DNA from: Oscillospiraceae bacterium | Lineage (GTDB): Bacteria > Bacillota > Clostridia > Oscillospirales > Ruminococcaceae | Direction: 5' to 3' | Assembly: GCA_020024615.1 (NCBI GenBank) | Contig: JAHHTP010000003.1 | Coordinates: forward strand, 4,112-68,111 | DNA length: 64,000 nt | In this document: one piece after another, positions 1 to 64,000 of the stretch | How positions within the stretch are numbered: the stretch's first letter is position 1 | Layout: every line of letters starts with the position of its first letter | The notes under the pieces: model-generated | Databases searched by the model: none | What the model saw: the letters and a program-made list of their open reading frames with translations, nothing else | Told to the model about the DNA's origin: nothing | Made by a program: the position numbers and the translations under genes

Positions 1-1128
1 ATATGCCTCATAGTGCCCTTCACTCAACACAAATGTCCCAAGCATCACCCTGCGTTTCACTTCATCCCCGAATCCCTCGTTTCTGGATTTGATATATAGA
101 TCTTCCATATCGACATAACCCGTTGCCCGATACCCATACCGCACGCCATCAAACCGTGCTAAATTGGAAGAACATTCCGCAGATGAAATGATATAATATG
201 CAGATAACGCTGCATCGGTAGACGCCAGATGCACCATTTCCACCCTTGCTCCCATTTGTTGTAATTTCTTTGCAGCATCCAATACTGCGTTTTTTACAGC
301 AGGGGAAATCGATTTTCCAAAATATGCCTCAGGCAATGCAATTTTCATACCACTAACCCCCTGATGCAGTCCAGACAGAAAATCTACATCAGGATGTACC
401 ACCGAAGTCGCATCTGCCGGATCTTTCCCAATTATGACAGAAAGCAGCATCGCCGCATCCATCACCGTTTTGGTCATCACTCCAATTTGATCGAGCGAAG
501 ATGCAAACGCTACCAGACCATTTCTGGAAATCGCCCCGTAGGTTGGCTTGATTCCTACCATACCGCACATTGCTGCCGGAAAACGCACAGAACCGCCTGT
601 ATCACTGCCGATCGAACATGCAGCCATATTTGCAGCAACTGCAGCCGCACCACCGCCGGATGAGCCGCCCGGAATACGGGATATATCATGAGGATTTTTC
701 GTACAACCAAACGCTGAATGTTCAGTTGTAGAGCCCATCCCAAATTCATCCAAATTTTGCTTTCCAAGCAGGACAGTACCAGCTTTGTTCAGCATTTTTA
801 CCACATGCGCATCATAAGGAGGAATAAAGTTTTCCAACATTTTGGAACCACAGGTTGTACGGATTCCCTTTGTACAGATATTATCCTTAATGCCAATCGC
901 AATCCCAGAAAGAACCGATAATTCTTCTCCGTCAAGCCGCCTTTTATCAATCCGTTCCGCCTGTAAAATCGCCTCATCAGCACAAACCGTCAAATATGCA
1001 CCGATCATTTTATCGCGTTGTTCGATCTGCTCTAAATATGCTTTGGTGATTTCAACAGAGGATAATTCTCTTTTCGTCAGCAACTTTGATAATTGCTGTA
1101 TCGAATATGTTACAATTTCATGATTCAT
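1..1128 (-). CDS. gatA: Glutamyl-tRNA(Gln) amidotransferase subunit A (GatA). The N-terminal 376 codons are present; the C-terminus runs off the window start.
   Basis: Reverse-strand translation from ATG (rc at 1126-1128) gives MNHEIVTYSIQQLSKLLTKRELSSVEITKAYLEQIEQRDKMIGAYLTV and the amidase signature GGSSGGGAAAVAA. The start overlaps the gatC stop. Confidence 0.85.
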   Translation of the reverse strand, partial: MNHEIVTYSIQQLSKLLTKRELSSVEITKAYLEQIEQRDKMIGAYLTVCADEAILQAERIDKRRLDGEELSVLSGIAIGIKDNICTKGIRTTCGSKMLENFIPPYDAHVVKMLNKAGTVLLGKQNLDEFGMGSTTEHSAFGCTKNPHDISRIPGGSSGGGAAAVAANMAACSIGSDTGGSVRFPAAMCGMVGIKPTYGAISRNGLVAFASSLDQIGVMTKTVMDAAMLLSVIIGKDPADATSVVHPDVDFLSGLHQGVSGMKIALPEAYFGKSISPAVKNAVLDAAKKLQQMGARVEMVHLASTDAALSAYYIISSAECSSNLARFDGVRYGYRATGYVDMEDLYIKSRNEGFGDEVKRRVMLGTFVLSEGHYEAY

Positions 1129-1399
1129 TCTGCTTCTCTCCTACCACCTGCGGAACAAAAATATATTCTTCCATCATCTGCGGTGCATTGGCAAACAATT
1201 CTTCTCGCTTCATCGAAGGAACAATCCTGTCTTCTCTGATATGCTCCACCATACTTGTATTTTCACACTCTACCTCCATCCCATCCAGATGTGATACAAA
1301 TTCCACCATCTGCTGCATCTGCAATGTAAGCAGCTCTTTCTGCGCATCCTCTATACGCAGTTTAGATAACGCTGCTATTTTATCAATATCAAACATCAT
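1118..1399 (-). CDS. gatC: Asp/Glu-tRNA amidotransferase subunit C (GatC)
   Basis: 93-aa ORF MMFDIDKIAALSKLRIEDAQKELLTLQMQQMVEFVSHLDGMEVE..., typical GatC, immediately upstream of gatA with overlapping stop/start. Confidence 0.8.
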   Translation of the reverse strand: MMFDIDKIAALSKLRIEDAQKELLTLQMQQMVEFVSHLDGMEVECENTSMVEHIREDRIVPSMKREELFANAPQMMEEYIFVPQVVGEKQNES

Positions 1400-1632
1400 G
1401 TACTCCTTTTTATCAAATTTATACTGCTTTCATTATAGAAAAAAGCTGTCCTTTTGTCAATCTTAACAGACCTAAACCGTAAAAAATCAATATTTAAAAG
1501 TAAAATTTCTTTATTTTGCAAAAAAATCATAAAAAACTATTGGTTTTTTCTTTAAAATATTGTATAATGATTTTAATATTAAATTTTAGAATCATTGATT
1601 CTAAAAATAGGAACAGAAAGGATATTTTACCT

Positions 1633-2796
1633 ATGAACCAGCAAACCCTTCAGGAAGCATACTTACAATACTGCAAAACCACGGATATTTCGGAAATCGA
1701 AATCAACGATTCTAATGTATTTTACGAAGCAGAGCCGGTTAAGGCACTGCTTGTCGAAATGGATAAAGACAAACAATTTGCTGAGGATACCCTGACATTG
1801 ATTGCCAGTGAATTTAAGACAATGCCGCCGTACCGCGCATGCCTGTCCGCATTTCTGATCGGATTATTTGGCGAACGTGGCGTTACCAGTTTAAACGCAG
1901 ATCGTGACCTGCTCGACTATTATCATATTGCAGTGTCTTTTGTTATGAATTTTATTACCAGCATGGCTAAGGCAACCCAGACACCACAGCTCACCAAAGA
2001 ATTGATTATAAAATTTTTCCAGCAGCTTGATATTAAAAAAACAACCCAGAATCAACCGGAACTCATCGAGCTGATTAAAGGTCTGCCACGCTTAAGTACT
2101 GCTGTGATGAGCCGTATCGGAACCAGCCGCGCTATGCGTTCGTATCTGCGCAATACCAACATCTTTTTAGCCTGTGCCACTGTCGGTGTAGCCATTCCGG
2201 CTGTCGGTTTTGTCGCAAGTATGCTAGCCATCACTGAACAGGAACAGCTGCTTGTTTTATTCCCAAGCAATAAAATCGGCTTTGAGGTTACCGTTGAAGA
2301 GGTTTCCTCCAACTTCGAAGTATTTTCCTTGTTGCAGGTTGCGCTGGCAAAAGAAGGACATATGGCAAAACTCGGTCTTCCAGATTATAAAATCAATCAG
2401 GATATCGAACGCCTGCTGAGCCGTGAAGTCAAAGGTATCGTACCTGGTTCGCATATCATCGACACTGCAGCATTTAACTATTACAACCTGCACCCGATTG
2501 TCAAAGAAAACCGCGGTCGCTACCGTATGGACACCGACTATCTCTGCAATGGTGCTGAGAAAATCGAAGCAATGGGCACTTTGGACGGCAGACGAATCCT
2601 ACTTGCTGATCAATGTACCAAGCCAATTCAATGGGCAGATGCTGCAATCTATGGCATTCACCCGAACCTGCATCCGAAACTGACTATCAACCGTATTCTG
2701 CCAAAAGAAGAATTTGAAAAATGGGTTGATGCAGTAGAAGGAATTGGTTCCTATCAGACTGGCAAAAAAGACGATGAGGATGATTTCCGCTTATGA
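1633..2796 (+). CDS. Hypothetical protein (about 387 aa), no recognisable family
   Basis: Long ORF 1516..2796. The preferred start is ATG 1633 (MNQQTLQEAY...), preceded by gaaagga. The stop overlaps the next gene start (ATGA at 2793-2796). Confidence 0.5.
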   Translation: MNQQTLQEAYLQYCKTTDISEIEINDSNVFYEAEPVKALLVEMDKDKQFAEDTLTLIASEFKTMPPYRACLSAFLIGLFGERGVTSLNADRDLLDYYHIAVSFVMNFITSMAKATQTPQLTKELIIKFFQQLDIKKTTQNQPELIELIKGLPRLSTAVMSRIGTSRAMRSYLRNTNIFLACATVGVAIPAVGFVASMLAITEQEQLLVLFPSNKIGFEVTVEEVSSNFEVFSLLQVALAKEGHMAKLGLPDYKINQDIERLLSREVKGIVPGSHIIDTAAFNYYNLHPIVKENRGRYRMDTDYLCNGAEKIEAMGTLDGRRILLADQCTKPIQWADAAIYGIHPNLHPKLTINRILPKEEFEKWVDAVEGIGSYQTGKKDDEDDFRL

Positions 2797-3203
2797 TTCG
2801 ACAAGAAAAAGCAACCGTCTGTGCTGGAATTATCTTCCATGAAGGTAAAATTCTAATCGGCAGACGCTCCTATGGACTAACCACCAAAAACCTTTGGGAA
2901 TTTCCAGGCGGGAAAATCGAACCAGGCGAAACCCCTGCCGAATGTGTTGTACGGGAATGTATGGAGGAACTGCACATCACTCCAACTGTTGAAAGAGAAT
3001 TTGACCGTGCATTTTATGCTTATCCGGATCGGGATCTTGATTTTATTTTTATGATCTGTACACTAAAAGACCCCGAACAAGTGTCCTGCATTCAAAGCAT
3101 TCATTCTGAACTTGCATGGGTTGCACCGAATGAATTAGCAAGCTACGAATTCTGTCCAGCCGATAAAGATGTGATCGAAAAACTAATTAAAACTTATGCA
3201 TGA
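2793..3203 (+). CDS. NUDIX hydrolase (MutT-like 8-oxo-dGTP diphosphatase family)
   Basis: NUDIX box GGKIEPGETPAECVVRECMEELHI (GX5EX7REUXEEXGU). Confidence 0.8.
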   Translation: MIRQEKATVCAGIIFHEGKILIGRRSYGLTTKNLWEFPGGKIEPGETPAECVVRECMEELHITPTVEREFDRAFYAYPDRDLDFIFMICTLKDPEQVSCIQSIHSELAWVAPNELASYEFCPADKDVIEKLIKTYA

Positions 3204-3207
3204 AAAT

Positions 3208-3250
3208 GCCCCCGAATGCCTGATAATAGGTGTTCGGGGGTTATATTTTA
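3208..3250. terminator. Bidirectional intrinsic terminator between convergent NUDIX and nitroreductase genes
   Basis: Hairpin gcccccgaa-(loop)-ttcgggggt followed by ttatatttta. Confidence 0.5.
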
Positions 3251-3264
3251 TCAATCACTGTGCC

Positions 3265-3786
3265 TTATAACAACACATAATTTTTAAGAACCTCTTTTTC
3301 TCTCGGTTTATCTCCTGCCGATAATCCGATCGCCAGAGAACCAACCGGTTTGTAACCGTCTGGAACACCGAAACTTTTTGCTAATGCCTTTCCATCCTCT
3401 GACAGCATACCTTCAATCACACAGTTAATCCAACAGGTTGCAAGTCCCAACGATTGTGCAGCAAGCATCATGTTCAGCGTCGCCATCGACGCATCCTTCT
3501 CTGGCGCAATATTTCCCTCTTTGCCGAAAACCAAAATAATGGTTGGAGCACGGTAAAACGGATTTTTCTCTTCTGGCATATTGCAGGCATTCACGCAGAT
3601 TTTTCGAATCTGCTCTACTTTTGTGGCATCCTGTACTGCTACCATAAACCAGGACTGCTGATTCATTGCGCTCGGTGCCTGCATTCCGGCATTCAACACC
3701 TCAACCAACTCTGATTTGGTGATTTGATGCGGCAGAAAATTCCGACAGCTACGGCGTTCGTAAATGTTCTTCATTGCTTCGTTCAT
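3265..3786 (-). CDS. Nitroreductase family protein
   Basis: MNEAMKNIYERRSCRNF... with typical nitroreductase N-terminus (RRSxRxF) and length about 173 aa. Start taken at the internal Met of ORF 3265..3810. Confidence 0.75.
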   Translation of the reverse strand: MNEAMKNIYERRSCRNFLPHQITKSELVEVLNAGMQAPSAMNQQSWFMVAVQDATKVEQIRKICVNACNMPEEKNPFYRAPTIILVFGKEGNIAPEKDASMATLNMMLAAQSLGLATCWINCVIEGMLSEDGKALAKSFGVPDGYKPVGSLAIGLSAGDKPREKEVLKNYVLL

Positions 3787-3799
3787 TTTAAAATCCCCC

Positions 3800-4486
3800 T
3801 TATAGTACAAATGCGTTTTTGATTTTTTTCTCCCGAATTTTATAATCCGGAAGTACAGATTTCACAGCACGATAAAAATCTGGTGAATGATTCATCTGTA
3901 CCAGATGACACAGTTCATGTACCAATACATAGTCAATGCAATCAGTTGGCAACATCATCAGGCGGTAACTTAAATTGACCGACTTCCTGCTGCTGCACGA
4001 GCCCCATCGCTTCTGCGCTGAACTAATTTTCACCGCCTCATACTGCAATCCCATCCGCTGTGCAAACAGCGAAAGCCGTCCTGGCAAATATTCTTTTGCA
4101 GCCTGCTTGTAAAAAGCAGTCAGTTGTTCCTTGCGATTTTCCTCTGGCAGAAAAATCTCACCATTTGCACAGCGCATTTTCCCAGAAGCCAGCGGTCTGA
4201 TCAACATTTTTTCTCCCAAAAATGGAATGTATTCTCCATCTTTTAAGGTAGTCTGCGGCATATTCTGTTTCTGCTGTCTGTGTGAAATAATCCAGTTTAA
4301 ATGCTTCTGCAAGACAAATGCAATATCCTTATTTGTCATCCGCTGCGGTACACGCAGTTCCACCGAACCATCTACCAAGATTTTAACCGCATAGCTTTTT
4401 CGTTTGGCACGAATCACAGTATATGGAATATCCGTTCCCGGAATTAGCTCCTTCACTGCGGTAGATGCAGCAGCATACTGCACCAT
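3800..4486 (-). CDS. YgjP-like (DUF45/M48 family) metal-dependent hydrolase
   Basis: WGSCS...LVHELCHLVQMNHSPDFY (HExxH zinc motif in DUF45 context). The 5' end overlaps the prmA 3' end by 34 nt. Confidence 0.7.
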   Translation of the reverse strand: MVQYAAASTAVKELIPGTDIPYTVIRAKRKSYAVKILVDGSVELRVPQRMTNKDIAFVLQKHLNWIISHRQQKQNMPQTTLKDGEYIPFLGEKMLIRPLASGKMRCANGEIFLPEENRKEQLTAFYKQAAKEYLPGRLSLFAQRMGLQYEAVKISSAQKRWGSCSSRKSVNLSYRLMMLPTDCIDYVLVHELCHLVQMNHSPDFYRAVKSVLPDYKIREKKIKNAFVL

Positions 4487-5403
4487 CCATTATCCTCCAA
4501 GCGTTTTTCAACCACAAGTCCTGAATCAACCAACGCTTGCATAACTTCATCCGCACGACTGTCAATGATACCCGAAACAATCAGACTGGTATTTTCATGC
4601 ATAAACTGCTGTACCGTTTCGGATAAGCGAATAATAACATCCGCAACAATGTTCGCACAGATGATGTCAAATTTTCCATTTACCTTATCTACCAGATCAC
4701 CGCATACAAATTCACAGCGGTCAGTGACCTGATTCAACTCAGCATTTTCGCCTGCAATCTTGACAGCAACCGGATCAATATCCACGCCAATCGCATTTTT
4801 AGCACCCAGACACAGGGCTGTAATTGCCAAAATGCCTGAACCCGTGCCAATATCCAGAACCGCTTCATCTCCTTTAACCACTTCTTCCAGCAGAGTCATA
4901 CACAAACGAGTGGTTTCATGCGAACCAGTACCAAAAGCCAGACCTGGATCAAGCGTCACCTGCACCTGCTCCGGTTTCAAATCCACCTTTTCCCAGACTG
5001 GACAAACTACCAATCGTCTACCGATTTCCTGCGGATGATAGTACTGCTTCCATGCGTTCGACCAATCCTCCTCAGTGATGTCACCGAAAGATAACTCCAG
5101 ACTGCCCAAATCCACAGCTTTGTTCTGCTCTCTAAGCGCATCCAGCCCCGCACGCAGATTGCGCAATGTTTCCATACCGGTTAAATTATCCTCTAAATAG
5201 ATAACAATGGCAGTCGGTGCTTTCGCCTTTTCCATTAGGCTTTCTTCCACATAGTCCCAATGAATGGTGGTGTCGGTCAGGAAGTTATTGAAATCTTCTG
5301 CATCCTCAATGCAAAATCCGGTGATGCCGCAGCCTACCAGATAACCGCTGACAATATCGATTGCTTCGGTGGTTGTATAAATTCTAATTTCCTTCCAATT
5401 CAT
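4453..5403 (-). CDS. prmA: Ribosomal protein L11 methyltransferase
   Basis: 316 aa with PrmA N-terminal domain and SAM motif VLDIGTGSGILAITALCLGA...GVDIDPVAV. Confidence 0.85.
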   Translation of the reverse strand: MNWKEIRIYTTTEAIDIVSGYLVGCGITGFCIEDAEDFNNFLTDTTIHWDYVEESLMEKAKAPTAIVIYLEDNLTGMETLRNLRAGLDALREQNKAVDLGSLELSFGDITEEDWSNAWKQYYHPQEIGRRLVVCPVWEKVDLKPEQVQVTLDPGLAFGTGSHETTRLCMTLLEEVVKGDEAVLDIGTGSGILAITALCLGAKNAIGVDIDPVAVKIAGENAELNQVTDRCEFVCGDLVDKVNGKFDIICANIVADVIIRLSETVQQFMHENTSLIVSGIIDSRADEVMQALVDSGLVVEKRLEDNGWCSMLLHLPQ

Positions 5404-5546
5404 AAAGTTTCTCCTTATCCCAAATGTGATTATCTACATTATAACACAGTTTTAAGCAAAAAGAAATGCCTCTTTCATTTTTCACTTGACATTATAACCA
5501 AAATGCAGGATAATGATAAGAAAACGACACAGTTTAAGGAGTTATT

Positions 5547-5993
5547 ATGGCAGAGAAAAAAACAATCGAAATGTTTACTGATGGCGCTTGTTCCGGCAAT
5601 CCAGGTCCGGGCGGCTGGGGTACCATCTTACGATATAAAGGGATCGAAAAAGAACTTTTCGGTGGTGAACCAAATACCACCAACAATCGTATGGAGCTGA
5701 CCGCTGTCATTATGGGGCTTTCAGCACTTAAGGAATCCTGTAAAGTAGAACTGACCAGTGATTCTAAATATGTCATTGACGCCATTACATTAGGATGGGC
5801 GAAAAAATGGAAAGCAAATGGCTGGAAACGCGGTAAAAACCAACCAGCTCTTAATCCGGATTTGTGGGACAAACTTTTGCACCTGCTCGAACAACATGAA
5901 GTTACCTTCCACTGGATCAAAGGACACGCTGGACATGAAGAAAATGAACGGTGTGACAGACTGGCTGTTGCCCAGTCACAGAAATATAAGTGA
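5547..5993 (+). CDS. rnhA: Ribonuclease HI
   Basis: [18 protein letters not shown]...[10 protein letters not shown]...[19 protein letters not shown], a canonical RNase H fold signature. Confidence 0.9.
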
Positions 5994-6003
5994 GGTTTGT
6001 CTG

Positions 6004-7122
6004 GTGAAACATATTTACCTTGACCATGCTGCCACCACGCCACTCTTACCCGAAGTTTTGGAATCCATGTTGCCATATTTCACAGAATATTACGGCAATC
6101 CGTCCAGTAGCCATCATGATGGTAGGAGCGCCAAAAAAGCAGTTGACACCGCAAGAGAGCAAATTGCATCTGCCCTGAAATGCCAGCCGGAACAAATTAT
6201 TTTCACTTCATGCGGTAGTATGGCGAATAATCTTGCCGTACTTTCCACAATCCGAAATCTTCCAGCAAATGCAAAATTGTTTACCACACCAATTGAACAT
6301 TCTTCGTTGCTTGCTCCAATGCAGTTGTATGCAGACAGGTGCATCTTCGGTAAGGTTGATCGCTATGGCTATCTGCAAACCATGCCAGAGCAGGACACCG
6401 CTTTTGCATCCATCCAGTATGCAAACAATGAACTGGGCAGCATACAAGATGTACAAAAAATTGTCAAGTACTGCAAGCAAAATCGAATCATACTGCATGC
6501 TGATGCCGTGCAGGCTTTTGGACAGATTCCCATTGACCTGTCGAAAGATGCACCCGATCTTGTCAGCATATCCGCCCATAAATTTTCCGGTCCAAAAGGC
6601 ATCGGCGCACTGATTGCAAAACAGCCAGGCAAACTTTCTCCTCTGATCTATGGTAATAATCGCAATACACCTGTCGCCGGAACCGAAAACACAGCAGCCA
6701 TCGTCGGCATGGGAAAAGCAGCTGAGCTTGCAGCCAAAAACCTTACTGTCAATATCGCACACAAACACCATTTGCAGCAGCTGTTAAAAGAACACCTGTT
6801 AAAATCCATCCCAAATCTCATAATCTTAACGCCCGAAACAAAGACACTTCCGGGCATTTTATCAGTCTGCATTCCGGGCGTCAATAGCGAAGGTTTATTA
6901 AGTGCTCTCGACTTGAAAGGGGTATCTGTTTCTGCCGGAAGTGCCTGCCATGCTGGTGAAAAAACAGCTTCCCATGTCATGACTGCAATTGGACTATCGG
7001 AAAATTTACTGCATTCGGTTATCCGCTTCTCTATTGGTATTCAAAATACCGAAGAAGAAATCATACAAGCGGCAGACATCTTTTGCACACTTACCAACAA
7101 TCTACTGCATTTATCACTGTAA
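6004..7122 (+). CDS. Cysteine desulfurase (NifS/IscS-like, class V aminotransferase)
   Basis: HIYLDHAATTPLLPEV...SAHKFSGPKGIGAL (PLP-lysine motif)...GSACHAG. Probable GTG start at 6004 after gagg. The long ORF begins inside rnhA. Confidence 0.85.
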   Translation: MKHIYLDHAATTPLLPEVLESMLPYFTEYYGNPSSSHHDGRSAKKAVDTAREQIASALKCQPEQIIFTSCGSMANNLAVLSTIRNLPANAKLFTTPIEHSSLLAPMQLYADRCIFGKVDRYGYLQTMPEQDTAFASIQYANNELGSIQDVQKIVKYCKQNRIILHADAVQAFGQIPIDLSKDAPDLVSISAHKFSGPKGIGALIAKQPGKLSPLIYGNNRNTPVAGTENTAAIVGMGKAAELAAKNLTVNIAHKHHLQQLLKEHLLKSIPNLIILTPETKTLPGILSVCIPGVNSEGLLSALDLKGVSVSAGSACHAGEKTASHVMTAIGLSENLLHSVIRFSIGIQNTEEEIIQAADIFCTLTNNLLHLSL

Positions 7123-7137
7123 TAGAAAGGTTTTATC

Positions 7138-7704
7138 ATGCCATCTTTCAACGCTCTGACCCTGTCCCATCAATTTATGACAGAACATGTTAAACCATCT
7201 GCATTCTGTATCGACGCCACCGCCGGTCGCGGATATGATACCGCGTTTTTAGCTGATTTGGCTGGAGATAACGGGAAAATTTTAGCATTTGACATTCAAC
7301 AGGAAGCCCTTGATTCCACTGCAGCACTGCTGGCAGAACGAAATTTATCCAATCGGGTACAACTGATTTTGGACAGCCACGCCAATCTTGAACAATATGC
7401 ATCCCCCGAATCAGTTGATCTGATCTGTTTTAACTTTGGCTGGCTTCCGGGTGGCAGTCATGATATTTTCACCCACGCCGAATCCAGTATTGTTGCCATT
7501 GACGCTGCGCTGCGCCTGTTAAAACCTGGTGGCGCACTATCTTTGTGTATCTACTACGGACGCAACAACGGTTACAGCGAACGGGACGCAATTTTAGATC
7601 ATCTAAAAAGCATTGATTCCAAAGAAGCAAGCGTACTGGTCTGCCAGTTTGTCAACCGACAGAATGATCCCGCCATCCCTGTATTTATCCTGAAAGGCAT
7701 ATAA
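7138..7704 (+). CDS. mnmM: SAM-dependent methyltransferase of the MnmM (YtqB) family, tRNA mnm5s2U34 methyltransferase-like
   Basis: Close resemblance to B. subtilis YtqB: IDATAGRGYDTAFLADL, FNFGWLPGG, NRQNDPAIP. Confidence 0.65.
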   Translation: MPSFNALTLSHQFMTEHVKPSAFCIDATAGRGYDTAFLADLAGDNGKILAFDIQQEALDSTAALLAERNLSNRVQLILDSHANLEQYASPESVDLICFNFGWLPGGSHDIFTHAESSIVAIDAALRLLKPGGALSLCIYYGRNNGYSERDAILDHLKSIDSKEASVLVCQFVNRQNDPAIPVFILKGI

Positions 7705-7935
7705 AAAGGGGGACAGGCAAACCTGCATCTCTTACAATTCTGTTCCCATGTATCATCGAATTGTAAGTTCACCTGACTGAATTTTCAGGAAGGTATCATA
7801 ATCCCACTGTCAATGCGATGTACCGCAGCCTCCGCAGTAAAATCAAGCGCACCATTAAACATACCGCCTATCTTTTCCCGCAGAATAATCTCGGTAAAGG
7901 TTGCTCCCCGAAAATTCTTTTCTAACCCACCCGGC

Positions 7936-8310
7936 TTAATCCCGTTGCACAAACGGCACAACCACTTCTCTCACTGCATCATCCACTGCTGAAAAACAAA
8001 AGCTCTGTATATCTGAAAGTTCTGTATGTAAAACTTCATATAGGGAGTTCAAATTATTCTGACCTACTGCATTCTGCATCAATCTTGGTAAGCATAACAC
8101 ATACTGGTATATTTTTCTCCCGCAGTTCTCGTTGCAGAGCGATACCAAATCAATGATTCTTTTTGCAGATACACTGATGCAATACCAAACCACATGAATC
8201 TGCATGCCATAATCATTCGGATGTTTGGTGCGCATTAAATCAATATATCCTAAAATATCCTGTCTGAAATGAGAAATGCAACAGCTTTCTGCCTTTATTA
8301 TACCAAACAA
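7936..8310 (-). CDS. Hypothetical small protein in an AT-rich region (weak)
   Basis: 124-aa ORF with no recognisable motifs in an AT-rich island that is otherwise ORF-poor. Confidence 0.25.
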   Translation of the reverse strand: MFGIIKAESCCISHFRQDILGYIDLMRTKHPNDYGMQIHVVWYCISVSAKRIIDLVSLCNENCGRKIYQYVLCLPRLMQNAVGQNNLNSLYEVLHTELSDIQSFCFSAVDDAVREVVVPFVQRD

Positions 8311-8576
8311 CCATAAAAATCCAAAACTTTTCTCATATTTTTACTTTCAACCAACTTTAAATATCTGAATTGTACTGATTTTATCTATATTATCGACTTT
8401 TTTTATTGTTTTTAAATATCTATGTTTACAATTTAACAAAATATGCCACATTTGGCTATTTGTTAGCTGCTTTTGTTTTTTTATTTAGTTCGATATTTTT
8501 TGTTGCTTTTGCAACAGACAAATAATCAAAAAACAAGTATAATGAGATTCGTCAACCGGGATATAGATACTCGGTC

Positions 8577-8606
8577 AATCAGACGAAATTTAATCAGACG
8601 AAATTT
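8577..8606 (+). repeat. Tandem direct repeat 2 x 15 nt (aatcagacgaaattt) in the rubredoxin 5' UTR
   Basis: Exact tandem duplication between the -10 tataat (8538-8543) and RBS aaaggagaa (8612-8620). Confidence 0.7.
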
Positions 8607-8628
8607 ATTTTAAAGGAGAAATAATACC

Positions 8629-8787
8629 ATGACTTATGTATGTGAATTATGTGGCTGGACTTATGATGAGTCAGTAGGCGATCCGGAAAACGGCATTGAA
8701 GCCGGCACCAAGTTTGAGGATCTTCCGGAAGACTTCGCTTGTCCGTTATGCGGCGCAGGTAAAGAATCCTTTACAGAAGCTGAATAA
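8629..8787 (+). CDS. Rubredoxin
   Basis: 52 aa: [48 protein letters not shown], with two CxxCG knuckles. RBS aaaggagaa 8 nt upstream. Not in the ORF track because it is under 60 aa. Confidence 0.85.
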
Positions 8788-8856
8788 CGTATCCCAAACC
8801 AATAAAGAAGCCGGCGCGTTCAATCTGAATCGTGCCGGTATTCGTTTCGCTGAAAT

Positions 8857-9543
8857 TTACAACATATCAATTTTTTTACCGTTTACAGCGATGATTTTGT
8901 CTTTGCAGAGCTTTTTTACCTCGCGCATCAGCGCACTGCGATTGACGCAGAGATAATCCGCAAGCCTGCTCCAGGTCATCGGCAATTCAATGCTGGCTCC
9001 TTTCTCACAACCAAGAAAAGAAAAATAGCACAATAGCTTATCCTTTGTGGTACGCTGACTTAAAATCTGTAAATGGGTGTTTAATTTTCTTGCTTTGACA
9101 GCAGCCAGACAAAAAAGATTATCCACCAGCTGACTATGATATGAGCAGGCATTTTCGCACCGCTTGATAATATCGCTGTATCGGATAAAAGTTATTTTAC
9201 AATCGGTAAGTGCTTCCACGACATAACCCCTGTCGGCAAGCGGAAGCAAAAACAACTCTCCGAATACTGCTTGGTCAGAAAGTTCTTCCAGAATAAAGAC
9301 GTTTCCCTCAACATCAGTTGCAACAACCTGTGCTTTTCCGGATTCCAGCACCCCAATTCGTTCCGGATGGCTGTGATAATCAATAATGGTTTCTCCAGCA
9401 AGATAGCTTTTATATTCTGGATTAAAACAGCAAAAGATTTTTTCTTTCTGTGTTTCATCAATATGGTCAAACAGCTTAACCTGACGGTTAAAATTGGGAA
9501 AATCGGAAAATTCCGTATTTTTCAAACAAAAAACTCCTTTCAT
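8857..9543 (-). CDS. Crp/Fnr family transcriptional regulator
   Basis: cNMP-binding-like N-terminus plus C-terminal HTH (TWSRLADYLCVNRSALMREVKKL). Confidence 0.8.
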   Translation of the reverse strand: MKGVFCLKNTEFSDFPNFNRQVKLFDHIDETQKEKIFCCFNPEYKSYLAGETIIDYHSHPERIGVLESGKAQVVATDVEGNVFILEELSDQAVFGELFLLPLADRGYVVEALTDCKITFIRYSDIIKRCENACSYHSQLVDNLFCLAAVKARKLNTHLQILSQRTTKDKLLCYFSFLGCEKGASIELPMTWSRLADYLCVNRSALMREVKKLCKDKIIAVNGKKIDML

Positions 9544-9719
9544 TTTTTCTTTTGTTTTATACCTATTATACTATCTTTTATTTCAGTATGCAACATAAAA
9601 CTTTTCGTCATTTCTGCCAGTTGCATTTTGATGGAAAGTCTGCTAGAATAGTATCTGCGAATGTCACACAGATCAAATTGACACAGAATAAAGGATTAAC
9701 CAAATATTGGAGGCCTCTC

Positions 9720-11888
9720 ATGAAGATCATAAAACGCAACGGTAGCGAAGCCGTATTCAACAGCGATAAAATCAAAAAAGCAATCAGTAAGGCAAATAAT
9801 GTTGTTTCTGAATCTGAGCAACTCACCGAGATGCAGATTGATAAAATTACTGATACTGTTACCCGCCAGTGTGAGGATGCGCTGCGAGCTGTCAATGTTG
9901 AAGAAATTCAAGATATAGTAGAAAATGAATTGATGGCTTCCGGTGCATTCCAGGTAGCACGTCAGTACATTACCTATCGCTATACCCATAATCTGTGTCG
10001 CATGAACAACACCACAGATGAGCGCATTCTTTCTCTGATTGAACGCGAAAATGAAGAAGTTAAACAGGAAAACTCCAATAAAAATCCAACTGTTAACAGT
10101 GTTCAGCGTGACTATATGGCTGGTGAGGTTTCCAAAGATTTAACCCGCCGTATATTATTACCACAGGATATTGTAAAAGCACATGAAGAAGGTATCATCC
10201 ATTTCCATGATAGTGACTATTTCGCACAGCATATGCATAACTGCGATCTTGTCAACTTAGAGGATATGCTGCAAAACGGCACTGTTATTTCTGGAACCTT
10301 GATTGAGCGTCCGCATAGCTTCTCTACTGCCTGCAACATTGCAACCCAGATTATTGCACAGGTTGCATCCAATCAGTATGGTGGACAGAGTATTTCACTT
10401 GCACATTTAGCACCGTTTGTAGATGTTTCCCGTAAAAAAATCGCAGCAAGTGTTGAAGCTGAGATGGAAGGTCTTGATATCTCCCCGGAACGCAAACATA
10501 AAATGGTGGAAAAGCGCCTGCATGACGAAATTTCCCGCGGTGTTCAAACCATTCAATATCAGGTTGTTACCCTGATGACAACTAACGGTCAAGCTCCGTT
10601 TATCACTGTATTTATGTATCTGGGTGAAGCGAAAAACGAGCGAGAGAAAAAAGATCTTGCAATCATCATCGAGGAAACCATTCGTCAGCGTTATATCGGT
10701 GTTAAAAATGAAGATGGTGTATGGATTACTCCTGCATTCCCAAAACTGATCTATGTGCTTGAAGAACAGAACATTCATCCAGATAGCCCGTATTACTACT
10801 TAACCAAAATGAGTGCAAAATGCACTGCAAAACGCATGGTTCCAGATTATATCAGTGAAAAGAAAATGAAGGAACTGAAAATCGACAAAAATGGCGAAGG
10901 CCACTGCTATACCTGTATGGGATGCCGCAGCTTCTTAACGCCATATGTTGATGAAAACGGTAAACCAAAGTATTACGGCCGTTTCAATCAAGGTGTTGTT
11001 ACCCTCAACTTAGTCGATATTGCCCTGTCCAGCGGCAAAGACTTTGAAAAATTCGAACAGATTTTTGAAGAAAGACTGGAATTATGTCATAAAGCACTGC
11101 GTTGCCGCCATGAGCGTTTGCTGGGTACGCCAAGTGATACCGCACCAATTCTGTGGCAGTATGGCGCACTGGCAAGACTCAAAAAAGGCGAAACTATTGA
11201 CAAACTGCTGTACGGCGGTTATTCCACCATCTCGCTGGGCTATGCAGGACTATATGAGTGTGTCAAATATATGACCGGTGAAAGTCATACCGATCCAAAC
11301 GCAAAACCGTTCGCTCTGCATGTCATGCAGAAAATGAATGATAAATGCCAAGAGTGGAAAACAGCAGAAAATATTGATTATTCTCTCTACGGTACACCAC
11401 TGGAAAGTACCACTTATAAATTCGCATCCTGCTTGCAGCGTCGTTTTGGTGTGATCGAAGGCATCACGGATAAAAACTATATCACCAACAGCTATCATGT
11501 TCATGTCGGCGAAAAAATCGACGCATTCACCAAACTGAAATTTGAAAGTGAATTCCAACAGCTCTCTCCAGGCGGTGCAATTTCTTACATCGAAGTTCCG
11601 AATATGCAGGATAATCTGGAAGCTGTTATGAGTGTTATTCAGTTCATCTATAACAACATCATGTATGCAGAATTGAATACCAAAAGCGACTACTGCCAGG
11701 TATGTGGCTATGATGGTGAAATCCAGATTGTCGAAGATGATGGCAAGTTGATCTGGGAATGCCCACACTGCAAAAATAGAGAACCAAGCAAGCTGAATGT
11801 TGCAAGAAGAACTTGCGGTTATATCGGCACTCAGTTCTGGAACCAGGGGCGTACACAGGAAATCCGTGATCGTGTTCTGCATCTGTAA
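9720..11888 (+). CDS. nrdD: Anaerobic ribonucleoside-triphosphate reductase (class III RNR)
   Basis: ATP-cone N-terminus MKIIKRNGSEAVFNSDKIKKAI, Zn ribbon CQVCGYDGE...CPHCKN and glycyl-radical C-terminus RTCGYIG. RBS ggagg before ATG 9720. Confidence 0.9.
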   Translation: MKIIKRNGSEAVFNSDKIKKAISKANNVVSESEQLTEMQIDKITDTVTRQCEDALRAVNVEEIQDIVENELMASGAFQVARQYITYRYTHNLCRMNNTTDERILSLIERENEEVKQENSNKNPTVNSVQRDYMAGEVSKDLTRRILLPQDIVKAHEEGIIHFHDSDYFAQHMHNCDLVNLEDMLQNGTVISGTLIERPHSFSTACNIATQIIAQVASNQYGGQSISLAHLAPFVDVSRKKIAASVEAEMEGLDISPERKHKMVEKRLHDEISRGVQTIQYQVVTLMTTNGQAPFITVFMYLGEAKNEREKKDLAIIIEETIRQRYIGVKNEDGVWITPAFPKLIYVLEEQNIHPDSPYYYLTKMSAKCTAKRMVPDYISEKKMKELKIDKNGEGHCYTCMGCRSFLTPYVDENGKPKYYGRFNQGVVTLNLVDIALSSGKDFEKFEQIFEERLELCHKALRCRHERLLGTPSDTAPILWQYGALARLKKGETIDKLLYGGYSTISLGYAGLYECVKYMTGESHTDPNAKPFALHVMQKMNDKCQEWKTAENIDYSLYGTPLESTTYKFASCLQRRFGVIEGITDKNYITNSYHVHVGEKIDAFTKLKFESEFQQLSPGGAISYIEVPNMQDNLEAVMSVIQFIYNNIMYAELNTKSDYCQVCGYDGEIQIVEDDGKLIWECPHCKNREPSKLNVARRTCGYIGTQFWNQGRTQEIRDRVLHL

Positions 11889-11899
11889 GGAAACACTTT

Positions 11900-12448
11900 A
11901 TGAATTACGCTACAATTAAATATAACGATATTGCAAACGGAATTGGCGTACGCACCAGCCTGTTTGTTTCCGGATGCACACACCACTGCAAAAACTGTTT
12001 CAATCAAGAAGCATGGGATTTTTCCTACGGCGAACCGTTTACCGATACCATCATTCAAGAAATTTTGGATAGTATGTCTCCTGATTTTATAACCGGGCTC
12101 TCGCTGCTCGGCGGAGAACCCTTTGAAATTCCAAATCAAAAGGGATTGCTTCCTCTGCTGAGAGCCTTTAGACAGCGTTATCCCAACAAAACCGTCTGGT
12201 GCTATACAGGATATACCTTAGAGTCAGATCTATTAGAAAATGGTTCTGTACATTGTGAGGTGACTGATGAAATCCTCTCCTATATCGATGTTCTGGTAGA
12301 TGGAGAATTTGTTCAGGATTTGTATGATTTGACGCTGCGGTTTCGCGGAAGCTCTAATCAGCGTCTGATTGACCTGCCTGCTACATTAAAAGCCGGGAAA
12401 GTTATAATCTGGGAAGATGAAGTTCTGTTTGCCAAACGCGGAATGTAA
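11900..12448 (+). CDS. nrdG: Anaerobic RNR activating radical-SAM protein
   Basis: VSGCTHHCKNCFN radical-SAM cysteine motif, immediately downstream of nrdD. Confidence 0.85.
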   Translation: MNYATIKYNDIANGIGVRTSLFVSGCTHHCKNCFNQEAWDFSYGEPFTDTIIQEILDSMSPDFITGLSLLGGEPFEIPNQKGLLPLLRAFRQRYPNKTVWCYTGYTLESDLLENGSVHCEVTDEILSYIDVLVDGEFVQDLYDLTLRFRGSSNQRLIDLPATLKAGKVIIWEDEVLFAKRGM

Positions 12449-12452
12449 TAAT

Positions 12453-12487
12453 AAAATGCGCATCGTAATGATGCGCATTTTTGTTTG
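12453..12487 (+). terminator. Intrinsic terminator of the nrdDG operon
   Basis: aatgcgcatc-gtaat-gatgcgcatt followed by ttttgtttg. Confidence 0.55.
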
Positions 12488-12530
12488 TTGATATTGCAAA
12501 ACACTCACAATTATATTGGTTTCGTTTTTC

Positions 12531-13211
12531 TTATCTGTGTAGAATCTTTTCATTTCCCGCCATATAAAGCAGTTTACCAACATTTGAAGCCGTATGCTGT
12601 ACAGCACGCAAAGAATTTAATCGTTGCGGATAATGATCCCCTTCCCAACTTTTCGGCAGCGGATATCCCAAAACTGTGCCTTCATAAATGACATCTGCTT
12701 CCAGCATTTCTTCTAAATTCTCAATGGAGCAAAACTTCGGAACATTGGATATATACCCGCTTGCAGCCAGAGCGTCTGTAACAAATTCGATGCAGGTATA
12801 GCTTTTAGAAAGTTTGAAACGCCTGTGAGAAATGTGTGTTGCCGCGGACAGAAGATTGTATACATACTCGTTTGGATGACTTAAAAACGGATGTATAAAG
12901 TCACACAGCTTTTGATACTGCTCTGCATGCAGACGAAGACGGCAAACCTTTAAAATTGTTCTGGAATCCCGTGGAAAACGGCGCAGCGACTCCTTGATAA
13001 ATCCACCATAAAACGGTGTATTCTTATGCTGACGCGCAAAGGTATAAAGAACACGCAGATCCGGATAAAGAGAAAGCGATGCATGATTATACCGATGTTT
13101 TGTCATTGTCCGGATTACCTTACCAACTTTCGTAGTTGTTACCATAAATACTACATATATGTAGCGATCATCGCTTTTTTTTTCTAAATTCATTTCTATT
13201 ATCCTTTCCAA
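12531..13211 (-). CDS. Hypothetical protein (226 aa). The His-before-Cys arrangement suggests a possible permuted papain-like hydrolase.
   Basis: ORF with good coding look and conserved-looking YNHASL and YTCIEFV segments. No confident family. Confidence 0.4.
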   Translation of the reverse strand: MERIIEMNLEKKSDDRYIYVVFMVTTTKVGKVIRTMTKHRYNHASLSLYPDLRVLYTFARQHKNTPFYGGFIKESLRRFPRDSRTILKVCRLRLHAEQYQKLCDFIHPFLSHPNEYVYNLLSAATHISHRRFKLSKSYTCIEFVTDALAASGYISNVPKFCSIENLEEMLEADVIYEGTVLGYPLPKSWEGDHYPQRLNSLRAVQHTASNVGKLLYMAGNEKILHR

Positions 13212-13337
13212 ACTCTATTTTCTTCATTTCAGCAATATGAAATATCTATATATCTTTATATTATATCAAAATTCAATTGAAAAATAAATATCGTTTCTGT
13301 AAATAAAAACAGCTGTCCGAATTGGAACAGCTGTCTA

Positions 13338-13957
13338 TTATATCTTGTCATACGCCCAATTTAATAATTCACGCTCTTTGAAAATATCTTTTACCGAAAC
13401 ACGATGCTCGGTTAGCAGAATCCGACAATGCACTGGCATGTTATTTAACAACTTAGCAACTATTTCTTCTGATTTCCCATTTTCCTCATTATCAAACCAT
13501 GCTAAAATCAATTTTGAACTTTTGATGCAATACTGCTTCAGTGCATCAATAAGCTCAGATGACAATGTACGGCAGATACGATACCGACAAACGCAGTAAT
13601 ATAAAACATAAAGTTCATCGTACAAGACACTTTCCAGAACATGTGCATACCGGGAGTGCAGGATATTTTTATAAGGCAGATGATTTTCCTGATTACTGCG
13701 CATCAGGCGGACTAATGCCTCATTCCAGCAGAAAGAATCTTCTGCATAAATCGTTTCTTCAATATAGCGTCGGCAAACCCACTGAATTAACTCAGTACGA
13801 TCTGAAAAATAGTGATAAAACATCTGTCTGGAAATACCGCCAGCTTCAGTTATGTCAATAATCGTAATTTTATTCAACGGCTTGGTTTTCAGACAATGTT
13901 AAAAGATGCGGCTATTTCTTTTCTGGTTTGTAAGCGTTTTTCATTTTGTATCATCAT
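13338..13957 (-). pseudogene. TetR/AcrR family regulator split by a frameshift at about 13878-13892
   Basis: Downstream ORF (TTG at 13877) starts mid-HTH: LNKITIIDITEAGGISRQMFYHYF. The missing helix-1 (MIQNEKRLQTRKEIAASFNIV) is encoded immediately upstream in another frame (ORF 13889..14080). Either a true frameshift or a sequencing error next to an A4 run. Confidence 0.5.
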
Positions 13958-14230
13958 GTCACCCTCCATATGTGTTTTCTTTGCGTTGCATTTTCCCCTA
14001 TTTTCAAACACACTTATCTTGTGTGAAATCACAAAAGTGGTGAAACAACAGCTTAAAACAACGGTGATTCCTTTTTTCATATAAACATCAGATTGATCTC
14101 AATCATCTATTCATCCCCATTCAACTTTCGAACTTTATTATAGCATATAATGATGTATAAAACATGATAAATCTTACAAAAATGAAAAAAGAGATGAAAT
14201 CATCTCTTTTGACTAAACAGTGTTTTATTC

Positions 14231-14944
14231 TTAACGATGCGCATATTCCTCATATTTAAAATAATCAATCCGATATCTGCTTTCTGTGTACTGAAACAAC
14301 TCACCTGACTGTAAACGGGTGTAACTTCTGGTTACTGCCACCACCTGTTCATCCCCCAAATCCAGATACATTCTGTCCTCTCGGGTCGCCGGTTCCACTG
14401 TGATAATCTTGTGTGCCAGACCAATTTCAAGTCCAAGCTGATTTTCCAGATAAGCATACATGCTGCCTTCACAAATCTGGCGTGTCAACTTCGGTACAAC
14501 AGAACGCAGCAGCAGATCTTTATCCAGAATTACCCGCTCTCCATTTAATTTTCGAACCCGAATCAAACGATAAATTTCTGTTTGATCATCCGCATTCAAC
14601 CGCTGCATTGACTGTTCATCTGCAATCAAAATGGAAATATCTTCAATACAAGTTTGACAGACATCTGTCTGCTTATTCTGTTTAAGCTGCTCCGTAAAGG
14701 TGGTGATTCTCGAAACGGGGTATTCAAACTGACTGCGATCTAAAACCACACTCTCACGGCCACGCTGTTTGGTGATATAGTGATTTTGTTCCAGCAGCGT
14801 CATCGCTTTGCGCAAAGTATCGCGCGAAACGGAAAACTGCTTCATCATCTCACCTTCAGAAAGCATCTTATCCCCTGGCCTCAAACTTCCATTTTCCATC
14901 AAATTACGGTAATATTCAAAAATTTCCTTGTATTTGCTGGCCAT
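14231..14944 (-). CDS. GntR family (HutC/UTRA subfamily) transcriptional regulator
   Basis: N-terminal GntR HTH (YKEIFEYYRNLMENGSLRPGDKMLSEGEMMKQFSVSRDTLRKAM) plus UTRA-like C-terminal domain. Confidence 0.8.
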   Translation of the reverse strand: MASKYKEIFEYYRNLMENGSLRPGDKMLSEGEMMKQFSVSRDTLRKAMTLLEQNHYITKQRGRESVVLDRSQFEYPVSRITTFTEQLKQNKQTDVCQTCIEDISILIADEQSMQRLNADDQTEIYRLIRVRKLNGERVILDKDLLLRSVVPKLTRQICEGSMYAYLENQLGLEIGLAHKIITVEPATREDRMYLDLGDEQVVAVTRSYTRLQSGELFQYTESRYRIDYFKYEEYAHR

Positions 14945-15300
14945 TGCCTGCTCCTCCTGCTTCAAACAAGTAATACGCATATTCGTCTTAAAATCTGTCT
15001 AACATATATGCTTTCCTGCCTTTATTGATGTTGAGATTATCCAATTTACGGCATAATTCCCCTCTCAAATACGCCTTATTACTTCATTATATCACAGTTT
15101 TTAACGATTGCAACTTATTATTGAAATTTTTTTGTAATCATTGACAAAAAATTCTAATCCTCTTATCAAAACATTTGCGCTCTAAAATCGATAATAAATT
15201 GACAAATATTTCTCAAAATGCTATAATAGCTATGGGAAATATCTATCATTTGAATGGGGTATCCCATAAACCTACTAATTTGACAAGGATGGATTTTATT

Positions 15301-16500
15301 ATGTATCAAGTTAAAAAAATCAAAGAAGATTTATACTGGGTCGGAGCAAACGACCGCCGCTTATCCCTGTTCGAGAATGTATACCCGCTGACTCACGGCG
15401 TGTCCTATAACTCTTATCTAATGCTGGATGAAAAAACCGTTTTATTTGACACTGTTGATAAAGCTGTTGACCAGCAGTTCTATGAAAATATCACTCATGT
15501 ATTAAATGGTCGTTCCCTGGATTATTTAATCATCAACCATATGGAGCCGGATCACTGTGCTTGCATTGAGTCCATCTGCACCAAATATCCGGAAGTACAA
15601 ATCGTCTGCAATGTAAAAACAGAAGCTATGATCAAACAGTTCTTCAATTTCAATATTGATGGACGCACTGTTATCATCAAAGAAGGCGATAAACTGGAGA
15701 CTGGCCGCCACACTTTAACCTTCGTTATGGCTCCGATGGTTCACTGGCCGGAAGCAATGGTCACCTATGACTGCACCGATAAAATCCTGTTCTCCGCAGA
15801 TGCATTCGGCACCTTCGGTTCTCTTGACGGCAGAATGTTCGCTGATGAAATGGATTTTGAGAACAAAATGCTCGATGAAGCTCGTCGTTACTATACTAAT
15901 ATTGTTGGTAAATATGGTCTGCAAGTAAATGCACTGCTTAAAAAAGCATCTACACTGGAAATCAGCATGGTTTGCCCTCTGCATGGTCCGGTTTGGAGAA
16001 AAAATATCGGCTGGTTTATCGATAAATATCTCAAATGGGCTTCCTATATTCCGGAAGATAAAGCTGTTATGATCGCATACGGCTCCATCTATGGTCATAC
16101 CGAAAATGCTGCTGAAATCTTAGCATCCGCACTGAATGATTTAGGTGTAAAAGATGTTATGATGTACGATGTTTCCAGCACCGATAACTCTGTTATCATC
16201 TCCGAATCATTCCGTTGCAGCCACCTGGTATTCGCTTCTGCAACCTATAATCTGGGAATTTTCGTTAAAATGGAAGAAACCGTTCATGACTTGGTTGCAC
16301 ACGCTATTCAGAACCGCACCATTGCTGTTATTGAAAACGGAAGCTGGGCACCAAGTGCTGGCAAACTCATCCGCGAGCAAATGGCAAAACTAAAAAATTG
16401 TACCGTTCTGGAAGACAATATCTTAGTCAGATCTTCTGTCAAAGAAGACAATCGTGCACAGCTGCTTGCATTGGCAGAGAAAATCGCAGCAGATTTTTAA
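15301..16500 (+). CDS. fprA: FprA-type flavodiiron protein (metallo-beta-lactamase plus flavodoxin domains; O2/NO reductase)
   Basis: HMEPDHCACI di-iron motif plus flavodoxin-like C-terminal half. Start ATG 15301 (MYQVKKIKEDLYWVGANDRRL). Confidence 0.8.
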   Translation: MYQVKKIKEDLYWVGANDRRLSLFENVYPLTHGVSYNSYLMLDEKTVLFDTVDKAVDQQFYENITHVLNGRSLDYLIINHMEPDHCACIESICTKYPEVQIVCNVKTEAMIKQFFNFNIDGRTVIIKEGDKLETGRHTLTFVMAPMVHWPEAMVTYDCTDKILFSADAFGTFGSLDGRMFADEMDFENKMLDEARRYYTNIVGKYGLQVNALLKKASTLEISMVCPLHGPVWRKNIGWFIDKYLKWASYIPEDKAVMIAYGSIYGHTENAAEILASALNDLGVKDVMMYDVSSTDNSVIISESFRCSHLVFASATYNLGIFVKMEETVHDLVAHAIQNRTIAVIENGSWAPSAGKLIREQMAKLKNCTVLEDNILVRSSVKEDNRAQLLALAEKIAADF

Positions 16501-16646
16501 TCACATAATTCCATGACGAAAAAGCCTTTTACACCCGCATCTGTCCTGTGTAAGAGGCTTTCATCATATATTGTAAATCCGGTAAAAATATGATAAAATA
16601 AAACAGTAAGAAACAATACAAAGCAGAAACTGGAGGTCAGCAAAAC

Positions 16647-18581
16647 ATGGATGCATATTTAAAAGCAATGAAATCTGGACAGAAATACTATCGACATCGC
16701 AGTGCCGAAGGTAAATATCCATATCTGCATGTTCTGGACGAAATGATCACCGAAATTGATATTGTTGCCGAAAACAGCCTGGGAACCATAGAAATTCCAA
16801 TGGAGCTGATTGTGGGAACCAAAACGGTTGGCCGTAGAAATGCTTTTGCCGGCAACTTTATGCCGCTTTTGGATCCCAAAACCGAATTTGCAGCCAAATG
16901 GTCGATTTTGTATGAATCACTTGAAACCGAAGGTCTGAATGAACCGATCAAAGCATATGAATATATGGGCTACTTCTATGTACAAGAAGGCAATAAGCGC
17001 GTATCAGTCATGAAATCACTCGGTGCGGTCAGCATTCCTGGCTCTGTCATTCGTCTGGTTCCGGAGCGTACCGAAGGCAAATTAAATCGGATTTATTATG
17101 AATTTCTGGATTTCTATAAAATTACTGGCGTCAACTATCTGATTTTCCACCATGAGGGTGGATATACCAAACTGATGTCAATGCTGCCGTATACTACTAC
17201 GAGATGGACTTCTGAGGAACGCGGAGATTTCAGAAGTGTATACTCCATCTTTACAAAAATGTTTTATGAATGTGGTGGCGATAAGCTAACCGATGTATCA
17301 CCTGCTGATGCTCTGGTGCGCTATATGCAGATTTATGGCGGTTTTTCCATTCTGCATAAACAAACCAGCACTGAGATTAAAAATGCACTTAATCTGATGT
17401 GGAAAGAAATCATGGCACTTCAACCGCATGAAGCCGCACAGTTTTCCATGCAGCCGGAGAATTTTGACAAAAAAAATAATTTTATCGCTGGTATGTTCGG
17501 AGAAAATAAACCCAAACAAATTACAGCAGCTTTTATTTTTTCTGGTACTTCCCAAAATTCCAGCTGGAATTACGGACATGAGCTTGGTCGAAAAACACTC
17601 GAACAGGAGTTCCCTGCCAAAATGCTGGTCACAAAGGTTTACGATAATGCTAATATGGACAATATCGAAGCAAAAATTGACCAGGCGATAACCGACGGCT
17701 GTAATGTAGTGTTCACCACCAGTCCTATTTTCCTGCACACTACCTTAAAAACAGCGCTCACCTATCCAAATATTAAGTTTTTAAATTGCTCCCTCAATAC
17801 CAACCATCCGACCATCCGCACCTATTATGCCAGAATGTATGAGGTAAAATTCCTGCTTGGTATTATTGCTGGTGCGATGACCCAAACCGGCAAGGTAGGC
17901 TATATCGCCAATTCCCCGATCGTTGGAGAACTTGCCAATATCAATGCATTTGCCATTGGTGCAAGAATGGTCAATCCAAATATCGAGGTTCGGATTGACT
18001 GGTATGGTATCGTTGATAACAATCCAGAGCAGAATCTAATTAATGCTGGTGTAGACCTGATTTCTGGCAAGGATTGGATCGTTCCAGAATCACAGGACAG
18101 ACATTTCGGTCTTTACGAACTGAACAGCGATAAACCTAACATTGCAATGGCAATGCTTAACTGGGGAGATCTGTACGAAAAAATGGTGCAGTCTATTCTA
18201 GATGGTAATTGGGAGGATGAGGCGAAATCCAAGCGCGCAATTAACTACTGGTGGGGCATTTCATCTGGTGTAGTCGATATCATCTGTGGTTCAAGTGTTC
18301 CGCAAAGTGTGAAACAACTGGTACACATCCTGAAACTGGGGATTGCATCCGGCGTTGTTAATCCGTTCTCTGGCATTCTGCACAGCCATGATGGAGTAAT
18401 CCTCGAAAACGAAAACAGTTTTCTCAAGCCGGAAGAAATATTGAAGATCGATTGGCTTCTAGATAATATTATCGGCAGAATACCGGAATCATCCGAACTT
18501 AATGTAGCCGAGCAGATTAAAATGCGCTTCCAAAGCATTGAACCACTGACCGATGTCAAAGGCAACATTAACTCACAATAA
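16647..18581 (+). CDS. Cytoplasmic fusion protein: ParB/Srx-like N-terminal domain plus BMP (PnrA-like) nucleoside-binding domain
   Basis: The N-terminal segment YEYMGYFYVQEGNKRVSVMKSLGAVSIPGSVI resembles the ParB/sulfiredoxin core (…DG.HR…A.k.lG…iP). The C-terminal half YARMYEVKFLLGIIAGAMTQTGKVGYIANSPIVGELANINAFAIGARMVNPNIEV resembles BMP-family periplasmic binding proteins. There is no signal peptide. Confidence 0.5.
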   Translation: MDAYLKAMKSGQKYYRHRSAEGKYPYLHVLDEMITEIDIVAENSLGTIEIPMELIVGTKTVGRRNAFAGNFMPLLDPKTEFAAKWSILYESLETEGLNEPIKAYEYMGYFYVQEGNKRVSVMKSLGAVSIPGSVIRLVPERTEGKLNRIYYEFLDFYKITGVNYLIFHHEGGYTKLMSMLPYTTTRWTSEERGDFRSVYSIFTKMFYECGGDKLTDVSPADALVRYMQIYGGFSILHKQTSTEIKNALNLMWKEIMALQPHEAAQFSMQPENFDKKNNFIAGMFGENKPKQITAAFIFSGTSQNSSWNYGHELGRKTLEQEFPAKMLVTKVYDNANMDNIEAKIDQAITDGCNVVFTTSPIFLHTTLKTALTYPNIKFLNCSLNTNHPTIRTYYARMYEVKFLLGIIAGAMTQTGKVGYIANSPIVGELANINAFAIGARMVNPNIEVRIDWYGIVDNNPEQNLINAGVDLISGKDWIVPESQDRHFGLYELNSDKPNIAMAMLNWGDLYEKMVQSILDGNWEDEAKSKRAINYWWGISSGVVDIICGSSVPQSVKQLVHILKLGIASGVVNPFSGILHSHDGVILENENSFLKPEEILKIDWLLDNIIGRIPESSELNVAEQIKMRFQSIEPLTDVKGNINSQ

Positions 18582-18598
18582 AAGAGGGGAGAGAAAAT

Positions 18599-19225
18599 AT
18601 GAAAATTCTGGTTTTATCCGATCACGAAAGCCCGGCACTCTGGGATTATTTTGACAAGAAAAAGCTTGCCGGGGTAGATCTGATCATATCCTGCGGCGAT
18701 TTGAAGGCAGAATATCTCTCTTTTCTGGTAACATTTACCTCTGCTCCAGTGCTCTATGTTCACGGCAATCACGATGAGCGTTATGAAAAGCAGCCACCAG
18801 AAGGCTGTATCTGCATTGAAGACAAGATATTTGTATATAACGGCGTGCGAATTTTAGGACTTGGCGGCTCCATGCGTTATCGTCCAGGAAAATATCAATA
18901 CACCCAGGAAGAAATGTTACATCGTGTCAAAAAATTAAAGCTTAAGCTCTGGAAACACAAAGGATTTGATATTCTGGTCACACATTCCCCAGCATTCGGT
19001 CTGAATGACGGTTCCGATTTAACACATACCGGGTTCAAAGCATTTAATATGCTGATTGATGAATATTCACCACATTATTTTCTGCATGGACATGTTCATT
19101 TAAATTATGGCAGAAATCCGAGAATGTGTAAACACGGAAATACCATTATTATCAATGGCTTCGAACGCTATATGTTCGAATACGATCCACTTGCCTTAAA
19201 AGAAGAACAAAAAGAAAGTATTTAA
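18599..19225 (+). CDS. Metallophosphoesterase (YfcE-like)
   Basis: MKILVLSDHES...GDL...GNHDE...HGHVH motifs. Confidence 0.75.
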   Translation: MKILVLSDHESPALWDYFDKKKLAGVDLIISCGDLKAEYLSFLVTFTSAPVLYVHGNHDERYEKQPPEGCICIEDKIFVYNGVRILGLGGSMRYRPGKYQYTQEEMLHRVKKLKLKLWKHKGFDILVTHSPAFGLNDGSDLTHTGFKAFNMLIDEYSPHYFLHGHVHLNYGRNPRMCKHGNTIIINGFERYMFEYDPLALKEEQKESI

Positions 19226-19234
19226 TGTAAAGAA

Positions 19235-19276
19235 AAGGCTGTACCCTGAAAATTGAGGTACAGCCTTCATTTTTAT
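19235..19276. terminator. Bidirectional terminator between convergent genes
   Basis: aaggctgtacc-(loop)-ggtacagcctt followed by catttttat. Confidence 0.5.
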
Positions 19277-19278
19277 AA

Positions 19279-19713
19279 TTAAGCTTTCTCGTATAAATCT
19301 TTTGCAAACGCAACAGCTTTGTTGATATGATCGTCATTCAGCTTTTCAGAAGAGAAGAAGCCTTTTTTCAGAGCAATACCACATTTTCCAACAATTTCAA
19401 CACCGTTTGCTTTCAACATATCCTCAAGTTCCGGAGCATTGCCGGAATCGTCTTTGCCGATTACAACAAGAGCAACGGTAGCTGCTCTTCTCGGAACGAT
19501 CTCTTTGCAGAATGCCATCAGTTTTTTATCCAATTTACCATAGTTTTCTAAAACAAAAAATACTAAAGTCTGACCTTCACACGGATATGCCGGCGGAACT
19601 TTATCACTTTTTACTTTCAGAGCGCGACCCATTGCGGTAGCAATCAAATCCGGATTGCCGTTTACCTCCTCCTCTTTTTTAACCGTATACAATACCTGTA
19701 CTTTTTTTGCCAT
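19279..19713 (-). CDS. Flavodoxin-like fold protein (uncertain)
   Basis: 144 aa whose C-terminal half resembles a flavodoxin fold. No clear FMN P-loop. Confidence 0.35.
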   Translation of the reverse strand: MAKKVQVLYTVKKEEEVNGNPDLIATAMGRALKVKSDKVPPAYPCEGQTLVFFVLENYGKLDKKLMAFCKEIVPRRAATVALVVIGKDDSGNAPELEDMLKANGVEIVGKCGIALKKGFFSSEKLNDDHINKAVAFAKDLYEKA

Positions 19714-19948
19714 CTGATTTTCTCCTTCATGTGCATAATTGGAATTGTGTAATGTAAAAATACAACGATATACCTTTTATATCTTAGCATATTTTCAGAT
19801 AAAAGTCAAAGCAAAAGGCTCAATTTTTTAGAAATATTTCAAAAATATTACAAATTGTTTTCAGATTTCTAAATAAAAAAGCAATATACTGTCTATCGCT
19901 TTATATATTGTTCTGGTATAATAAGGAAAAACAAAAAGGGGTAGACCT

Positions 19949-22213
19949 ATGAATACTTTTTATGTTTCACCACTTGGCAATGACCAAAATCCTGGCAGCA
20001 AAACAGCACCTTTTGCCACCCTGCAAAAGGCAGCAGATAAAGTTTCCAAAACTCCTGCTCAAATCATGGTTACTGCTGGCACCTATTATCTAGATACACC
20101 GCTAACTCTGACAGAAAAGCATAGCCATATCCATTTTATTTCTGAAAATGCCGTGTTAACTGGTGCAAAACCGATTCAAAATCCGGCGATACACTCTTAC
20201 TCGGACACCATCCGATTCATTCAACTAAAGCCACATACGCATATAGACGGATTTTTAATTGATGGAAAACAACAGATGCTCTCTCGTTTTCCAGCCTATG
20301 ATGAAAGCCAGTCATTACAGGGCAGCACCTCTTTGGAGGCGGTAAAACGACGCGCACAAAACTGGACAAATCCACAGACCGGATTTGTCCGCACTCTACA
20401 TGATCGACTGTGGGGCGGCAATTCCTTCACCATCACCGGCAAAGATGATACCGCGCCGCATGGTCTTTCCTTGCACTGGATTGGCGACAATAATCGTGGA
20501 AATGGCATCTATACTGGAAAACATGCCATGGTCGTGGAAAATATTTTTGAAGAACTCCAAAATCCAGGTGAATGGTTTTATGATGAAGTCTCCGGCACTC
20601 TTTATTTTATTCCTCCTAAGGACGCAAAAATGCAAACCTTGCAGGTTGTACAAACCGAATGCCTTCTGCAAGTGTCCGGTGAAGACATCACCTTTGACGG
20701 CTTTACCTTTGAAAACACCGCCCGCACTATGTTTACACAACCCTATATCCCACTGATGCGTGGAGACTGGTGCGTTGCTCGCATTGGCGCAGTGCTGATG
20801 CAAAACTGCAATCATGTTCGACTTCTCAACTGCACCTTCCAAAATATTGGCTCTCACGCCATTTTCATTGATGGACATAACCGCAGAATCACCATTGACC
20901 ATTGCCATATTAAAAATATTGGCGCTTGTGGTATTTTGCTCGCTGGCCACCCAGATTCTTGCCGAGAACCATCTTTCTGGGACAGCATTCCACCATTCGA
21001 AGCAGAAAATGGCTTTGTCCATAAAACCGACATCACCGATACCACAGTAGGCCCTGCAAAAGAGCTGTATCCAAAACATATTAAAATTACCGAAAACCAC
21101 ATTGAAAACATTGGTATCTACGAAAAACAGTCTAGCCATATCGCACTTTCGGTCAGCTTCGATGTCAAAATGCTGCACAACACACTGCACACCGGTCCGC
21201 GTGCCGGTATCAATATCAATGACGGCACCTTTGGCGGACATGAAATTGCCTTCAATGATATTTTTGATATGCAGAAAGAAACCGATGACCATGGCATGTT
21301 CAACTCTTGGGGACGCGATCGTTTCTGGAGCCTTGGCGGATTTGACACCAACGGAAATAATGGTTTAGAAAAATCAAAATATGTAGATCTGGACATCCTT
21401 GCTCCTACTGAAATCCATCATAACCGCATTCATTTTGCCTCACGCTTAGATAGTGGCTCTACCTTCGGTATTGATTTAGATGACGGTTCCAGCCTTTACC
21501 ATATTCATCACAACCTCTGCCTTGGCATGGGAATCAAACTGCGGGAAGGTTTTCGTAGAAATGTACACCATAACATTTTAATCGGTGCGCCGTTTAACCT
21601 GCACTGCACCTACGAAAATTCACAGGATGTTATTACCGAAAATCTCGTATGCTGTGATACTCCGTATGTGCTTGCTGCCACCGATGAACAACGGTTTGCC
21701 GTCAGCAACGATACCATTTCCGGCAACTATTTCACTTCAGCACCAAATCTACCTGCATTCTGGGAAAAAGTCGGATTTGATGCGCCAGTACAAATTGTAA
21801 AACCGATCTTTGCAGATCCAGAGAAAAATGACTATGCTCTGCTTTCTCCAAAGCTAAAAGGTTTTGAACAATTCGGCCATATCGCATATGGTCAGACAAA
21901 CTGTCCAGTTTCCTGTCCACCATATGTTTCACCAGCCGATTCAGCCAAAACACAGACCGCCTTCTGGTTCGGTGCGCAGATATCTTCTCTGGATGATGCT
22001 CTGATGTCCGCAACTGGAGCTGGAAGCAAAGAAGGTGCCTGCATCGTCTATCTATCCCCGCAATGTGAAGTGTCCGCCCGTGGATTACTTAACATGGATG
22101 TTATCCAAAGCATCGGCAATACCCCAATCAAATCGCTTGACGATCTGCTACACACTGCACCGGATGCAGAACCGATCACCATTATTCGCAATCAAAAGAA
22201 AATCACAATCTAA
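19949..22213 (+). CDS. Right-handed parallel beta-helix repeat protein (pectate-lyase-like fold), 754 aa, no signal peptide
   Basis: N-terminus MNTFYVSPLGNDQNPGSKTAPFATLQKAADKV is typical of the PbH1/beta-helix family. Many N/H/G-rich repeats. Confidence 0.6.
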   Translation: MNTFYVSPLGNDQNPGSKTAPFATLQKAADKVSKTPAQIMVTAGTYYLDTPLTLTEKHSHIHFISENAVLTGAKPIQNPAIHSYSDTIRFIQLKPHTHIDGFLIDGKQQMLSRFPAYDESQSLQGSTSLEAVKRRAQNWTNPQTGFVRTLHDRLWGGNSFTITGKDDTAPHGLSLHWIGDNNRGNGIYTGKHAMVVENIFEELQNPGEWFYDEVSGTLYFIPPKDAKMQTLQVVQTECLLQVSGEDITFDGFTFENTARTMFTQPYIPLMRGDWCVARIGAVLMQNCNHVRLLNCTFQNIGSHAIFIDGHNRRITIDHCHIKNIGACGILLAGHPDSCREPSFWDSIPPFEAENGFVHKTDITDTTVGPAKELYPKHIKITENHIENIGIYEKQSSHIALSVSFDVKMLHNTLHTGPRAGININDGTFGGHEIAFNDIFDMQKETDDHGMFNSWGRDRFWSLGGFDTNGNNGLEKSKYVDLDILAPTEIHHNRIHFASRLDSGSTFGIDLDDGSSLYHIHHNLCLGMGIKLREGFRRNVHHNILIGAPFNLHCTYENSQDVITENLVCCDTPYVLAATDEQRFAVSNDTISGNYFTSAPNLPAFWEKVGFDAPVQIVKPIFADPEKNDYALLSPKLKGFEQFGHIAYGQTNCPVSCPPYVSPADSAKTQTAFWFGAQISSLDDALMSATGAGSKEGACIVYLSPQCEVSARGLLNMDVIQSIGNTPIKSLDDLLHTAPDAEPITIIRNQKKITI

Positions 22214-22219
22214 CACTTA

Positions 22220-22257
22220 CCACCTGTGTCCTTCTGGGATGCAGGTGGTTTTATCAT
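22220..22257 (+). terminator. Intrinsic terminator after the beta-helix gene
   Basis: ccacctg-(loop)-caggtgg followed by ttttatcat. Confidence 0.5.
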
Positions 22258-22312
22258 ACCAAAAAGCAGGAAAGCAAAAACTTCCCTGCTTGTCATATCC
22301 ATTGAGCTAGTA

Positions 22313-22948
22313 TTAGTTTTTAAAGAAACTTAAAGCAACCTCTGCTGCACTTGCTGCGTCAGAAGTATAAGCATCTGCTCCGATTTCATCAGCAAATTTC
22401 TGCGTTACCGGTGCGCCGCCTACCATTACTTTTACTTTATCGCGTAAACCTGCTGCTTTTAGTGCCTCAATAATCTCTCCCTGGTTTACCATAGTTGTGG
22501 TTAGCAGTGCAGATAAGCATACGACTTTTGCTCCACTCTCTTTTACTGCTGCTACAATCTTATCTCCGTCTGCGTCTACACCTAAGTCTATGCACTCGAT
22601 CCCAACGCCTTCCATCATCATTTTAACGAGGTTTTTACCGATGTCGTGCAGGTCGCCTTTTACGGTGCAGATTACTGCTTTGCCTACTGGCTCTACTCCC
22701 TCTTTGGTCAGGTATGGTTTTAAGATTGCTACACCCTGATTCATTGCACGTGCTGCAATTAACACTTCCGGAACATATACTTTGTTCTCTTTGAATTTGT
22801 CACCAATCTCTACCATGCCGGAGATTAATCCGTCATTTAAGATTTCTTTTGCAGTGATTCCTTCTTCCAGCGCCTGGTTTACCAGTGCTTTGACATCTTT
22901 TGCTTTGCCTTTCTGAAGCATTTCATTGATCTGAGCGGTAATAGACAT
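22313..22948 (-). CDS. Cobalamin-binding corrinoid protein of a methyltransferase system (copy 1)
   Basis: 211 aa with B12-binding Rossmann motif DLHDIGKNLV (DxHxxG), preceded by a B12-binding_2 helical cap. Start MSITAQ after RBS ggagg. The 5 upstream in-frame codons (MEERT) are RBS read-through. Confidence 0.8.
   Translation of the reverse strand: MSITAQINEMLQKGKAKDVKALVNQALEEGITAKEILNDGLISGMVEIGDKFKENKVYVPEVLIAARAMNQGVAILKPYLTKEGVEPVGKAVICTVKGDLHDIGKNLVKMMMEGVGIECIDLGVDADGDKIVAAVKESGAKVVCLSALLTTTMVNQGEIIEALKAAGLRDKVKVMVGGAPVTQKFADEIGADAYTSDAASAAEVALSFFKN
22313..22948. repeat. 636-bp dispersed repeat, copy A (exact corrinoid-protein CDS)
   Basis: Matches 41915..42550 except for one nucleotide. 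Confidence 0.9.
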
Positions 22949-23042
22949 TGTTCTTTCCTCCATTTGTCATGCCGAACATGCCGGCTTACTTTATTTACAG
23001 CCCCTGCCTTCTGTAAAAAGCAGATAAGCCTAAATACAAAAA

Positions 23043-23723
23043 TTATTGAATCCGTTTTGCGCGCCTGTTCGGACAATCATCCAACGGACAGTACATACAG
23101 TTTTCATAATGTTCTTCGCTTAAAAACTGAATACCCGACATACTCTTGCTCGGAATCATCAAGAAACTTTCCGCATAATACACACCAATCGTCTTCTTGA
23201 TAAAATCATTTCCGCCTAATATGTTAAACTGCAATTCCTCACCAGTAATCGGCCATGCCGCTAAAGAACCCGGATTAACCGCAGCAAGATATTTTTCAAT
23301 CTGATATTCCAATTTCACATAAGTATAATACTCTTTAAACATTTTATCCAGATAGACGATTTTAATCTGATCAGCCCAGTATTCAGCCAACGGATCGTCG
23401 CTGTACCCTGTAGACCAGTCATTCAGCTCTGTACCACAGGTGATAATATACGGAAAACAGCGGTGCTTACCCTTCAGCTTTTCAGCAACAAAAGGAGAAT
23501 CTATCTCAACACCATGAACCTTTACGGTTTTGCTGCTTTCAACCTGAAACACGCCAAACAGTGCCTTCGGATATGCAATCTTTTCTGCTTCAGCAATCAT
23601 ATCAAGAATTTCTTCTTCTGTATCTTCATTGCTGAGTTTCAAAAGTCTCTTGATTTCTGCCTCAGATAACTTGATGTCAGTCAGCTCACCGACATAAAAA
23701 TCCCCTGTTTTCGTAATTTTCAT
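23043..23723 (-). CDS. Methionine-synthase activation-domain-like (Met_synt_B12-type) accessory protein of the methyltransferase cassette (tentative)
   Basis: C-terminal MIPSKSMSGIQFLSEEHYENCMYCPLDDCPNRR resembles the SxSG plus Cys-cluster of small clostridial Met_synt_B12 proteins. Recall-based. Confidence 0.4.
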   Translation of the reverse strand: MKITKTGDFYVGELTDIKLSEAEIKRLLKLSNEDTEEEILDMIAEAEKIAYPKALFGVFQVESSKTVKVHGVEIDSPFVAEKLKGKHRCFPYIITCGTELNDWSTGYSDDPLAEYWADQIKIVYLDKMFKEYYTYVKLEYQIEKYLAAVNPGSLAAWPITGEELQFNILGGNDFIKKTIGVYYAESFLMIPSKSMSGIQFLSEEHYENCMYCPLDDCPNRRAKRIQ

Positions 23724-23753
23724 GATGTTCTCTCCCCACGCTGCCTTTTCTAA

Positions 23754-24731
23754 TCAGCCTTTATAATGACGGAATTTCTCCAATGCCTCTAAAATAGCAG
23801 CACAGTTTTCCATCGGAATCTCATAGTTTAATTCTACATTTAAAGATAAACCACCCTGCGGCAGATATAGTGCCTCAACACATTCACCCACATGGTCAAA
23901 TATTTCACTTCTAGTACCAAATGGGAACATCTGACGGTCAAGATCTAAGTTAATCGGAATCAAATGCTCTTTACGACAGACTCTTACCAGATTATCCAGA
24001 CCGTTTGCTCTAAACTGCGGGTTAATCATATCAACACCACACTCCTGCAAATCTGGCATAATCTCATGAATGCAACCATCGGTATGCATGTAAATTAAGG
24101 TGTTTGGATGTACTTTCTTAATCATGCCATACATTTCTTTATAGCATGGTTTCAAGTATTTTCTCCATCTATCTGCACCGATAGCCAAACCGGTCTGAAT
24201 GCCCTGGTCATCACCAAATACAGCCATTTCGGAAAATCTATCCATAATCGACTCAATCTGAATCTTATTGTATTCCAGTACTTTAGAAACTAATGTTTCA
24301 ATTTCCGGACCTTCTTCAGCAAACATGACCATCGCGTTTTCAAAACCAACCAGATCTAATAAGCGCAGATACATAAATCCATGTGGAAGTCTGCCATCTC
24401 TATTCTGCGGAATCTGTAAATCGAATACCTGCTCTGGGTCAGAGATTGGGTGCTCAGTAACAATTGCTTCCATACCTTCGTCAACATTATCCCATACACA
24501 GCCCCACTCATCCACATGACGACCGACTCTGTAAGTGCCAGAAGCAATCAGTTTTGGGTCAGAATAGTCAACCTTATAGTTTTCACCGAAGAACTGTGGA
24601 TACTGTTTTACTAAATACTCAATTTCTTTGCCATGATGAATCCACATAGCCGGCAAAACTGCTACAGTAGTTGGAATTACTTCTGGATACTCCAGACGCA
24701 TAGCCTTTTTAAAATCAACATCACCAAACAT
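23754..24731 (-). CDS. Uroporphyrinogen-decarboxylase (URO-D) family methyltransferase (MtaA/MT2-like)
   Basis: About 325 aa with a URO-D-like TIM barrel. Start ATG 24729-24731 after gagggg. Confidence 0.65.
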   Translation of the reverse strand: MFGDVDFKKAMRLEYPEVIPTTVAVLPAMWIHHGKEIEYLVKQYPQFFGENYKVDYSDPKLIASGTYRVGRHVDEWGCVWDNVDEGMEAIVTEHPISDPEQVFDLQIPQNRDGRLPHGFMYLRLLDLVGFENAMVMFAEEGPEIETLVSKVLEYNKIQIESIMDRFSEMAVFGDDQGIQTGLAIGADRWRKYLKPCYKEMYGMIKKVHPNTLIYMHTDGCIHEIMPDLQECGVDMINPQFRANGLDNLVRVCRKEHLIPINLDLDRQMFPFGTRSEIFDHVGECVEALYLPQGGLSLNVELNYEIPMENCAAILEALEKFRHYKG

Positions 24732-24866
24732 AAGAATTCCCCTCACTAAGGCGATTGTCACGCCTTATAATCTGTTTATATTGCCCACCTTTATATCGGC
24801 AGAATAACACTGTTATCAGTATAGCAGATTTTGGAAGTCATATCTTTACAAAACTTGCTTTTTATC

Positions 24867-25994
24867 TTATTTGCCTGCGTTTTGTGCTTCGATTTTTGAG
24901 TTATATTCATCTACCATCTTTCCAACCAGGCGGATACGCTCAATATCACCGGTGGAAGAAATCTCATCCGAGATACCCAAAATCAAATGCGGTGCGAACA
25001 TATCCAGAATCTTACGGACACAATCCTCTAAAACTTCAACTGGATAGATCGCGTCAAAGTAAACAGCCGGAATGCCGTCGAGTAGGTACATATTGTCGCC
25101 CAACGCCTCGTGCATCTCCTCCAGCGTAACATCGCCCTGCGGAACTGGGGTAATTGCCTCAACACCATCCAGACCCGTTTCCTGATAATACTCCATCAAT
25201 CCACGGTTGTCACCATCAAAATGAGAGCATATAAATTTTCCTGCTTTGTGCAAACGCTCACATCTGAGTTTGTATTCTGGCAGAACATACTCCTCAAATA
25301 GAGACGGAGACAGCGTACCAGAGTGAATATTGTCACCGAAATTGATAATATGAATTGGAGATTCATTGATAACATCAATCAGGCGGAAATGGCACTCACG
25401 CAGTGCGTCAAAATATTCTTCTACTGTTTCCGGATAGTCCATAATTGCATAAATTGCCTGCTCAACACCCATTAAGTCAATATATAAACGCTGAACGGAA
25501 GTTCTTGGCATAAAGATCGTCGGCGCGCCTAAATCACCCCACTCTGCTTTTACTCTGTCAAATGTTTCCTGAGAAAATCCCCAGTTGGTATGCTGCTCAA
25601 TATAGGTGTAAATTTTTAATTCTTCTTCACAGGTAACCCACTCTTTTGTAACAAGTTGTGCCCAGCTATTTGGAGAAACTTTGGATTGGTGCGTAACTGT
25701 GCCAATCGGTGTTTCAATGTAAGTTGTTGTGGTGTCACCTTGGGTTTCATGCCAGGTTTTTACGGTATCATCAAAAATTGGGTAGAAACAATCGTTATAT
25801 TCGTACACACGAGCAGAACAACCAAGGTCTTTATACAGTTCAACCTTGCTCATACCCTCATATCTGCCAGGCAGCTTGCCATCATCAAACATTTTATCAT
25901 CAATCCAGCACTGAATTCTCGGCTGCCAAATTACTTTACCTCCTGCTCTGTCAAAGCAGACATCCTCATGCAATTTTGCAAAATTTGTATCCAT
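24867..25994 (-). CDS. URO-D family methyltransferase (substrate-activating MT1-like)
   Basis: 375 aa, URO-D-like. Start MDTNFAKLH after RBS ggagg (rc at 25992-25994). Confidence 0.6.
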   Translation of the reverse strand: MDTNFAKLHEDVCFDRAGGKVIWQPRIQCWIDDKMFDDGKLPGRYEGMSKVELYKDLGCSARVYEYNDCFYPIFDDTVKTWHETQGDTTTTYIETPIGTVTHQSKVSPNSWAQLVTKEWVTCEEELKIYTYIEQHTNWGFSQETFDRVKAEWGDLGAPTIFMPRTSVQRLYIDLMGVEQAIYAIMDYPETVEEYFDALRECHFRLIDVINESPIHIINFGDNIHSGTLSPSLFEEYVLPEYKLRCERLHKAGKFICSHFDGDNRGLMEYYQETGLDGVEAITPVPQGDVTLEEMHEALGDNMYLLDGIPAVYFDAIYPVEVLEDCVRKILDMFAPHLILGISDEISSTGDIERIRLVGKMVDEYNSKIEAQNAGK

Positions 25995-26195
25995 AATAAA
26001 ATTCCTCCATTTTATAAAAATAGAAATATATATCTTAATTATAACAATACCCAAAGCTTTTTTCTTAACAATTCTTGCGATTCTTATAACCACACTCATT
26101 TTCAAATCGCATTTTTCTTTACATTATATAGCAAACTATTTTGGGAATCAATCATTTCAAAACAGATTGTTGAAAAAAGAATAGCAGTGGTCAAT

Positions 26196-26236
26196 TTTCA
26201 AAAACAAAAGCGACAGAAATTTTCATTCCTGTCGCC
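26196..26236 (-). terminator. Terminator of the MATE gene
   Basis: gcgacag-(12 nt)-ctgtcgc with a T-run on the minus strand. Confidence 0.5.
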
Positions 26237-26253
26237 TATTCCATTTATTTCTT

Positions 26254-27633
26254 TTATTGTACCACGCTTTCTTTCTGCATTGCCGTTTGTTCCCGCTTTT
26301 TCAATATTTTCTTCGTCATGATCAAAAACAATGGAATTGAGAGCATCGGCCCCAAAACATCCGAAATCGGCTCAGCATAAAAAATCATAGAAGCATCCAT
26401 AAACATCGGGATGATAAAAATTGCAATAAAATAAGCTGCTTTACGCCAGCAAGACAGTGGCAGTGACATCTGTACCTGTCCCATTGCGGTAAATCCATCT
26501 ACAATGGCATACTGCACACCCAGCGGAATCGCGGCAATCGTGCAGATTTTGATTGTCCGACAGGCTTGTGCATTCAAAACCGGGTCACTGGTAAACAGCG
26601 AAACAAACGCTGATCCTGCAACACGCGCCAATATAAATAAAATCACCGTGTATCCAACACACATTCCGATAATGTATTTCTGTGCCTTCATCACACGATC
26701 GGAACGGCAAGCACCATAATTATAACTTAATATGCTCTGTGTACCGCCGCTGATACCGCCAAGCGGCATGGTCAACACCAACATGAAGCTCTGCACAATG
26801 GTATTGCAGGTAATCAGTGCATCCCCCTGCGCACCACCATAATTTTGCAGCAATGCATTCATCGCGATAATCATGACATTATCTGCTGCAATGATGATAA
26901 ATGGAGTAAATCCAAGGCTAAGAACCTTGCCCATGATTTTTAAATTGTATCCACCAAAGGAAATCGTAACCTGCGCTTTTTTCATCAAAAAGGTCAATAC
27001 AAAAGTCGCACTGATTGCCTGACTAATCACTGTCGCCAACGCAGCGCCCTGCACCCCCATATCAAATCCAAAAATAAATACCGGGTCTAAAATAATATTG
27101 CTGACCGCACCAATTACCACAGAAAACATACCAATTTTTGCATATCCCTGTGCTATGATAAATTGATTCATACCGGTAGAGAGCAGCGCAAAAATACTTC
27201 CACTGACACAGATTGTAAAATATTTTTCTGCATACGGATAAGTAGCATCACTGGCTCCGAAAAAACGCAGCATGGATCCCTTTAATAATAAGGCAAGTAC
27301 TGTAACCACTACAGCCACTACACACATCATAATCAAACAATTCGCCAGAATCTGTTTTGCCTTATCCGGTTTCTTCTCTCCAAGCGCAATTCCCATTAGC
27401 GGTGTACCGCCGATACCAATCAAAAATGAAAATGCGCCGATCATTGTAATAATCGGTCCGCAGATACCAACACCTGCCAAGGATATATCACCACACTGCG
27501 GAATATTGCCGACAAACATCCTATCCACAATACTATACAGCACACTGATAAACTGTGCAAGCATACTTGGAATCGCAATTCTGAAAACTAGACGGGAAAT
27601 CTTATCTTTTCCCAGATCATTTTCCATAGCCAT
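26254..27633 (-). CDS. MATE family efflux transporter
   Basis: 459 aa, 12-TM polytopic protein, with MATE N-terminus KISRLVFRIAIPSMLAQFISVLYSIVDRMFVG. Confidence 0.85.
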   Translation of the reverse strand: MAMENDLGKDKISRLVFRIAIPSMLAQFISVLYSIVDRMFVGNIPQCGDISLAGVGICGPIITMIGAFSFLIGIGGTPLMGIALGEKKPDKAKQILANCLIMMCVVAVVVTVLALLLKGSMLRFFGASDATYPYAEKYFTICVSGSIFALLSTGMNQFIIAQGYAKIGMFSVVIGAVSNIILDPVFIFGFDMGVQGAALATVISQAISATFVLTFLMKKAQVTISFGGYNLKIMGKVLSLGFTPFIIIAADNVMIIAMNALLQNYGGAQGDALITCNTIVQSFMLVLTMPLGGISGGTQSILSYNYGACRSDRVMKAQKYIIGMCVGYTVILFILARVAGSAFVSLFTSDPVLNAQACRTIKICTIAAIPLGVQYAIVDGFTAMGQVQMSLPLSCWRKAAYFIAIFIIPMFMDASMIFYAEPISDVLGPMLSIPLFLIMTKKILKKREQTAMQKESVVQ

Positions 27634-27715
27634 AAATAAATGCCCCTTTTATCAAAATTTTTCCTTATCTATTGTACACCATCCTGACAAAAAGGTAAAG
27701 AGGTTCACCAGACAA

Positions 27716-27762
27716 AAATTTAAAAAGAAAAAGACATTCCGATAACCATTACCGAATGTCTT
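27716..27762 (-). terminator. Terminator-like hairpin 80 nt upstream of the MATE start codon (candidate attenuator or expression platform)
   Basis: Minus strand aagacattc-(14 nt)-gaatgtctt followed by tttttcttttt. Confidence 0.4.
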
Positions 27763-27769
27763 CCTTTTT

Positions 27770-28075
27770 CTGATTCCGACTCACCCTATGATTTGTCACT
27801 CCGCAACGAGAACCAACCACAAAACACTTTCCTGCCACAGAAACGTATACGACCGATTAGGACAACCGGTTAGCGCGCATTTTCTGTTCTTCCTCCAAGT
27901 ACACAATACCGAAAGAAGCCTGCCGACCCTGCGGCAGGAAACCGCTACAAATGGGTAACGGTCGGATTTGTGTAAAACTGTCTTCTACGAAACATCAAGC
28001 TCATCTTTTCCGCCAAATCGAGGGGGGTGATTCTTAAGAATCGACTCCTTTGCCGCCTCATAAAATACAGCTTTA
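27770..28075 (-). ncRNA. Unassigned GC-rich, ORF-free, hairpin-rich leader upstream of the MATE gene (candidate riboswitch or other structured RNA)
   Basis: No ORF of 60 aa or more on either strand across 27746-28159. Local GC of roughly 50% versus AT-rich normal intergenic DNA. Several stable hairpins (ctgccg..cggcag, gattcttaagaatc). Confidence 0.25.
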
Positions 28076-28159
28076 TCATTTTACAATTATCTATTCGAAT
28101 AACACAATCAAAAAATGGGGGTCAAATGCACTTTTTTTGAAAATTTTTTATCTGTTGTT

Positions 28160-29134
28160 CTACGCACCAAATGACTGCGTCAAAAGAAGGATCAACATAT
28201 AATATATCGAAAAATAAGCCACAAGCAACACAATGATTACCGCAAAATTAACGCCGCCTTTTGCAGTAAGTTCATTTAACAACTGTTCTCCACTCAGATT
28301 CTTGGATTTTATCTTTTTAATTCGTGACATTACATGTCCACGATAGATTCGATTGAACATAAAACCACTTACAAACATCAATACCATGCGCAGTAACGAA
28401 CACACCAAATCCACATTGGAAATCATCGTGATATTCATAGCAAATGGCATGGTGATGCCCATCATGTCAGCAGCATAGAACAATCCAAGAATAAATGCAG
28501 GGATTGACAATAATAACTGCGCAGCCAACAATAAAATACCTGTCCCGTATACCTTGCGGTAAATAAAGTACAGTCCGCCGAATAAAAATGCGGAAAAGTT
28601 CATTGCCATGACCCGCTGCTTCATCATCTTAAATCGGGTCAGAAAATAAAACGGATTTTTTTTGATATACGCAGCCGCTTCTTTTACAGTAACCCCTTCT
28701 TCCAGCTCATCTTCTGGTTTAAGACCCTCCATCGGATTAAACATCATATTCGGCATCGAAAATGGTGTGCCCGGAAACGGGGATTGCGCTTGGTTTGGCT
28801 GTCCCATATTCGCACGAGGGTCGTTTGGAATCTGCTCCTTTATTCCTTGCGGCATTGGAGAACCGCAATTACTACAAAATCGGTTGGTCGGGGGATTGAT
28901 ATGTCCACATGTCAGACAAACAACACCTTCATTCTCTGCTTTCGGCTCAGCTTTTTTACTGCTTTCCCAGGATTTGCCGGCCTCATGCAGTTCGGTATGC
29001 ACACACTGCTTTGTCTGCGCAACACACGCTTTATGATACGGCGCACCGCATTCCGGGCAAACTACAATTTCATCCTCGGCGGTAAACTCTTTGTGACAAA
29101 TATCACAGACTTCACCCATCCATTTTTTGTCCAT
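28160..29134 (-). CDS. Zinc-ribbon plus multi-TM membrane protein (YdjG-like)
   Basis: N-terminal CDICHKEF...CPECGAPYHKAC and CLTCGHINPPTNRFCSNCG zinc ribbons, a P/M-rich linker, then 4 to 5 TM helices. Confidence 0.5.
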   Translation of the reverse strand: MDKKWMGEVCDICHKEFTAEDEIVVCPECGAPYHKACVAQTKQCVHTELHEAGKSWESSKKAEPKAENEGVVCLTCGHINPPTNRFCSNCGSPMPQGIKEQIPNDPRANMGQPNQAQSPFPGTPFSMPNMMFNPMEGLKPEDELEEGVTVKEAAAYIKKNPFYFLTRFKMMKQRVMAMNFSAFLFGGLYFIYRKVYGTGILLLAAQLLLSIPAFILGLFYAADMMGITMPFAMNITMISNVDLVCSLLRMVLMFVSGFMFNRIYRGHVMSRIKKIKSKNLSGEQLLNELTAKGGVNFAVIIVLLVAYFSIYYMLILLLTQSFGA

Positions 29135-29324
29135 TTGTACGCTCTCTTTCTATTCTTCGATCAAATAAAAGTTGATCTGATTTTCTCTGCTTTACAGTAT
29201 ATCATACCACATTATGACAGTCTTTTCAACCTTCCTCTCATAAGATTCAAACAATATTTACAACCGTTGACCTTATCCACATCCAAAAAGCCGTACCCTT
29301 ACAAAGAATACAGCTTTCCCTTGT

Positions 29325-30074
29325 TTATTCCTTTTGCAGTGCCTGCAATACACCGGTGTAAATACAAAATGCGATTTTTTTGCAGTAATCTGCATCCACC
29401 AGTTTTGCTGCATCATCTGGATTGGATAAAAAACCACATTCACACAGCACTGCCGGACGGGTAGTATGATAAATGATATATACTTCTTTTCCCACCGGCT
29501 TAATTACCCGCGTATTGTCTACCTGGACATTTGCCGTAATCTGTGACTGAATGGATGCGGCAATCTCCTGTGCAAGCGGGTGTGAACCATAAAACATCTG
29601 CGCCCCGTGTGAGGATGCCGCGGGATAATGATTCTGGTGGATAGATAACACAAGAGCGTGCTGTGTCTGCTCGAACAAAGCCAGTCGTGCCTTTAAGTCC
29701 TCTGTTTTCCGCGCAGCAGCTGACTTGCCATCACTGGATAAATCGGTATCGGTTTCTCGCGTCATAATCACCTGATAACCGGAAGCAGTAAACATACTTT
29801 TCAAACAACGCGCAATCTGAAGATTCACAACTTTTTCCTGCAATCCGGATTCGGAACAAGCACCTGGGTCAATCCCACCATGCCCAGGATCAAGAATAAT
29901 CGTATCCACAACAGTAGGTGAAATGTCCGCCTGAACCGGCAGCTGTTCCTGCTGCAAACTTTGATAAAAAGCCATTCCCCAAAAAAGCACCGCAAAAATA
30001 CCAAGCAGTGCAACAATGATTCGATAGTGCTTCTGCAACGACAAAAATTTCATCGGCATCTTCCTTTCCATCAC
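29325..30074 (-). CDS. cwlD: N-acetylmuramoyl-L-alanine amidase (CwlD-type, Amidase_3)
   Basis: Signal anchor then ILDPGHGGIDPGA...E...H Amidase_3 motifs. Confidence 0.75.
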   Translation of the reverse strand: MMERKMPMKFLSLQKHYRIIVALLGIFAVLFWGMAFYQSLQQEQLPVQADISPTVVDTIILDPGHGGIDPGACSESGLQEKVVNLQIARCLKSMFTASGYQVIMTRETDTDLSSDGKSAAARKTEDLKARLALFEQTQHALVLSIHQNHYPAASSHGAQMFYGSHPLAQEIAASIQSQITANVQVDNTRVIKPVGKEVYIIYHTTRPAVLCECGFLSNPDDAAKLVDADYCKKIAFCIYTGVLQALQKE

Positions 30075-30185
30075 AATCTATGCTTATCTTCTCCCGTTTA
30101 TGAATACGCCGATCTTTCCAAAAATATCCCAAATTTGATTGGATACTAAGAAAAGGACAGGCAATAAACCTGTCCTTTTTCCTAT

Positions 30186-31178
30186 TTACAATAAATGTGT
30201 AACATCCACCATCTCATGCCGTACTGTGCTACTGCCATCATGATGAATTTGTATCACTGTACCACCATTGCTTTCTGGTTCCCAGTAACAGCCCTTGCCG
30301 GTCTTGGTTGCATAGATTAGATTAACACCCTGATATTTGATCACCCAATTATTGGTATGATCATGTCCTGACACAATATTTTCAGTATGTCCCAGTTCTT
30401 TTACCACTGTAAACACACCGTCATCATATGGATAAGAACCAATCACCTCATGTCCAACACCATACGAATCCTTATACCCTTCCTTCCAACAGTCACCTTT
30501 CAAACTCTGTTCCATGGTAACGGTTTTGGGGTCAATATCCGATTGGAAAGCAGCTTCAAACGCCTCACGATACGCATAGATCGGAATGTGCATCAGCATA
30601 CTACTGTGTTTGCATCCATCCTGCCGCAATGCCTCCACCTGATCTTTATACCATGCAAGCTGTGCTTCGTTTAACTTATCATAAGCAAAAACAGTTGGCT
30701 CCCCGTTTTCATCCGGCAGATGTGTGCAGTTGTGCGAATCCACCATAAACAGTGCATGAACCGGCTTTCCGTCCTGCATAATAGCAATCACATAATTGCC
30801 ATTACCCATTGTCGGGTCGCCATCCTCGTGGACAAAATATTGACCCTTGCGATAAATTTTCAGAATATCATCCAAAAATTCCATGCCATCCTGCTGGTCA
30901 TGATTGCCCCAGGTCAACGCCCACGGAATCCGGTACTGCTCTATATATTTTGAAAATGCCGGGTATGCTTTCTTCTGATCTGCACTGCTGATATCACCGG
31001 TTACAGTAATCAGATCCGGTTTTACCCGCTCAATCAGTGTCTTTACCGTGTAATTCATAATGGCATACGCATTGTCATATTTGGGGTCATTCTCATCCCA
31101 CTGGCATTCGCATAACTGCACATCGGTCAGATTCAGAACCACAAAATCTTTGTTCTTTTCTTTTTGAAATGTAACCAT
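30186..31178 (-). CDS. Calcineurin-like metallophosphoesterase
   Basis: GDISSA...GNHD...GHDH motifs. Confidence 0.7.
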   Translation of the reverse strand: MVTFQKEKNKDFVVLNLTDVQLCECQWDENDPKYDNAYAIMNYTVKTLIERVKPDLITVTGDISSADQKKAYPAFSKYIEQYRIPWALTWGNHDQQDGMEFLDDILKIYRKGQYFVHEDGDPTMGNGNYVIAIMQDGKPVHALFMVDSHNCTHLPDENGEPTVFAYDKLNEAQLAWYKDQVEALRQDGCKHSSMLMHIPIYAYREAFEAAFQSDIDPKTVTMEQSLKGDCWKEGYKDSYGVGHEVIGSYPYDDGVFTVVKELGHTENIVSGHDHTNNWVIKYQGVNLIYATKTGKGCYWEPESNGGTVIQIHHDGSSTVRHEMVDVTHLL

Positions 31179-31291
31179 ATTAAATTCCCCTTTTTCTGTT
31201 TAGAATCAAAAGACAAAAATCTTCTGCCTTGTATAAAATGATAAGGAAAAATCCGCTGTTAGGCGAACCCCTTCCCTTAAAATATCAATCC

Positions 31292-32710
31292 CTATTTGAT
31301 ATCATTTTCATCAAATGGATCTCCGCACTCCGGACAGAATTTCGGTGGATGGGTCGGGTCTTCCGGCTGCCAACCGCATTTGTCACAGGCATACTGTAAA
31401 GCTCCCGCCGGTTTCTTCGTACCGCACTGGGTGCAGAATTTTCCTTTATTGACAGTACCACAGGACGGACAGTTCCAGCCTTCATCTGCTGCCGGTTTCT
31501 TCGCACCACAGTTTGGACAGAAATTACCGGTTACCGTCGTACCACAGGCACACCGCCAGCTTCCAGCTGCCGGCTGAGGTGTCGGTTTCTTGCTGCCGCA
31601 CTGCGGACAGAAATTTCCGGTTGCGGTTGAACCGCAGCTGCATTTCCAACTGTCTGCTACCGGAGCCTGCTGCATTTTTTGTTGCTGCATCTGCTGCTGA
31701 CGCTGTTGATCCATTGCATAGAAATTCTGTGCATTCATACCGCCAGCATTCATCGCCATATTCATGCCCATAAAGCCCATTGTCGCACCAGCTGAGTTAC
31801 CTGCTGCCTTCTTCATCGCATCTGCCTGGGCATCAACCAATGTAGCACCAGCCATGCCAGGATCACGCAACATTGCGGTTCTCTGTGCCTGTTTGATCAT
31901 CTCCGCATCTTCCGGCGGAAGTGTAACGGTCGAAAGTGCCACACTGACAACCTCAAGGCCACGGCTCTCGCCCCATTTCTTGGTAAGCTGCTCACGCATT
32001 GCAACTTCCAAATTGGCATTGTGAGCGATAATCTGATTCGGACGCAATTCCATATCGGATAACTGAGCTAGTGCCGGCTGCAATGCGCTGACAAATTCCT
32101 CTTTCAGCTGAGGTTCGATTTCCTTACGCAGATATTCATCTACAATATTTCCACACACATTAGCATAGAACAGCAGTGGATTTTCAATACGATAGGAATA
32201 TACACCTGCACAGCGCAAAGTAACATCGATATCAAGACCGATCTTGCTATCTACCACACGGAACGGAATCGGATTTTTAGTACCGAATTTATTGTCGTGC
32301 AGTTCTTTGGTATTGAAGTAATAAACACGCTGATCTTTACCAGTATCACCACCATAAGTAAAGCGTTTACCAATCTCTTTAAAGGTTTCCATGATACTAC
32401 TACTCAAATCACCCACAAAAATAGTCGGTTCTGTCATACTATTGAAAGTATATTCGCCCGGCTCAGCACAGAACTCTACAACTCTGCCCTGCTCAACAAT
32501 GATCATACACTGACCTTCAGCAACCGCAATTCCAGAACCATTTGAAATAACATTGTCACTTCCCTTGGTATTGGAAGATCTTCCAGAAACGCGTTTCTGA
32601 CCTTTGGTCACCATAACATCTTTCGGCATAGAGTCGCAGTAGAAAAATTCTTTCCATTGATCTGCAAGCGTGCTGTTAATAGCACCTTTTATTGCTTTGA
32701 TAAGTCCCAT
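31292..32710 (-). CDS. SPFH/band-7 domain protein (YdjI-like) with four C-terminal zinc-ribbon repeats
   Basis: SPFH-like N-terminal 330 aa, a Q/M-rich linker, then 4 tandem repeats W.C.CG(S/T)...GNFCP.CG.KKP. Confidence 0.65.
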   Translation of the reverse strand: MGLIKAIKGAINSTLADQWKEFFYCDSMPKDVMVTKGQKRVSGRSSNTKGSDNVISNGSGIAVAEGQCMIIVEQGRVVEFCAEPGEYTFNSMTEPTIFVGDLSSSIMETFKEIGKRFTYGGDTGKDQRVYYFNTKELHDNKFGTKNPIPFRVVDSKIGLDIDVTLRCAGVYSYRIENPLLFYANVCGNIVDEYLRKEIEPQLKEEFVSALQPALAQLSDMELRPNQIIAHNANLEVAMREQLTKKWGESRGLEVVSVALSTVTLPPEDAEMIKQAQRTAMLRDPGMAGATLVDAQADAMKKAAGNSAGATMGFMGMNMAMNAGGMNAQNFYAMDQQRQQQMQQQKMQQAPVADSWKCSCGSTATGNFCPQCGSKKPTPQPAAGSWRCACGTTVTGNFCPNCGAKKPAADEGWNCPSCGTVNKGKFCTQCGTKKPAGALQYACDKCGWQPEDPTHPPKFCPECGDPFDENDIK

Positions 32711-32972
32711 ATTACTTTCCTTTCTGCCACAAATAATTTATATTGATGCAGCTTTCGTAATGATAACTATATTATAGCATAAATCAATCTCAAACTCATC
32801 AGAAATCGTAAAATTTAATTCTTTATACATATTTTTCAATAAGATTCCCATAAAAGCTCTTTCATCCTTTTATACCATGCTAACCTATCCGATTTAAATT
32901 TTTAAAATAATACTTTTGGCTAATTTCCAAAAATAATAAAGCAGACTCCCCTTTTGAGAATCTGCTTTGCTG

Positions 32973-33533
32973 CTATTTAGTAATCATCGAAATGCCATAT
33001 TCCAGACCGCTCTTGTCGATCATGCCCTGTCGATAACTGCGAAGATAACCTTCTTCATCCACAAAGTAGGTGGTCGGCATGCTCATAACTTTATAAATTC
33101 TTGCCGCGTCTATATCCAGATCATAATAAACCGGGAAAGTAAATTTAGCCTGTTTCACAAAAGTTTCTGCTGTACTCTGAGTTTCTCGCATTCCGTCGGT
33201 CATATTCACCATCATAAACACAACTTCATCGCCGTATTGCTTGTATGCTTCCTCAAAATCCGGCATCTCATGCTGACACGGACCGCACCAGCTTGCCCAG
33301 AAATTGAGAACAACCGGTTTTCCCTTGAAATCTGACAGACTTACTGCATTCCCATCCTTATCATAAGCCGTAAAATCAGGTGCTTTTACCTGCTGCTGTG
33401 ATTCCCCAGATTGCGATGTCTGTTCCATGTTTGGATGGTAATTCGCTGACAGCTTATCATATAAAATTGCCGCACCAATCAAAACACCAATCAATGCGAT
33501 AATGGATACAATCAATATCACCAGCTTTTTCAT
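32973..33533 (-). CDS. TlpA/ResA-like membrane-anchored thiol-disulfide oxidoreductase
   Basis: Signal anchor plus WASWCGPC thioredoxin-fold motif. Confidence 0.8.
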   Translation of the reverse strand: MKKLVILIVSIIALIGVLIGAAILYDKLSANYHPNMEQTSQSGESQQQVKAPDFTAYDKDGNAVSLSDFKGKPVVLNFWASWCGPCQHEMPDFEEAYKQYGDEVVFMMVNMTDGMRETQSTAETFVKQAKFTFPVYYDLDIDAARIYKVMSMPTTYFVDEEGYLRSYRQGMIDKSGLEYGISMITK

Positions 33534-33547
33534 AGCATCTATCTCCC

Positions 33548-34210
33548 TTATCCTAAAATTCCCAATAATTTACCAAATAATCCAGTCATCATCGAAACGC
33601 CGACTATAACCAGCAGAACACCGCTGATGATGTTAATGACCTTGTAGTGCTTTTTGATAAAATCAAACGCACCCTTTAATTTGTCAATCAGCACTGCACT
33701 AATCACAAACGGGATGCCCAATCCCAACGAATAGCATAGCAGCGTGAAAATACCCTTTAACACAGTGCCCTGCTGGGATGCCATCATCAATGCTGAACCT
33801 AAAAATGCACCTACGCACGGTGTCCACCCAATCGAAAATACCATGCCAAACATCAGTGCTGACAAAAATCCAAGGTCTTTTTGACCACCGAACCCTTTTG
33901 TTCCACGGAAAATATTCAGCTGGAAAACTCCTAAAAAGTGCAGACCAAAACATACAACCACAAGCCCGGTTATGATGTTAATTATAGTATGATATTCCCT
34001 TAAAAAATAGCCGACTGTTCCAGCAAATGCACCCATCGCGACAAACACAATGGTAAATCCAAGTACAAATCCAAAGGAATGGAACAATGTCTTTTTAGTT
34101 GTCTGTTCTTTTCCTCCGGCAAAGTAAGACAGATATACCGGCAGCATTGGCAGCAGACACGGTGATACAAAGGTGATAAATCCTTCTAAAAATGAAAGCA
34201 GATATTGCAT
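33548..34210 (-). CDS. ccdA: Cytochrome c-type biogenesis protein CcdA (DsbD transmembrane-domain family)
   Basis: FVSPCLLPMLPVYLSYF and second conserved Cys in WTPCVGAFLG. Confidence 0.8.
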   Translation of the reverse strand: MQYLLSFLEGFITFVSPCLLPMLPVYLSYFAGGKEQTTKKTLFHSFGFVLGFTIVFVAMGAFAGTVGYFLREYHTIINIITGLVVVCFGLHFLGVFQLNIFRGTKGFGGQKDLGFLSALMFGMVFSIGWTPCVGAFLGSALMMASQQGTVLKGIFTLLCYSLGLGIPFVISAVLIDKLKGAFDFIKKHYKVINIISGVLLVIVGVSMMTGLFGKLLGILG

Positions 34211-34388
34211 CTGTTGTTGACTCCTTTCTCTATATTTATATTCATTATATCAGATTTTCGCTTCTTTAACCGTAACTTGATCACATTTTTTGCAAAAAAA
34301 TATTGCCATATTCCAAAAACTATGTTATACTAAAGATGTAAATAGCATATGTCAGAAACACATTTTATCATAGAAAGGAGCGTTCCCT

Positions 34389-34760
34389 ATGCCAAGACCC
34401 CGGAAATGCCGGAAAGTGTGCTGTCTGCCTCAAAATAATCAGTTTCTACCAGCAAAACAGACTTCACAAGATCCAATTATCTTAACCGTAGACGAATTTG
34501 AAACAATCCGGCTTATTGACGATCAGGGCTTCTCGCAGGAAGACTGCGCTAAATATATGTGCATCGCCCGCACAACCGCCCAGCAAATCTATGGTAGTGC
34601 CAGAAAAAAACTTGCCTCTGCACTGGTACAAGGTGCCCCTATTTTAATTGAAGGTGGCGATTATACCCTTTGTGATGGAAATGAACCGTCCTGCGCCTGT
34701 GGTGGATGTAAACGCCATCAGGAACTCTGCATGAAATCAGCAGCCGAAATACACAAATAA
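34389..34760 (+). CDS. DUF134/UPF0251 family predicted DNA-binding protein
   Basis: Characteristic N-terminus MPRPRKCRKVCCLP and HTH-like core, with C-terminal Cys cluster. Confidence 0.6.
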   Translation: MPRPRKCRKVCCLPQNNQFLPAKQTSQDPIILTVDEFETIRLIDDQGFSQEDCAKYMCIARTTAQQIYGSARKKLASALVQGAPILIEGGDYTLCDGNEPSCACGGCKRHQELCMKSAAEIHK

Positions 34761-34773
34761 CGAAAGGGGAACC

Positions 34774-35448
34774 GTGATGGAAAAGCATTTTGAGGATATT
34801 TATAAAGAAAAGCTCCCATTTTGGACAAAACTCACCGACACAGAAAAACATACCCTCTGCACCACATCCAGTGTTGTTGGCTATAAAAAAGGTACCAACA
34901 TCCATAATGCCAGTGAATGTACCGGCATGATACTGGTTCAAAAAGGATGTCTGCGTGCTTATATGCTTTCGGAAACCGGAAAAGAAATCACCTTGTACCG
35001 CATATATGAAGGCGATATGTGTGTGATGACCGCCTCTTGCGCATTAACGAGCATCACCTTTGATGTATTTGTAGATGCCGAAGAAGATAGTGACTGCTAC
35101 TTAATTGGTGGTTCTGCTTTTGCCTCGGTCTGCACCAACAATCCGTATGCTAAAATTTTTGCATTGGAAATGGCTGCCAGTCGATTTTCGGATGTCATGT
35201 GGGTCATGCAGCAAATCTTGTTTATGAGTTTTGACAAACGCCTTGCAATTTTTATACTGGATGAAATCGCCAAAACTGGCTCGGATACCATCAATCTAAC
35301 CCATGAACAGATTGCCAAATATATGGGGTCTGCGCGAGAAGTCGTATCCCGTATGCTGAAATATTTTTCAACAGAAGGTATTGTGGAATCCTCCAGAAAA
35401 GGTGTCAAAGTTATTGATAAGAAAAAATTAAGGGAGCTTGCTTTATAG
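34774..35448 (+). CDS. Crp/Fnr family transcriptional regulator
   Basis: cNMP-binding-like domain plus C-terminal HTH (THEQIAKYMGSAREVVSRMLK). Confidence 0.75.
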   Translation: MMEKHFEDIYKEKLPFWTKLTDTEKHTLCTTSSVVGYKKGTNIHNASECTGMILVQKGCLRAYMLSETGKEITLYRIYEGDMCVMTASCALTSITFDVFVDAEEDSDCYLIGGSAFASVCTNNPYAKIFALEMAASRFSDVMWVMQQILFMSFDKRLAIFILDEIAKTGSDTINLTHEQIAKYMGSAREVVSRMLKYFSTEGIVESSRKGVKVIDKKKLRELAL

Positions 35449-35470
35449 CGGCTCCCTTTGGCTTATTCTT
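35431..35470. terminator. Bidirectional terminator between convergent crp and trxA
   Basis: gggagc-(13 nt)-gctccc flanked by T-runs on both strands. Confidence 0.5.
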
Positions 35471-35471
35471 A

Positions 35472-35779
35472 TTAATCCAGCAGTGTCAGAATGCGCTGTT
35501 TCGGTGCTGCACCAACCATCTGGTTTACAACCTTACCGTCTTTGAGTACAACTAAGGTCGGGATGCTCATAACGCCGAACTTTGCTGCAAGCTCGTTTTG
35601 CTCATCCACATTTACTTTGCCGACCAGATACTGCGGATTCTCCTCAGCGATCTCGTCAACAATCGGGGATACCATACGACACGGACCGCACCAGCTTGCC
35701 CAGAAGTCCAGCAAAACAGGTTTCTCGCTGGTTAATACCTCAGATTCAAAATTTTCATTATTTACAGTTAATACAGACA
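35472..35779 (-). CDS. trxA: Thioredoxin
   Basis: 102 aa: MSVLTVNNENFESEVLTSEKPVLLDFWASWCGPCRMVSPIVDEIAEE... Start at MSVL with RBS aaagga 9 nt upstream. The longer ORF is N-terminal read-through. Confidence 0.85.
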
Positions 35780-35914
35780 TTTCTTTCATTCCTTTCGATC
35801 TATCATATTTGCAGTTCAGGCAACCGTTTAACTTGGCTTCCCTTACTGTGATTATATTATACCAAAAACAACACAATATTTCCGTGACAAAGTCACTAAA
35901 ATAATACCATCATA

Positions 35915-38900
35915 TTATTCAGAACGAAGTGCAATAACCGGGTCTTTCTTTGCAGCGCTTCTGGAAGGGATAATTCCGGCAATCAGCGTTAAAATAACAC
36001 TAATAATCACTAAGATGCCGGCAGCCTCAATCGGTAGTACTGCATTTAAATTTCCAATTCCTGTAAAATGGTACAGAATCGCATTGATTGGAATACACAA
36101 TAAATAGGTAACCGCGACACCAAGCACACCAGACGAGAATCCAATCATCACCGTTTCGGCATTAAACATGCTGGATACATTCCGCTTGGATGCGCCGATT
36201 GCACGCAGAATACCAATCTCCTTTGTTCTCTCCTGCACCGAAATCAGTGTAATGACACCAATCATGATGGAAGATACAATTAATGATACTGCTACAAATG
36301 CTATCAGAACATAGGTAATCGCATTGATAATCGAAGTAACCGAGGACATCATCAACCCGACATAATCTGTGTATGCAATCTGTTCCAGCTCATCCTTGCC
36401 CTCATTGTAATCCGAAATCATATCTTCTATGATATCCTTGTTTTCAAAACTCGAAGCATAGATATTGATGGTAGCCGGTTCATCCAAATTGACAAGTCCC
36501 AGTTTTTTCAAATTATCCTTGTAGCTGGATTCGGAAAATTCCAGAACTTCATCATAATACTGTACCATCTGTTCGGTAGTGTAATCTTTCATGGCAGCAT
36601 CCAGCGCACCAGACAGCTGTTTATCATCCAATGAAGCCAGTTTTTCCGTCACTTCCGTAGCATACTGTGTTTTCACCTGCTCCTCTACCATCTGGGTAAA
36701 GATCTCTTGAACCTCATCTTCTCCCATAGAATCAGCATAATCTCTAATTTCATCCTCACTCATACCAGTCTGCTGCATAATACCTGTAATCATAGCTTCT
36801 TCCATCTGCTCTCTGGAAGTCGCCTGCATAGCCTGCTCCATCATTTTATCCAACTGTTGTGCAGATGGAATGCACATGATCTGACGGTATGTATTTGCTT
36901 TCTGTTTCTGGGTCAGACTGCTGATATAATCTTTGAATTCTGAAACCTTTTGGGAATCGGATAAATTATCGGTATTCTCAGTAAATGGCAGTCCGGTGAA
37001 AATGTCAATCTGCGGATCTTTCTGCTGTGCTGCAATCGCGTCAGAATCCTTTGCATTTTCAATGATATATTCGGTCAGCATATGCGTATATCCGATCGTG
37101 CCGGATAACATAGTGGATGCTACATCCTCTTTCGGACGCAAAATACCGGTTACTTTTAGCGACAAGCCGTTGTCATACAGATATTTCATACCTGCTTCGG
37201 TATTGCGCAGATCGGTATAAGTATCCGTTAATTCATCGTAGGTATAGCAGTCTGCATTGAGTACCGTACGAAACTCCATACCGCAAATATCTTCATAGGT
37301 ATAGCTTTTATGCTCAATTTCCGCAGGAATTTTATCAAGAGCCGCTTTTGCAAGTGCGTCAATGTCTTCTTTTGGGGTCAGACCCAGCGCATACATGGTC
37401 AGGTCATCTATTTCGTTGTTCTCATCCACCACAATCACAATCTCATCGTAATTGTTCGGCAAGCTTCCGTAAACGACATCATACTGTTTTTCAAGTATCG
37501 GGTTAATCGGGTTTCCATCATCACCAGGCAGAATTTCCTGCCATAAAATCGCATTTCCCGACATCTGACTCATGGCACCACCGCCCATCGGAAATGCCCC
37601 CATCCCTTTGATACCATACTGTTCCTGCAATCCGAACATGGTGGATAAATCCATATCAAAATGCTCCAGCATCAGTTCCTGAACCAGTTCATTGGAATCG
37701 GATAAGATAATACTGCCGTCCACATTCTTGGTATACACCAGCAAATCCGTTCCATAAGTATACTGCACGCCATTGACCGCTTTGGACACCTCACTATCTT
37801 TATTTGCAAGCTGCTTCTCTAAATATTTTTTAAATGAAGCCAGATCATTTTCGTTCGATTCCATCTCGGTCAACGAATTGATCATATCATATAGCATGGT
37901 TTTCTGATATACTGCATTCTTGTCATGATTGCCGGAAGACTTCGCATTGCCCATAAATGCCTGCATCATCGAACTCATATCAATATGTTGTGCCTCTAAA
38001 GTCAGCGGATAGGCAGAAAGTGTTTCTTCCTGAACCATATTGATATATGCCGTAGTACCCTGCGACACAGCAAAAATCAGCGCAATTCCGATAATACCAA
38101 TACTCCCCGCAAAAGAGGTCAACAGCGTTCTGCCCTTTTTGGTAAAAAGGTTTTTCATGGACAACCCAAATGCTGTCATCAAACGCATGGAAGGCTTCTT
38201 GACGCGTTTTTCCTTTTCACTTGGTGGTGCATAGGCAAGTTTCTCTTTACAGATTTCCGTTTCAGACATCGGAGCGGAATCGCTTGTTACCTTACCATCA
38301 ATCATGCGGATAATACGGGTAGAATAATTCTCAGCAAGTTCCGGATTATGGGTTACCATAATAACCAGTCGGTCTTTTGCAATCTCCTTTAGGATTTCCA
38401 TAACCTGTAAACTGGTTTCAGTATCCAGCGCACCGGTTGGCTCATCCGCCAGAATAATATCCGGGTCATTGACAATCGCGCGTGCAATCGCAACACGCTG
38501 CATCTGACCGCCGGACATTTCATGTGGCTTCTTTTTCAGCTGATCGGCTAGTCCGACCTGTTCCAGTGCTTTTATCGCCCTTTTTCTGCGCTCTGATCTC
38601 GGAACACCCGAAAGGGTTAGTGCAAGTTCCACATTCTGCAAAACGGTCTGGTGCGGAATCAAATTGTAACTTTGAAATACAAATCCAATTGAATGGTTGC
38701 GATAGCTGTCCCAATCACGAGCGGAGAAAGACTTAGTGGAACGACCTTCAATAATCAGATCACCACTCGTATAATGATCCAGTCCACCAATGATATTCAG
38801 CATGGTGGTTTTTCCACAACCGGACTGACCTAAGATAGAAACAAATTCGCTTTTGCGAAAACTTAAATCAATCTCTTTGAGCGCATGTACAATGCCATTA

Positions 38901-38965
38901 CCAGCAGGATAATCTTTCACTATTTTTTTTAATTCTAACACAGTGATGCCCTCCTCCGTTTTCAT
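35915..38965 (-). CDS. Fused ABC transporter: N-terminal ATPase plus large extracytoplasmic domain plus C-terminal FtsX-like permease (MacB-type)
   Basis: Walker A GQSGCGKTT, signature LSGGQMQRVAIARA, Walker B IILADEPTGALD. 1016 aa with about 600 aa between the ATPase and the C-terminal 4-TM FtsX-like segment. Confidence 0.75.
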   Translation of the reverse strand: MKTEEGITVLELKKIVKDYPAGNGIVHALKEIDLSFRKSEFVSILGQSGCGKTTMLNIIGGLDHYTSGDLIIEGRSTKSFSARDWDSYRNHSIGFVFQSYNLIPHQTVLQNVELALTLSGVPRSERRKRAIKALEQVGLADQLKKKPHEMSGGQMQRVAIARAIVNDPDIILADEPTGALDTETSLQVMEILKEIAKDRLVIMVTHNPELAENYSTRIIRMIDGKVTSDSAPMSETEICKEKLAYAPPSEKEKRVKKPSMRLMTAFGLSMKNLFTKKGRTLLTSFAGSIGIIGIALIFAVSQGTTAYINMVQEETLSAYPLTLEAQHIDMSSMMQAFMGNAKSSGNHDKNAVYQKTMLYDMINSLTEMESNENDLASFKKYLEKQLANKDSEVSKAVNGVQYTYGTDLLVYTKNVDGSIILSDSNELVQELMLEHFDMDLSTMFGLQEQYGIKGMGAFPMGGGAMSQMSGNAILWQEILPGDDGNPINPILEKQYDVVYGSLPNNYDEIVIVVDENNEIDDLTMYALGLTPKEDIDALAKAALDKIPAEIEHKSYTYEDICGMEFRTVLNADCYTYDELTDTYTDLRNTEAGMKYLYDNGLSLKVTGILRPKEDVASTMLSGTIGYTHMLTEYIIENAKDSDAIAAQQKDPQIDIFTGLPFTENTDNLSDSQKVSEFKDYISSLTQKQKANTYRQIMCIPSAQQLDKMMEQAMQATSREQMEEAMITGIMQQTGMSEDEIRDYADSMGEDEVQEIFTQMVEEQVKTQYATEVTEKLASLDDKQLSGALDAAMKDYTTEQMVQYYDEVLEFSESSYKDNLKKLGLVNLDEPATINIYASSFENKDIIEDMISDYNEGKDELEQIAYTDYVGLMMSSVTSIINAITYVLIAFVAVSLIVSSIMIGVITLISVQERTKEIGILRAIGASKRNVSSMFNAETVMIGFSSGVLGVAVTYLLCIPINAILYHFTGIGNLNAVLPIEAAGILVIISVILTLIAGIIPSRSAAKKDPVIALRSE

Positions 38966-39049
38966 TCTATATTAACTTTATTATAGCATAACAAAACAGA
39001 AAAAAGGAGATCGTCATAAACATTTTTCAAATTGTTCATAACAAAACTT

Positions 39050-39571
39050 TTAATAGAAAATGCAGCCTGTATCTTTTCCAATCAGTCCAATTTTCCCTGC
39101 CATTCCAATTATTTTTTCCGAATAGAATGTACGCCGAACCAACGGATTGGACAGGCTGTTGATATACAAAATTCCATTTCCATATTCCTGTATCTGTTCA
39201 TTCAAAAATGTGTTGTCATCCCATGTACCATCCAGCCTCCATGCTCCGCCTGCGTTCCGCGAAAATTTTGCATAACCGACTGCTGTGTCACCATCCTGGA
39301 GAACAGTCATTCTGCTCTGAGCATATTCGAATAATCCATCGAACTCCATTTTGGGATTGGTTACATCAGTGGATTCAATGCAAAATACTATCTTTTCTGG
39401 CACAACTCTATCTGCTTTCCCGGCATCCTTGAGAAGCTGATTAAATACGGCTTCTTGCAAAACAGCAGATACCCTCATACTCACTGTAATACAGATTACC
39501 ACACCGATCAGACCGGTTAATAAACTTAAAAACATTTTCGTTTCATATAATTCACTTCCTTTTACCAGCAT
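39050..39571 (-). CDS. Hypothetical small membrane-anchored or secreted protein upstream of the MacB-type ABC gene
   Basis: Hydrophobic N-terminal segment MFLSLLTGLIGVVICITVSM then a soluble domain of about 150 aa. The start codon is uncertain. Confidence 0.35.
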   Translation of the reverse strand: MLVKGSELYETKMFLSLLTGLIGVVICITVSMRVSAVLQEAVFNQLLKDAGKADRVVPEKIVFCIESTDVTNPKMEFDGLFEYAQSRMTVLQDGDTAVGYAKFSRNAGGAWRLDGTWDDNTFLNEQIQEYGNGILYINSLSNPLVRRTFYSEKIIGMAGKIGLIGKDTGCIFY

Positions 39572-39773
39572 ATTCTGGTATATTTTTATTATATCACATC
39601 GATTTTTTAATAAAGTATAGATTATTAAAATTAACATAAAATTCGGTATATTTCCAAAAAATATAGATTATTCAGAAAAAGATAACAAAAAAAACCTCAT
39701 GGCAATATCACGAAAAATCTTTCCGTAATTCTCACCATAAGGCTCTTTTTATAAACAACATACTGACAGAAAG

Positions 39774-40844
39774 TTAAAACTTCTCGCAATACTCTTTGCA
39801 TGCCTCGATATAGGCAACAACATTTTCAACTGGAACTTCTGGCTCCAGTATATGGGTTGGGCAAATCAACAATCCGCCTTTTCTACCTACCATATCCAGA
39901 TAATGGAATACTGTTTCTCTGATTTCTTTTGGTGTACCAAATGGCATCAGCGTCTGGGTTCCCAGTGTACCGCAGAAGGAAATGCGATCACCGTACTCCT
40001 TATGAATTTCTTCAAAGTTCATGCTTTCCGGCTGAATTGGGTTGAGTACATCTACACCTGCTTCAATCAAATCCTCAATAAATGGGGTAACATAGCCACA
40101 GCTGTGATAGAATACAACCAATTCCGGATTAATTGCTTTCGCCGCATCAATAATCGCTTTCAAACGCGGCTTTATATAGGTACCGTACAGTTCCTTGCTC
40201 ATCATGATCGAGGACTGCATGCCGATATCATCGCCTAAATAAATGCCGTCCGCACCTGCTTTGGCAAAATTCACTGCATTGATCATCGAGTTGGCAGTTA
40301 CCTTGTCCAATACAAAGTTTGCAAGTTCCGATTCTGACATCATGTCCATCATCAGCATTTCCATGCTCCTTGCGTACCATGCAGTTTCCCAGATGGTACA
40401 CTGCATATTACCCATCGCAAAACGGCCAGCTTTATGTGCTTGTTCAACAGCAGCGATCTGCTCTGGAGTAGGTCCCTCGATGTACTCCGGATATGGATAT
40501 GCCTTCAGTTCACTTAACTCAGTCATTTCCTCCAGTGGGTGATACATACGCGTCATATGGAAGCAAGCTGCACTACCCGGTTCATTCGCAACACCATACT
40601 GATTAAAGGTTGTACCACCCTTAAAATCATGCGAATACTGTTTTTTCCAAAACGCATCATCACGCGGCTCTTTTACACCACTCCACGGAATGTCTGCAAA
40701 TGCCCTGACTGGTGGAACATAACCAGTTTCCTTACAATACTTCTCAAATCTGTCTGCAAGGTCAGGCGTCATGCTAAACTCAAACGGCATACGCTCATAA
40801 CCTTTGCGTCTTACCAGCGATATAAGATTCTCTCTGTCTGTCAT
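39774..40844 (-). CDS. URO-D family methyltransferase (MtaA/MT2-like), cassette 2
   Basis: 356 aa, URO-D-like. Start MTDRENLISLVRRKGYERMP after RBS ggaggg. Confidence 0.7.
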   Translation of the reverse strand: MTDRENLISLVRRKGYERMPFEFSMTPDLADRFEKYCKETGYVPPVRAFADIPWSGVKEPRDDAFWKKQYSHDFKGGTTFNQYGVANEPGSAACFHMTRMYHPLEEMTELSELKAYPYPEYIEGPTPEQIAAVEQAHKAGRFAMGNMQCTIWETAWYARSMEMLMMDMMSESELANFVLDKVTANSMINAVNFAKAGADGIYLGDDIGMQSSIMMSKELYGTYIKPRLKAIIDAAKAINPELVVFYHSCGYVTPFIEDLIEAGVDVLNPIQPESMNFEEIHKEYGDRISFCGTLGTQTLMPFGTPKEIRETVFHYLDMVGRKGGLLICPTHILEPEVPVENVVAYIEACKEYCEKF

Positions 40845-40862
40845 AATAGCACCCTCCAAGAT

Positions 40863-41819
40863 TTATTTGTAGATGCCTTCTTCCCACCAAATGCGGTTCA
40901 TCAGCTCATAACGCTCCAATTCCATACCAGTGTATGCACAGTTGGAAGTGCAGAAGATATACCCCCAGCCGTTCATACCGTCACGCAACGAACGACGAAC
41001 ATCAGCAATAACTTCTTCATCGGTACCAGTCTGCAACAGACCACAGTTTACATTGCCGCAGAGAGCAACTTTATCACCATACAAGCGTTTTATTTCTGCT
41101 AAATCAACACCGCCCTGTGGGTCAAGCGAATGCAACGCGTCCGGATGACACTGAACCATCTGATCAACAATCGGCATAATGTTACCATCGGTATGTTTGA
41201 TGGAGTAGAAACCCTGATCATGATAGCCCTTAATAACATCATGCAGATATGGCGTAATATACTCAGAGAACATATCCGGAGTAAAGTACGGATTGACATT
41301 AAAGCAGTAGTCGGAGCAGAGGCAGAAACCATCCAATAAACCTTTGTGTTTTGCCATCTCCTCACCGAAAGCAAGTGCATGCTCCATGTTGCGCTGTGCT
41401 TCTGCTTTTAAGCCGTCCTCATCCTCGTACATTCTTGCGGTAAAATCAAACATGGAATCACCGTCCGGCATAGCAAAAGTCGGGTCACCGTGCATCATGG
41501 TGTAATATTTATCACCGGATTTTTCACGGATCGCTTCAAGCAGACGGACTGCACCATCAATCCCGCCCGGATTCGGATGAACAAAAATCGCACTGTGGTG
41601 ATATTTTTCAGCAATTCGAATATAGCTTTCAGCCTGATATTCAAAATGCTTTTTCTGCTCGGATTTGCTCATCTGATTCCACTGGCCGAAAGCCATTTGT
41701 GCCGGATGAATCATACCGATGGACTCCAAAGTTAAAAAGAAAACCAGTTCAAAAGTCGGGCAATGACCTTCAATTGGCTCTCGTCTCAATGCTTTGATAA
41801 AGCGTTCACGTTCAGTCAT
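40863..41819 (-). CDS. URO-D family methyltransferase, cassette 2
   Basis: 318 aa, URO-D-like (MTERERFIKALRREPIEGHCPTFELVF...). Its stop lies 4 nt before the start of the next gene. Confidence 0.7.
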   Translation of the reverse strand: MTERERFIKALRREPIEGHCPTFELVFFLTLESIGMIHPAQMAFGQWNQMSKSEQKKHFEYQAESYIRIAEKYHHSAIFVHPNPGGIDGAVRLLEAIREKSGDKYYTMMHGDPTFAMPDGDSMFDFTARMYEDEDGLKAEAQRNMEHALAFGEEMAKHKGLLDGFCLCSDYCFNVNPYFTPDMFSEYITPYLHDVIKGYHDQGFYSIKHTDGNIMPIVDQMVQCHPDALHSLDPQGGVDLAEIKRLYGDKVALCGNVNCGLLQTGTDEEVIADVRRSLRDGMNGWGYIFCTSNCAYTGMELERYELMNRIWWEEGIYK

Positions 41820-41914
41820 GATATTCCTCCATTGAATATAAATTTATAATTGCCTCGAAAATTGCTGCCGCCAAAAGACGGCAGCAAACTGCTTTTTACA
41901 ATCTAAAAATTATT

Positions 41915-42550
41915 TTAGTTTTTGAAGAAACTTAAAGCAACCTCTGCTGCACTTGCTGCGTCAGAAGTATAAGCATCTGCTCCGATTTCATCAGCAAATT
42001 TCTGCGTTACCGGTGCGCCGCCTACCATTACTTTTACTTTATCGCGTAAACCTGCTGCTTTTAGTGCCTCAATAATCTCTCCCTGGTTTACCATAGTTGT
42101 GGTTAGCAGTGCAGATAAGCATACGACTTTTGCTCCACTCTCTTTTACTGCTGCTACAATCTTATCTCCGTCTGCGTCTACACCTAAGTCTATGCACTCG
42201 ATCCCAACGCCTTCCATCATCATTTTAACGAGGTTTTTACCGATGTCGTGCAGGTCGCCTTTTACGGTGCAGATTACTGCTTTGCCTACTGGCTCTACTC
42301 CCTCTTTGGTCAGGTATGGTTTTAAGATTGCTACACCCTGATTCATTGCACGTGCTGCAATTAACACTTCCGGAACATATACTTTGTTCTCTTTGAATTT
42401 GTCACCAATCTCTACCATGCCGGAGATTAATCCGTCATTTAAGATTTCTTTTGCAGTGATTCCTTCTTCCAGCGCCTGGTTTACCAGTGCTTTGACATCT
42501 TTTGCTTTGCCTTTCTGAAGCATTTCATTGATCTGAGCGGTAATAGACAT
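41915..42550 (-). CDS. Cobalamin-binding corrinoid protein (copy 2). Its 211-aa product is identical to copy 1.
   Basis: The DNA matches 22313..22948 except 22322 A versus 41924 G (synonymous). Flanks are unrelated. Confidence 0.8.
   Translation of the reverse strand: MSITAQINEMLQKGKAKDVKALVNQALEEGITAKEILNDGLISGMVEIGDKFKENKVYVPEVLIAARAMNQGVAILKPYLTKEGVEPVGKAVICTVKGDLHDIGKNLVKMMMEGVGIECIDLGVDADGDKIVAAVKESGAKVVCLSALLTTTMVNQGEIIEALKAAGLRDKVKVMVGGAPVTQKFADEIGADAYTSDAASAAEVALSFFKN
41915..42550. repeat. 636-bp dispersed repeat, copy B
   Basis: Matches 22313..22948 except for one nucleotide. Confidence 0.9.
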
Positions 42551-42738
42551 GATTTTTTCTCTCCTCTTTGTCTTTCTTTTTTGATAAAGTCTGCTCTCCT
42601 ACGCTTTATTTCTGCAAAGAAAACAAGCCAGTGTACAGCTTTACTTTATATAAGGTCATTGTAACATATGTATTTACAAATGTCAATGCACTTTAAAAAA
42701 ATCACAAAAAAGTTAAGGCAAGATTAGAAAATGCACCA

Positions 42739-44265
42739 TTACTGCCGTTGTTCAAGCTGTAATAACGCCTTATTGTAAAATTCTGATTTCTTCTGCAATT
42801 CGTTATCCAACACATCCTGCCCATACCGCTCCGCAAGCGTCTGGGAGTCCGAGAACAGATTGGTACCAAGTCCCAGACGATCACCTGAAATCTCGACACC
42901 CAGTGCTGCCAAGGTAGTCGGAAACAAATCAAAAGTACCGAATACACGATCTTTTTCAAAAACTGGTGTTGCAGCAGCATTGATATAACAGTTGTATACC
43001 GTTCTCTGGTATTCCGGATCTAATTCCACCAGAAATTTCGGATCCATGGTCAAATGGTCACCTGAAATGACAATGGTCGTATTTTCATAAAATGGTTGTT
43101 CTTTGATCCAATTCAGCATCTCCTGAACCTGTCTGGAAGAACATCGCAGCACATTAGCGTACTGGCTCTCATAAATATCTTCACATAAACGGCAATGATA
43201 TCCATCCGGAAAATGAGTATCTGCCGTTAACATGGTAAAGTAAAACGGCTCATCCATTGCCCCCAAACGCGTCAATTCCTCTTTGGCAAACGCAAACAGT
43301 TTTTCATCCTCATAACCCCACCATACATCATAGTCTTCTGGAAGTCTGCCCTGCTTTTTCATCGCTTTAATGTCCAGAATGTCATAATTGCCATTTTCCG
43401 TAAAATACACATCTCGACTTGCAAATGCTGCATCTGATCCAAGAAGCAAGGTTTCACGATATCCTTCTTTTTGCAAAATCTCTCCAAGCGAGACAACACC
43501 AGGCAGAAATGATTCATCTGATCCGTAGCTTTCTCCTATGACAGGTACTTTGATGATTGTGCCGGAAGTCTGTGCAACCATTCCAGCTGCGGTCCAAGTT
43601 GTACCGACAAACGGCACCGCTCCGCCAATTTTCTGATTATTCGAAAAATTGATATTTTCTTCTGCCAGTGCAGTCAACTCTGGTATGTAATCTTCATCCA
43701 GCCCTTGAGAATAAGTAGACTCCATGGATTCTAAAATGATGTAGATTAGATTTCGTTTCTTCTCTGGGAATTTCATTGATACCGTATTTGGATCTACATA
43801 ATTTTCCTGAATAAAGTCAGATTGAGTTAAGATGGTATGAAGATAATATGGGACATGTAAAGTAATACAGAAAAAGCTGATAGAAAAAATCAGCATCGCC
43901 AATCCAAATGGTAATAGAGCTTTTTTCCAGAAATCACAGCTTTTTCCCACCATATATTGAATATACCATTTTGTATTCTGAAACATTTTCTTCATTCTGC
44001 CGCTAAGCAGCCGATAAAGAAACATCTCTATTGCAGTCAGCAGAAAACTAAATCCTGCTATCCTTATTGTCGCACTAGATACCAAAGTTTTGCCTGTTCC
44101 AGACACCGGTGTTTTCAGCTGAAACAGCAGCTGTTCTAACTGAACATCATCATACTTCTGGCAAAGCCAAAGTACAAAGAAAAACAATATATTGCCCAAA
44201 ATTAACAATATATACCCAAAACACTGCTTATAATTGATTTTTGTTTTTTCTTTTGTCATTAACAT
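42739..44265 (-). CDS. LTA-synthase family protein (LtaS-like sulfatase-fold, polytopic N-terminus plus extracellular domain)
   Basis: 5 N-terminal TM helices then a sulfatase/alkaline-phosphatase-like domain. Start at the internal Met (MLMTKEKTK). The longer ORF is upstream read-through. Confidence 0.7.
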   Translation of the reverse strand: MLMTKEKTKINYKQCFGYILLILGNILFFFVLWLCQKYDDVQLEQLLFQLKTPVSGTGKTLVSSATIRIAGFSFLLTAIEMFLYRLLSGRMKKMFQNTKWYIQYMVGKSCDFWKKALLPFGLAMLIFSISFFCITLHVPYYLHTILTQSDFIQENYVDPNTVSMKFPEKKRNLIYIILESMESTYSQGLDEDYIPELTALAEENINFSNNQKIGGAVPFVGTTWTAAGMVAQTSGTIIKVPVIGESYGSDESFLPGVVSLGEILQKEGYRETLLLGSDAAFASRDVYFTENGNYDILDIKAMKKQGRLPEDYDVWWGYEDEKLFAFAKEELTRLGAMDEPFYFTMLTADTHFPDGYHCRLCEDIYESQYANVLRCSSRQVQEMLNWIKEQPFYENTTIVISGDHLTMDPKFLVELDPEYQRTVYNCYINAAATPVFEKDRVFGTFDLFPTTLAALGVEISGDRLGLGTNLFSDSQTLAERYGQDVLDNELQKKSEFYNKALLQLEQRQ

Positions 44266-44513
44266 GTCATTTTCCTTTTTGAATACACTAAGTCGTTTTC
44301 TACATAAAGTTCTTACTAAAATGCCATTGAAACCATTAAAATGTATTTTCACCTTCTTTCCGAATGCTTCTCCTTATAATATATCATCTTTTTAGATTAT
44401 TTTCTACATCTTTTTTTAAACTTGTCTTTACATATCATACAAAGATTGCTCTTGACATTTCCTTTTGAACCAATTATAATAAAACTAATTATGTCAGAAA
44501 GGAACGATTTATC

Positions 44514-45164
44514 ATGACAAACAAATATTCCATACGCAGTTTATGTGAAGGAATCAAACTGAAAAACTGCATCACTATAATTGCATCCAGCGCTTTTCTG
44601 GCATTCGGATTATATAACGTCCATTCTATTTCTGGTGTCACCGAAGGCGGTGTGTTGGGATTAAATCTGCTTTTGGATCACTGGTTTCATATCTCCCCGG
44701 CAATCACAAATGTTGTTGCCAATTTAATCTGCTACGGACTGGGCGTGAAACTGCTTGGCAGAAAATTTATCGTATACTCGCTGATTTCCACCGTCGGATT
44801 TTCAGCCTCTTATAAAATTTTTGAACAATTCGATCCGCTCTGGCCGCAGCTTGCAGATCACCCTCTGCTTGCAAGTTTGATCGGAGCCGTGTTTGTCGGT
44901 GTTGGCGCAGGACTCTGTGTTAAAATGGGAGGCGCACCGAGTGGAGATGACGCGCTGGCAATGAGTATTGCACACGCTACCCGCTTAAAAATTCAATGGG
45001 CTTATCTCTCCTCAGATTTAATCGTTCTCCTGCTCTCCATCTCCTACATCCCATTAACTAAAATCGCCTACTCCCTGCTGACAGTTATCCTGTCTGGACA
45101 AATTATCGGCTGGATTGAGGCATTTCCACACAATCCATATCAAAAACCAAATACCGAAGAATAA
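44514..45164 (+). CDS. YitT family (DUF161) membrane protein
   Basis: FLAFGLYNVHSISGVTEGGVLGLNLLLDHWFHISPAITNVVANLICYGLGVKLLGRKF resembles the YitT membrane core. Confidence 0.55.
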   Translation: MTNKYSIRSLCEGIKLKNCITIIASSAFLAFGLYNVHSISGVTEGGVLGLNLLLDHWFHISPAITNVVANLICYGLGVKLLGRKFIVYSLISTVGFSASYKIFEQFDPLWPQLADHPLLASLIGAVFVGVGAGLCVKMGGAPSGDDALAMSIAHATRLKIQWAYLSSDLIVLLLSISYIPLTKIAYSLLTVILSGQIIGWIEAFPHNPYQKPNTEE

Positions 45165-45214
45165 ACAGAAAGCTGACCGATACAAATCGATCAGCTTTTC
45201 CTTTTATCATGATA

Positions 45215-46771
45215 TTAGTCTTCCAGATTAACCGGCAGTTTGCCCGGATAAATGTTGTTTTTCATTGCGTGAATCAAAGCTGGAACAGAAAGTGGAGTAT
45301 ATTCATAACTTGCCACAACAGCATCTGCATCCTTTACAATGCTGTAATCATATGGTACACCCAACAGAACAGCAATCACCGGTTTTCCAGTTGCTTTTAC
45401 CATCTGATAAATCTTTCGCTGTCCTTCTCGGAATCCGGCATGATACAAGCCAACAACTGCAACTTCATAATCGCCGGCAACCGCAGCTTTTATATCATCA
45501 GTTACTTCATTTAAAGGGGTTACCACAGCCTTTGTACCTTTAAATACAGCAGCAAACTGATCTGCAAAACTTAAACTTTCATGACGCTCGTCCTCTGCTC
45601 CAGTTAGCGCACTGGAAATCGGCGCAAAGCATGCAATCTTTTTTCCGTCCAGATGTGCAAGAAGCGCATTTGACCGAATGCAGGTGATGCTGTTTTGCAT
45701 AATTTTCTCATTTTCTGCAATTAGTTGTGCGTCATGCACCAGCTGCATAGCAAGCTCATAATCTGCCTGAGCGTGAGCCAGATCATATTTTTCCTTGACA
45801 CGCATAATACGCCCATATGACTGATTGATACGCTCCTCGGAGATTCTGCCGCTTTCAACTGCCGCATAAATTGCCTCAACCCCCTCTTTGACCGCTTCAT
45901 AGGTATGCGAGAAATGCAACACATCCATACCAGCTTCAATGGCACGGACAGCTCCCTCACCACAGCCATACAGATTACGAATTGCCCCCATCTCCATACA
46001 GTCGGTGGTAGCGATACCCTCGAATTTCTGCTCTTTGCGCAGAACATCGGTCATAATCTCCTTGGTTAAAGTACCCGGATGATCGGTAATAGCGGTATAA
46101 CGAACATGTGCCGACATAAGCGCATCTGCCCCTGCCTCAAACGCTCTTGCAAACGGAACCCATTCGGTTTTCTCCAGTATATCTTTCGGAGTCGCATTGA
46201 TGGGTAAAGCCAGATGCGAGTCGGTGGCAACATTACCATGACCCGGATAATGCTTCACACAGGCGATCATGCCAGCTTTTTTCATGCCATTTACCATTGC
46301 AATACCGCATTTGGAAACATGCTCTACATCATCACCAAACGAACGATTTCCGATAATTGGATTACGCGGGTCAATATTAACATCCAAAACCGGTGCATAA
46401 TCAATGGTAATACCGACCGCTTTCAATACGCGTCCCAATGTATCCCCAACCTTTTCAATCTGGTCTGATCCACCTGCGGACAGAGCCATAGCTCCCGGAA
46501 TCAGCGCAGCACCCTCATAATAACGGGAAACTGCCCCCCCCTCCTGGTCGATGCCAATCAACGGAGCAATTCCTGTTGCATCCATTGCCAGCTTGCGCAG
46601 TTCATTGTTCAGCTTGCACAGCTGTTTTGCTGAAATAACATTGCGAGTAAACAAAATAAAATTACCCACTTTGAAATCCGCAACAATTCTTCTTGCCTGG
46701 TCATCCACTTCTGGTGACGGAAATCCTGCACAGATCATCTGACCAATTTTTAATTTTAGTGATTCCTTCAT
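45215..46771 (-). CDS. Glycoside hydrolase family 3 beta-N-acetylhexosaminidase (NagZ-like) with C-terminal domain
   Basis: GH3 motifs KHYPGHG...D, N-terminus IGQMICAGFPS. Confidence 0.8.
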   Translation of the reverse strand: MKESLKLKIGQMICAGFPSPEVDDQARRIVADFKVGNFILFTRNVISAKQLCKLNNELRKLAMDATGIAPLIGIDQEGGAVSRYYEGAALIPGAMALSAGGSDQIEKVGDTLGRVLKAVGITIDYAPVLDVNIDPRNPIIGNRSFGDDVEHVSKCGIAMVNGMKKAGMIACVKHYPGHGNVATDSHLALPINATPKDILEKTEWVPFARAFEAGADALMSAHVRYTAITDHPGTLTKEIMTDVLRKEQKFEGIATTDCMEMGAIRNLYGCGEGAVRAIEAGMDVLHFSHTYEAVKEGVEAIYAAVESGRISEERINQSYGRIMRVKEKYDLAHAQADYELAMQLVHDAQLIAENEKIMQNSITCIRSNALLAHLDGKKIACFAPISSALTGAEDERHESLSFADQFAAVFKGTKAVVTPLNEVTDDIKAAVAGDYEVAVVGLYHAGFREGQRKIYQMVKATGKPVIAVLLGVPYDYSIVKDADAVVASYEYTPLSVPALIHAMKNNIYPGKLPVNLED

Positions 46772-47010
46772 AAATAAATGTACCTCCCCCTTTTATTTTC
46801 TGTATCAGTATAGCATAACATTTATAAGTATAGCATAGCGTTTGAAATAAAGTCAATCCATTGCAAGAAAAATCCATTTTATGCACACAGAAAATTCATT
46901 TAATCCCATATCTTGTAACTATTTTTTGCCAAACTGTAATGCTTCTTCGCTTGTATTCCATTTGAAAATGCAGTAAAATAATATCAGAAACTGGAAGAAA
47001 GGAGGCTATT

Positions 47011-47511
47011 ATGAAGAAACAAAGCATTTTAGTCCTGCTGCTTGCTGTTATCTGCATCATCAGCAGCGGATGTAAAAAAACAACAGCCCCCACAAACAAC
47101 AGTGCAGCTGTGCCGTGCACTGAACTTTGCAGTTCTCTGATGGAAGACGATCTTTCTCTAGACTGTGATATTGTATGTGGATATGAAGATGAACAGTTTG
47201 AAACCTATTTTTCCTATCTATATAATATACCAATGGAAAACATTAAGGACGGCTGCATCATTTATGTATCCAGCGGTAGTTCCGCTGATGAAGTATCCCT
47301 TCTGCTCCCGGCAGATGCAGGAAAGGGCGCAGTTATCACAACAGCACTCAACAACAGAATTGAAAAACGCAAACAGGATTACAACGGCTATAATGACGAT
47401 GAAGTGGAAAAATTAAACCACGCTCTGGTCACACCGATTGGAAATTACATCGCACTGGTTATCTCTGATCAGCCGCAGTCAGTTGTAAAAGCTTTACGAC
47501 AGAAGCTTTAA
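47011..47511 (+). CDS. DUF4358-like lipoprotein
   Basis: Lipobox LLAVICIISSGC. Small secreted protein. Confidence 0.5.
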   Translation: MKKQSILVLLLAVICIISSGCKKTTAPTNNSAAVPCTELCSSLMEDDLSLDCDIVCGYEDEQFETYFSYLYNIPMENIKDGCIIYVSSGSSADEVSLLLPADAGKGAVITTALNNRIEKRKQDYNGYNDDEVEKLNHALVTPIGNYIALVISDQPQSVVKALRQKL

Positions 47512-47548
47512 TCAATTCTAACACAGAAAATGACATGAGGTAATTCAA

Positions 47549-48622
47549 ATGAAAAATCAAAAAACTTTGCTTATCGTACTATGCCCTATACTGGCTCTTT
47601 TTCTGATAGGTACCATCGTATTTACAGCAGTACAGGCAAAGCAGATCAATACCTTGACCAATTTTATTGAGGTTAATATGGAAGTTGATCTGAATGAATG
47701 GGATGGCAGCAACATCAATTTCGACCATGCGCATCCGATATATGATGACACTGCTATCATCGAGGCTTATAAATCTGGTGATACATCCAAACTGGATGAG
47801 GAAGAACTGTTCACCCTCAATACTGCAAAGTCTGTTATTGAAAAACTCGGTATCAACAATAAAATGAGCGACTATGAAAAGGAAAAAGCCATCTATGATT
47901 GGCAGTTCGACTATGTACGCTATGACTCCACCCAGCAGTCTGCTATTCCGTCGGATATCAATATCGAGCAATATAACTACTATCCGTACGGTGTGTTAAA
48001 ATACCATCAGGCTATCTGTGTGGGTAATGCCACTACTTTTAAATTGTTTATGGATATGTTGGAAATCGAAAACAAGATTATCCATTCCACCACTATGGGT
48101 GAACATGCATGGAATCTCATTAAGCTTGAAAATGACTGGTATCATGTTGATTTAACCTTTGATGGCTCTGATAATACCAAGACACCAGCATACAATAACT
48201 TCAATGTTACTGACTTAGTTAAACAGAATGCAGGCTATCCATGGGATAGTGCGGAATTTCCAGAAGCAACTGGCACCAAATACTGCATGGCAGTCATCGA
48301 AAATCAGAAACTGGATACTATTTACGACCTTCCCGCAGCTCTAAAAGCAGCACAGGAGAAAAAGAAAGCAAATGTGTATGTCAGCTTTGCAGATCATTCT
48401 CCGCTTGACGTTGGTCTGTTAGATATGATCTCTTCATACATGAAAGATTGCTATCTCTACATCTCTCAGAATTATCCGATGGAAAATGGAGATACCATTT
48501 ATGCAATCCCTGTTGAATCCACCAATACGGAAGAAGTACAACCAGAAGCCGAAAAGTACTACGATATGGATAAAATGGAACAGACTATCCTCGATGTTTT
48601 TGATGTAGAGACAGTTGATTAA
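47549..48622 (+). CDS. Transglutaminase-like (papain-fold) domain protein with N-terminal membrane anchor
   Basis: Catalytic core QAICVGNATTF...GEHAWNLIKLENDWYHVDLT (Cys-His-Asp). Confidence 0.65.
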   Translation: MKNQKTLLIVLCPILALFLIGTIVFTAVQAKQINTLTNFIEVNMEVDLNEWDGSNINFDHAHPIYDDTAIIEAYKSGDTSKLDEEELFTLNTAKSVIEKLGINNKMSDYEKEKAIYDWQFDYVRYDSTQQSAIPSDINIEQYNYYPYGVLKYHQAICVGNATTFKLFMDMLEIENKIIHSTTMGEHAWNLIKLENDWYHVDLTFDGSDNTKTPAYNNFNVTDLVKQNAGYPWDSAEFPEATGTKYCMAVIENQKLDTIYDLPAALKAAQEKKKANVYVSFADHSPLDVGLLDMISSYMKDCYLYISQNYPMENGDTIYAIPVESTNTEEVQPEAEKYYDMDKMEQTILDVFDVETVD

Positions 48623-48788
48623 TTGACTTCAAGCTTTATACTGGCAGGGAATCTTCTCCCTGCCGTTTTTATATATATATTGCTTACATCAAAGCTCAAA
48701 CAGACAATATACTAAATTGATTTTATGACCTAGCATATGATATAATAAATATCACATAATGATATCATATTCATAGGAGGAAATAGAT

Positions 48789-49712
48789 ATGAATCAGTTA
48801 ACTTTTTCTGTTTTTGCAGATTTACATCATGTTCCGGACGCATTCTGCACCTTTGCAGAACGCAAGCTGACTGAAATTCAGCAGCGTGCAAAAGAAAAAG
48901 GCTCGGCATTTATTATTCATGCAGGCGATTTGACCCATGGACCATCGGCACATATGGATTTTGTCAATCGGTATCTTGATTTCGAGATTCCAAGCTATTC
49001 CTGTCTGGGTAACCATGACAGCGATAATACCTCATTCGAGGAAACCTTAAAAGCATACCGTATGCCGAATGATTATTACTATTTTGACTGCAAAGGCTTC
49101 CGTATCATCGTCTTAAATCTTAACTACTATGAAGAAGACGGTAAGTATATTCCGTACAGTCTTGGCAACTATTACAGCACCACCGGTTCAGTCGGCATGA
49201 TGCCACCGCATGAGATGGAATGGCTGAAACAGGTTCTCGATGAATCTCCATACCCATGTATCTTAATTGCACATCAAAGTATCGAGCGTGATGCAGACGG
49301 CATTCTCAACAAAGAAGAAGTCCGTGAGATCATCAACGAGGCAAACCGTAAACATAAAAACAGAGTCATGATGTTTATCAACGGCCATTACCACAGAGAT
49401 TACATGGCATTAAAAGACAATGTTCTGTATTTTGACCTAAACTCTGCTGCATACGACTGGCTTGAAAATCCACATAACTTCTATTCCAAAGAACTGATGC
49501 AACAGTACAGTGTCATCCAGAATACCGTTTTTGTCAATGAAGGCATCCACGCCGTTATCACTGTAACCGACGACGGAGAAATTAACATAGAAGGTATGGA
49601 AGGCACCTTCTATGGCGGTATCACCCGTGAAATGACCGACAACACACCGTTTGATCCATGTGGCAGACCGGCAACTGCACGCGTTTCCAGTGCCCATATC
49701 AAACTGCTGTAA
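48789..49712 (+). CDS. Metallophosphoesterase
   Basis: FADLHH...GDLTHG...GNHD...GHYH motifs. Confidence 0.7.
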   Translation: MNQLTFSVFADLHHVPDAFCTFAERKLTEIQQRAKEKGSAFIIHAGDLTHGPSAHMDFVNRYLDFEIPSYSCLGNHDSDNTSFEETLKAYRMPNDYYYFDCKGFRIIVLNLNYYEEDGKYIPYSLGNYYSTTGSVGMMPPHEMEWLKQVLDESPYPCILIAHQSIERDADGILNKEEVREIINEANRKHKNRVMMFINGHYHRDYMALKDNVLYFDLNSAAYDWLENPHNFYSKELMQQYSVIQNTVFVNEGIHAVITVTDDGEINIEGMEGTFYGGITREMTDNTPFDPCGRPATARVSSAHIKLL

Positions 49713-49769
49713 TATATCCAAAAAAGCTGGGAGAAAAACTCCCAGCTACTGCTTTTTTCTATCTATAAA

Positions 49770-51686
49770 TTATCTGTCATTCGGCACACAAACGGTCAAA
49801 ATCTGATGCGGTAACAGATGTGCTCGGGTGAATCCGACCAAAACACCATTTTCATATCGCAATACCGTATAACCGCTCTCAAAATTGCTGCGGTTGTATA
49901 GTGTGCAGTTGTCACCATCCCACTGCTCGGTAATATCTGCATAAGAAAGCCCATATCCAAACGGATATAGCGGCGTACCAGAAAAATAGCGATAGGTGCG
50001 GTTTTCCATGCTGTAATCTTCGAAGTCTGGCAGCTCATCCACACTGTGATAGAAAGTAACCGGCAATCTGCCACTTGGGGAAACCTTACCGAACAAAATA
50101 TCCGCCAATGCATTGCCACCCTCTGCACCTGGATAGAAACACTGCACCACGGCATCACAGTTCTCATCAGCTTCGGTTAAATTAATCGCACTGCCCGATA
50201 CATTCACAAACACCGTCGGAACATCTTCTGCCAATACGGCTTTTATCAGTTCTTTCTGTACATCCGGTAAATCTAGGGTTGTTTTATCACCCGAACTTGC
50301 ACCGTTGTATGCATCACCCTCCTCGCCTTCCATACTCGGATTTAAACCCATACACATAATGACCACATCTGCCTGTCTTACGGCTATGATCGCATCACGA
50401 ACCGCATTTTGTCCCCAGCCATGTCCCATCGTGCTGTCATAATTTTCAAAAATATGGCAGCCTTTAGCATAAACGACATCCGCACCAACCGTGTCCGCCG
50501 CATCCTGAATACCACGCAGCAGAGTGGTATATCTTGACGGAATACCATTATAGTTGCCAAGTAGCACATCAGTCGCATCTGCATTCGGACCAATAACAGC
50601 AATGGTCTTTCCCTGCATATCCGAAAGTGGCAGGATGCCGTTGTTTTTGAGCAAAACCATTGTTTCGGATGCCATTTTACGATTTAATTCCCGGTGCTCT
50701 TTGCATTCTACAACACTGAACGGAATGTCATCATATACGCAATCGTCATCAAACATTCCCAGACGAAATCTAGCAGTAAACAGCATTTCTACTGCTTTAG
50801 TGATGGTTTCCTCAGTAATCAAACCAGCTGCGACTGCTGCCTGCAAATACGGATACGCATCACCGCAGTTTAATTCACAGCCATTGTTGACTGCAAGTGC
50901 TGCACTCTCAGCACGGGTTTCAGTAATATGATGATTCTTGTCAATATCGCAGATTGCCCCACAGTCGGATACAACATAGCCCTGAAAACCGAATTCCTCA
51001 CGCAAAATTTTACGAAGCAGTGTTTCGGATGCACAGCACGCCTCACCATTGGTACGGTTGTATGCACCCATAACTGCTGACGGATCCGCTTTTTCGATGA
51101 CACGGCGGAATGCATATAAATATGTTTCGTATAAATCCTTTTCATTTACCTGTGCATCAAAAGAATGACGCTTGCTTTCCGGCCCAGAATGCACAGCATA
51201 ATGTTTTAAGGTTGCATCGCATTTGCGGTATTTCGGATCATTTCCCTCCTGTAAACCTTTTACAAACGCAATTGCCATTTCAGCAGTTAAGTACGGGTCT
51301 TCACCATAAGTTTCATGCCCTCTACCCCAGCGTGGATCACGGAAAATATTGATATTTGGCGACCAGCAGGTTAGCCCCTCATAAATTTTTGTGGAACCAA
51401 ATTGTTTGTACTGATTATATTTTGCTCTCTGTTCATCCGAAATGGCTGTCGCCACACGGTTCATCAATACGGTGTCAAAGCTTGCCGCCATACTGATTGC
51501 TTGTGGAAATACGGTTGCGCAGCCGCTTCTTGCAACACCATGCAAAGACTCATTCCACCAGTTATATTCTGGCACACCAAGTCGCTCAATGGCTGGTGCA
51601 GTGTAGCAAAGCTGAGAAATTTTCTCTGCTAATGTCATTTTAGATACCAGTTCTTTTGCTCTCGCAGCAAAATCTGTTTTCTTCAT
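49770..51686 (-). CDS. Glycoside hydrolase family 3 beta-glucosidase/beta-xylosidase (BglX-like)
   Basis: GH3 N- and C-terminal domains (SDCGAI, KHYAVHSGPE). Start at MKKTDFAARAKEL. Confidence 0.85.
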   Translation of the reverse strand: MKKTDFAARAKELVSKMTLAEKISQLCYTAPAIERLGVPEYNWWNESLHGVARSGCATVFPQAISMAASFDTVLMNRVATAISDEQRAKYNQYKQFGSTKIYEGLTCWSPNINIFRDPRWGRGHETYGEDPYLTAEMAIAFVKGLQEGNDPKYRKCDATLKHYAVHSGPESKRHSFDAQVNEKDLYETYLYAFRRVIEKADPSAVMGAYNRTNGEACCASETLLRKILREEFGFQGYVVSDCGAICDIDKNHHITETRAESAALAVNNGCELNCGDAYPYLQAAVAAGLITEETITKAVEMLFTARFRLGMFDDDCVYDDIPFSVVECKEHRELNRKMASETMVLLKNNGILPLSDMQGKTIAVIGPNADATDVLLGNYNGIPSRYTTLLRGIQDAADTVGADVVYAKGCHIFENYDSTMGHGWGQNAVRDAIIAVRQADVVIMCMGLNPSMEGEEGDAYNGASSGDKTTLDLPDVQKELIKAVLAEDVPTVFVNVSGSAINLTEADENCDAVVQCFYPGAEGGNALADILFGKVSPSGRLPVTFYHSVDELPDFEDYSMENRTYRYFSGTPLYPFGYGLSYADITEQWDGDNCTLYNRSNFESGYTVLRYENGVLVGFTRAHLLPHQILTVCVPNDR

Positions 51687-51928
51687 CTTAAATCCTCCCC
51701 CATTTTCGGTTATCCCTATCACATTTCTCCAAAGATGCAATTCCAAAGCAAAGATGTTTTCTCATCCTTCGATGCCTGTATATATCTAGGAGAAAATAAC
51801 ATAAACATTAGTTGTAATATCCCATGTATCGCTCCATAGAATCCATCAATTCAAACAAAGTTTCCTGCAAATAGGTGTGATAGCAAACTCTGTTAATTGC
51901 GAACACCATCGGAATATATTACGAATAT

Positions 51929-52459
51929 TCAAACTGAATGACTCGTAAATAGTTCTCTCTTACATTCATTATATTTCCCCTTTATTTCACTGACAAGCTG
52001 CCAGGCTATACCTCCTTTTTTGAGATATTCTGGTGCATTTTTCAAGTTCACCCACCGAGCACTGTCAACCTCTTTGGAAAGTGTAAAGTCAGCTTTTTTG
52101 ACATCAGCCCGAAATCCAAACATCAGCATATTCTTTTTCTCATGGAAATAGCTTTTGATGTAGGTCAAATTCTGCACATCCAGCCCAATTTCTTCTTCAA
52201 TTTCCCGTATAGCCGTTTGCTCAGCTGTTTCCCCTTTCTGAATAAAACCGGCCACGCAGACCTCATTCTGCTGTGACACATAGCTTTGTTTGAGCAATGC
52301 TACCTGATTATGTTCATTCACAACAGCGCAGATAACGCAGACAGAAAATTCTTCCCAGAACGGTTTCAAACACCGGTTGCAGTATGGAAGCATTCCTTCA
52401 TCACCGATTTCTTTGGGCGTCAACTTCTCCCCACAGTACGGACAATAGGCAAATGACAT
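51929..52459 (-). CDS. NUDIX hydrolase with N-terminal zinc ribbon (NudC-like architecture)
   Basis: CPYCG...CNRC zinc ribbon plus NUDIX box GETAEQTAIREIEEEIG. Confidence 0.75.
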   Translation of the reverse strand: MSFAYCPYCGEKLTPKEIGDEGMLPYCNRCLKPFWEEFSVCVICAVVNEHNQVALLKQSYVSQQNEVCVAGFIQKGETAEQTAIREIEEEIGLDVQNLTYIKSYFHEKKNMLMFGFRADVKKADFTLSKEVDSARWVNLKNAPEYLKKGGIAWQLVSEIKGKYNECKRELFTSHSV

Positions 52460-52555
52460 CTGACTCCCTCCCTTATGCTTTAAGAGTAGCACAAATCGAT
52501 TATTTTGTAAAGTATTTTTTCCACAAATGTAAAAAAATGTTCACAAACACAAGTT

Positions 52556-52584
52556 GACAAGGTATGGAATAAATGATATAATAA
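52556..52584 (+). promoter_or_regulatory. Near-consensus sigma-70 type promoter
   Basis: TTGACA-17 nt-TATAAT. Confidence 0.5.
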
Positions 52585-52597
52585 GCATATAAATAAA

Positions 52598-52780
52598 ATC
52601 GTATGAGGGAGTAGCAAGCGTAAAAACGCAGCAAGTCAACATCACTGGTCTCGTAAGTAGCCTGGCTTGCTTTAATTTGCAAGACTCATGTATAGTATAA
52701 AATTCTATACTCGAGTCCTCTATATGTCTGAAACTCAGACTCAAGTATAGCACATAACGTTATACTTGGGTCTTTTTTTA
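52598..52780 (+). promoter_or_regulatory. Candidate riboswitch leader of the P-type ATPase gene, possibly yybP-ykoY (Mn2+) type
   Basis: Sits between the consensus promoter and the ATPase gene. P1-like pairing uaugag(52604)...cucaug(52689) encloses GGGAGUAGC, hairpin GCGUAAAAACGC and GUCAACAUC. The 3' end is the terminator hairpin caagtata-(11 nt)-tatacttg plus T9 at 52742-52780. Confidence 0.45.
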
Positions 52781-52805
52781 TTATAATAAGAAAGAAGGGT
52801 ATGTA

Positions 52806-55442
52806 ATGAAGTATTACTGCAAAACCAAAGAGGATGTTCTGCAAGCGGTATCAACAACAGAAACTGGATTAACCTCTGCTGAAGCACAAAAAAGGCTGGA
52901 ACAAAATGGAAAAAACAAACTGGCTGCCGCAAAAGGCAAATCCTTAATCCGCCGTTTTTTGGAGCAGCTTGCCGATCCGATGATTATTATTCTGCTGGCT
53001 GCTGCCGGCATCAGCGGCGTACTTGCTGTTGTGGAAAACGAAAGCTTTACCGATGTTATTATTATCCTGGCTGTGGTACTAATCAACGCTGTGTTGGGTG
53101 TCTATCAGGAAAGCAAAGCAGAAAAAGCAATCGAGGCATTGCAGGAGATGTCCGCCGCCACATCCAAAGTACTGCGTGACGGAAAAGTTATCACCATCCA
53201 CAGTGAAGATCTGGTTATCGGTGATGTGATTCTGCTTGAAGCAGGTGATGCTGTTCCAGCGGATGCCAGAATTCTGGAAAATGCCAGCTTGAAGGTTGAA
53301 GAAGCTGCTTTAACCGGTGAATCGGTTCCGGTTTCCAAATTTATTGATATTATCAATTTAACGGACGGCGCGAAGGATGTGCCACTCGGCGATCGTAAAA
53401 ATATGTTGTATATGGGTTCCACTGTTGTTTACGGACGCGGCAGAGCCGTTGTCACCAATACTGGTATGGACACCGAAATGGGTAAAATTGCGGATGCACT
53501 GCAAAACGCGCAGGACGGCCAAACCCCGCTCCAATTAAAACTTACCCAGCTTTCCAAAACTCTAACCTGGCTGGTACTGGGCATCTGTATTGTTGTGTTC
53601 GGTGTACAGTTAATCAAAGCAGGCAGTTTTAATGTTGACATTTTGATGGATTCCTTTATGGTTGCCGTATCGCTGGCAGTAGCTGCTATTCCGGAAGGTC
53701 TGGCTGCGGTCGTGACAGTCGTGCTATCCATCGGTGTTACCAATATGTCCAAGCGTCATGCAATCATCCGTAAATTGACTGCTGTGGAAACACTCGGATG
53801 TGCACAAATTATCTGTTCGGATAAAACTGGTACACTGACACAGAATAAAATGACCGTTGTAGATCACTTCGGAGAAAACGAAGCAGATATTTCTGTCGCT
53901 ATGGCACTATGCAATGACGCGGAATTAAATAGTGACAGTAGTATTACTGGTGAACCGACCGAAGCTGCACTGGTTGACTGGGCAAATCGGCTGAACCTGC
54001 CAAAGTATCAGCTGAAAGAAAAATCCCCTCGTATCGGAGAGGCTCCATTTGATTCCGGCAGAAAAATGATGTCCACCATCCATCAGACGGATCACGGTTT
54101 TATCCAATATACCAAAGGCGCACCGGATGTTGTCATTGATCGATGCACCCACTATCTCGAAAACGGAAAAATGGTTCCAATGACAGCGGAGTATACCCAG
54201 AAAATTCTCACTGCTAACAAACAGATGGCAGATAAAGCACTTCGCGTTCTTGCTTGTGCCGAACGCATATGGGACACCAAACCAGAAAAATACACCCCAA
54301 AAGCACTGGAAACCGATCTCTGCTTTGTTGGCTTATGCGGTATGATTGATCCAGTTCGTCCGGAAGTCAAGGATGCAATTGTAGAATGCCGTAGCGCAGG
54401 AATCCGTCCGATCATGATCACTGGCGACCATGTAGACACTGCCGTTGCCATTGCTAAGGAACTTGGCATTATCGATGAACACACCAGAGCCATCACTGGT
54501 GCGCAGTTAAATGAACTGTCTGACGCAGAATTTGAAAAACAGTTCACCGAGATTTCAGTATATGCCCGTGTACAGCCAGAACATAAGACGCGTATCGTTA
54601 ATGCATGGAGAAAAGCTGGCTATGTTACAGCTATGACCGGTGACGGTGTCAACGATGCTCCATCCATCAAATCAGCAGATATTGGTGTCGGTATGGGCAT
54701 CACTGGTACCGATGTTACTAAAAATGTAGCCGATATGGTTTTGACCGATGATAACTTTGCAACCATCGTTGGTGCTGTTGAGGAAGGCAGACGCATCTAC
54801 GACAATATTCGAAAAGCAATTCAGTTTCTGCTTGGCTCCAATATGAGTGAAGTCTTGAGTATCTTTACCGCCACACTGCTTGGTTTTACCATCTTAAAAC
54901 CGGTTCATCTGCTTTGGATCAATTTAATCACCGACACCTTCCCAGCACTGGCTTTGGGTACCGAAAAGGCAGAACCGAACATTATGAAACGAAAACCGCG
55001 TGATGCAAAAGCGGGTGTATTCTCAGGTGGTATGGGCTTTGATATCGCATATCAAGGTATTATCGTTACCATTCTGGTTCTGACATCCTACTTTATCGGT
55101 CACTATATTGAAACAGGCGTCTGGAGCATTACAAACAGCACAGACGGCATGACTATGGCATTTTTGACCATGTCTATGGCAGAAATCTTCCATAGCTTCA
55201 ATATGCGTTCTCAGCGTCAGAGTATCTTCAAGCTCGGCAAGCAAAACAAATTGTTGCTGTTGGCTTCCCTTGGCTCACTGGTTGCAACTACACTGGTTTG
55301 TGAAGTCCCATTCCTTGCAGAAGCATTTGGGTTTGCAACTGTAGAACCGCTAGAGTATCTGATTGCCGCAGGTCTGGGATTGCTGATTATCCCGATTGTT
55401 GAAATTGTCAAGCTGATTCAGCGTAAAATCTCTAAAGATTAA
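52806..55442 (+). CDS. Cation-transporting P-type ATPase (P2-type, Ca2+/Mn2+-ATPase family)
   Basis: DKTGTLT phosphorylation site, TGDGVNDAPS hinge motif, PEGL in M4, 10 TM, 878 aa. Confidence 0.9.
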   Translation: MKYYCKTKEDVLQAVSTTETGLTSAEAQKRLEQNGKNKLAAAKGKSLIRRFLEQLADPMIIILLAAAGISGVLAVVENESFTDVIIILAVVLINAVLGVYQESKAEKAIEALQEMSAATSKVLRDGKVITIHSEDLVIGDVILLEAGDAVPADARILENASLKVEEAALTGESVPVSKFIDIINLTDGAKDVPLGDRKNMLYMGSTVVYGRGRAVVTNTGMDTEMGKIADALQNAQDGQTPLQLKLTQLSKTLTWLVLGICIVVFGVQLIKAGSFNVDILMDSFMVAVSLAVAAIPEGLAAVVTVVLSIGVTNMSKRHAIIRKLTAVETLGCAQIICSDKTGTLTQNKMTVVDHFGENEADISVAMALCNDAELNSDSSITGEPTEAALVDWANRLNLPKYQLKEKSPRIGEAPFDSGRKMMSTIHQTDHGFIQYTKGAPDVVIDRCTHYLENGKMVPMTAEYTQKILTANKQMADKALRVLACAERIWDTKPEKYTPKALETDLCFVGLCGMIDPVRPEVKDAIVECRSAGIRPIMITGDHVDTAVAIAKELGIIDEHTRAITGAQLNELSDAEFEKQFTEISVYARVQPEHKTRIVNAWRKAGYVTAMTGDGVNDAPSIKSADIGVGMGITGTDVTKNVADMVLTDDNFATIVGAVEEGRRIYDNIRKAIQFLLGSNMSEVLSIFTATLLGFTILKPVHLLWINLITDTFPALALGTEKAEPNIMKRKPRDAKAGVFSGGMGFDIAYQGIIVTILVLTSYFIGHYIETGVWSITNSTDGMTMAFLTMSMAEIFHSFNMRSQRQSIFKLGKQNKLLLLASLGSLVATTLVCEVPFLAEAFGFATVEPLEYLIAAGLGLLIIPIVEIVKLIQRKISKD

Positions 55443-55456
55443 GTTTTATGTTTACT

Positions 55457-55492
55457 GTGTGGTCTAATTTTTTCAGACCACACTTTTTTATT
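55457..55492 (+). terminator. Intrinsic terminator after the ATPase gene
   Basis: gtgtggtct-(9 nt)-agaccacac followed by ttttttatt. Confidence 0.55.
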
Positions 55493-55541
55493 GAAAAAGG
55501 CTTTTCTTTTTACACGCAATGTGCTATAATATAAATAATAT

Positions 55542-55617
55542 CTGGGTGTGGCGCAGCTGGTAGCGTGCTGCCTTGGGGTGGCAGAGGCCGTGGGTTCAAG
55601 TCCCGTCACTCAGACCA
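55542..55617 (+). tRNA. tRNA-Pro (anticodon GGG)
   Basis: Cloverleaf: acceptor CTGGGTG/CACTCAG plus discriminator A plus CCA. D-arm GCGCAGCTGGTAGCGT. Anticodon stem CTGCC/GGCAG with loop TTGGGGT. T-arm GTGGG-TTCAAGT-CCCGT. Extended -10 (TGcTATAAT) about 12 nt upstream. Confidence 0.85.
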
Positions 55618-55618
55618 A

Positions 55619-55660
55619 CGCTGAAAATCTTTATTTTTGAGGATTTCAGCGTTTTTTCTT
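55619..55660 (+). terminator. Intrinsic terminator after tRNA-Pro
   Basis: cgctgaaaatc-(loop)-gatttcagcg followed by ttttttctttt. Confidence 0.55.
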
Positions 55661-55713
55661 TTGTAATGCACCACGATGTACAAATATAGGCAAATCTATA
55701 CTATGATTTTTCT

Positions 55714-55750
55714 TCACCAAAAAAGATGGTTTTCTCTACGAAAACCATCT
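55714..55750 (-). terminator. Minus-strand intrinsic terminator
   Basis: Perfect 12-bp stem aagatggttttc-tctac-gaaaaccatctt with a T6 run on the minus strand. Confidence 0.4.
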
Positions 55751-56112
55751 TATCTACTATGAAAGCAGCTGATTGTTTTCCAGCACAATCGGTGCCAATT
55801 CTGTTTCATCGCCGTACAAATCTGCTCTCCCCAATACATGCTGCTTCCGTTCTTCACGATTGTGGAACTTCGTTGCCTGGAACGGAAATTGCGGTCCATA
55901 CTTTTCAACAAATAATAGCCTATCCTCTATTTCCAGTAAAACACCGGTATGTCCTACAAAACGCACTTCGTTCTTTTTTGCTAAGAATGAAAACTTATCT
56001 ACCCATTTTTCGCATACAGGAAAATCTGGGGCTATTTCTAAATATAATTGACTTTCCTCTCTATCAATGCTATAATGCAGATAGCAATAACATATAAAGA
56101 AAGGAAATTTAT

Positions 56113-57435
56113 ATGAATATACTGGTTATTTTTGCGGATCAGCAGCACAAATATGCGCTCGGTGCTGTGGATTCCCAGTTCATCACCCCTAACTTAGATA
56201 CACTTTGCAAGGAAGGCGTCTTGTTTGAAAACGGTTATTCCAACAATCCTGTCTGTGGACCATACCGCGGCTGCCTTATGACCGGCAGCTATACCAACCA
56301 CTGCAAAGTCATCAACAATGGTGACCCACTTCCAGATCATCTGCCGTCAATGGCACAAATTCTGCTTGACCACGGCTATATGACCGGATTTACCGGAAAA
56401 TGGCATCTCGGCGGCAATGGCGCTACCCCGATTCCAGAAAATATTCGTGGTGGATTTGAACGCTTTATCGGCTATCAGTGTTATAACGGCTTTGAACCGA
56501 AACCACCATATAACAACGCTGTCGTATTCTTCGATGAAAATAATCAGCCACATCAGTTTGACAAACACCGCACTGATGCCACTACAGATCTAGCAATCTC
56601 CCAGCTGAATGAGATGATTGCATCCGGAAAGCCGTTCTTCCAATTGGTTGGCTATCAAGCCCCACATTATCCAGAACAGCCGTCCGAAGCATTTGCAAAA
56701 CTCTATGAGGGCAAAATTTTTGACAAAACCCCAGATTTTACAGAAGTTGATCCATATACCCCAACTTACAGCCCATTCTCTCCCCGCCCATTTGAAAACT
56801 GTCCGGATTATCAACGCTATGGTGGCGATATGGATAAATATCAGCAACTATATGCAGGATTGGTCTCACAGGTGGATGCTGGTGTTGGCAGAATCATTGA
56901 AAACTTAAAGCAGCAGGGTGTCTATGAAGATACATTGATTTTGTACACCGCCGATCATGGAGATATGCAGGGAAGCCACGGACTCAAAAATAAATGCCTC
57001 CCATTTGAAAAATCCTGTGGTGTTCCATTTGTTGCAAAATACCCGAATGGCTGCAAAAATGTCCGCTCTGCTGCCCCTGTTTCGGGAATTGATATCTTCC
57101 CAACCGTCTTAGAAGCTGCCGGCATCACCGATATCAAGGCCGATGGCATTCCACTTATCCCCATTCTAACCGGTCAGGGTAAGCTGGCGCGTAATTACAT
57201 TGCCGTTGAGTCTACCATTCCAAACAACAATGAACCAGAATGGAGTGATATCCGTTATTGGCGTATGCTGCGGGATGAACAGTACAAGCTGGTTGTTTCT
57301 AGTGAAAACAACGAACCATGCTTCCTGTTTGATATGCAGAGCGACCCATATGAGCTGCACAATCTAATAAATGATCCAACCTATGCCAAACGCATCGAAC
57401 AAATGAACGCATTATTGCAGCAGGAATTAAACTGA
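56113..57435 (+). CDS. Sulfatase (Cys-type formylglycine sulfatase), no signal peptide
   Basis: Sulfatase signature PVCGPYRGCLMTGSY (C-x-P-x-R), alkaline-phosphatase-like fold. Confidence 0.8.
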   Translation: MNILVIFADQQHKYALGAVDSQFITPNLDTLCKEGVLFENGYSNNPVCGPYRGCLMTGSYTNHCKVINNGDPLPDHLPSMAQILLDHGYMTGFTGKWHLGGNGATPIPENIRGGFERFIGYQCYNGFEPKPPYNNAVVFFDENNQPHQFDKHRTDATTDLAISQLNEMIASGKPFFQLVGYQAPHYPEQPSEAFAKLYEGKIFDKTPDFTEVDPYTPTYSPFSPRPFENCPDYQRYGGDMDKYQQLYAGLVSQVDAGVGRIIENLKQQGVYEDTLILYTADHGDMQGSHGLKNKCLPFEKSCGVPFVAKYPNGCKNVRSAAPVSGIDIFPTVLEAAGITDIKADGIPLIPILTGQGKLARNYIAVESTIPNNNEPEWSDIRYWRMLRDEQYKLVVSSENNEPCFLFDMQSDPYELHNLINDPTYAKRIEQMNALLQQELN

Positions 57436-57535
57436 ATATAAAAACACAAAGCCTGAACTTCGCAGATAAAACTGGAGTCCAAGCTATTTTTATTATTTGC
57501 TTGTAAGTTCGTTTTGTGCTAACATCATATCTAAA

Positions 57536-59467
57536 TTAAATACACAGAATCGGCTCATCCGCCGCCCATACAGATGGGACATGCACACCCGGTTTAAATT
57601 CACATTCCAGATATATCGTGTCTTTATCCACATCCCTAAACGGTTGGTACTGAATATACCCTTTTCGGTCAGCAAGACGACGCACATCAATCACCCAGTT
57701 ATCGCCATACAGATAGTAATCAGAAATCATCCTTCCATCCGCCCAGAATCCGGCAAGATTGCCCTGCGCACGAATCACCAAATAGGTTGTCTGAGCATCC
57801 CATGAAATCTCATATTCTTCGGTCAGATCCGGAATATTCAAATGCCCCAACAGAAGATTTGCAGAATGGATTGAATCCACTTTCTGCACTGAGAGTTCAT
57901 GCAACGCAGTCGGCTGATATTTAATCGGTTCCACCAGCAAAATTGTGGCATCATCAATCTTATTCATGCCATCCTGCAACACGATTTTTTGTCCATCTTT
58001 CAATACTACCACCGGTTCAATCCCTGGAATTTTCTCAAAAGTCAATTCATTTTCCTGCATCAACACCGGTTGTGCAGTAATGTAGTCTATTTCCAAACCA
58101 GCTAGATTCAATCCTACTGGCATGATAAAGCAGCAGTCTTCTGGCACATTAACGGTCATGAAAATCGTTCTATCTTCCAGCACAAAGGCAAATTCTTTCG
58201 CTGGATGTGCTGGCAGTTTCAACAAACGGGTATGGTTGTTAACAAATAGAAATCCGCCCTTGCCATCGGTACGGAATGCACACCGCAGTGTTATATGGTC
58301 ATCGGTATCTTTCGGCGTAATATCTGGTAACAACGAATCCATTGGTGCCAGCATATGACCGAAATTGTGCAGAAACTCATGAATGCGTCCCAATTTGAAA
58401 TAACTTTCCCTAAACTGTCCCTGGTCGCCGATTGGTGACTGGAAATCATAGGATAACACTGGACAATCGTTGGGGTAACCAGTCGCTTTGCTTTCCTGCA
58501 TCGTGGTTTTTCCAAGCGGATTGATGCCGCCGTGATACATATAGTACCCCAACAAATTAACACCATTTCCAATTTTCGTTATGATTAATGAAACAATATC
58601 CAACGCTGAAAACAGCGGTCTGCGGTGATAGGTCACCTGATTGCCGCCGCCCACTTCGCAGGTCAGATACGGATATTTTCCGGCATATTTGTCTTTCTGC
58701 GCTTTAGTTTCTCCAAGCAAATCCGCTCCAATCAAACCATCCCACCGCTGATGCGAAAAGAAAAAGTTGCTGTTTGATAACATCGGATCAATATTCTGGG
58801 TCCACGGTGCTTCCGGGTATCCGCCGAACATTGGCAGCAGCGTGTCCGGAAGCTCTGCATCCCCCCATGCAGTTGCCGTAAACAGTGGTGCTTTTAACCC
58901 TTCATCCACCACCATCTGACGCACCATTTCCAAATATTCCGGATGACAGGTCATCTCGTTTTCAATTTGAATGCCAAATAGTGGCAGTCCTTTTACCTGC
59001 TGGGCAACCGCATGAATATATCGGCGCACATACCCGATATATGGCTCTGTATTCGAACGTAGTGTGTCTTTACACTCTGTACAAAGCCAATCCGGAAAGC
59101 CACCATTGCGACACTCTCCGTGTGCCCATGGTCCGATACGTAGACAGAATTCCAATCCCGTTTCATGACATAATTCAATAAACCGGCGAATATTGCGATT
59201 CCCCGAAAAATCAAAACTACCTTTATCCTCCTCATGATGAATCCAGAACACATAGGATGCTACTATATCCACACCGCCGTCCTTGAGCTTCTGCAATTCT
59301 TCTTCCCAGCTATACGCATCAAAACGGCTGTAATGGAACTCTGCCATAACCGGCAGCCATGGCTTTTTATCCTTTAATAGCATACGATTGGTAACGGTAA
59401 TTTTATCATCCCCGAATTCCGGCAGAATTTTTGTCGCCGGGCGGGAAAAACTTGCATCAAATTTCAT
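57536..59467 (-). CDS. Glycoside hydrolase family 35 beta-galactosidase, no signal peptide
   Basis: GH35 TIM barrel: GGVDIVASYVFWIHHE..., GIQIENE. Start at MKFDASF. Confidence 0.8.
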   Translation of the reverse strand: MKFDASFSRPATKILPEFGDDKITVTNRMLLKDKKPWLPVMAEFHYSRFDAYSWEEELQKLKDGGVDIVASYVFWIHHEEDKGSFDFSGNRNIRRFIELCHETGLEFCLRIGPWAHGECRNGGFPDWLCTECKDTLRSNTEPYIGYVRRYIHAVAQQVKGLPLFGIQIENEMTCHPEYLEMVRQMVVDEGLKAPLFTATAWGDAELPDTLLPMFGGYPEAPWTQNIDPMLSNSNFFFSHQRWDGLIGADLLGETKAQKDKYAGKYPYLTCEVGGGNQVTYHRRPLFSALDIVSLIITKIGNGVNLLGYYMYHGGINPLGKTTMQESKATGYPNDCPVLSYDFQSPIGDQGQFRESYFKLGRIHEFLHNFGHMLAPMDSLLPDITPKDTDDHITLRCAFRTDGKGGFLFVNNHTRLLKLPAHPAKEFAFVLEDRTIFMTVNVPEDCCFIMPVGLNLAGLEIDYITAQPVLMQENELTFEKIPGIEPVVVLKDGQKIVLQDGMNKIDDATILLVEPIKYQPTALHELSVQKVDSIHSANLLLGHLNIPDLTEEYEISWDAQTTYLVIRAQGNLAGFWADGRMISDYYLYGDNWVIDVRRLADRKGYIQYQPFRDVDKDTIYLECEFKPGVHVPSVWAADEPILCI

Positions 59468-59609
59468 AAAAAGTCCCTCACTTTCTTCTTTTACTATACC
59501 ACAGATCAAAACACAATACAAGCCCTCTTATGCTTGCAAAAATACCTCCCGCAATTTCCATAAAAATCATGGGAGGTTATATTATGTATCAATATGGCAG
59601 CAGGCTGAA

Positions 59610-60212
59610 TTATTTTAAGAATAGTGCCGCCAACACCTCAGCACAGCCGTCTATCCCCAGTCTAGAACTGTCCAGAACAACATCATAATTATCCATATCG
59701 TTCCATTTTTTCCGGGTGCAGAAAGCATAATAGTTTGCACGCTTTTTATTGAATCGACGGCAGACAGATGCCACATCTTTTTCAGCAATACCATAATCTT
59801 TGATGATTCGCTGCTTTTTGCTCTCATTGTTTGCATGAATAAAAACGCGAAGAACCCCTTCTTTATCTTTTAATGCATGGGAGGCACAATGTCCCACAAA
59901 AATAGCTGGACCATTTAAAGCCAGACTTTTAATCACACGAGTTTCCGCAACCCAAAGTTTTGCCTCTGGAGTTGCTAAATCCGGGTCTCCTGTCTGCGAC
60001 TGGCTCATAACAAAAATCGAATAAAGAAAACTGCTGGAAATATTCTCTTCATATTCTTCCAACTCTTGCAGCGAAACTTTGTGCTGATGCGCCACTGTTT
60101 CCATGATCTCCCTGCCATGACAGGAAATCCCGCATTTTTTAGCGGTTTCCACTGCAATTTTTGTACCGCCACTACCATATTCACGCTCAATGGTTATATA
60201 TTTGAATTTCAT
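59610..60212 (-). CDS. Cytidylate-kinase-like family protein
   Basis: IEREYGSGGTKIAVETAKKCGISCHGREIM matches the CMPK-like family pattern (I..REYGSGG..IA..LA..LG). Confidence 0.65.
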   Translation of the reverse strand: MKFKYITIEREYGSGGTKIAVETAKKCGISCHGREIMETVAHQHKVSLQELEEYEENISSSFLYSIFVMSQSQTGDPDLATPEAKLWVAETRVIKSLALNGPAIFVGHCASHALKDKEGVLRVFIHANNESKKQRIIKDYGIAEKDVASVCRRFNKKRANYYAFCTRKKWNDMDNYDVVLDSSRLGIDGCAEVLAALFLK

Positions 60213-60224
60213 TTTATCACTCCC

Positions 60225-61985
60225 TTAGACTGCCTTTTCAAACTGACTGTTATACAGATCACAATAAAATCCGCCTTTTTCCATCAGGGTATCATGATTG
60301 CCGCTTTCGATAACATCGCCATCCTTCATCACCAGAATCAAATCAGAGTTCTTGATGGTGGAAAGACGGTGCGCAATCACAAAGCTGGTCTTATCCTGCA
60401 TCAGCACATCCATAGCACGCTGAATCATTATTTCGGTTCTGGTATCGACCGAAGAAGTTGCCTCATCCAAAATCAGCATCGGGCTGTTTTGCAACATTGC
60501 ACGCGCAATGGTTAACAGCTGTTTCTGTCCAGCGGAAATCATCGTGCTGTCAGACAGTTCGGTATCAAAACCATGCGGCAGAGAATGCACAAAATGCGAC
60601 AATCCACAGGCCTTGCAGACGCGTTCCAATTGCTCATCGGTAATTCCTTCCATATTGTACACCAGATTTTCCCGAACCGTGCCTTCAAACAGCCAGGTAT
60701 CCTGCAATACCATACTAAACAGCTTATGGATATTCTCTCGCTTCAAATCAGAAGTCGGCACGCCATCAATCGAAATTGAACCGCTATTGACTTCAAAGAA
60801 ACGCATCAACAGGTTAACCATCGTGGTTTTGCCTGCACCAGTCGGGCCGACAATCGCAACCTTCTGTCCCGGTTTAACCTGAATAGAAAAATCCTTAATG
60901 ATGATTTTATCCGGATGATCTGGGTAGCTAAAACGAACATGATTAAAAGATACTGCACCGTGAGCAGTCTGTAAAGCAGCCTGCTTGCTACTTTCATCCG
61001 ATAATTCCTCGGTATTCAGGAAATCAAAGATACGGTCAGCAGATGCGGTTGCAGTTTGTAAATTGGACACACCCTGTGCAATTTGGGTCAGTGGAGCGGT
61101 AAACAGACGAACATACAAAATAAACGATATGATAACGCCAAAAGAAATGGTTCCATTGATTGCAAGCATTGCGCCAACAACGCAGACAGCAACATAACCA
61201 ATATTACCAATTACTGTCATAAGCGGCTGCATCACGCCGGATAAAAATTGAGATTTCCAGTTTGCATCATAAACGGATTTATTCAGTTTTTTAAACTGCT
61301 CCTCTACTTTTCTACTGGCACGGGAAATGCGCAGCACCTCATGACCGGAATACATCTCCTCAATAAATCCGTTTAATAAACCAAGTCTTTCCTGTCTTGC
61401 AACGAAGTACCGCTGAGAATGTCCCATGACCATCATAAGCAGCAACATACCAACAAAAGTAACCCCCATAACACACAAAGCAAGCCGCCATTCGGTAATA
61501 AACATCATAATAAGACATCCGAAAAACTGTGCTGCTGCACTGATAATGCCCGGCAGACTGTTAGAAAGCCCCTGCTGCAAGGTCTGTACATCGTTGGTGA
61601 TACGGCTTAACACATCACCCTGAGAAGTACGATTGAAATAGCTCATCGGTACACGGTTGATCTTTTCAGATAAATCACCGCGCATCATCTTAGAGGTTTC
61701 TAGTGTGACGGTTGCCATAATATAATGCTGTACAAATGTAAACACTGCACTTAACAGATAGATGACCACAAGGGTAATGCCAATTTTACCGATCGCTGTA
61801 AGGTCAATTTCACCTGCCAGACCTTTTTGCATCAGGTTGGTCATTTTACCAATCTGATCTGGTCCAACAATGGTCAGAACTGCACCCACAGCAGCCAGTA
61901 TCAACGCAAAAATCACAATCGGAATGCTGCTTTTCATATAGCCAAACACCTGGTTTAAGGCTGTAAATATATTCTTTTTCTTCAT
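60225..61985 (-). CDS. ABC exporter, fused permease-ATPase (type I heterodimer partner)
   Basis: 6-TM ABC_membrane plus Walker A GPTGAGKTT, LSAGQKQ signature and ILDEATSSVD. RBS agagaggg before ATG 61985. Confidence 0.85.
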   Translation of the reverse strand: MKKKNIFTALNQVFGYMKSSIPIVIFALILAAVGAVLTIVGPDQIGKMTNLMQKGLAGEIDLTAIGKIGITLVVIYLLSAVFTFVQHYIMATVTLETSKMMRGDLSEKINRVPMSYFNRTSQGDVLSRITNDVQTLQQGLSNSLPGIISAAAQFFGCLIMMFITEWRLALCVMGVTFVGMLLLMMVMGHSQRYFVARQERLGLLNGFIEEMYSGHEVLRISRASRKVEEQFKKLNKSVYDANWKSQFLSGVMQPLMTVIGNIGYVAVCVVGAMLAINGTISFGVIISFILYVRLFTAPLTQIAQGVSNLQTATASADRIFDFLNTEELSDESSKQAALQTAHGAVSFNHVRFSYPDHPDKIIIKDFSIQVKPGQKVAIVGPTGAGKTTMVNLLMRFFEVNSGSISIDGVPTSDLKRENIHKLFSMVLQDTWLFEGTVRENLVYNMEGITDEQLERVCKACGLSHFVHSLPHGFDTELSDSTMISAGQKQLLTIARAMLQNSPMLILDEATSSVDTRTEIMIQRAMDVLMQDKTSFVIAHRLSTIKNSDLILVMKDGDVIESGNHDTLMEKGGFYCDLYNSQFEKAV

Positions 61986-62001
61986 GATGCTTTCCCTCTC
62001 T

Positions 62002-63759
62002 TTACGCCAGTTCCGACTCGGAAAACTGGGACATCGCGATTTCACGATAAACCGAACAATTCTTCATCAGATCCTCATGTCTGCCTTTTCCAACAATCCG
62101 TCCCTCATCCAGTACCAGGATCTGATTGGCATGACGAATGGTGCTAATACGCTGGGCAACAATGATTTTGGTGGTATCTGTAAGCGTTTCATTCAAGCCC
62201 GCACGAAGCGATGCATCGGTACGGTAATCCAAGGCAGAGAAAGAGTCATCAAAAATCAGAATTTCTGCTTTTCGTGCCAATGCCCGCGCAATCGAAAGAC
62301 GCTGCTTCTGACCGCCTGATACATTTCGACCGCCCTGCGCAATCTGGTATTTTGAACCACCTTCCAGTTTGCTTACAAATTCGGATGCCTGTGCCAAAGA
62401 GATTGCCTGCTGGATATCGGCATCAGTAGTTTCCTGCTGACTCTCGCCGAATGTGATATTATCTTCAATCGTACCAGAGAACAGAACCGCTTTCTGTGTG
62501 ACATATCCAAGCTTGTTATAAAGTCCGTCAAAGGAATATTCTTTGACATTGACGCCGTCTACCAGCACTTCACCTTTGGTCGCATCGTAGAAACGGGCAA
62601 TCAAACTGATGAGCGTTGTTTTGCCGCTGCCAGTGGCACCGATAATCGCAAGTGTCTCCCCTTTATTTACCTTAAAGTCCACATCAATCAGATCATCCTC
62701 GGCAGCACCTGGGTAACGGAAGGTGACATTCTTAAATTCAACAGTACCGATTTCTTTTCCATCGGTTTTGACACCTTCTTCAATGCTTGCATGGGTATCC
62801 AAAACCTGATTGATACGCTCGGCAGAAACCTGTGCAGCCGGAAGCATCATAAAAATCATAACCAGCATCATAAAGGACATGACAACATAGGTCGCATAGG
62901 TACTGAATACCACCACTTCACTGAACATGGTCAGTCTGGCTGCTGTATCTGCTGCTGGAATGCCGGCAATCAGCACGGCACCCAACCAGAAAATACAAAG
63001 AGACAGACCGTTCATACCAAGGCCCATAATCGGCTGCATTGCAGCAAAGGTACGCTGATTTTTCAGCTGTGTATTCTTCATCTGTGTATTGGTCTTATCA
63101 AATTTCTGATTCTGATAATCCTCGGCATTAAAGGCATGTACAACATTGATACCAGTGAGATTTTCACGGGCAATGCGGTTGATCTTATCGGTTAATTTCT
63201 GTACAATACGAAAGCGAGGCAGAACAGTGGAAACAATGATGGCAACGGACAGACAGATTGCGACAACAAATCCGGCTGTAACCGCAGAAAGTTCCCAGCT
63301 CTTACCCAAAATTTTGATAATCGCCCATACAGCCATAACCGGTGATTTGATCAGTGCTTGCAAGCCCATAACAATCATCATCTGAATCTGGGTAATGTCG
63401 TTTGTCGTACGCGTAATCAAACTTGGAACGGAGAACGAAAGCATTTCCTGCTGTCCCAAACCGATTACATGTTTAAACAGATCCTCTCCAACCCAATAGG
63501 TAAAACCAGAAGCTGCCTTTGCAGACAGATAACCGCAGGCAACACATAAAACAGCACTTGCCAGCGTACATAGCAGCATGGAAAAACCTGTTTTCCAGAT
63601 GTCAGCCATTTCACTCCCCGGCGTCTGAATCAAAACAGTCAGTTCACTCATATAATCTGGTAATTTTAAGTCAAAATAAATTTGACCTAAAAGAAATACG
63701 GCACAAATAAGGCACATGAGAACCTCTTTGCTCCGCATTCGTTTTAATAATTTTAGCAT
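62002..63759 (-). CDS. ABC exporter, fused permease-ATPase (partner of the downstream gene)
   Basis: GATGSGKTT, VSGGQKQRLSIARA, LIFDDSFSALD. RBS aaaggagg before ATG 63759. Confidence 0.85.
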   Translation of the reverse strand: MLKLLKRMRSKEVLMCLICAVFLLGQIYFDLKLPDYMSELTVLIQTPGSEMADIWKTGFSMLLCTLASAVLCVACGYLSAKAASGFTYWVGEDLFKHVIGLGQQEMLSFSVPSLITRTTNDITQIQMMIVMGLQALIKSPVMAVWAIIKILGKSWELSAVTAGFVVAICLSVAIIVSTVLPRFRIVQKLTDKINRIARENLTGINVVHAFNAEDYQNQKFDKTNTQMKNTQLKNQRTFAAMQPIMGLGMNGLSLCIFWLGAVLIAGIPAADTAARLTMFSEVVVFSTYATYVVMSFMMLVMIFMMLPAAQVSAERINQVLDTHASIEEGVKTDGKEIGTVEFKNVTFRYPGAAEDDLIDVDFKVNKGETLAIIGATGSGKTTLISLIARFYDATKGEVLVDGVNVKEYSFDGLYNKLGYVTQKAVLFSGTIEDNITFGESQQETTDADIQQAISLAQASEFVSKLEGGSKYQIAQGGRNVSGGQKQRLSIARALARKAEILIFDDSFSALDYRTDASLRAGLNETLTDTTKIIVAQRISTIRHANQILVLDEGRIVGKGRHEDLMKNCSVYREIAMSQFSESELA

Positions 63760-64000
63760 AATAAAATCCTCCTTTTATTGCTATCCGCTTTCCATACCCT
63801 TATGAAGCATATTCATATTTTAAACAATTACTTCAAAATAATTCTAGAATTCCCTGCATTTTTCTTCCCACAATCCCCACATTAGACTGTGGAAAAAAAG
63901 CTTCTGTATCCCCCATCCTTTTTTAATATATGCACCATACAGATGTTCCTCCTAGAAACTTTAACATTAAATTGTTCAAATATAAACCATTTAATAGTAT

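Follow-up and report, generated by a model that had tools for sequence, protein, structure and literature searches.

The window, by which we mean the entire stretch of 64,000 nucleotides from an Oscillospiraceae bacterium that was analyzed, contains two copies of a corrinoid protein (CoP) gene that are identical at all but one position and whose identity starts and stops with the coding sequence. The genome truly carries both copies with these exact boundaries. Comparison with related genomes indicates that the copy at locus B is ancestral and that the copy at locus A is a lineage-specific gain. We favor, with a probability of roughly 0.58, an account that combines a real repeat, an ancestral copy B, a gained copy A, continuing gene conversion between the two, and a carrier protein that serves two pairs of methyltransferases.

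Extent and Identity of the Repeat

Positions 22313-22948 and 41915-42550 match at 635 of 636 nucleotides. Both stretches lie on the minus strand as direct copies 19,602 bp apart, and each is a complete reading frame of 211 codons from start to stop codon.

CoP_A, 22313..22948, minus strand: coding sequence of a 211-aa corrinoid protein; derived copy, last gene of operon A
CoP_B, 41915..42550, minus strand: the same 211-aa coding sequence; ancestral copy, first gene of operon B
Only difference between the copies, 22322 (A) versus 41924 (G), minus strand: in the sense of the gene, T in copy A and C in copy B

The single difference is synonymous (Phe209, TTT in copy A and TTC in copy B) and falls at gene position 627, 10 nt from the 3' end; the initial annotation had described it correctly to the base. 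That annotation had also stated that identity is confined to the coding sequence and that the flanks are unrelated, and this is borne out: ungapped identity over the 200 nt outside each end of the repeat is 24.5% and 30.5%, which is the random level, and the first base beyond the repeat differs between the copies at either end. Gapped and local alignments of the flanks of A and B gave nothing above background when compared with shuffles (p=0.11 and 0.06), and they were no better than alignments with ribosome-binding-site regions taken from 34 other genes in the window. Nor did the flanks of either copy align above background with the flanks of CoP genes in relatives, in local and global alignments judged against shuffles and 34 control upstream regions, but UTRs of relatives that are true orthologues fail to align as well, so that a test of flank homology is powerless at such distance.

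An ordinary segmental duplication moves a block that carries flanking noncoding or neighboring sequence with it, and the A/B pair carries none. The 5' edge of the repeat shows zero erosion. The GC and GC3 contents of CoP are ordinary for the window, with no sign of foreign origin, and a comparison of the whole window with itself found no other long repeats. A direct repeat of 46 nt with 87% identity (33275-33320 and 35678-35723) lies in the region of two thioredoxin/redoxin-type genes and probably reflects a conserved active-site segment of these paralogues. Copy A also offers an in-frame ATG at 22963, five codons ahead of the common start, which is itself preceded by a GGAGG at a distance of 8 nt; gene callers may consequently predict 216 aa for copy A but 211 aa for copy B, which would mask the identity at the protein level.

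The CoP translation matches PF02607 at 77.5 bits (cutoff 23) and PF02310 at 88.8 bits (cutoff 32.1), in an architecture of an N-terminal B12-binding_2 helical cap and a Rossmann-like B12-binding domain. The DxHxxG motif, which holds the lower axial histidine ligand, is present as GDLHDIG. The best match in the PDB is 1y80, the Moorella cobalamin-binding protein (E=1e-55), followed by methanogen MttC and MtmC, and scores fall below the curated NCBIfam cutoffs (TIGR02370, 195.9 vs 215.3; MtgC models, 211 vs 370). CoP is thus a methyltransferase-cognate corrinoid protein of the MtaC/MtbC/MtgC type that belongs to the broad family and lies outside every named substrate-specific NCBIfam subfamily.

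Evidence from Independent Read Assemblies

An assembly collapse artefact had been raised as an alternative in the initial annotation, and the read graph leads us to reject it. We used Logan, an independent k=31 assembly of public read sets, and retrieved contigs of SRR14298101 by exact-protein look-up. Three such contigs (L182, L183, and L184) match the window at 100% identity. L182 spans 32859 to 22919, includes the p226/CoP_A junction, and breaks off 30 nt (k-1) into the 5' end of CoP_A; L184 spans 16949 to 22352 and breaks off 40 nt into the 3' end of CoP_A; and L183 begins at 41954, which is 40 nt inside the 3' end of CoP_B. These 40 nt are the 10 nt up to the single difference plus k-1. 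The T and C alleles are found in separate read-graph contigs (L184 and L183, respectively), each joined to its own flank. Since the graph breaks at the predicted k-1 points and both alleles occur with their own flanks, this is a true two-copy repeat and not a collapse. Logan contigs cover three of the four repeat junctions; the GH3 contig ends at 44412, before the promoter/CoP_B junction, which is the ancestral context seen in relatives.

Further evidence comes from another strain in another sample. L001, an 893-bp contig of GCA_003704445.1 that is 99.3% identical to the window, was the only match in an exact-protein look-up of CoP. Its first base is the A of the ATG, and it extends 257 nt into the 3' flank of locus A, so that a second sample contains the repeat's 5' edge as well as the junction of copy A with its 3' flank.

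It could still be argued that the repeat was collapsed or mis-joined in assembly, or that polishing overwrote one paralogue with reads of the other, given that the public contig crosses a 636-bp repeat that a k=31 graph cannot resolve and that k-mers alone cannot pair 5' flanks with 3' flanks. We regard such an artefact as very improbable, not only because of the junctions, the separated alleles, and the second assembly described above but also because the flanks, as paired in the window, retain the two ancestral adjacencies found in relatives; the alternative pairing would leave the 19.6 kb between the copies as a separate circle of chromosomal-type genes.

RecA recombination between the direct copies would delete or excise the interval that contains ABC-FtsX, DsbD, thioredoxin, Band7, MATE, and operon A. 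In a short-read graph, such an excised-interval state would be indistinguishable from a two-copy chromosome.

Genomic Context of the Two Copies

On the minus strand, locus A reads MATE transporter, MT_A2, MT_A1, p226, a 94-nt spacer, CoP_A, and a terminator. Contigs of related genomes are designated here by L numbers.

MT_A2, 24867..25994, minus strand: URO-D-like methyltransferase of 375 aa; 73% aa identity to L089
MT_A1, 23754..24731, minus strand: URO-D / MtaA-CmuA-like methyltransferase of 325 aa; 82-90% aa identity to L088, L089, and L091
p226, 23043..23723, minus strand: protein of 226 aa, like the methionine-synthase B12 activation domain; operon A
p226/CoP_A spacer, 22949..23042, minus strand: 94 nt, with GGAGG at 22957-22961; no terminator called inside
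Terminator-like hairpin, 22264..22291, minus strand: closes operon A after CoP_A
Terminator-like hairpin, 22219..22249, plus strand: belongs to the convergent beta-helix gene (19949-22213)

Distant homologues of p226 contain PF02965 and go by the name "vitamin B12 dependent methionine synthase activation domain" protein; the p226 of the window itself has no Pfam match. With 58-59% aa identity to its orthologues, compared with 82-90% for MT_A1, p226 evolves much faster than its operon partners. Beside locus A, a block of genes for Bmp, Metallophos, and a 144-aa protein (16647-19713) is inverted relative to L088 (15726-19397) and L089 (4868-7904), and the DUF1538 and P-II genes of L088 are missing.

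Locus B consists of a promoter, CoP_B, a 95-nt spacer that bears a hairpin, MT_B1, and MT_B2.

Sigma-70-like promoter, 42658..42686, minus strand: TTGACA-17-TACAAT with TG, 11/12, near-consensus; ahead of CoP_B
G+C-rich hairpin, 41862..41887, strand not assigned: in the 95-nt CoP_B/MT_B1 spacer; a possible attenuator
MT_B1, 40863..41819, minus strand: URO-D-like methyltransferase of 318 aa; 84% aa identity to relatives
MT_B2, 39774..40844, minus strand: MtaA/CmuA-like methyltransferase of 356 aa; weak match to PDB 4ay7 (MtaA)

Between the two loci the methyltransferases share 22-26% aa identity, in agreement with the earlier description of them as highly divergent. When locus B of the window (41820-41914 and 42551-42738) is compared with L082 (1037-2852) and L086 (7800-11654), genes of the relatives are found to be absent on both sides of CoP. 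Upstream of CoP_B a TetR-ABC-ABC2 block is missing, and downstream the 329-aa URO-D methyltransferase that in relatives lies between CoP and MT318 is missing. CoP_B is therefore located between two lineage-specific deletions.

Origin of the Copy at Locus A

The closest homologs of CoP, with 85-91% aa and 77-78% nt identity, are encoded on 16 contigs (L082-L087 and L092-L101), all in the context of locus B, where the gene is accompanied by an ABC2 permease, MT329, MT318, and either MT355 or an ABC-FtsX transporter. Two of these contigs, L086 and L087, share synteny with the window over a stretch that extends from YitT and the sulfatase through ABC-FtsX, DsbD, redoxin, and Band7, at 58-84% aa identity. 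A scan of a genome collection gave, among the matches listed, identities to CoP of at most 71%, and the 5' end of the coding sequence gave no exact match in JGI metagenomes.

Orthologues of locus A are available from three related lineages, namely L088, L089/L090, and L091 (MT_A1, 82-90%; p226, 58-59%), and in all of them CoP is absent downstream of p227, the orthologue of p226. In L088, which derives from the same genome as L086, p227 is followed by 45 nt and then by the end of the beta-helix gene; L089 and L090 have other genes after p227; and L091 continues for 285 nt after p227 without a CoP start. The presence of CoP at locus B in every related contig recovered, together with its absence from the orthologues of locus A, indicates that copy B is ancestral and that copy A is a lineage-specific gain copied from it. 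The initial annotation had assumed that two old paralogous loci are being homogenized, and this assumption is contradicted by the CoP-less orthologues in all three lineages.

In pairwise identities of MT_A1 and p226, the window groups with L089 and L091, with L088 outside, and under this grouping one gain on the branch of the window is simpler than at least two losses. In more distant homologues of MT_A1 (55-75%), the methyltransferase gene is often preceded by a different CoP with 58-62% identity, so the copy at locus A is not the native partner of this family. In L091, the orthologue of MT_A1 (169-1539; about 88-90% aa) has an AraC-type HTH domain joined to its N terminus, which makes the 456-aa product a methyltransferase-regulator fusion.

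Gene Conversion and Alternative Explanations

Several features of the two copies bear on how they have remained alike. At gene position 627, orthologues and copy B have C, and copy A and L001 have T. Because the T is derived and common to copy A and L001, the duplication is older than the split between the strains. L001 differs from the window by four synonymous changes in the coding sequence (positions 306, 348, 453, and 487; C, G, A, and C in the window and T, A, G, and T in L001) and at two sites in the flank. At all four of these coding sites copies A and B of the window are the same, a 4:0:0 branch pattern that is based on one fragment of 893 bp from one other strain. In the absence of conversion, all four changes must have fallen on the branch of L001, for which the probability is (1/3)^4 = 0.012, or about 0.06 if the L001 coding sequence is a collapsed mix of the two copies of that strain. 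The probability that the sole difference between A and B would fall within 10 nt of an edge under random placement is 20/636 = 0.03. Copies A and B are 99.8% identical, compared with 77-78% nt identity to orthologues, and relatives have no copy at locus A. Identity is thus confined to the shared segment and the surviving difference lies at its edge, as is expected of concerted evolution.

These patterns are suggestive of ongoing gene conversion, confined to the homologous segment, that keeps the copies identical (p about 0.01-0.06). A copy of CoP_B was added in the lineage of the window as the terminal gene of operon A. Because A and B are homologous over the coding sequence only, conversion could act only within it: RecA-type intrachromosomal conversion would keep the interior identical and stop at the bounds of the coding sequence, and one difference would survive at the extreme edge, where conversion tracts would abort. 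With near-identical copies and one difference there is no mosaic signal, and no conversion tract is directly visible. The conversion or concerted evolution posited in the initial annotation has therefore gained an old edge-located difference and the pattern against a second strain, at a level that is suggestive only.

The exactness of the ends invites other explanations. An older and larger duplication with decayed flanks would be expected to show synonymous differences near both ends, and the uneroded 5' end argues against it. A possible but doubtful alternative is that CoP_B was copied fairly recently and only once, exactly from start to stop codon, to a position behind p226, with no conversion since and with the single difference as the first mutation after the duplication. 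The near-complete identity and the loss of homology from the first outside base agree with such a history, as does the absence of copy A from all sampled related lineages; among 5.8 billion proteins, no homologue of p226 has an identity above 59% and below 100%, which leaves no intermediates for dating the event. Random breakpoints, however, would land on both ends of the coding sequence with a probability of about 1e-4 (the spacers are 188 and 95 nt), the copy predates the 0.7% strain split and yet the copies in the window are unchanged at the four sites that vary in L001, and the sole A/B difference is located at the extreme end of the repeat. Furthermore, the sequence around the copies offers no vehicle: the longest k-mers shared around them are at chance level and give no target-site duplication, the self-comparison of the window found no inverted or further repeats around either copy, and no attC-like or cassette site, transposase, or integrase was found beside them, their neighbors being metabolic genes. 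We know of no mechanism for CDS-exact copying. We see only a slim chance that the exact ends are original and that an unrecognized process copied the open reading frame from start to stop behind a pre-existing ribosome-binding site in the other operon; if so, bacteria would have a way of moving bare coding sequences between operons.

In a further alternative, an older corrinoid gene once occupied locus A and its coding sequence was later overwritten by that of B through conversion; this gene would have been ancestral and lost in relatives, or else obtained together with its flanks from a related organism. The spacer and terminator around CoP_A, about 150 nt, have no counterpart in the 45-nt gap of L088, and more distant MT_A1-type loci do have a cognate CoP, both of which would fit an older gene at this position. 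Yet the CoPs of those distant loci lie upstream of the methyltransferase and not after p226, and their identity of 58-62% is too divergent for homologous conversion; moreover, this history needs at least two losses in place of one gain, and there is no leftover divergence at the 5' end of the coding sequence. We therefore find it improbable, and we continue to favor a gain of copy A from copy B followed by continuing conversion.

We also considered a circularly permuted unit of CoP plus spacer on the basis of two collinear 10-mers, AATAATTTTT and AATGGAGGAA, which occur both in the spacer ahead of CoP_A and in the one that follows CoP_B. This candidate was rejected as background: upstream regions of other genes score as well as the two spacers, and their longest common substring reaches 11 nt.

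Functional Implications

Corrinoid methyltransferases of the URO-D superfamily pair around a carrier, with one loading the methyl group onto the cobalt and the other passing it on. The methyltransferases of both loci match the MtaA/CmuA NCBIfam models far below the cutoffs. A substrate assignment for the methyltransferases and p226 was attempted and set aside, as the PDB and NCBIfam gave only weak MtaA/CmuA-type matches; the scope of the UroD superfamily has been described elsewhere (PMC10418091).

In relatives, operon A has no carrier gene in cis and presumably borrows a carrier in trans. With the carrier of locus B installed at the end of operon A, each methyltransferase pair of the window would, judging by operon membership, be co-expressed with the same B12 carrier, which would then serve both. 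The locus thus offers what appears to be a read-validated example of modular rewiring in B12-dependent methyltransferase systems, in which a carrier-less operon gains a copy of a carrier gene and the copies stay identical. If the conversion reading is true, one carrier would work with two unrelated methyltransferase pairs, which predicts cross-compatibility, and concerted evolution of corrinoid proteins would extend from methanogens to gut Clostridia. On the practical side, CDS-exact repeats break short-read graphs at predictable points and should not be dismissed as collapse artefacts.

Comparison with Known Systems

The loci resemble three-component systems composed of MT1, CoP, MT2, and an activator, such as MtaABC and the bacterial O-demethylases, in that a DxHxxG carrier is encoded beside methyltransferases of the URO-D superfamily. 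They differ in that operon A has a protein like the MetH activation domain instead of a RamA/RACE activator.

As a duplicate, the corrinoid gene is most likely a fresh instance of a known phenomenon, of which tuf-like concerted duplicates and the corrinoid genes of methanogens are the precedents. In Salmonella and Escherichia coli, the tufA and tufB genes are duplicates whose similarity is maintained by RecA-dependent gene conversion. That duplication is ancient and found in many genera, and its concerted evolution is proven by phylogeny and experiment, whereas the second copy of CoP is a lineage-specific gain for which conversion is only suggested. The tuf copies are also inverted and far apart, whereas those of CoP are direct and 19.6 kb apart. 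A closer parallel in protein family is found in Methanosarcinales, where concerted evolution is documented for the corrinoid genes mtmC and mtbC, together with mtmB and mtbB (PMC6053082). There, too, a member of the same family is duplicated within the genome, and the duplicates are homogenized by gene conversion (PMC6053082). In the methanogens, however, carrier and MT1 partner have been duplicated jointly to give isozyme operons, whereas here the coding sequence of the carrier is duplicated alone, its copies are part of two operons whose methyltransferases are only 22-26% identical, and the host belongs to the Clostridia and not to the archaea.

Follow-up and report, generated by a model that had tools for sequence, protein, structure and literature searches.

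A probable yybP-ykoY-family metal-sensing riboswitch of three-way-junction form upstream of a type IIA P-type ATPase gene in gut Clostridia

The mgtA riboswitch of Streptococcus pneumoniae (SN44; Martin et al. 2019) is a three-way junction in which an invariant UNAAA (N = U or G) takes the place of helix P4 (PMC6649816). The 3′ side of its L1 loop carries an invariable AGA after one variable nucleotide, C49 and A50 of L3 are invariant, and the C46–G83 pair acts as the A-minor receptor (PMC6649816). The aptamer is followed by a terminator, and the gene that it controls encodes a PII-type ATPase analogous to LMCA1 (PMC6649816). Both Mn2+ and Ca2+ are bound, Ca2+ more tightly; in vitro, read-through is activated far better by Mn2+, and Mn stress induces the gene in vivo (PMC6649816). 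In the yybP-ykoY family, P1.1 is the switch helix, whose 3′ half can base-pair inside the aptamer or, alternatively, with the expression platform, and the alx element of Escherichia coli is a three-way-junction member without P2 (PMC12153347). The single Mn2+ riboswitch predicted in Clostridioides difficile precedes the gene for the P-type ATPase CD2503, which is orthologous to YoaB of Lactococcus lactis (PMC11477304).

Here we describe the leader of a P-type ATPase gene in a window of 64 kb, by which we mean the whole stretch of DNA analysed (64,000 nucleotides). The leader is very probably a metal-sensing riboswitch of the yybP-ykoY (Mn2+) family in a P4-less, three-way-junction form, for which we infer the ligand and an ON logic from comparison with its relatives and with described members of the family. 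An earlier reading of the letters alone, referred to below as the first-pass annotation, had proposed a yybP-ykoY-like Mn2+ riboswitch at this position. That assignment is now supported by comparative structure, by an invariant L1/L3 core, by a profile-level link to the validated mntP aptamer and by the published three-way-junction mgtA subclass (PMC6649816).

Layout of the locus and the downstream ATPase gene

The leader lies between a divergent neighbour and the ATPase gene, and its flanking features are as follows.

51929–52492, − strand: NUDIX-hydrolase gene, the divergent upstream neighbour
52554–52582, + strand: sigma-A/sigma-70 promoter, comprising a −35 element TTGACA (52554–52559), a 17-nt spacer ending in TGA and a −10 element TATAAT (52577–52582)
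52794–52799, + strand: ribosome-binding site (RBS) GAAGGG, as read from the sequence, 6 nt 5′ of the ATG at 52806
52806–55442, + strand: ATPase open reading frame (ORF) of 878 aa, the downstream, regulated gene

The promoter matches the consensus TTGACA-17-TATAAT at 12 of 12 positions, which confirms the first-pass description, and has a TG two bases 5′ of the −10 element. Perfect sites of this kind occur four times in the 64-kb window, against an expectation of 0.01, which indicates that such promoters are in use in this organism and makes the site at 52554–52582 credible. Transcription would start near 52589–52591, approximately 10 nt 5′ of the aptamer. No + strand ORF of at least 40 aa was found within 52590–52805, and a leader-peptide or protein-coding reading of the leader was rejected on this ground. 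The leader was also considered as the terminator of the upstream gene, a reading that was rejected because the NUDIX gene lies on the opposite strand and is divergent.

The product of the ORF at 52806–55442 possesses the full P-type ATPase domain set. Its top NCBIfam matches are TIGR01522 (PMR1-type) and TIGR01116 (SERCA-type Ca2+ pump), both under the equivalog cut-offs, and among solved structures it is closest to the Listeria Ca2+-ATPase LMCA1 (6zhf; E = 1.5e-214), with which it aligns end to end. Judged by its sequence, the protein is a type IIA (LMCA1/PMR1/SERCA-like) Ca2+/Mn2+ P-type ATPase, in keeping with the Ca/Mn-type pump originally annotated here.

A tblastn-confirmed scan yielded 80 loci with orthologues of the ATPase (66–82% identity), all in Clostridia and mostly in gut metagenome-assembled genomes of Oscillospiraceae, Lachnospiraceae and Christensenellaceae. 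The string GGAGTAG is found 140–360 nt 5′ of the start codon in approximately 58 of the 80 loci, usually with TCAACA approximately 30 nt further on. At one of these loci (L015), a gene for a CNNM/CorC-type divalent-cation transporter sits between the riboswitch and the ATPase gene.

Comparative evidence for the aptamer and its anatomy

A covariance model, R1, was made from 47 aligned ATPase leaders, with an explicit five-helix structure given to cmbuild. Of 81 sources searched, 69 contain a match to the model (the window and 68 of the 80 related loci), and every match lies on the ATPase strand, 5′ of the gene. The 64-kb window contains a single match (52599–52693; 76.5 bits, E = 5e-17), which places the element far beyond chance. 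In the model-fitted alignment, 93% of the cells are paired and 26 of the 28 pairs show double changes, and pairing falls to 25–43% when the partners are slid by 1–3 columns. In a MAFFT alignment, which is blind to structure, 85% are paired, compared with 29–41% in slid controls. Without any structural guidance, RNAalifold finds P1.1 and P1.2 in the MAFFT alignment, where as many as 27 sequences carry compensatory changes at a single pair (pair 18/106 of P1.2, with 27 double changes); recovery is confined to these two helices because the variable stems are misaligned there. All five helices (P1.1, P1.2, P2, P3.1 and P3.2) covary. The parts of the element in the window, each with the evidence that defines it, are listed below.

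52602–52690, + strand: three-way-junction (P4-less) metal-sensing domain of yybP-ykoY/mgtA type, 89 nt (R1 match, covariation)
52602–52607 / 52685–52690, + strand: switch helix P1.1, UAUGAG/CUCAUG (five of six pairs with compensatory changes)
52608–52613, + strand: 5′ side of L1, GGAGUA, the metal-site loop (invariant in 69 of 69 aligned sequences)
52614–52617 / 52677–52680, + strand: P1.2, GCAA/UUGC (strongest covariation of the alignment)
52618–52629, + strand: P2 hairpin, GCGU-AAAA-ACGC (five of five model pairs with compensatory changes)
52630–52638 / 52663–52671, + strand: P3.1, with the 5′ strand AGCAAGUCA (covariation, pair map)
52639–52646, + strand: L3 loop, ACAUCACU (A52641 invariant, C52640 kept in at least 90%)
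52647–52662, + strand: P3.2 hairpin, GGU/GCC, of 3 bp (52647–52649 / 52660–52662) with a 10-nt loop (MFE)
52672–52676, + strand: junction linker UUAAU, in place of helix P4 (linker comparison with relatives)
52681–52684, + strand: 3′ side of L1, AAGA (NAGA) (AGAC invariant)

The helix that the first-pass annotation had described as P1-like, in which UAUGAG (52602–52607) pairs with CUCAUG (52685–52690), is P1.1, and its pairs covary in the relatives. The same annotation had pointed to two strings as the most conserved of the family. Both are present, GGGAGUAGC at 52607–52615 and GUCAACAUC at 52635–52643, with the small P2 hairpin between them, and the strings were correctly chosen: the consensus printed for the Rfam family RF00080 reads UGGGGAGUAGC ... 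GUCAACAUAC ... UGGC. The L1 loop of the family, a GGGGAGUAG-type 5′ strand facing an AGA 3′ strand, is represented in the window by GGGAGUAG (52607–52614) and AAGA (52681–52684), and L3 by GUCAACAU (52635–52642) together with UGGC (52663–52666). Among the 69 aligned leaders, the 3′ side of L1 is GAGA, AAGA or CAGA in 67. C52637, A52638, A52641 and G52664 are invariant, and A52639 and C52640 are kept in at least 90%; together these positions make up the C-A-A-C-A core of L3 and its C-G receptor pair. P3.2 is the weakest helix in the window copy, where the register of the covariance model is off by one; it covaries in the relatives.

Roles can be proposed for several of these nucleotides from their positions relative to the pneumococcal RNA (PMC6649816). 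G52608 and G52609 would correspond to G16 and G17, which when changed (G16A/G17A) leave the mgtA RNA unable to bind, and A52610 to A18. The invariant pair C52637–G52664 in P3.1 would occupy the position of the A-minor receptor (C46–G83), and C52640/A52641 would lie at the metal-coordinating position of C49/A50 (A41 in L. lactis numbering).

The junction departs from the four-way form, which has both P2 and P4: P2 is present in the window (52618–52629), and P4 is absent, its place being taken by UUAAU (52672–52676). Fifty-nine of the 69 leaders are likewise P4-less, and the linker is UUAAA in 21 of them, UGAAA in 13 and UUAAU in six, the window included. The motif U[U/G]AAA is contained in 38 of the 59 P4-less relatives, and the window linker differs from it at the last base. 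Approximately 10 of the 69 leaders have a long linker or an extra hairpin at the P4 position (four-way-junction-like). Both three-way-junction and four-way-junction-like forms are therefore present 5′ of orthologous ATPases.

Scanning with RF00080 (Rfam 15, cmscan) gave no match at the gathering threshold over the whole window, none at E ≤ 10 on segments of 451 nt and 109 nt, and none at gathering on 20 orthologous loci. The first-pass annotation had named such an outcome, in combination with the lack of a competing antiterminator structure, as refuting its reading. The absence of a match stands; as grounds for refutation it fails, since with the same tool E. coli mntP, a validated aptamer, reaches 41.6 bits and is itself below the gathering score of 45 bits, which is an operational threshold and holds no structural definition. 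One P4-containing orthologous leader (L048, the sole such leader run in E-value mode) reaches 16.4 bits (E = 0.01). Given these two scores, refutation by RF00080 is unsound and the scan is not decisive. R1, although built solely from ATPase leaders, finds E. coli mntP (28 bits, E = 3.5e-7) in an alignment that stays in register through L1, P2, P3.1, L3 and P3.2, and this match ties the element, at the level of profiles, to a validated member of the family. The other cmscan results (miRNA precursors, NsiR1, bglG and yjdF, the last at 13 bits) were rejected as chance-level: the miRNA-precursor matches stem from the long palindrome at 52681–52774, and NsiR1 and bglG are terminator-like.

These results also bear on whether the leader is a riboswitch at all. 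It might instead be bound by a protein or a small RNA, or resemble the yybP-ykoY strings by chance, as the lack of any Rfam family at threshold on the element would allow. However, mntP shares that lack with the same Rfam model, the five covarying helices surround an invariant L1/L3 core common to validated members, and the architecture is identical to that of a biochemically characterised riboswitch. The covariation and the invariant core leave practically no room for a non-riboswitch origin, which we regard as vanishingly improbable.

The nature of the ligand is a separate matter. The same fold could respond physiologically to Ca2+, or to divalent cations generally, such that the switch would report the Ca2+ load to an LMCA1-type pump; the ATPase is indeed nearest to the Ca2+-ATPase LMCA1 and to the PMR1 and SERCA models, and the transporter gene inserted at L015 is of a divalent-cation type. 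Of the two ions, Ca2+ is the more tightly bound by the pneumococcal three-way-junction aptamer, and it elicits some read-through (PMC6649816). Nevertheless, this sole characterised three-way-junction member is far more potently activated by Mn2+ in vitro and responds to Mn stress in vivo, and A52641, which lies at the position of the Mn-specifying N7 ligand, is invariant. Ca2+ as the physiological ligand is thus improbable in our judgement, and Mn2+ remains the preferred ligand.

A duplicated hairpin in the expression platform

From the 3′ end of the aptamer onwards, the leader comprises four segments, A (52682–52695), B (52705–52717), C (52738–52750) and D (52760–52773), which can pair in three ways.

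52682–52718, + strand: hairpin H1, formed by A (52682–52695, which includes the 3′ strand of P1.1) and B (52705–52717); −12.5 kcal/mol, without a U tract
52705–52750, + strand: proposed antiterminator, formed by B (52705–52717) and C (52738–52750); duplex −14.5 kcal/mol
52737–52779, + strand: intrinsic terminator, with a 15-bp C:D stem (52737–52751 / 52759–52773) followed by T7; −19.4 kcal/mol

A strong intrinsic terminator had been noted at first reading, with dimensions that need correction. The stem, given as 8 bp with T9, is of 15 bp (52737–52773), and the run is T7 (52773–52779) followed by ATT; the 26 nt given as the distance to the RBS separate the end of the T run from the ATG, the RBS itself being at 52794–52799.

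The stretches 52682–52717 and 52737–52772 form a direct repeat of 36 nt that is 75% identical, with a 55-nt spacing. The switch/terminator hairpin has been tandemly duplicated at this locus, the U tract being kept by the second copy only. In approximately 50 relatives, the 5′ arm of the terminator consists of AGAC, the 3′ strand of P1.1 and a few more bases; because the arm includes this strand, a metal-stabilised P1.1 would exclude the terminator, which would make an ON switch. In the window, the element lies 5′ of the LMCA1-like ATPase gene and the 3′ strand of P1.1 falls within A:B. Owing to the duplication, P1.1 has no overlap with the terminator here, and the switch would therefore have to act via a relay of the four segments.

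The trp-operon attenuator also has four segments, which pair as 1:2, 2:3 and 3:4, and when segment 1 is sequestered the 2:3 antiterminator replaces the stabler 3:4 hairpin. Classical four-segment attenuators respond kinetically. To our knowledge, no Mn2+ riboswitch with a four-segment relay platform has been described.

As hairpins, A:B, B:C and C:D have energies of −12.5, −11.8 and −19.4 kcal/mol, respectively. The first-pass annotation had looked to an antiterminator able to compete with the terminator, and one exists: 52705–52717 pairs with 52738–52750, the two segments being complementary at 12 of 13 positions, and none of 300 shuffles gives a duplex as good as that of B:C (−14.5 kcal/mol). 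When successive prefixes of the leader are folded unconstrained, A:B forms once B has been made, and then C:D, which leads to termination. If the aptamer is instead imposed as a constraint, the MFE structure of a transcript that ends before D contains B:C, the antiterminator. At equilibrium, with the aptamer enforced, the terminator C:D still wins (−50.8 versus −38.9 kcal/mol), and an ON response in the window copy would consequently have to be kinetic, that is, co-transcriptional.

The same energies could describe a copy in which an intact aptamer has become uncoupled, C:D forming regardless of metal and the leader serving as a constitutive (leaky) attenuator: C:D and P1.1 share no nucleotides, C:D is approximately 7.6 kcal/mol more stable than B:C, and the terminator persists in the lowest-energy fold even when the aptamer is imposed. 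Against such a loss of coupling, the complementarity of B and C (12 of 13 positions, 0 of 300 shuffles) is of the kind required of a working antiterminator, B:C is in place in prefix folding before D is transcribed, the core nucleotides of the aptamer are all kept, and two-hairpin platforms recur in approximately 10 related leaders. We consider an uncoupled copy highly improbable. In the other two-hairpin relatives, the result for B:C is uneven, with between 3 and 171 of 300 shuffles equal or better; with such mixed results, no claim is made for the generality of the relay among relatives.

With a coupled, metal-responsive leader as the preferred reading, its operation can be outlined. As cytoplasmic Mn2+ rises, an ion would be bound between L1 (GGAGUA/AAGA) and L3 (ACAUCACU); Ca2+ may also act on the riboswitch, less effectively. 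Binding of the metal would dock the two helical legs and stabilise P1.1 (52602–52607 / 52685–52690). In most relatives, where the 3′ strand of P1.1 is the 5′ arm of the terminator, the metal would block termination directly. In the window, the absence of metal would allow A:B and C:D to form, A:B acting as an anti-antiterminator, and the pump gene would be off. With metal bound, A would be held in P1.1, B would be free to pair with C upon its emergence, and D would be left single-stranded. An unpaired D would permit RNA polymerase to read through, and the ATPase would be made and would export the excess ion. For the detail of this relay in the window copy (A:B / B:C / C:D), which is modelled from prefix folding, our confidence is evenly divided.

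Broader proposals may also be entertained: the duplication may have turned the competition between P1.1 and the terminator into a trp-attenuator-like relay that recurs in a subclade of gut Clostridia, or the ATPase-linked three-way-junction subclass may be a Ca2+ sensor. We put these forward as speculative and rather unlikely.

Significance and comparison with known systems

The biology suggested by the preferred Mn2+ reading is expected, in that a known RNA fold would let a metal exporter be turned on by its own substrate. The three-way-junction form, documented earlier in Streptococcus, appears to be prevalent in the Clostridia lineages examined. The current RF00080 model misses a set of ATPase-linked Mn2+ riboswitches in gut Clostridia, comprising the window and 68 of the 80 related species-level loci, and a re-seeded Rfam model would recover this three-way-junction, ATPase-linked set. 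The relay with a duplicated terminator is a small, testable curiosity that concerns the evolution of expression platforms.

The trp attenuator offers an analogy for the platform only. It is similar to the window leader in having four consecutive segments, here with hairpin energies of −12.5, −11.8 and −19.4 kcal/mol. However, segment 1 would be captured in the window by a ligand-stabilised RNA helix rather than through a stalled ribosome, and no leader peptide is involved.

With the four-way-junction yybP-ykoY riboswitches, such as L. lactis yoaB and E. coli mntP, the window element shares the L1/L3 core, the switch helix P1.1, P2 and P3.1/P3.2, and the association with metal exporters, among them the P-type ATPases L. 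lactis YoaB and C. difficile CD2503. It differs from them in having neither the P4 helix nor a match to RF00080. The alx element of E. coli indicates that the family tolerates the loss of one peripheral helix, as in the window. The helix lost is a different one, however: alx lacks P2, keeps P4 and is translational and pH-coupled, whereas the window element has kept P2, lost P4 and is predicted to act on transcription.

The likeness to the S. pneumoniae mgtA riboswitch extends to P1.1, L1, P1.2, P2, P3.1, L3 and P3.2, with a 5-nt linker for P4, to the conserved 5′ strand of L1 and its NAGA 3′ side, and to the invariant C and A of L3 and the C-G receptor of P3.1. As in S. pneumoniae, a terminator follows the aptamer (52737–52779) and the gene encodes a PII-type, LMCA1-like ATPase, and by analogy an ON logic is expected. 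The differences lie in the host, which belongs to a gut Clostridia lineage and not to Streptococcus; in the linker, which is UUAAU in the window instead of UNAAA (UUAAA or UGAAA being present in 34 of the 59 P4-less relatives); and in the terminator hairpin of the window, which is duplicated and leaves P1.1 without overlap with the terminator. In this comparison, made with the published description of the pneumococcal RNA (PMC6649816), all the listed aptamer features are matched except the last base of the linker, and the element is accordingly placed in a known subclass found in a new host lineage rather than in a new class.

Architecture of the ATPase leader

The switch/terminator hairpin of the leader, which precedes the LMCA1-like P-type ATPase gene, is duplicated by a 36-nt tandem direct repeat (52682-52717 and 52737-52772; 75% identity, period of 55 nt). 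The nearest relative with a single hairpin is L009, one of the related Clostridia loci carrying an orthologue of the ATPase, and the 3' arm of its terminator, GCUAUACUUGGGUCU, is nearly equal to segment D of the window terminator (52760-52773).

Two further sets of complementary stretches lie in the leader. In the minimum free energy structure of the full leader, the 5' strand of the switch helix P1.1, GUAUGAGG (52600-52609), is paired with CCUCUAUAUG (52718-52727), directly 3' of hairpin A:B; this predicted pairing may act as an additional decoy for P1.1, or it may be fortuitous. A 10-nt inverted repeat, TTTTTTATTA / TAATAAGAAA (52774-52793), links the terminator U tract with the stretch immediately 5' of the ribosome-binding site.

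The window contains four perfect TTGACA-17-TATAAT promoters, against 0.01 expected, the additional ones being:

1432-1460, minus strand, perfect TTGACA-17-TATAAT promoter
15199-15227, plus strand, perfect TTGACA-17-TATAAT promoter
44452-44480, plus strand, perfect TTGACA-17-TATAAT promoter

Distribution of the riboswitch and gene order in related loci

The riboswitch upstream of the ATPase is common but not universal, since nine loci with a complete upstream region of approximately 400 nt have no match at E ≤ 1 to R1, the covariance model built from 47 ATPase leaders (L007, L017, L018, L021, L031, L042, L052, L068 and L075). The upstream region is truncated by a contig end in three further loci (L014, L024 and L063). 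Two loci have the riboswitch 1.2-1.4 kb upstream of the ATPase, with one other gene between them, and these arrangements look like two-gene operons under riboswitch control:

L015 (locus positions 173-1504), intervening gene for a CNNM/CBS/CorC-type divalent-cation transporter
L034 (locus positions 353-1504), intervening gene for an AI-2E family transporter

On the 3' side of the ATPase, a tRNA-Pro(GGG) gene (55542-55617, plus strand) begins 100 nt from the stop codon on the same strand, and tRNA genes likewise lie downstream of the ATPase in L013 and L020. In L003, a 6S RNA gene (4363-4569, minus strand; 65.8 bits) is located directly 3' of the orthologue, on the opposite strand.

Comparison with the E. 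coli mntP riboswitch

The leader of E. coli K-12 mntP (control locus L081, 3462-3558), a validated Mn2+ riboswitch, scores 41.6 bits with the yybP-ykoY model RF00080 (Rfam 15), below the gathering score of 45 bits. On this score, and with a printed structure that lacks P1 pairs and ends in a very long hairpin, RF00080 in its current form looks like a poor fit for much of the yybP-ykoY family.
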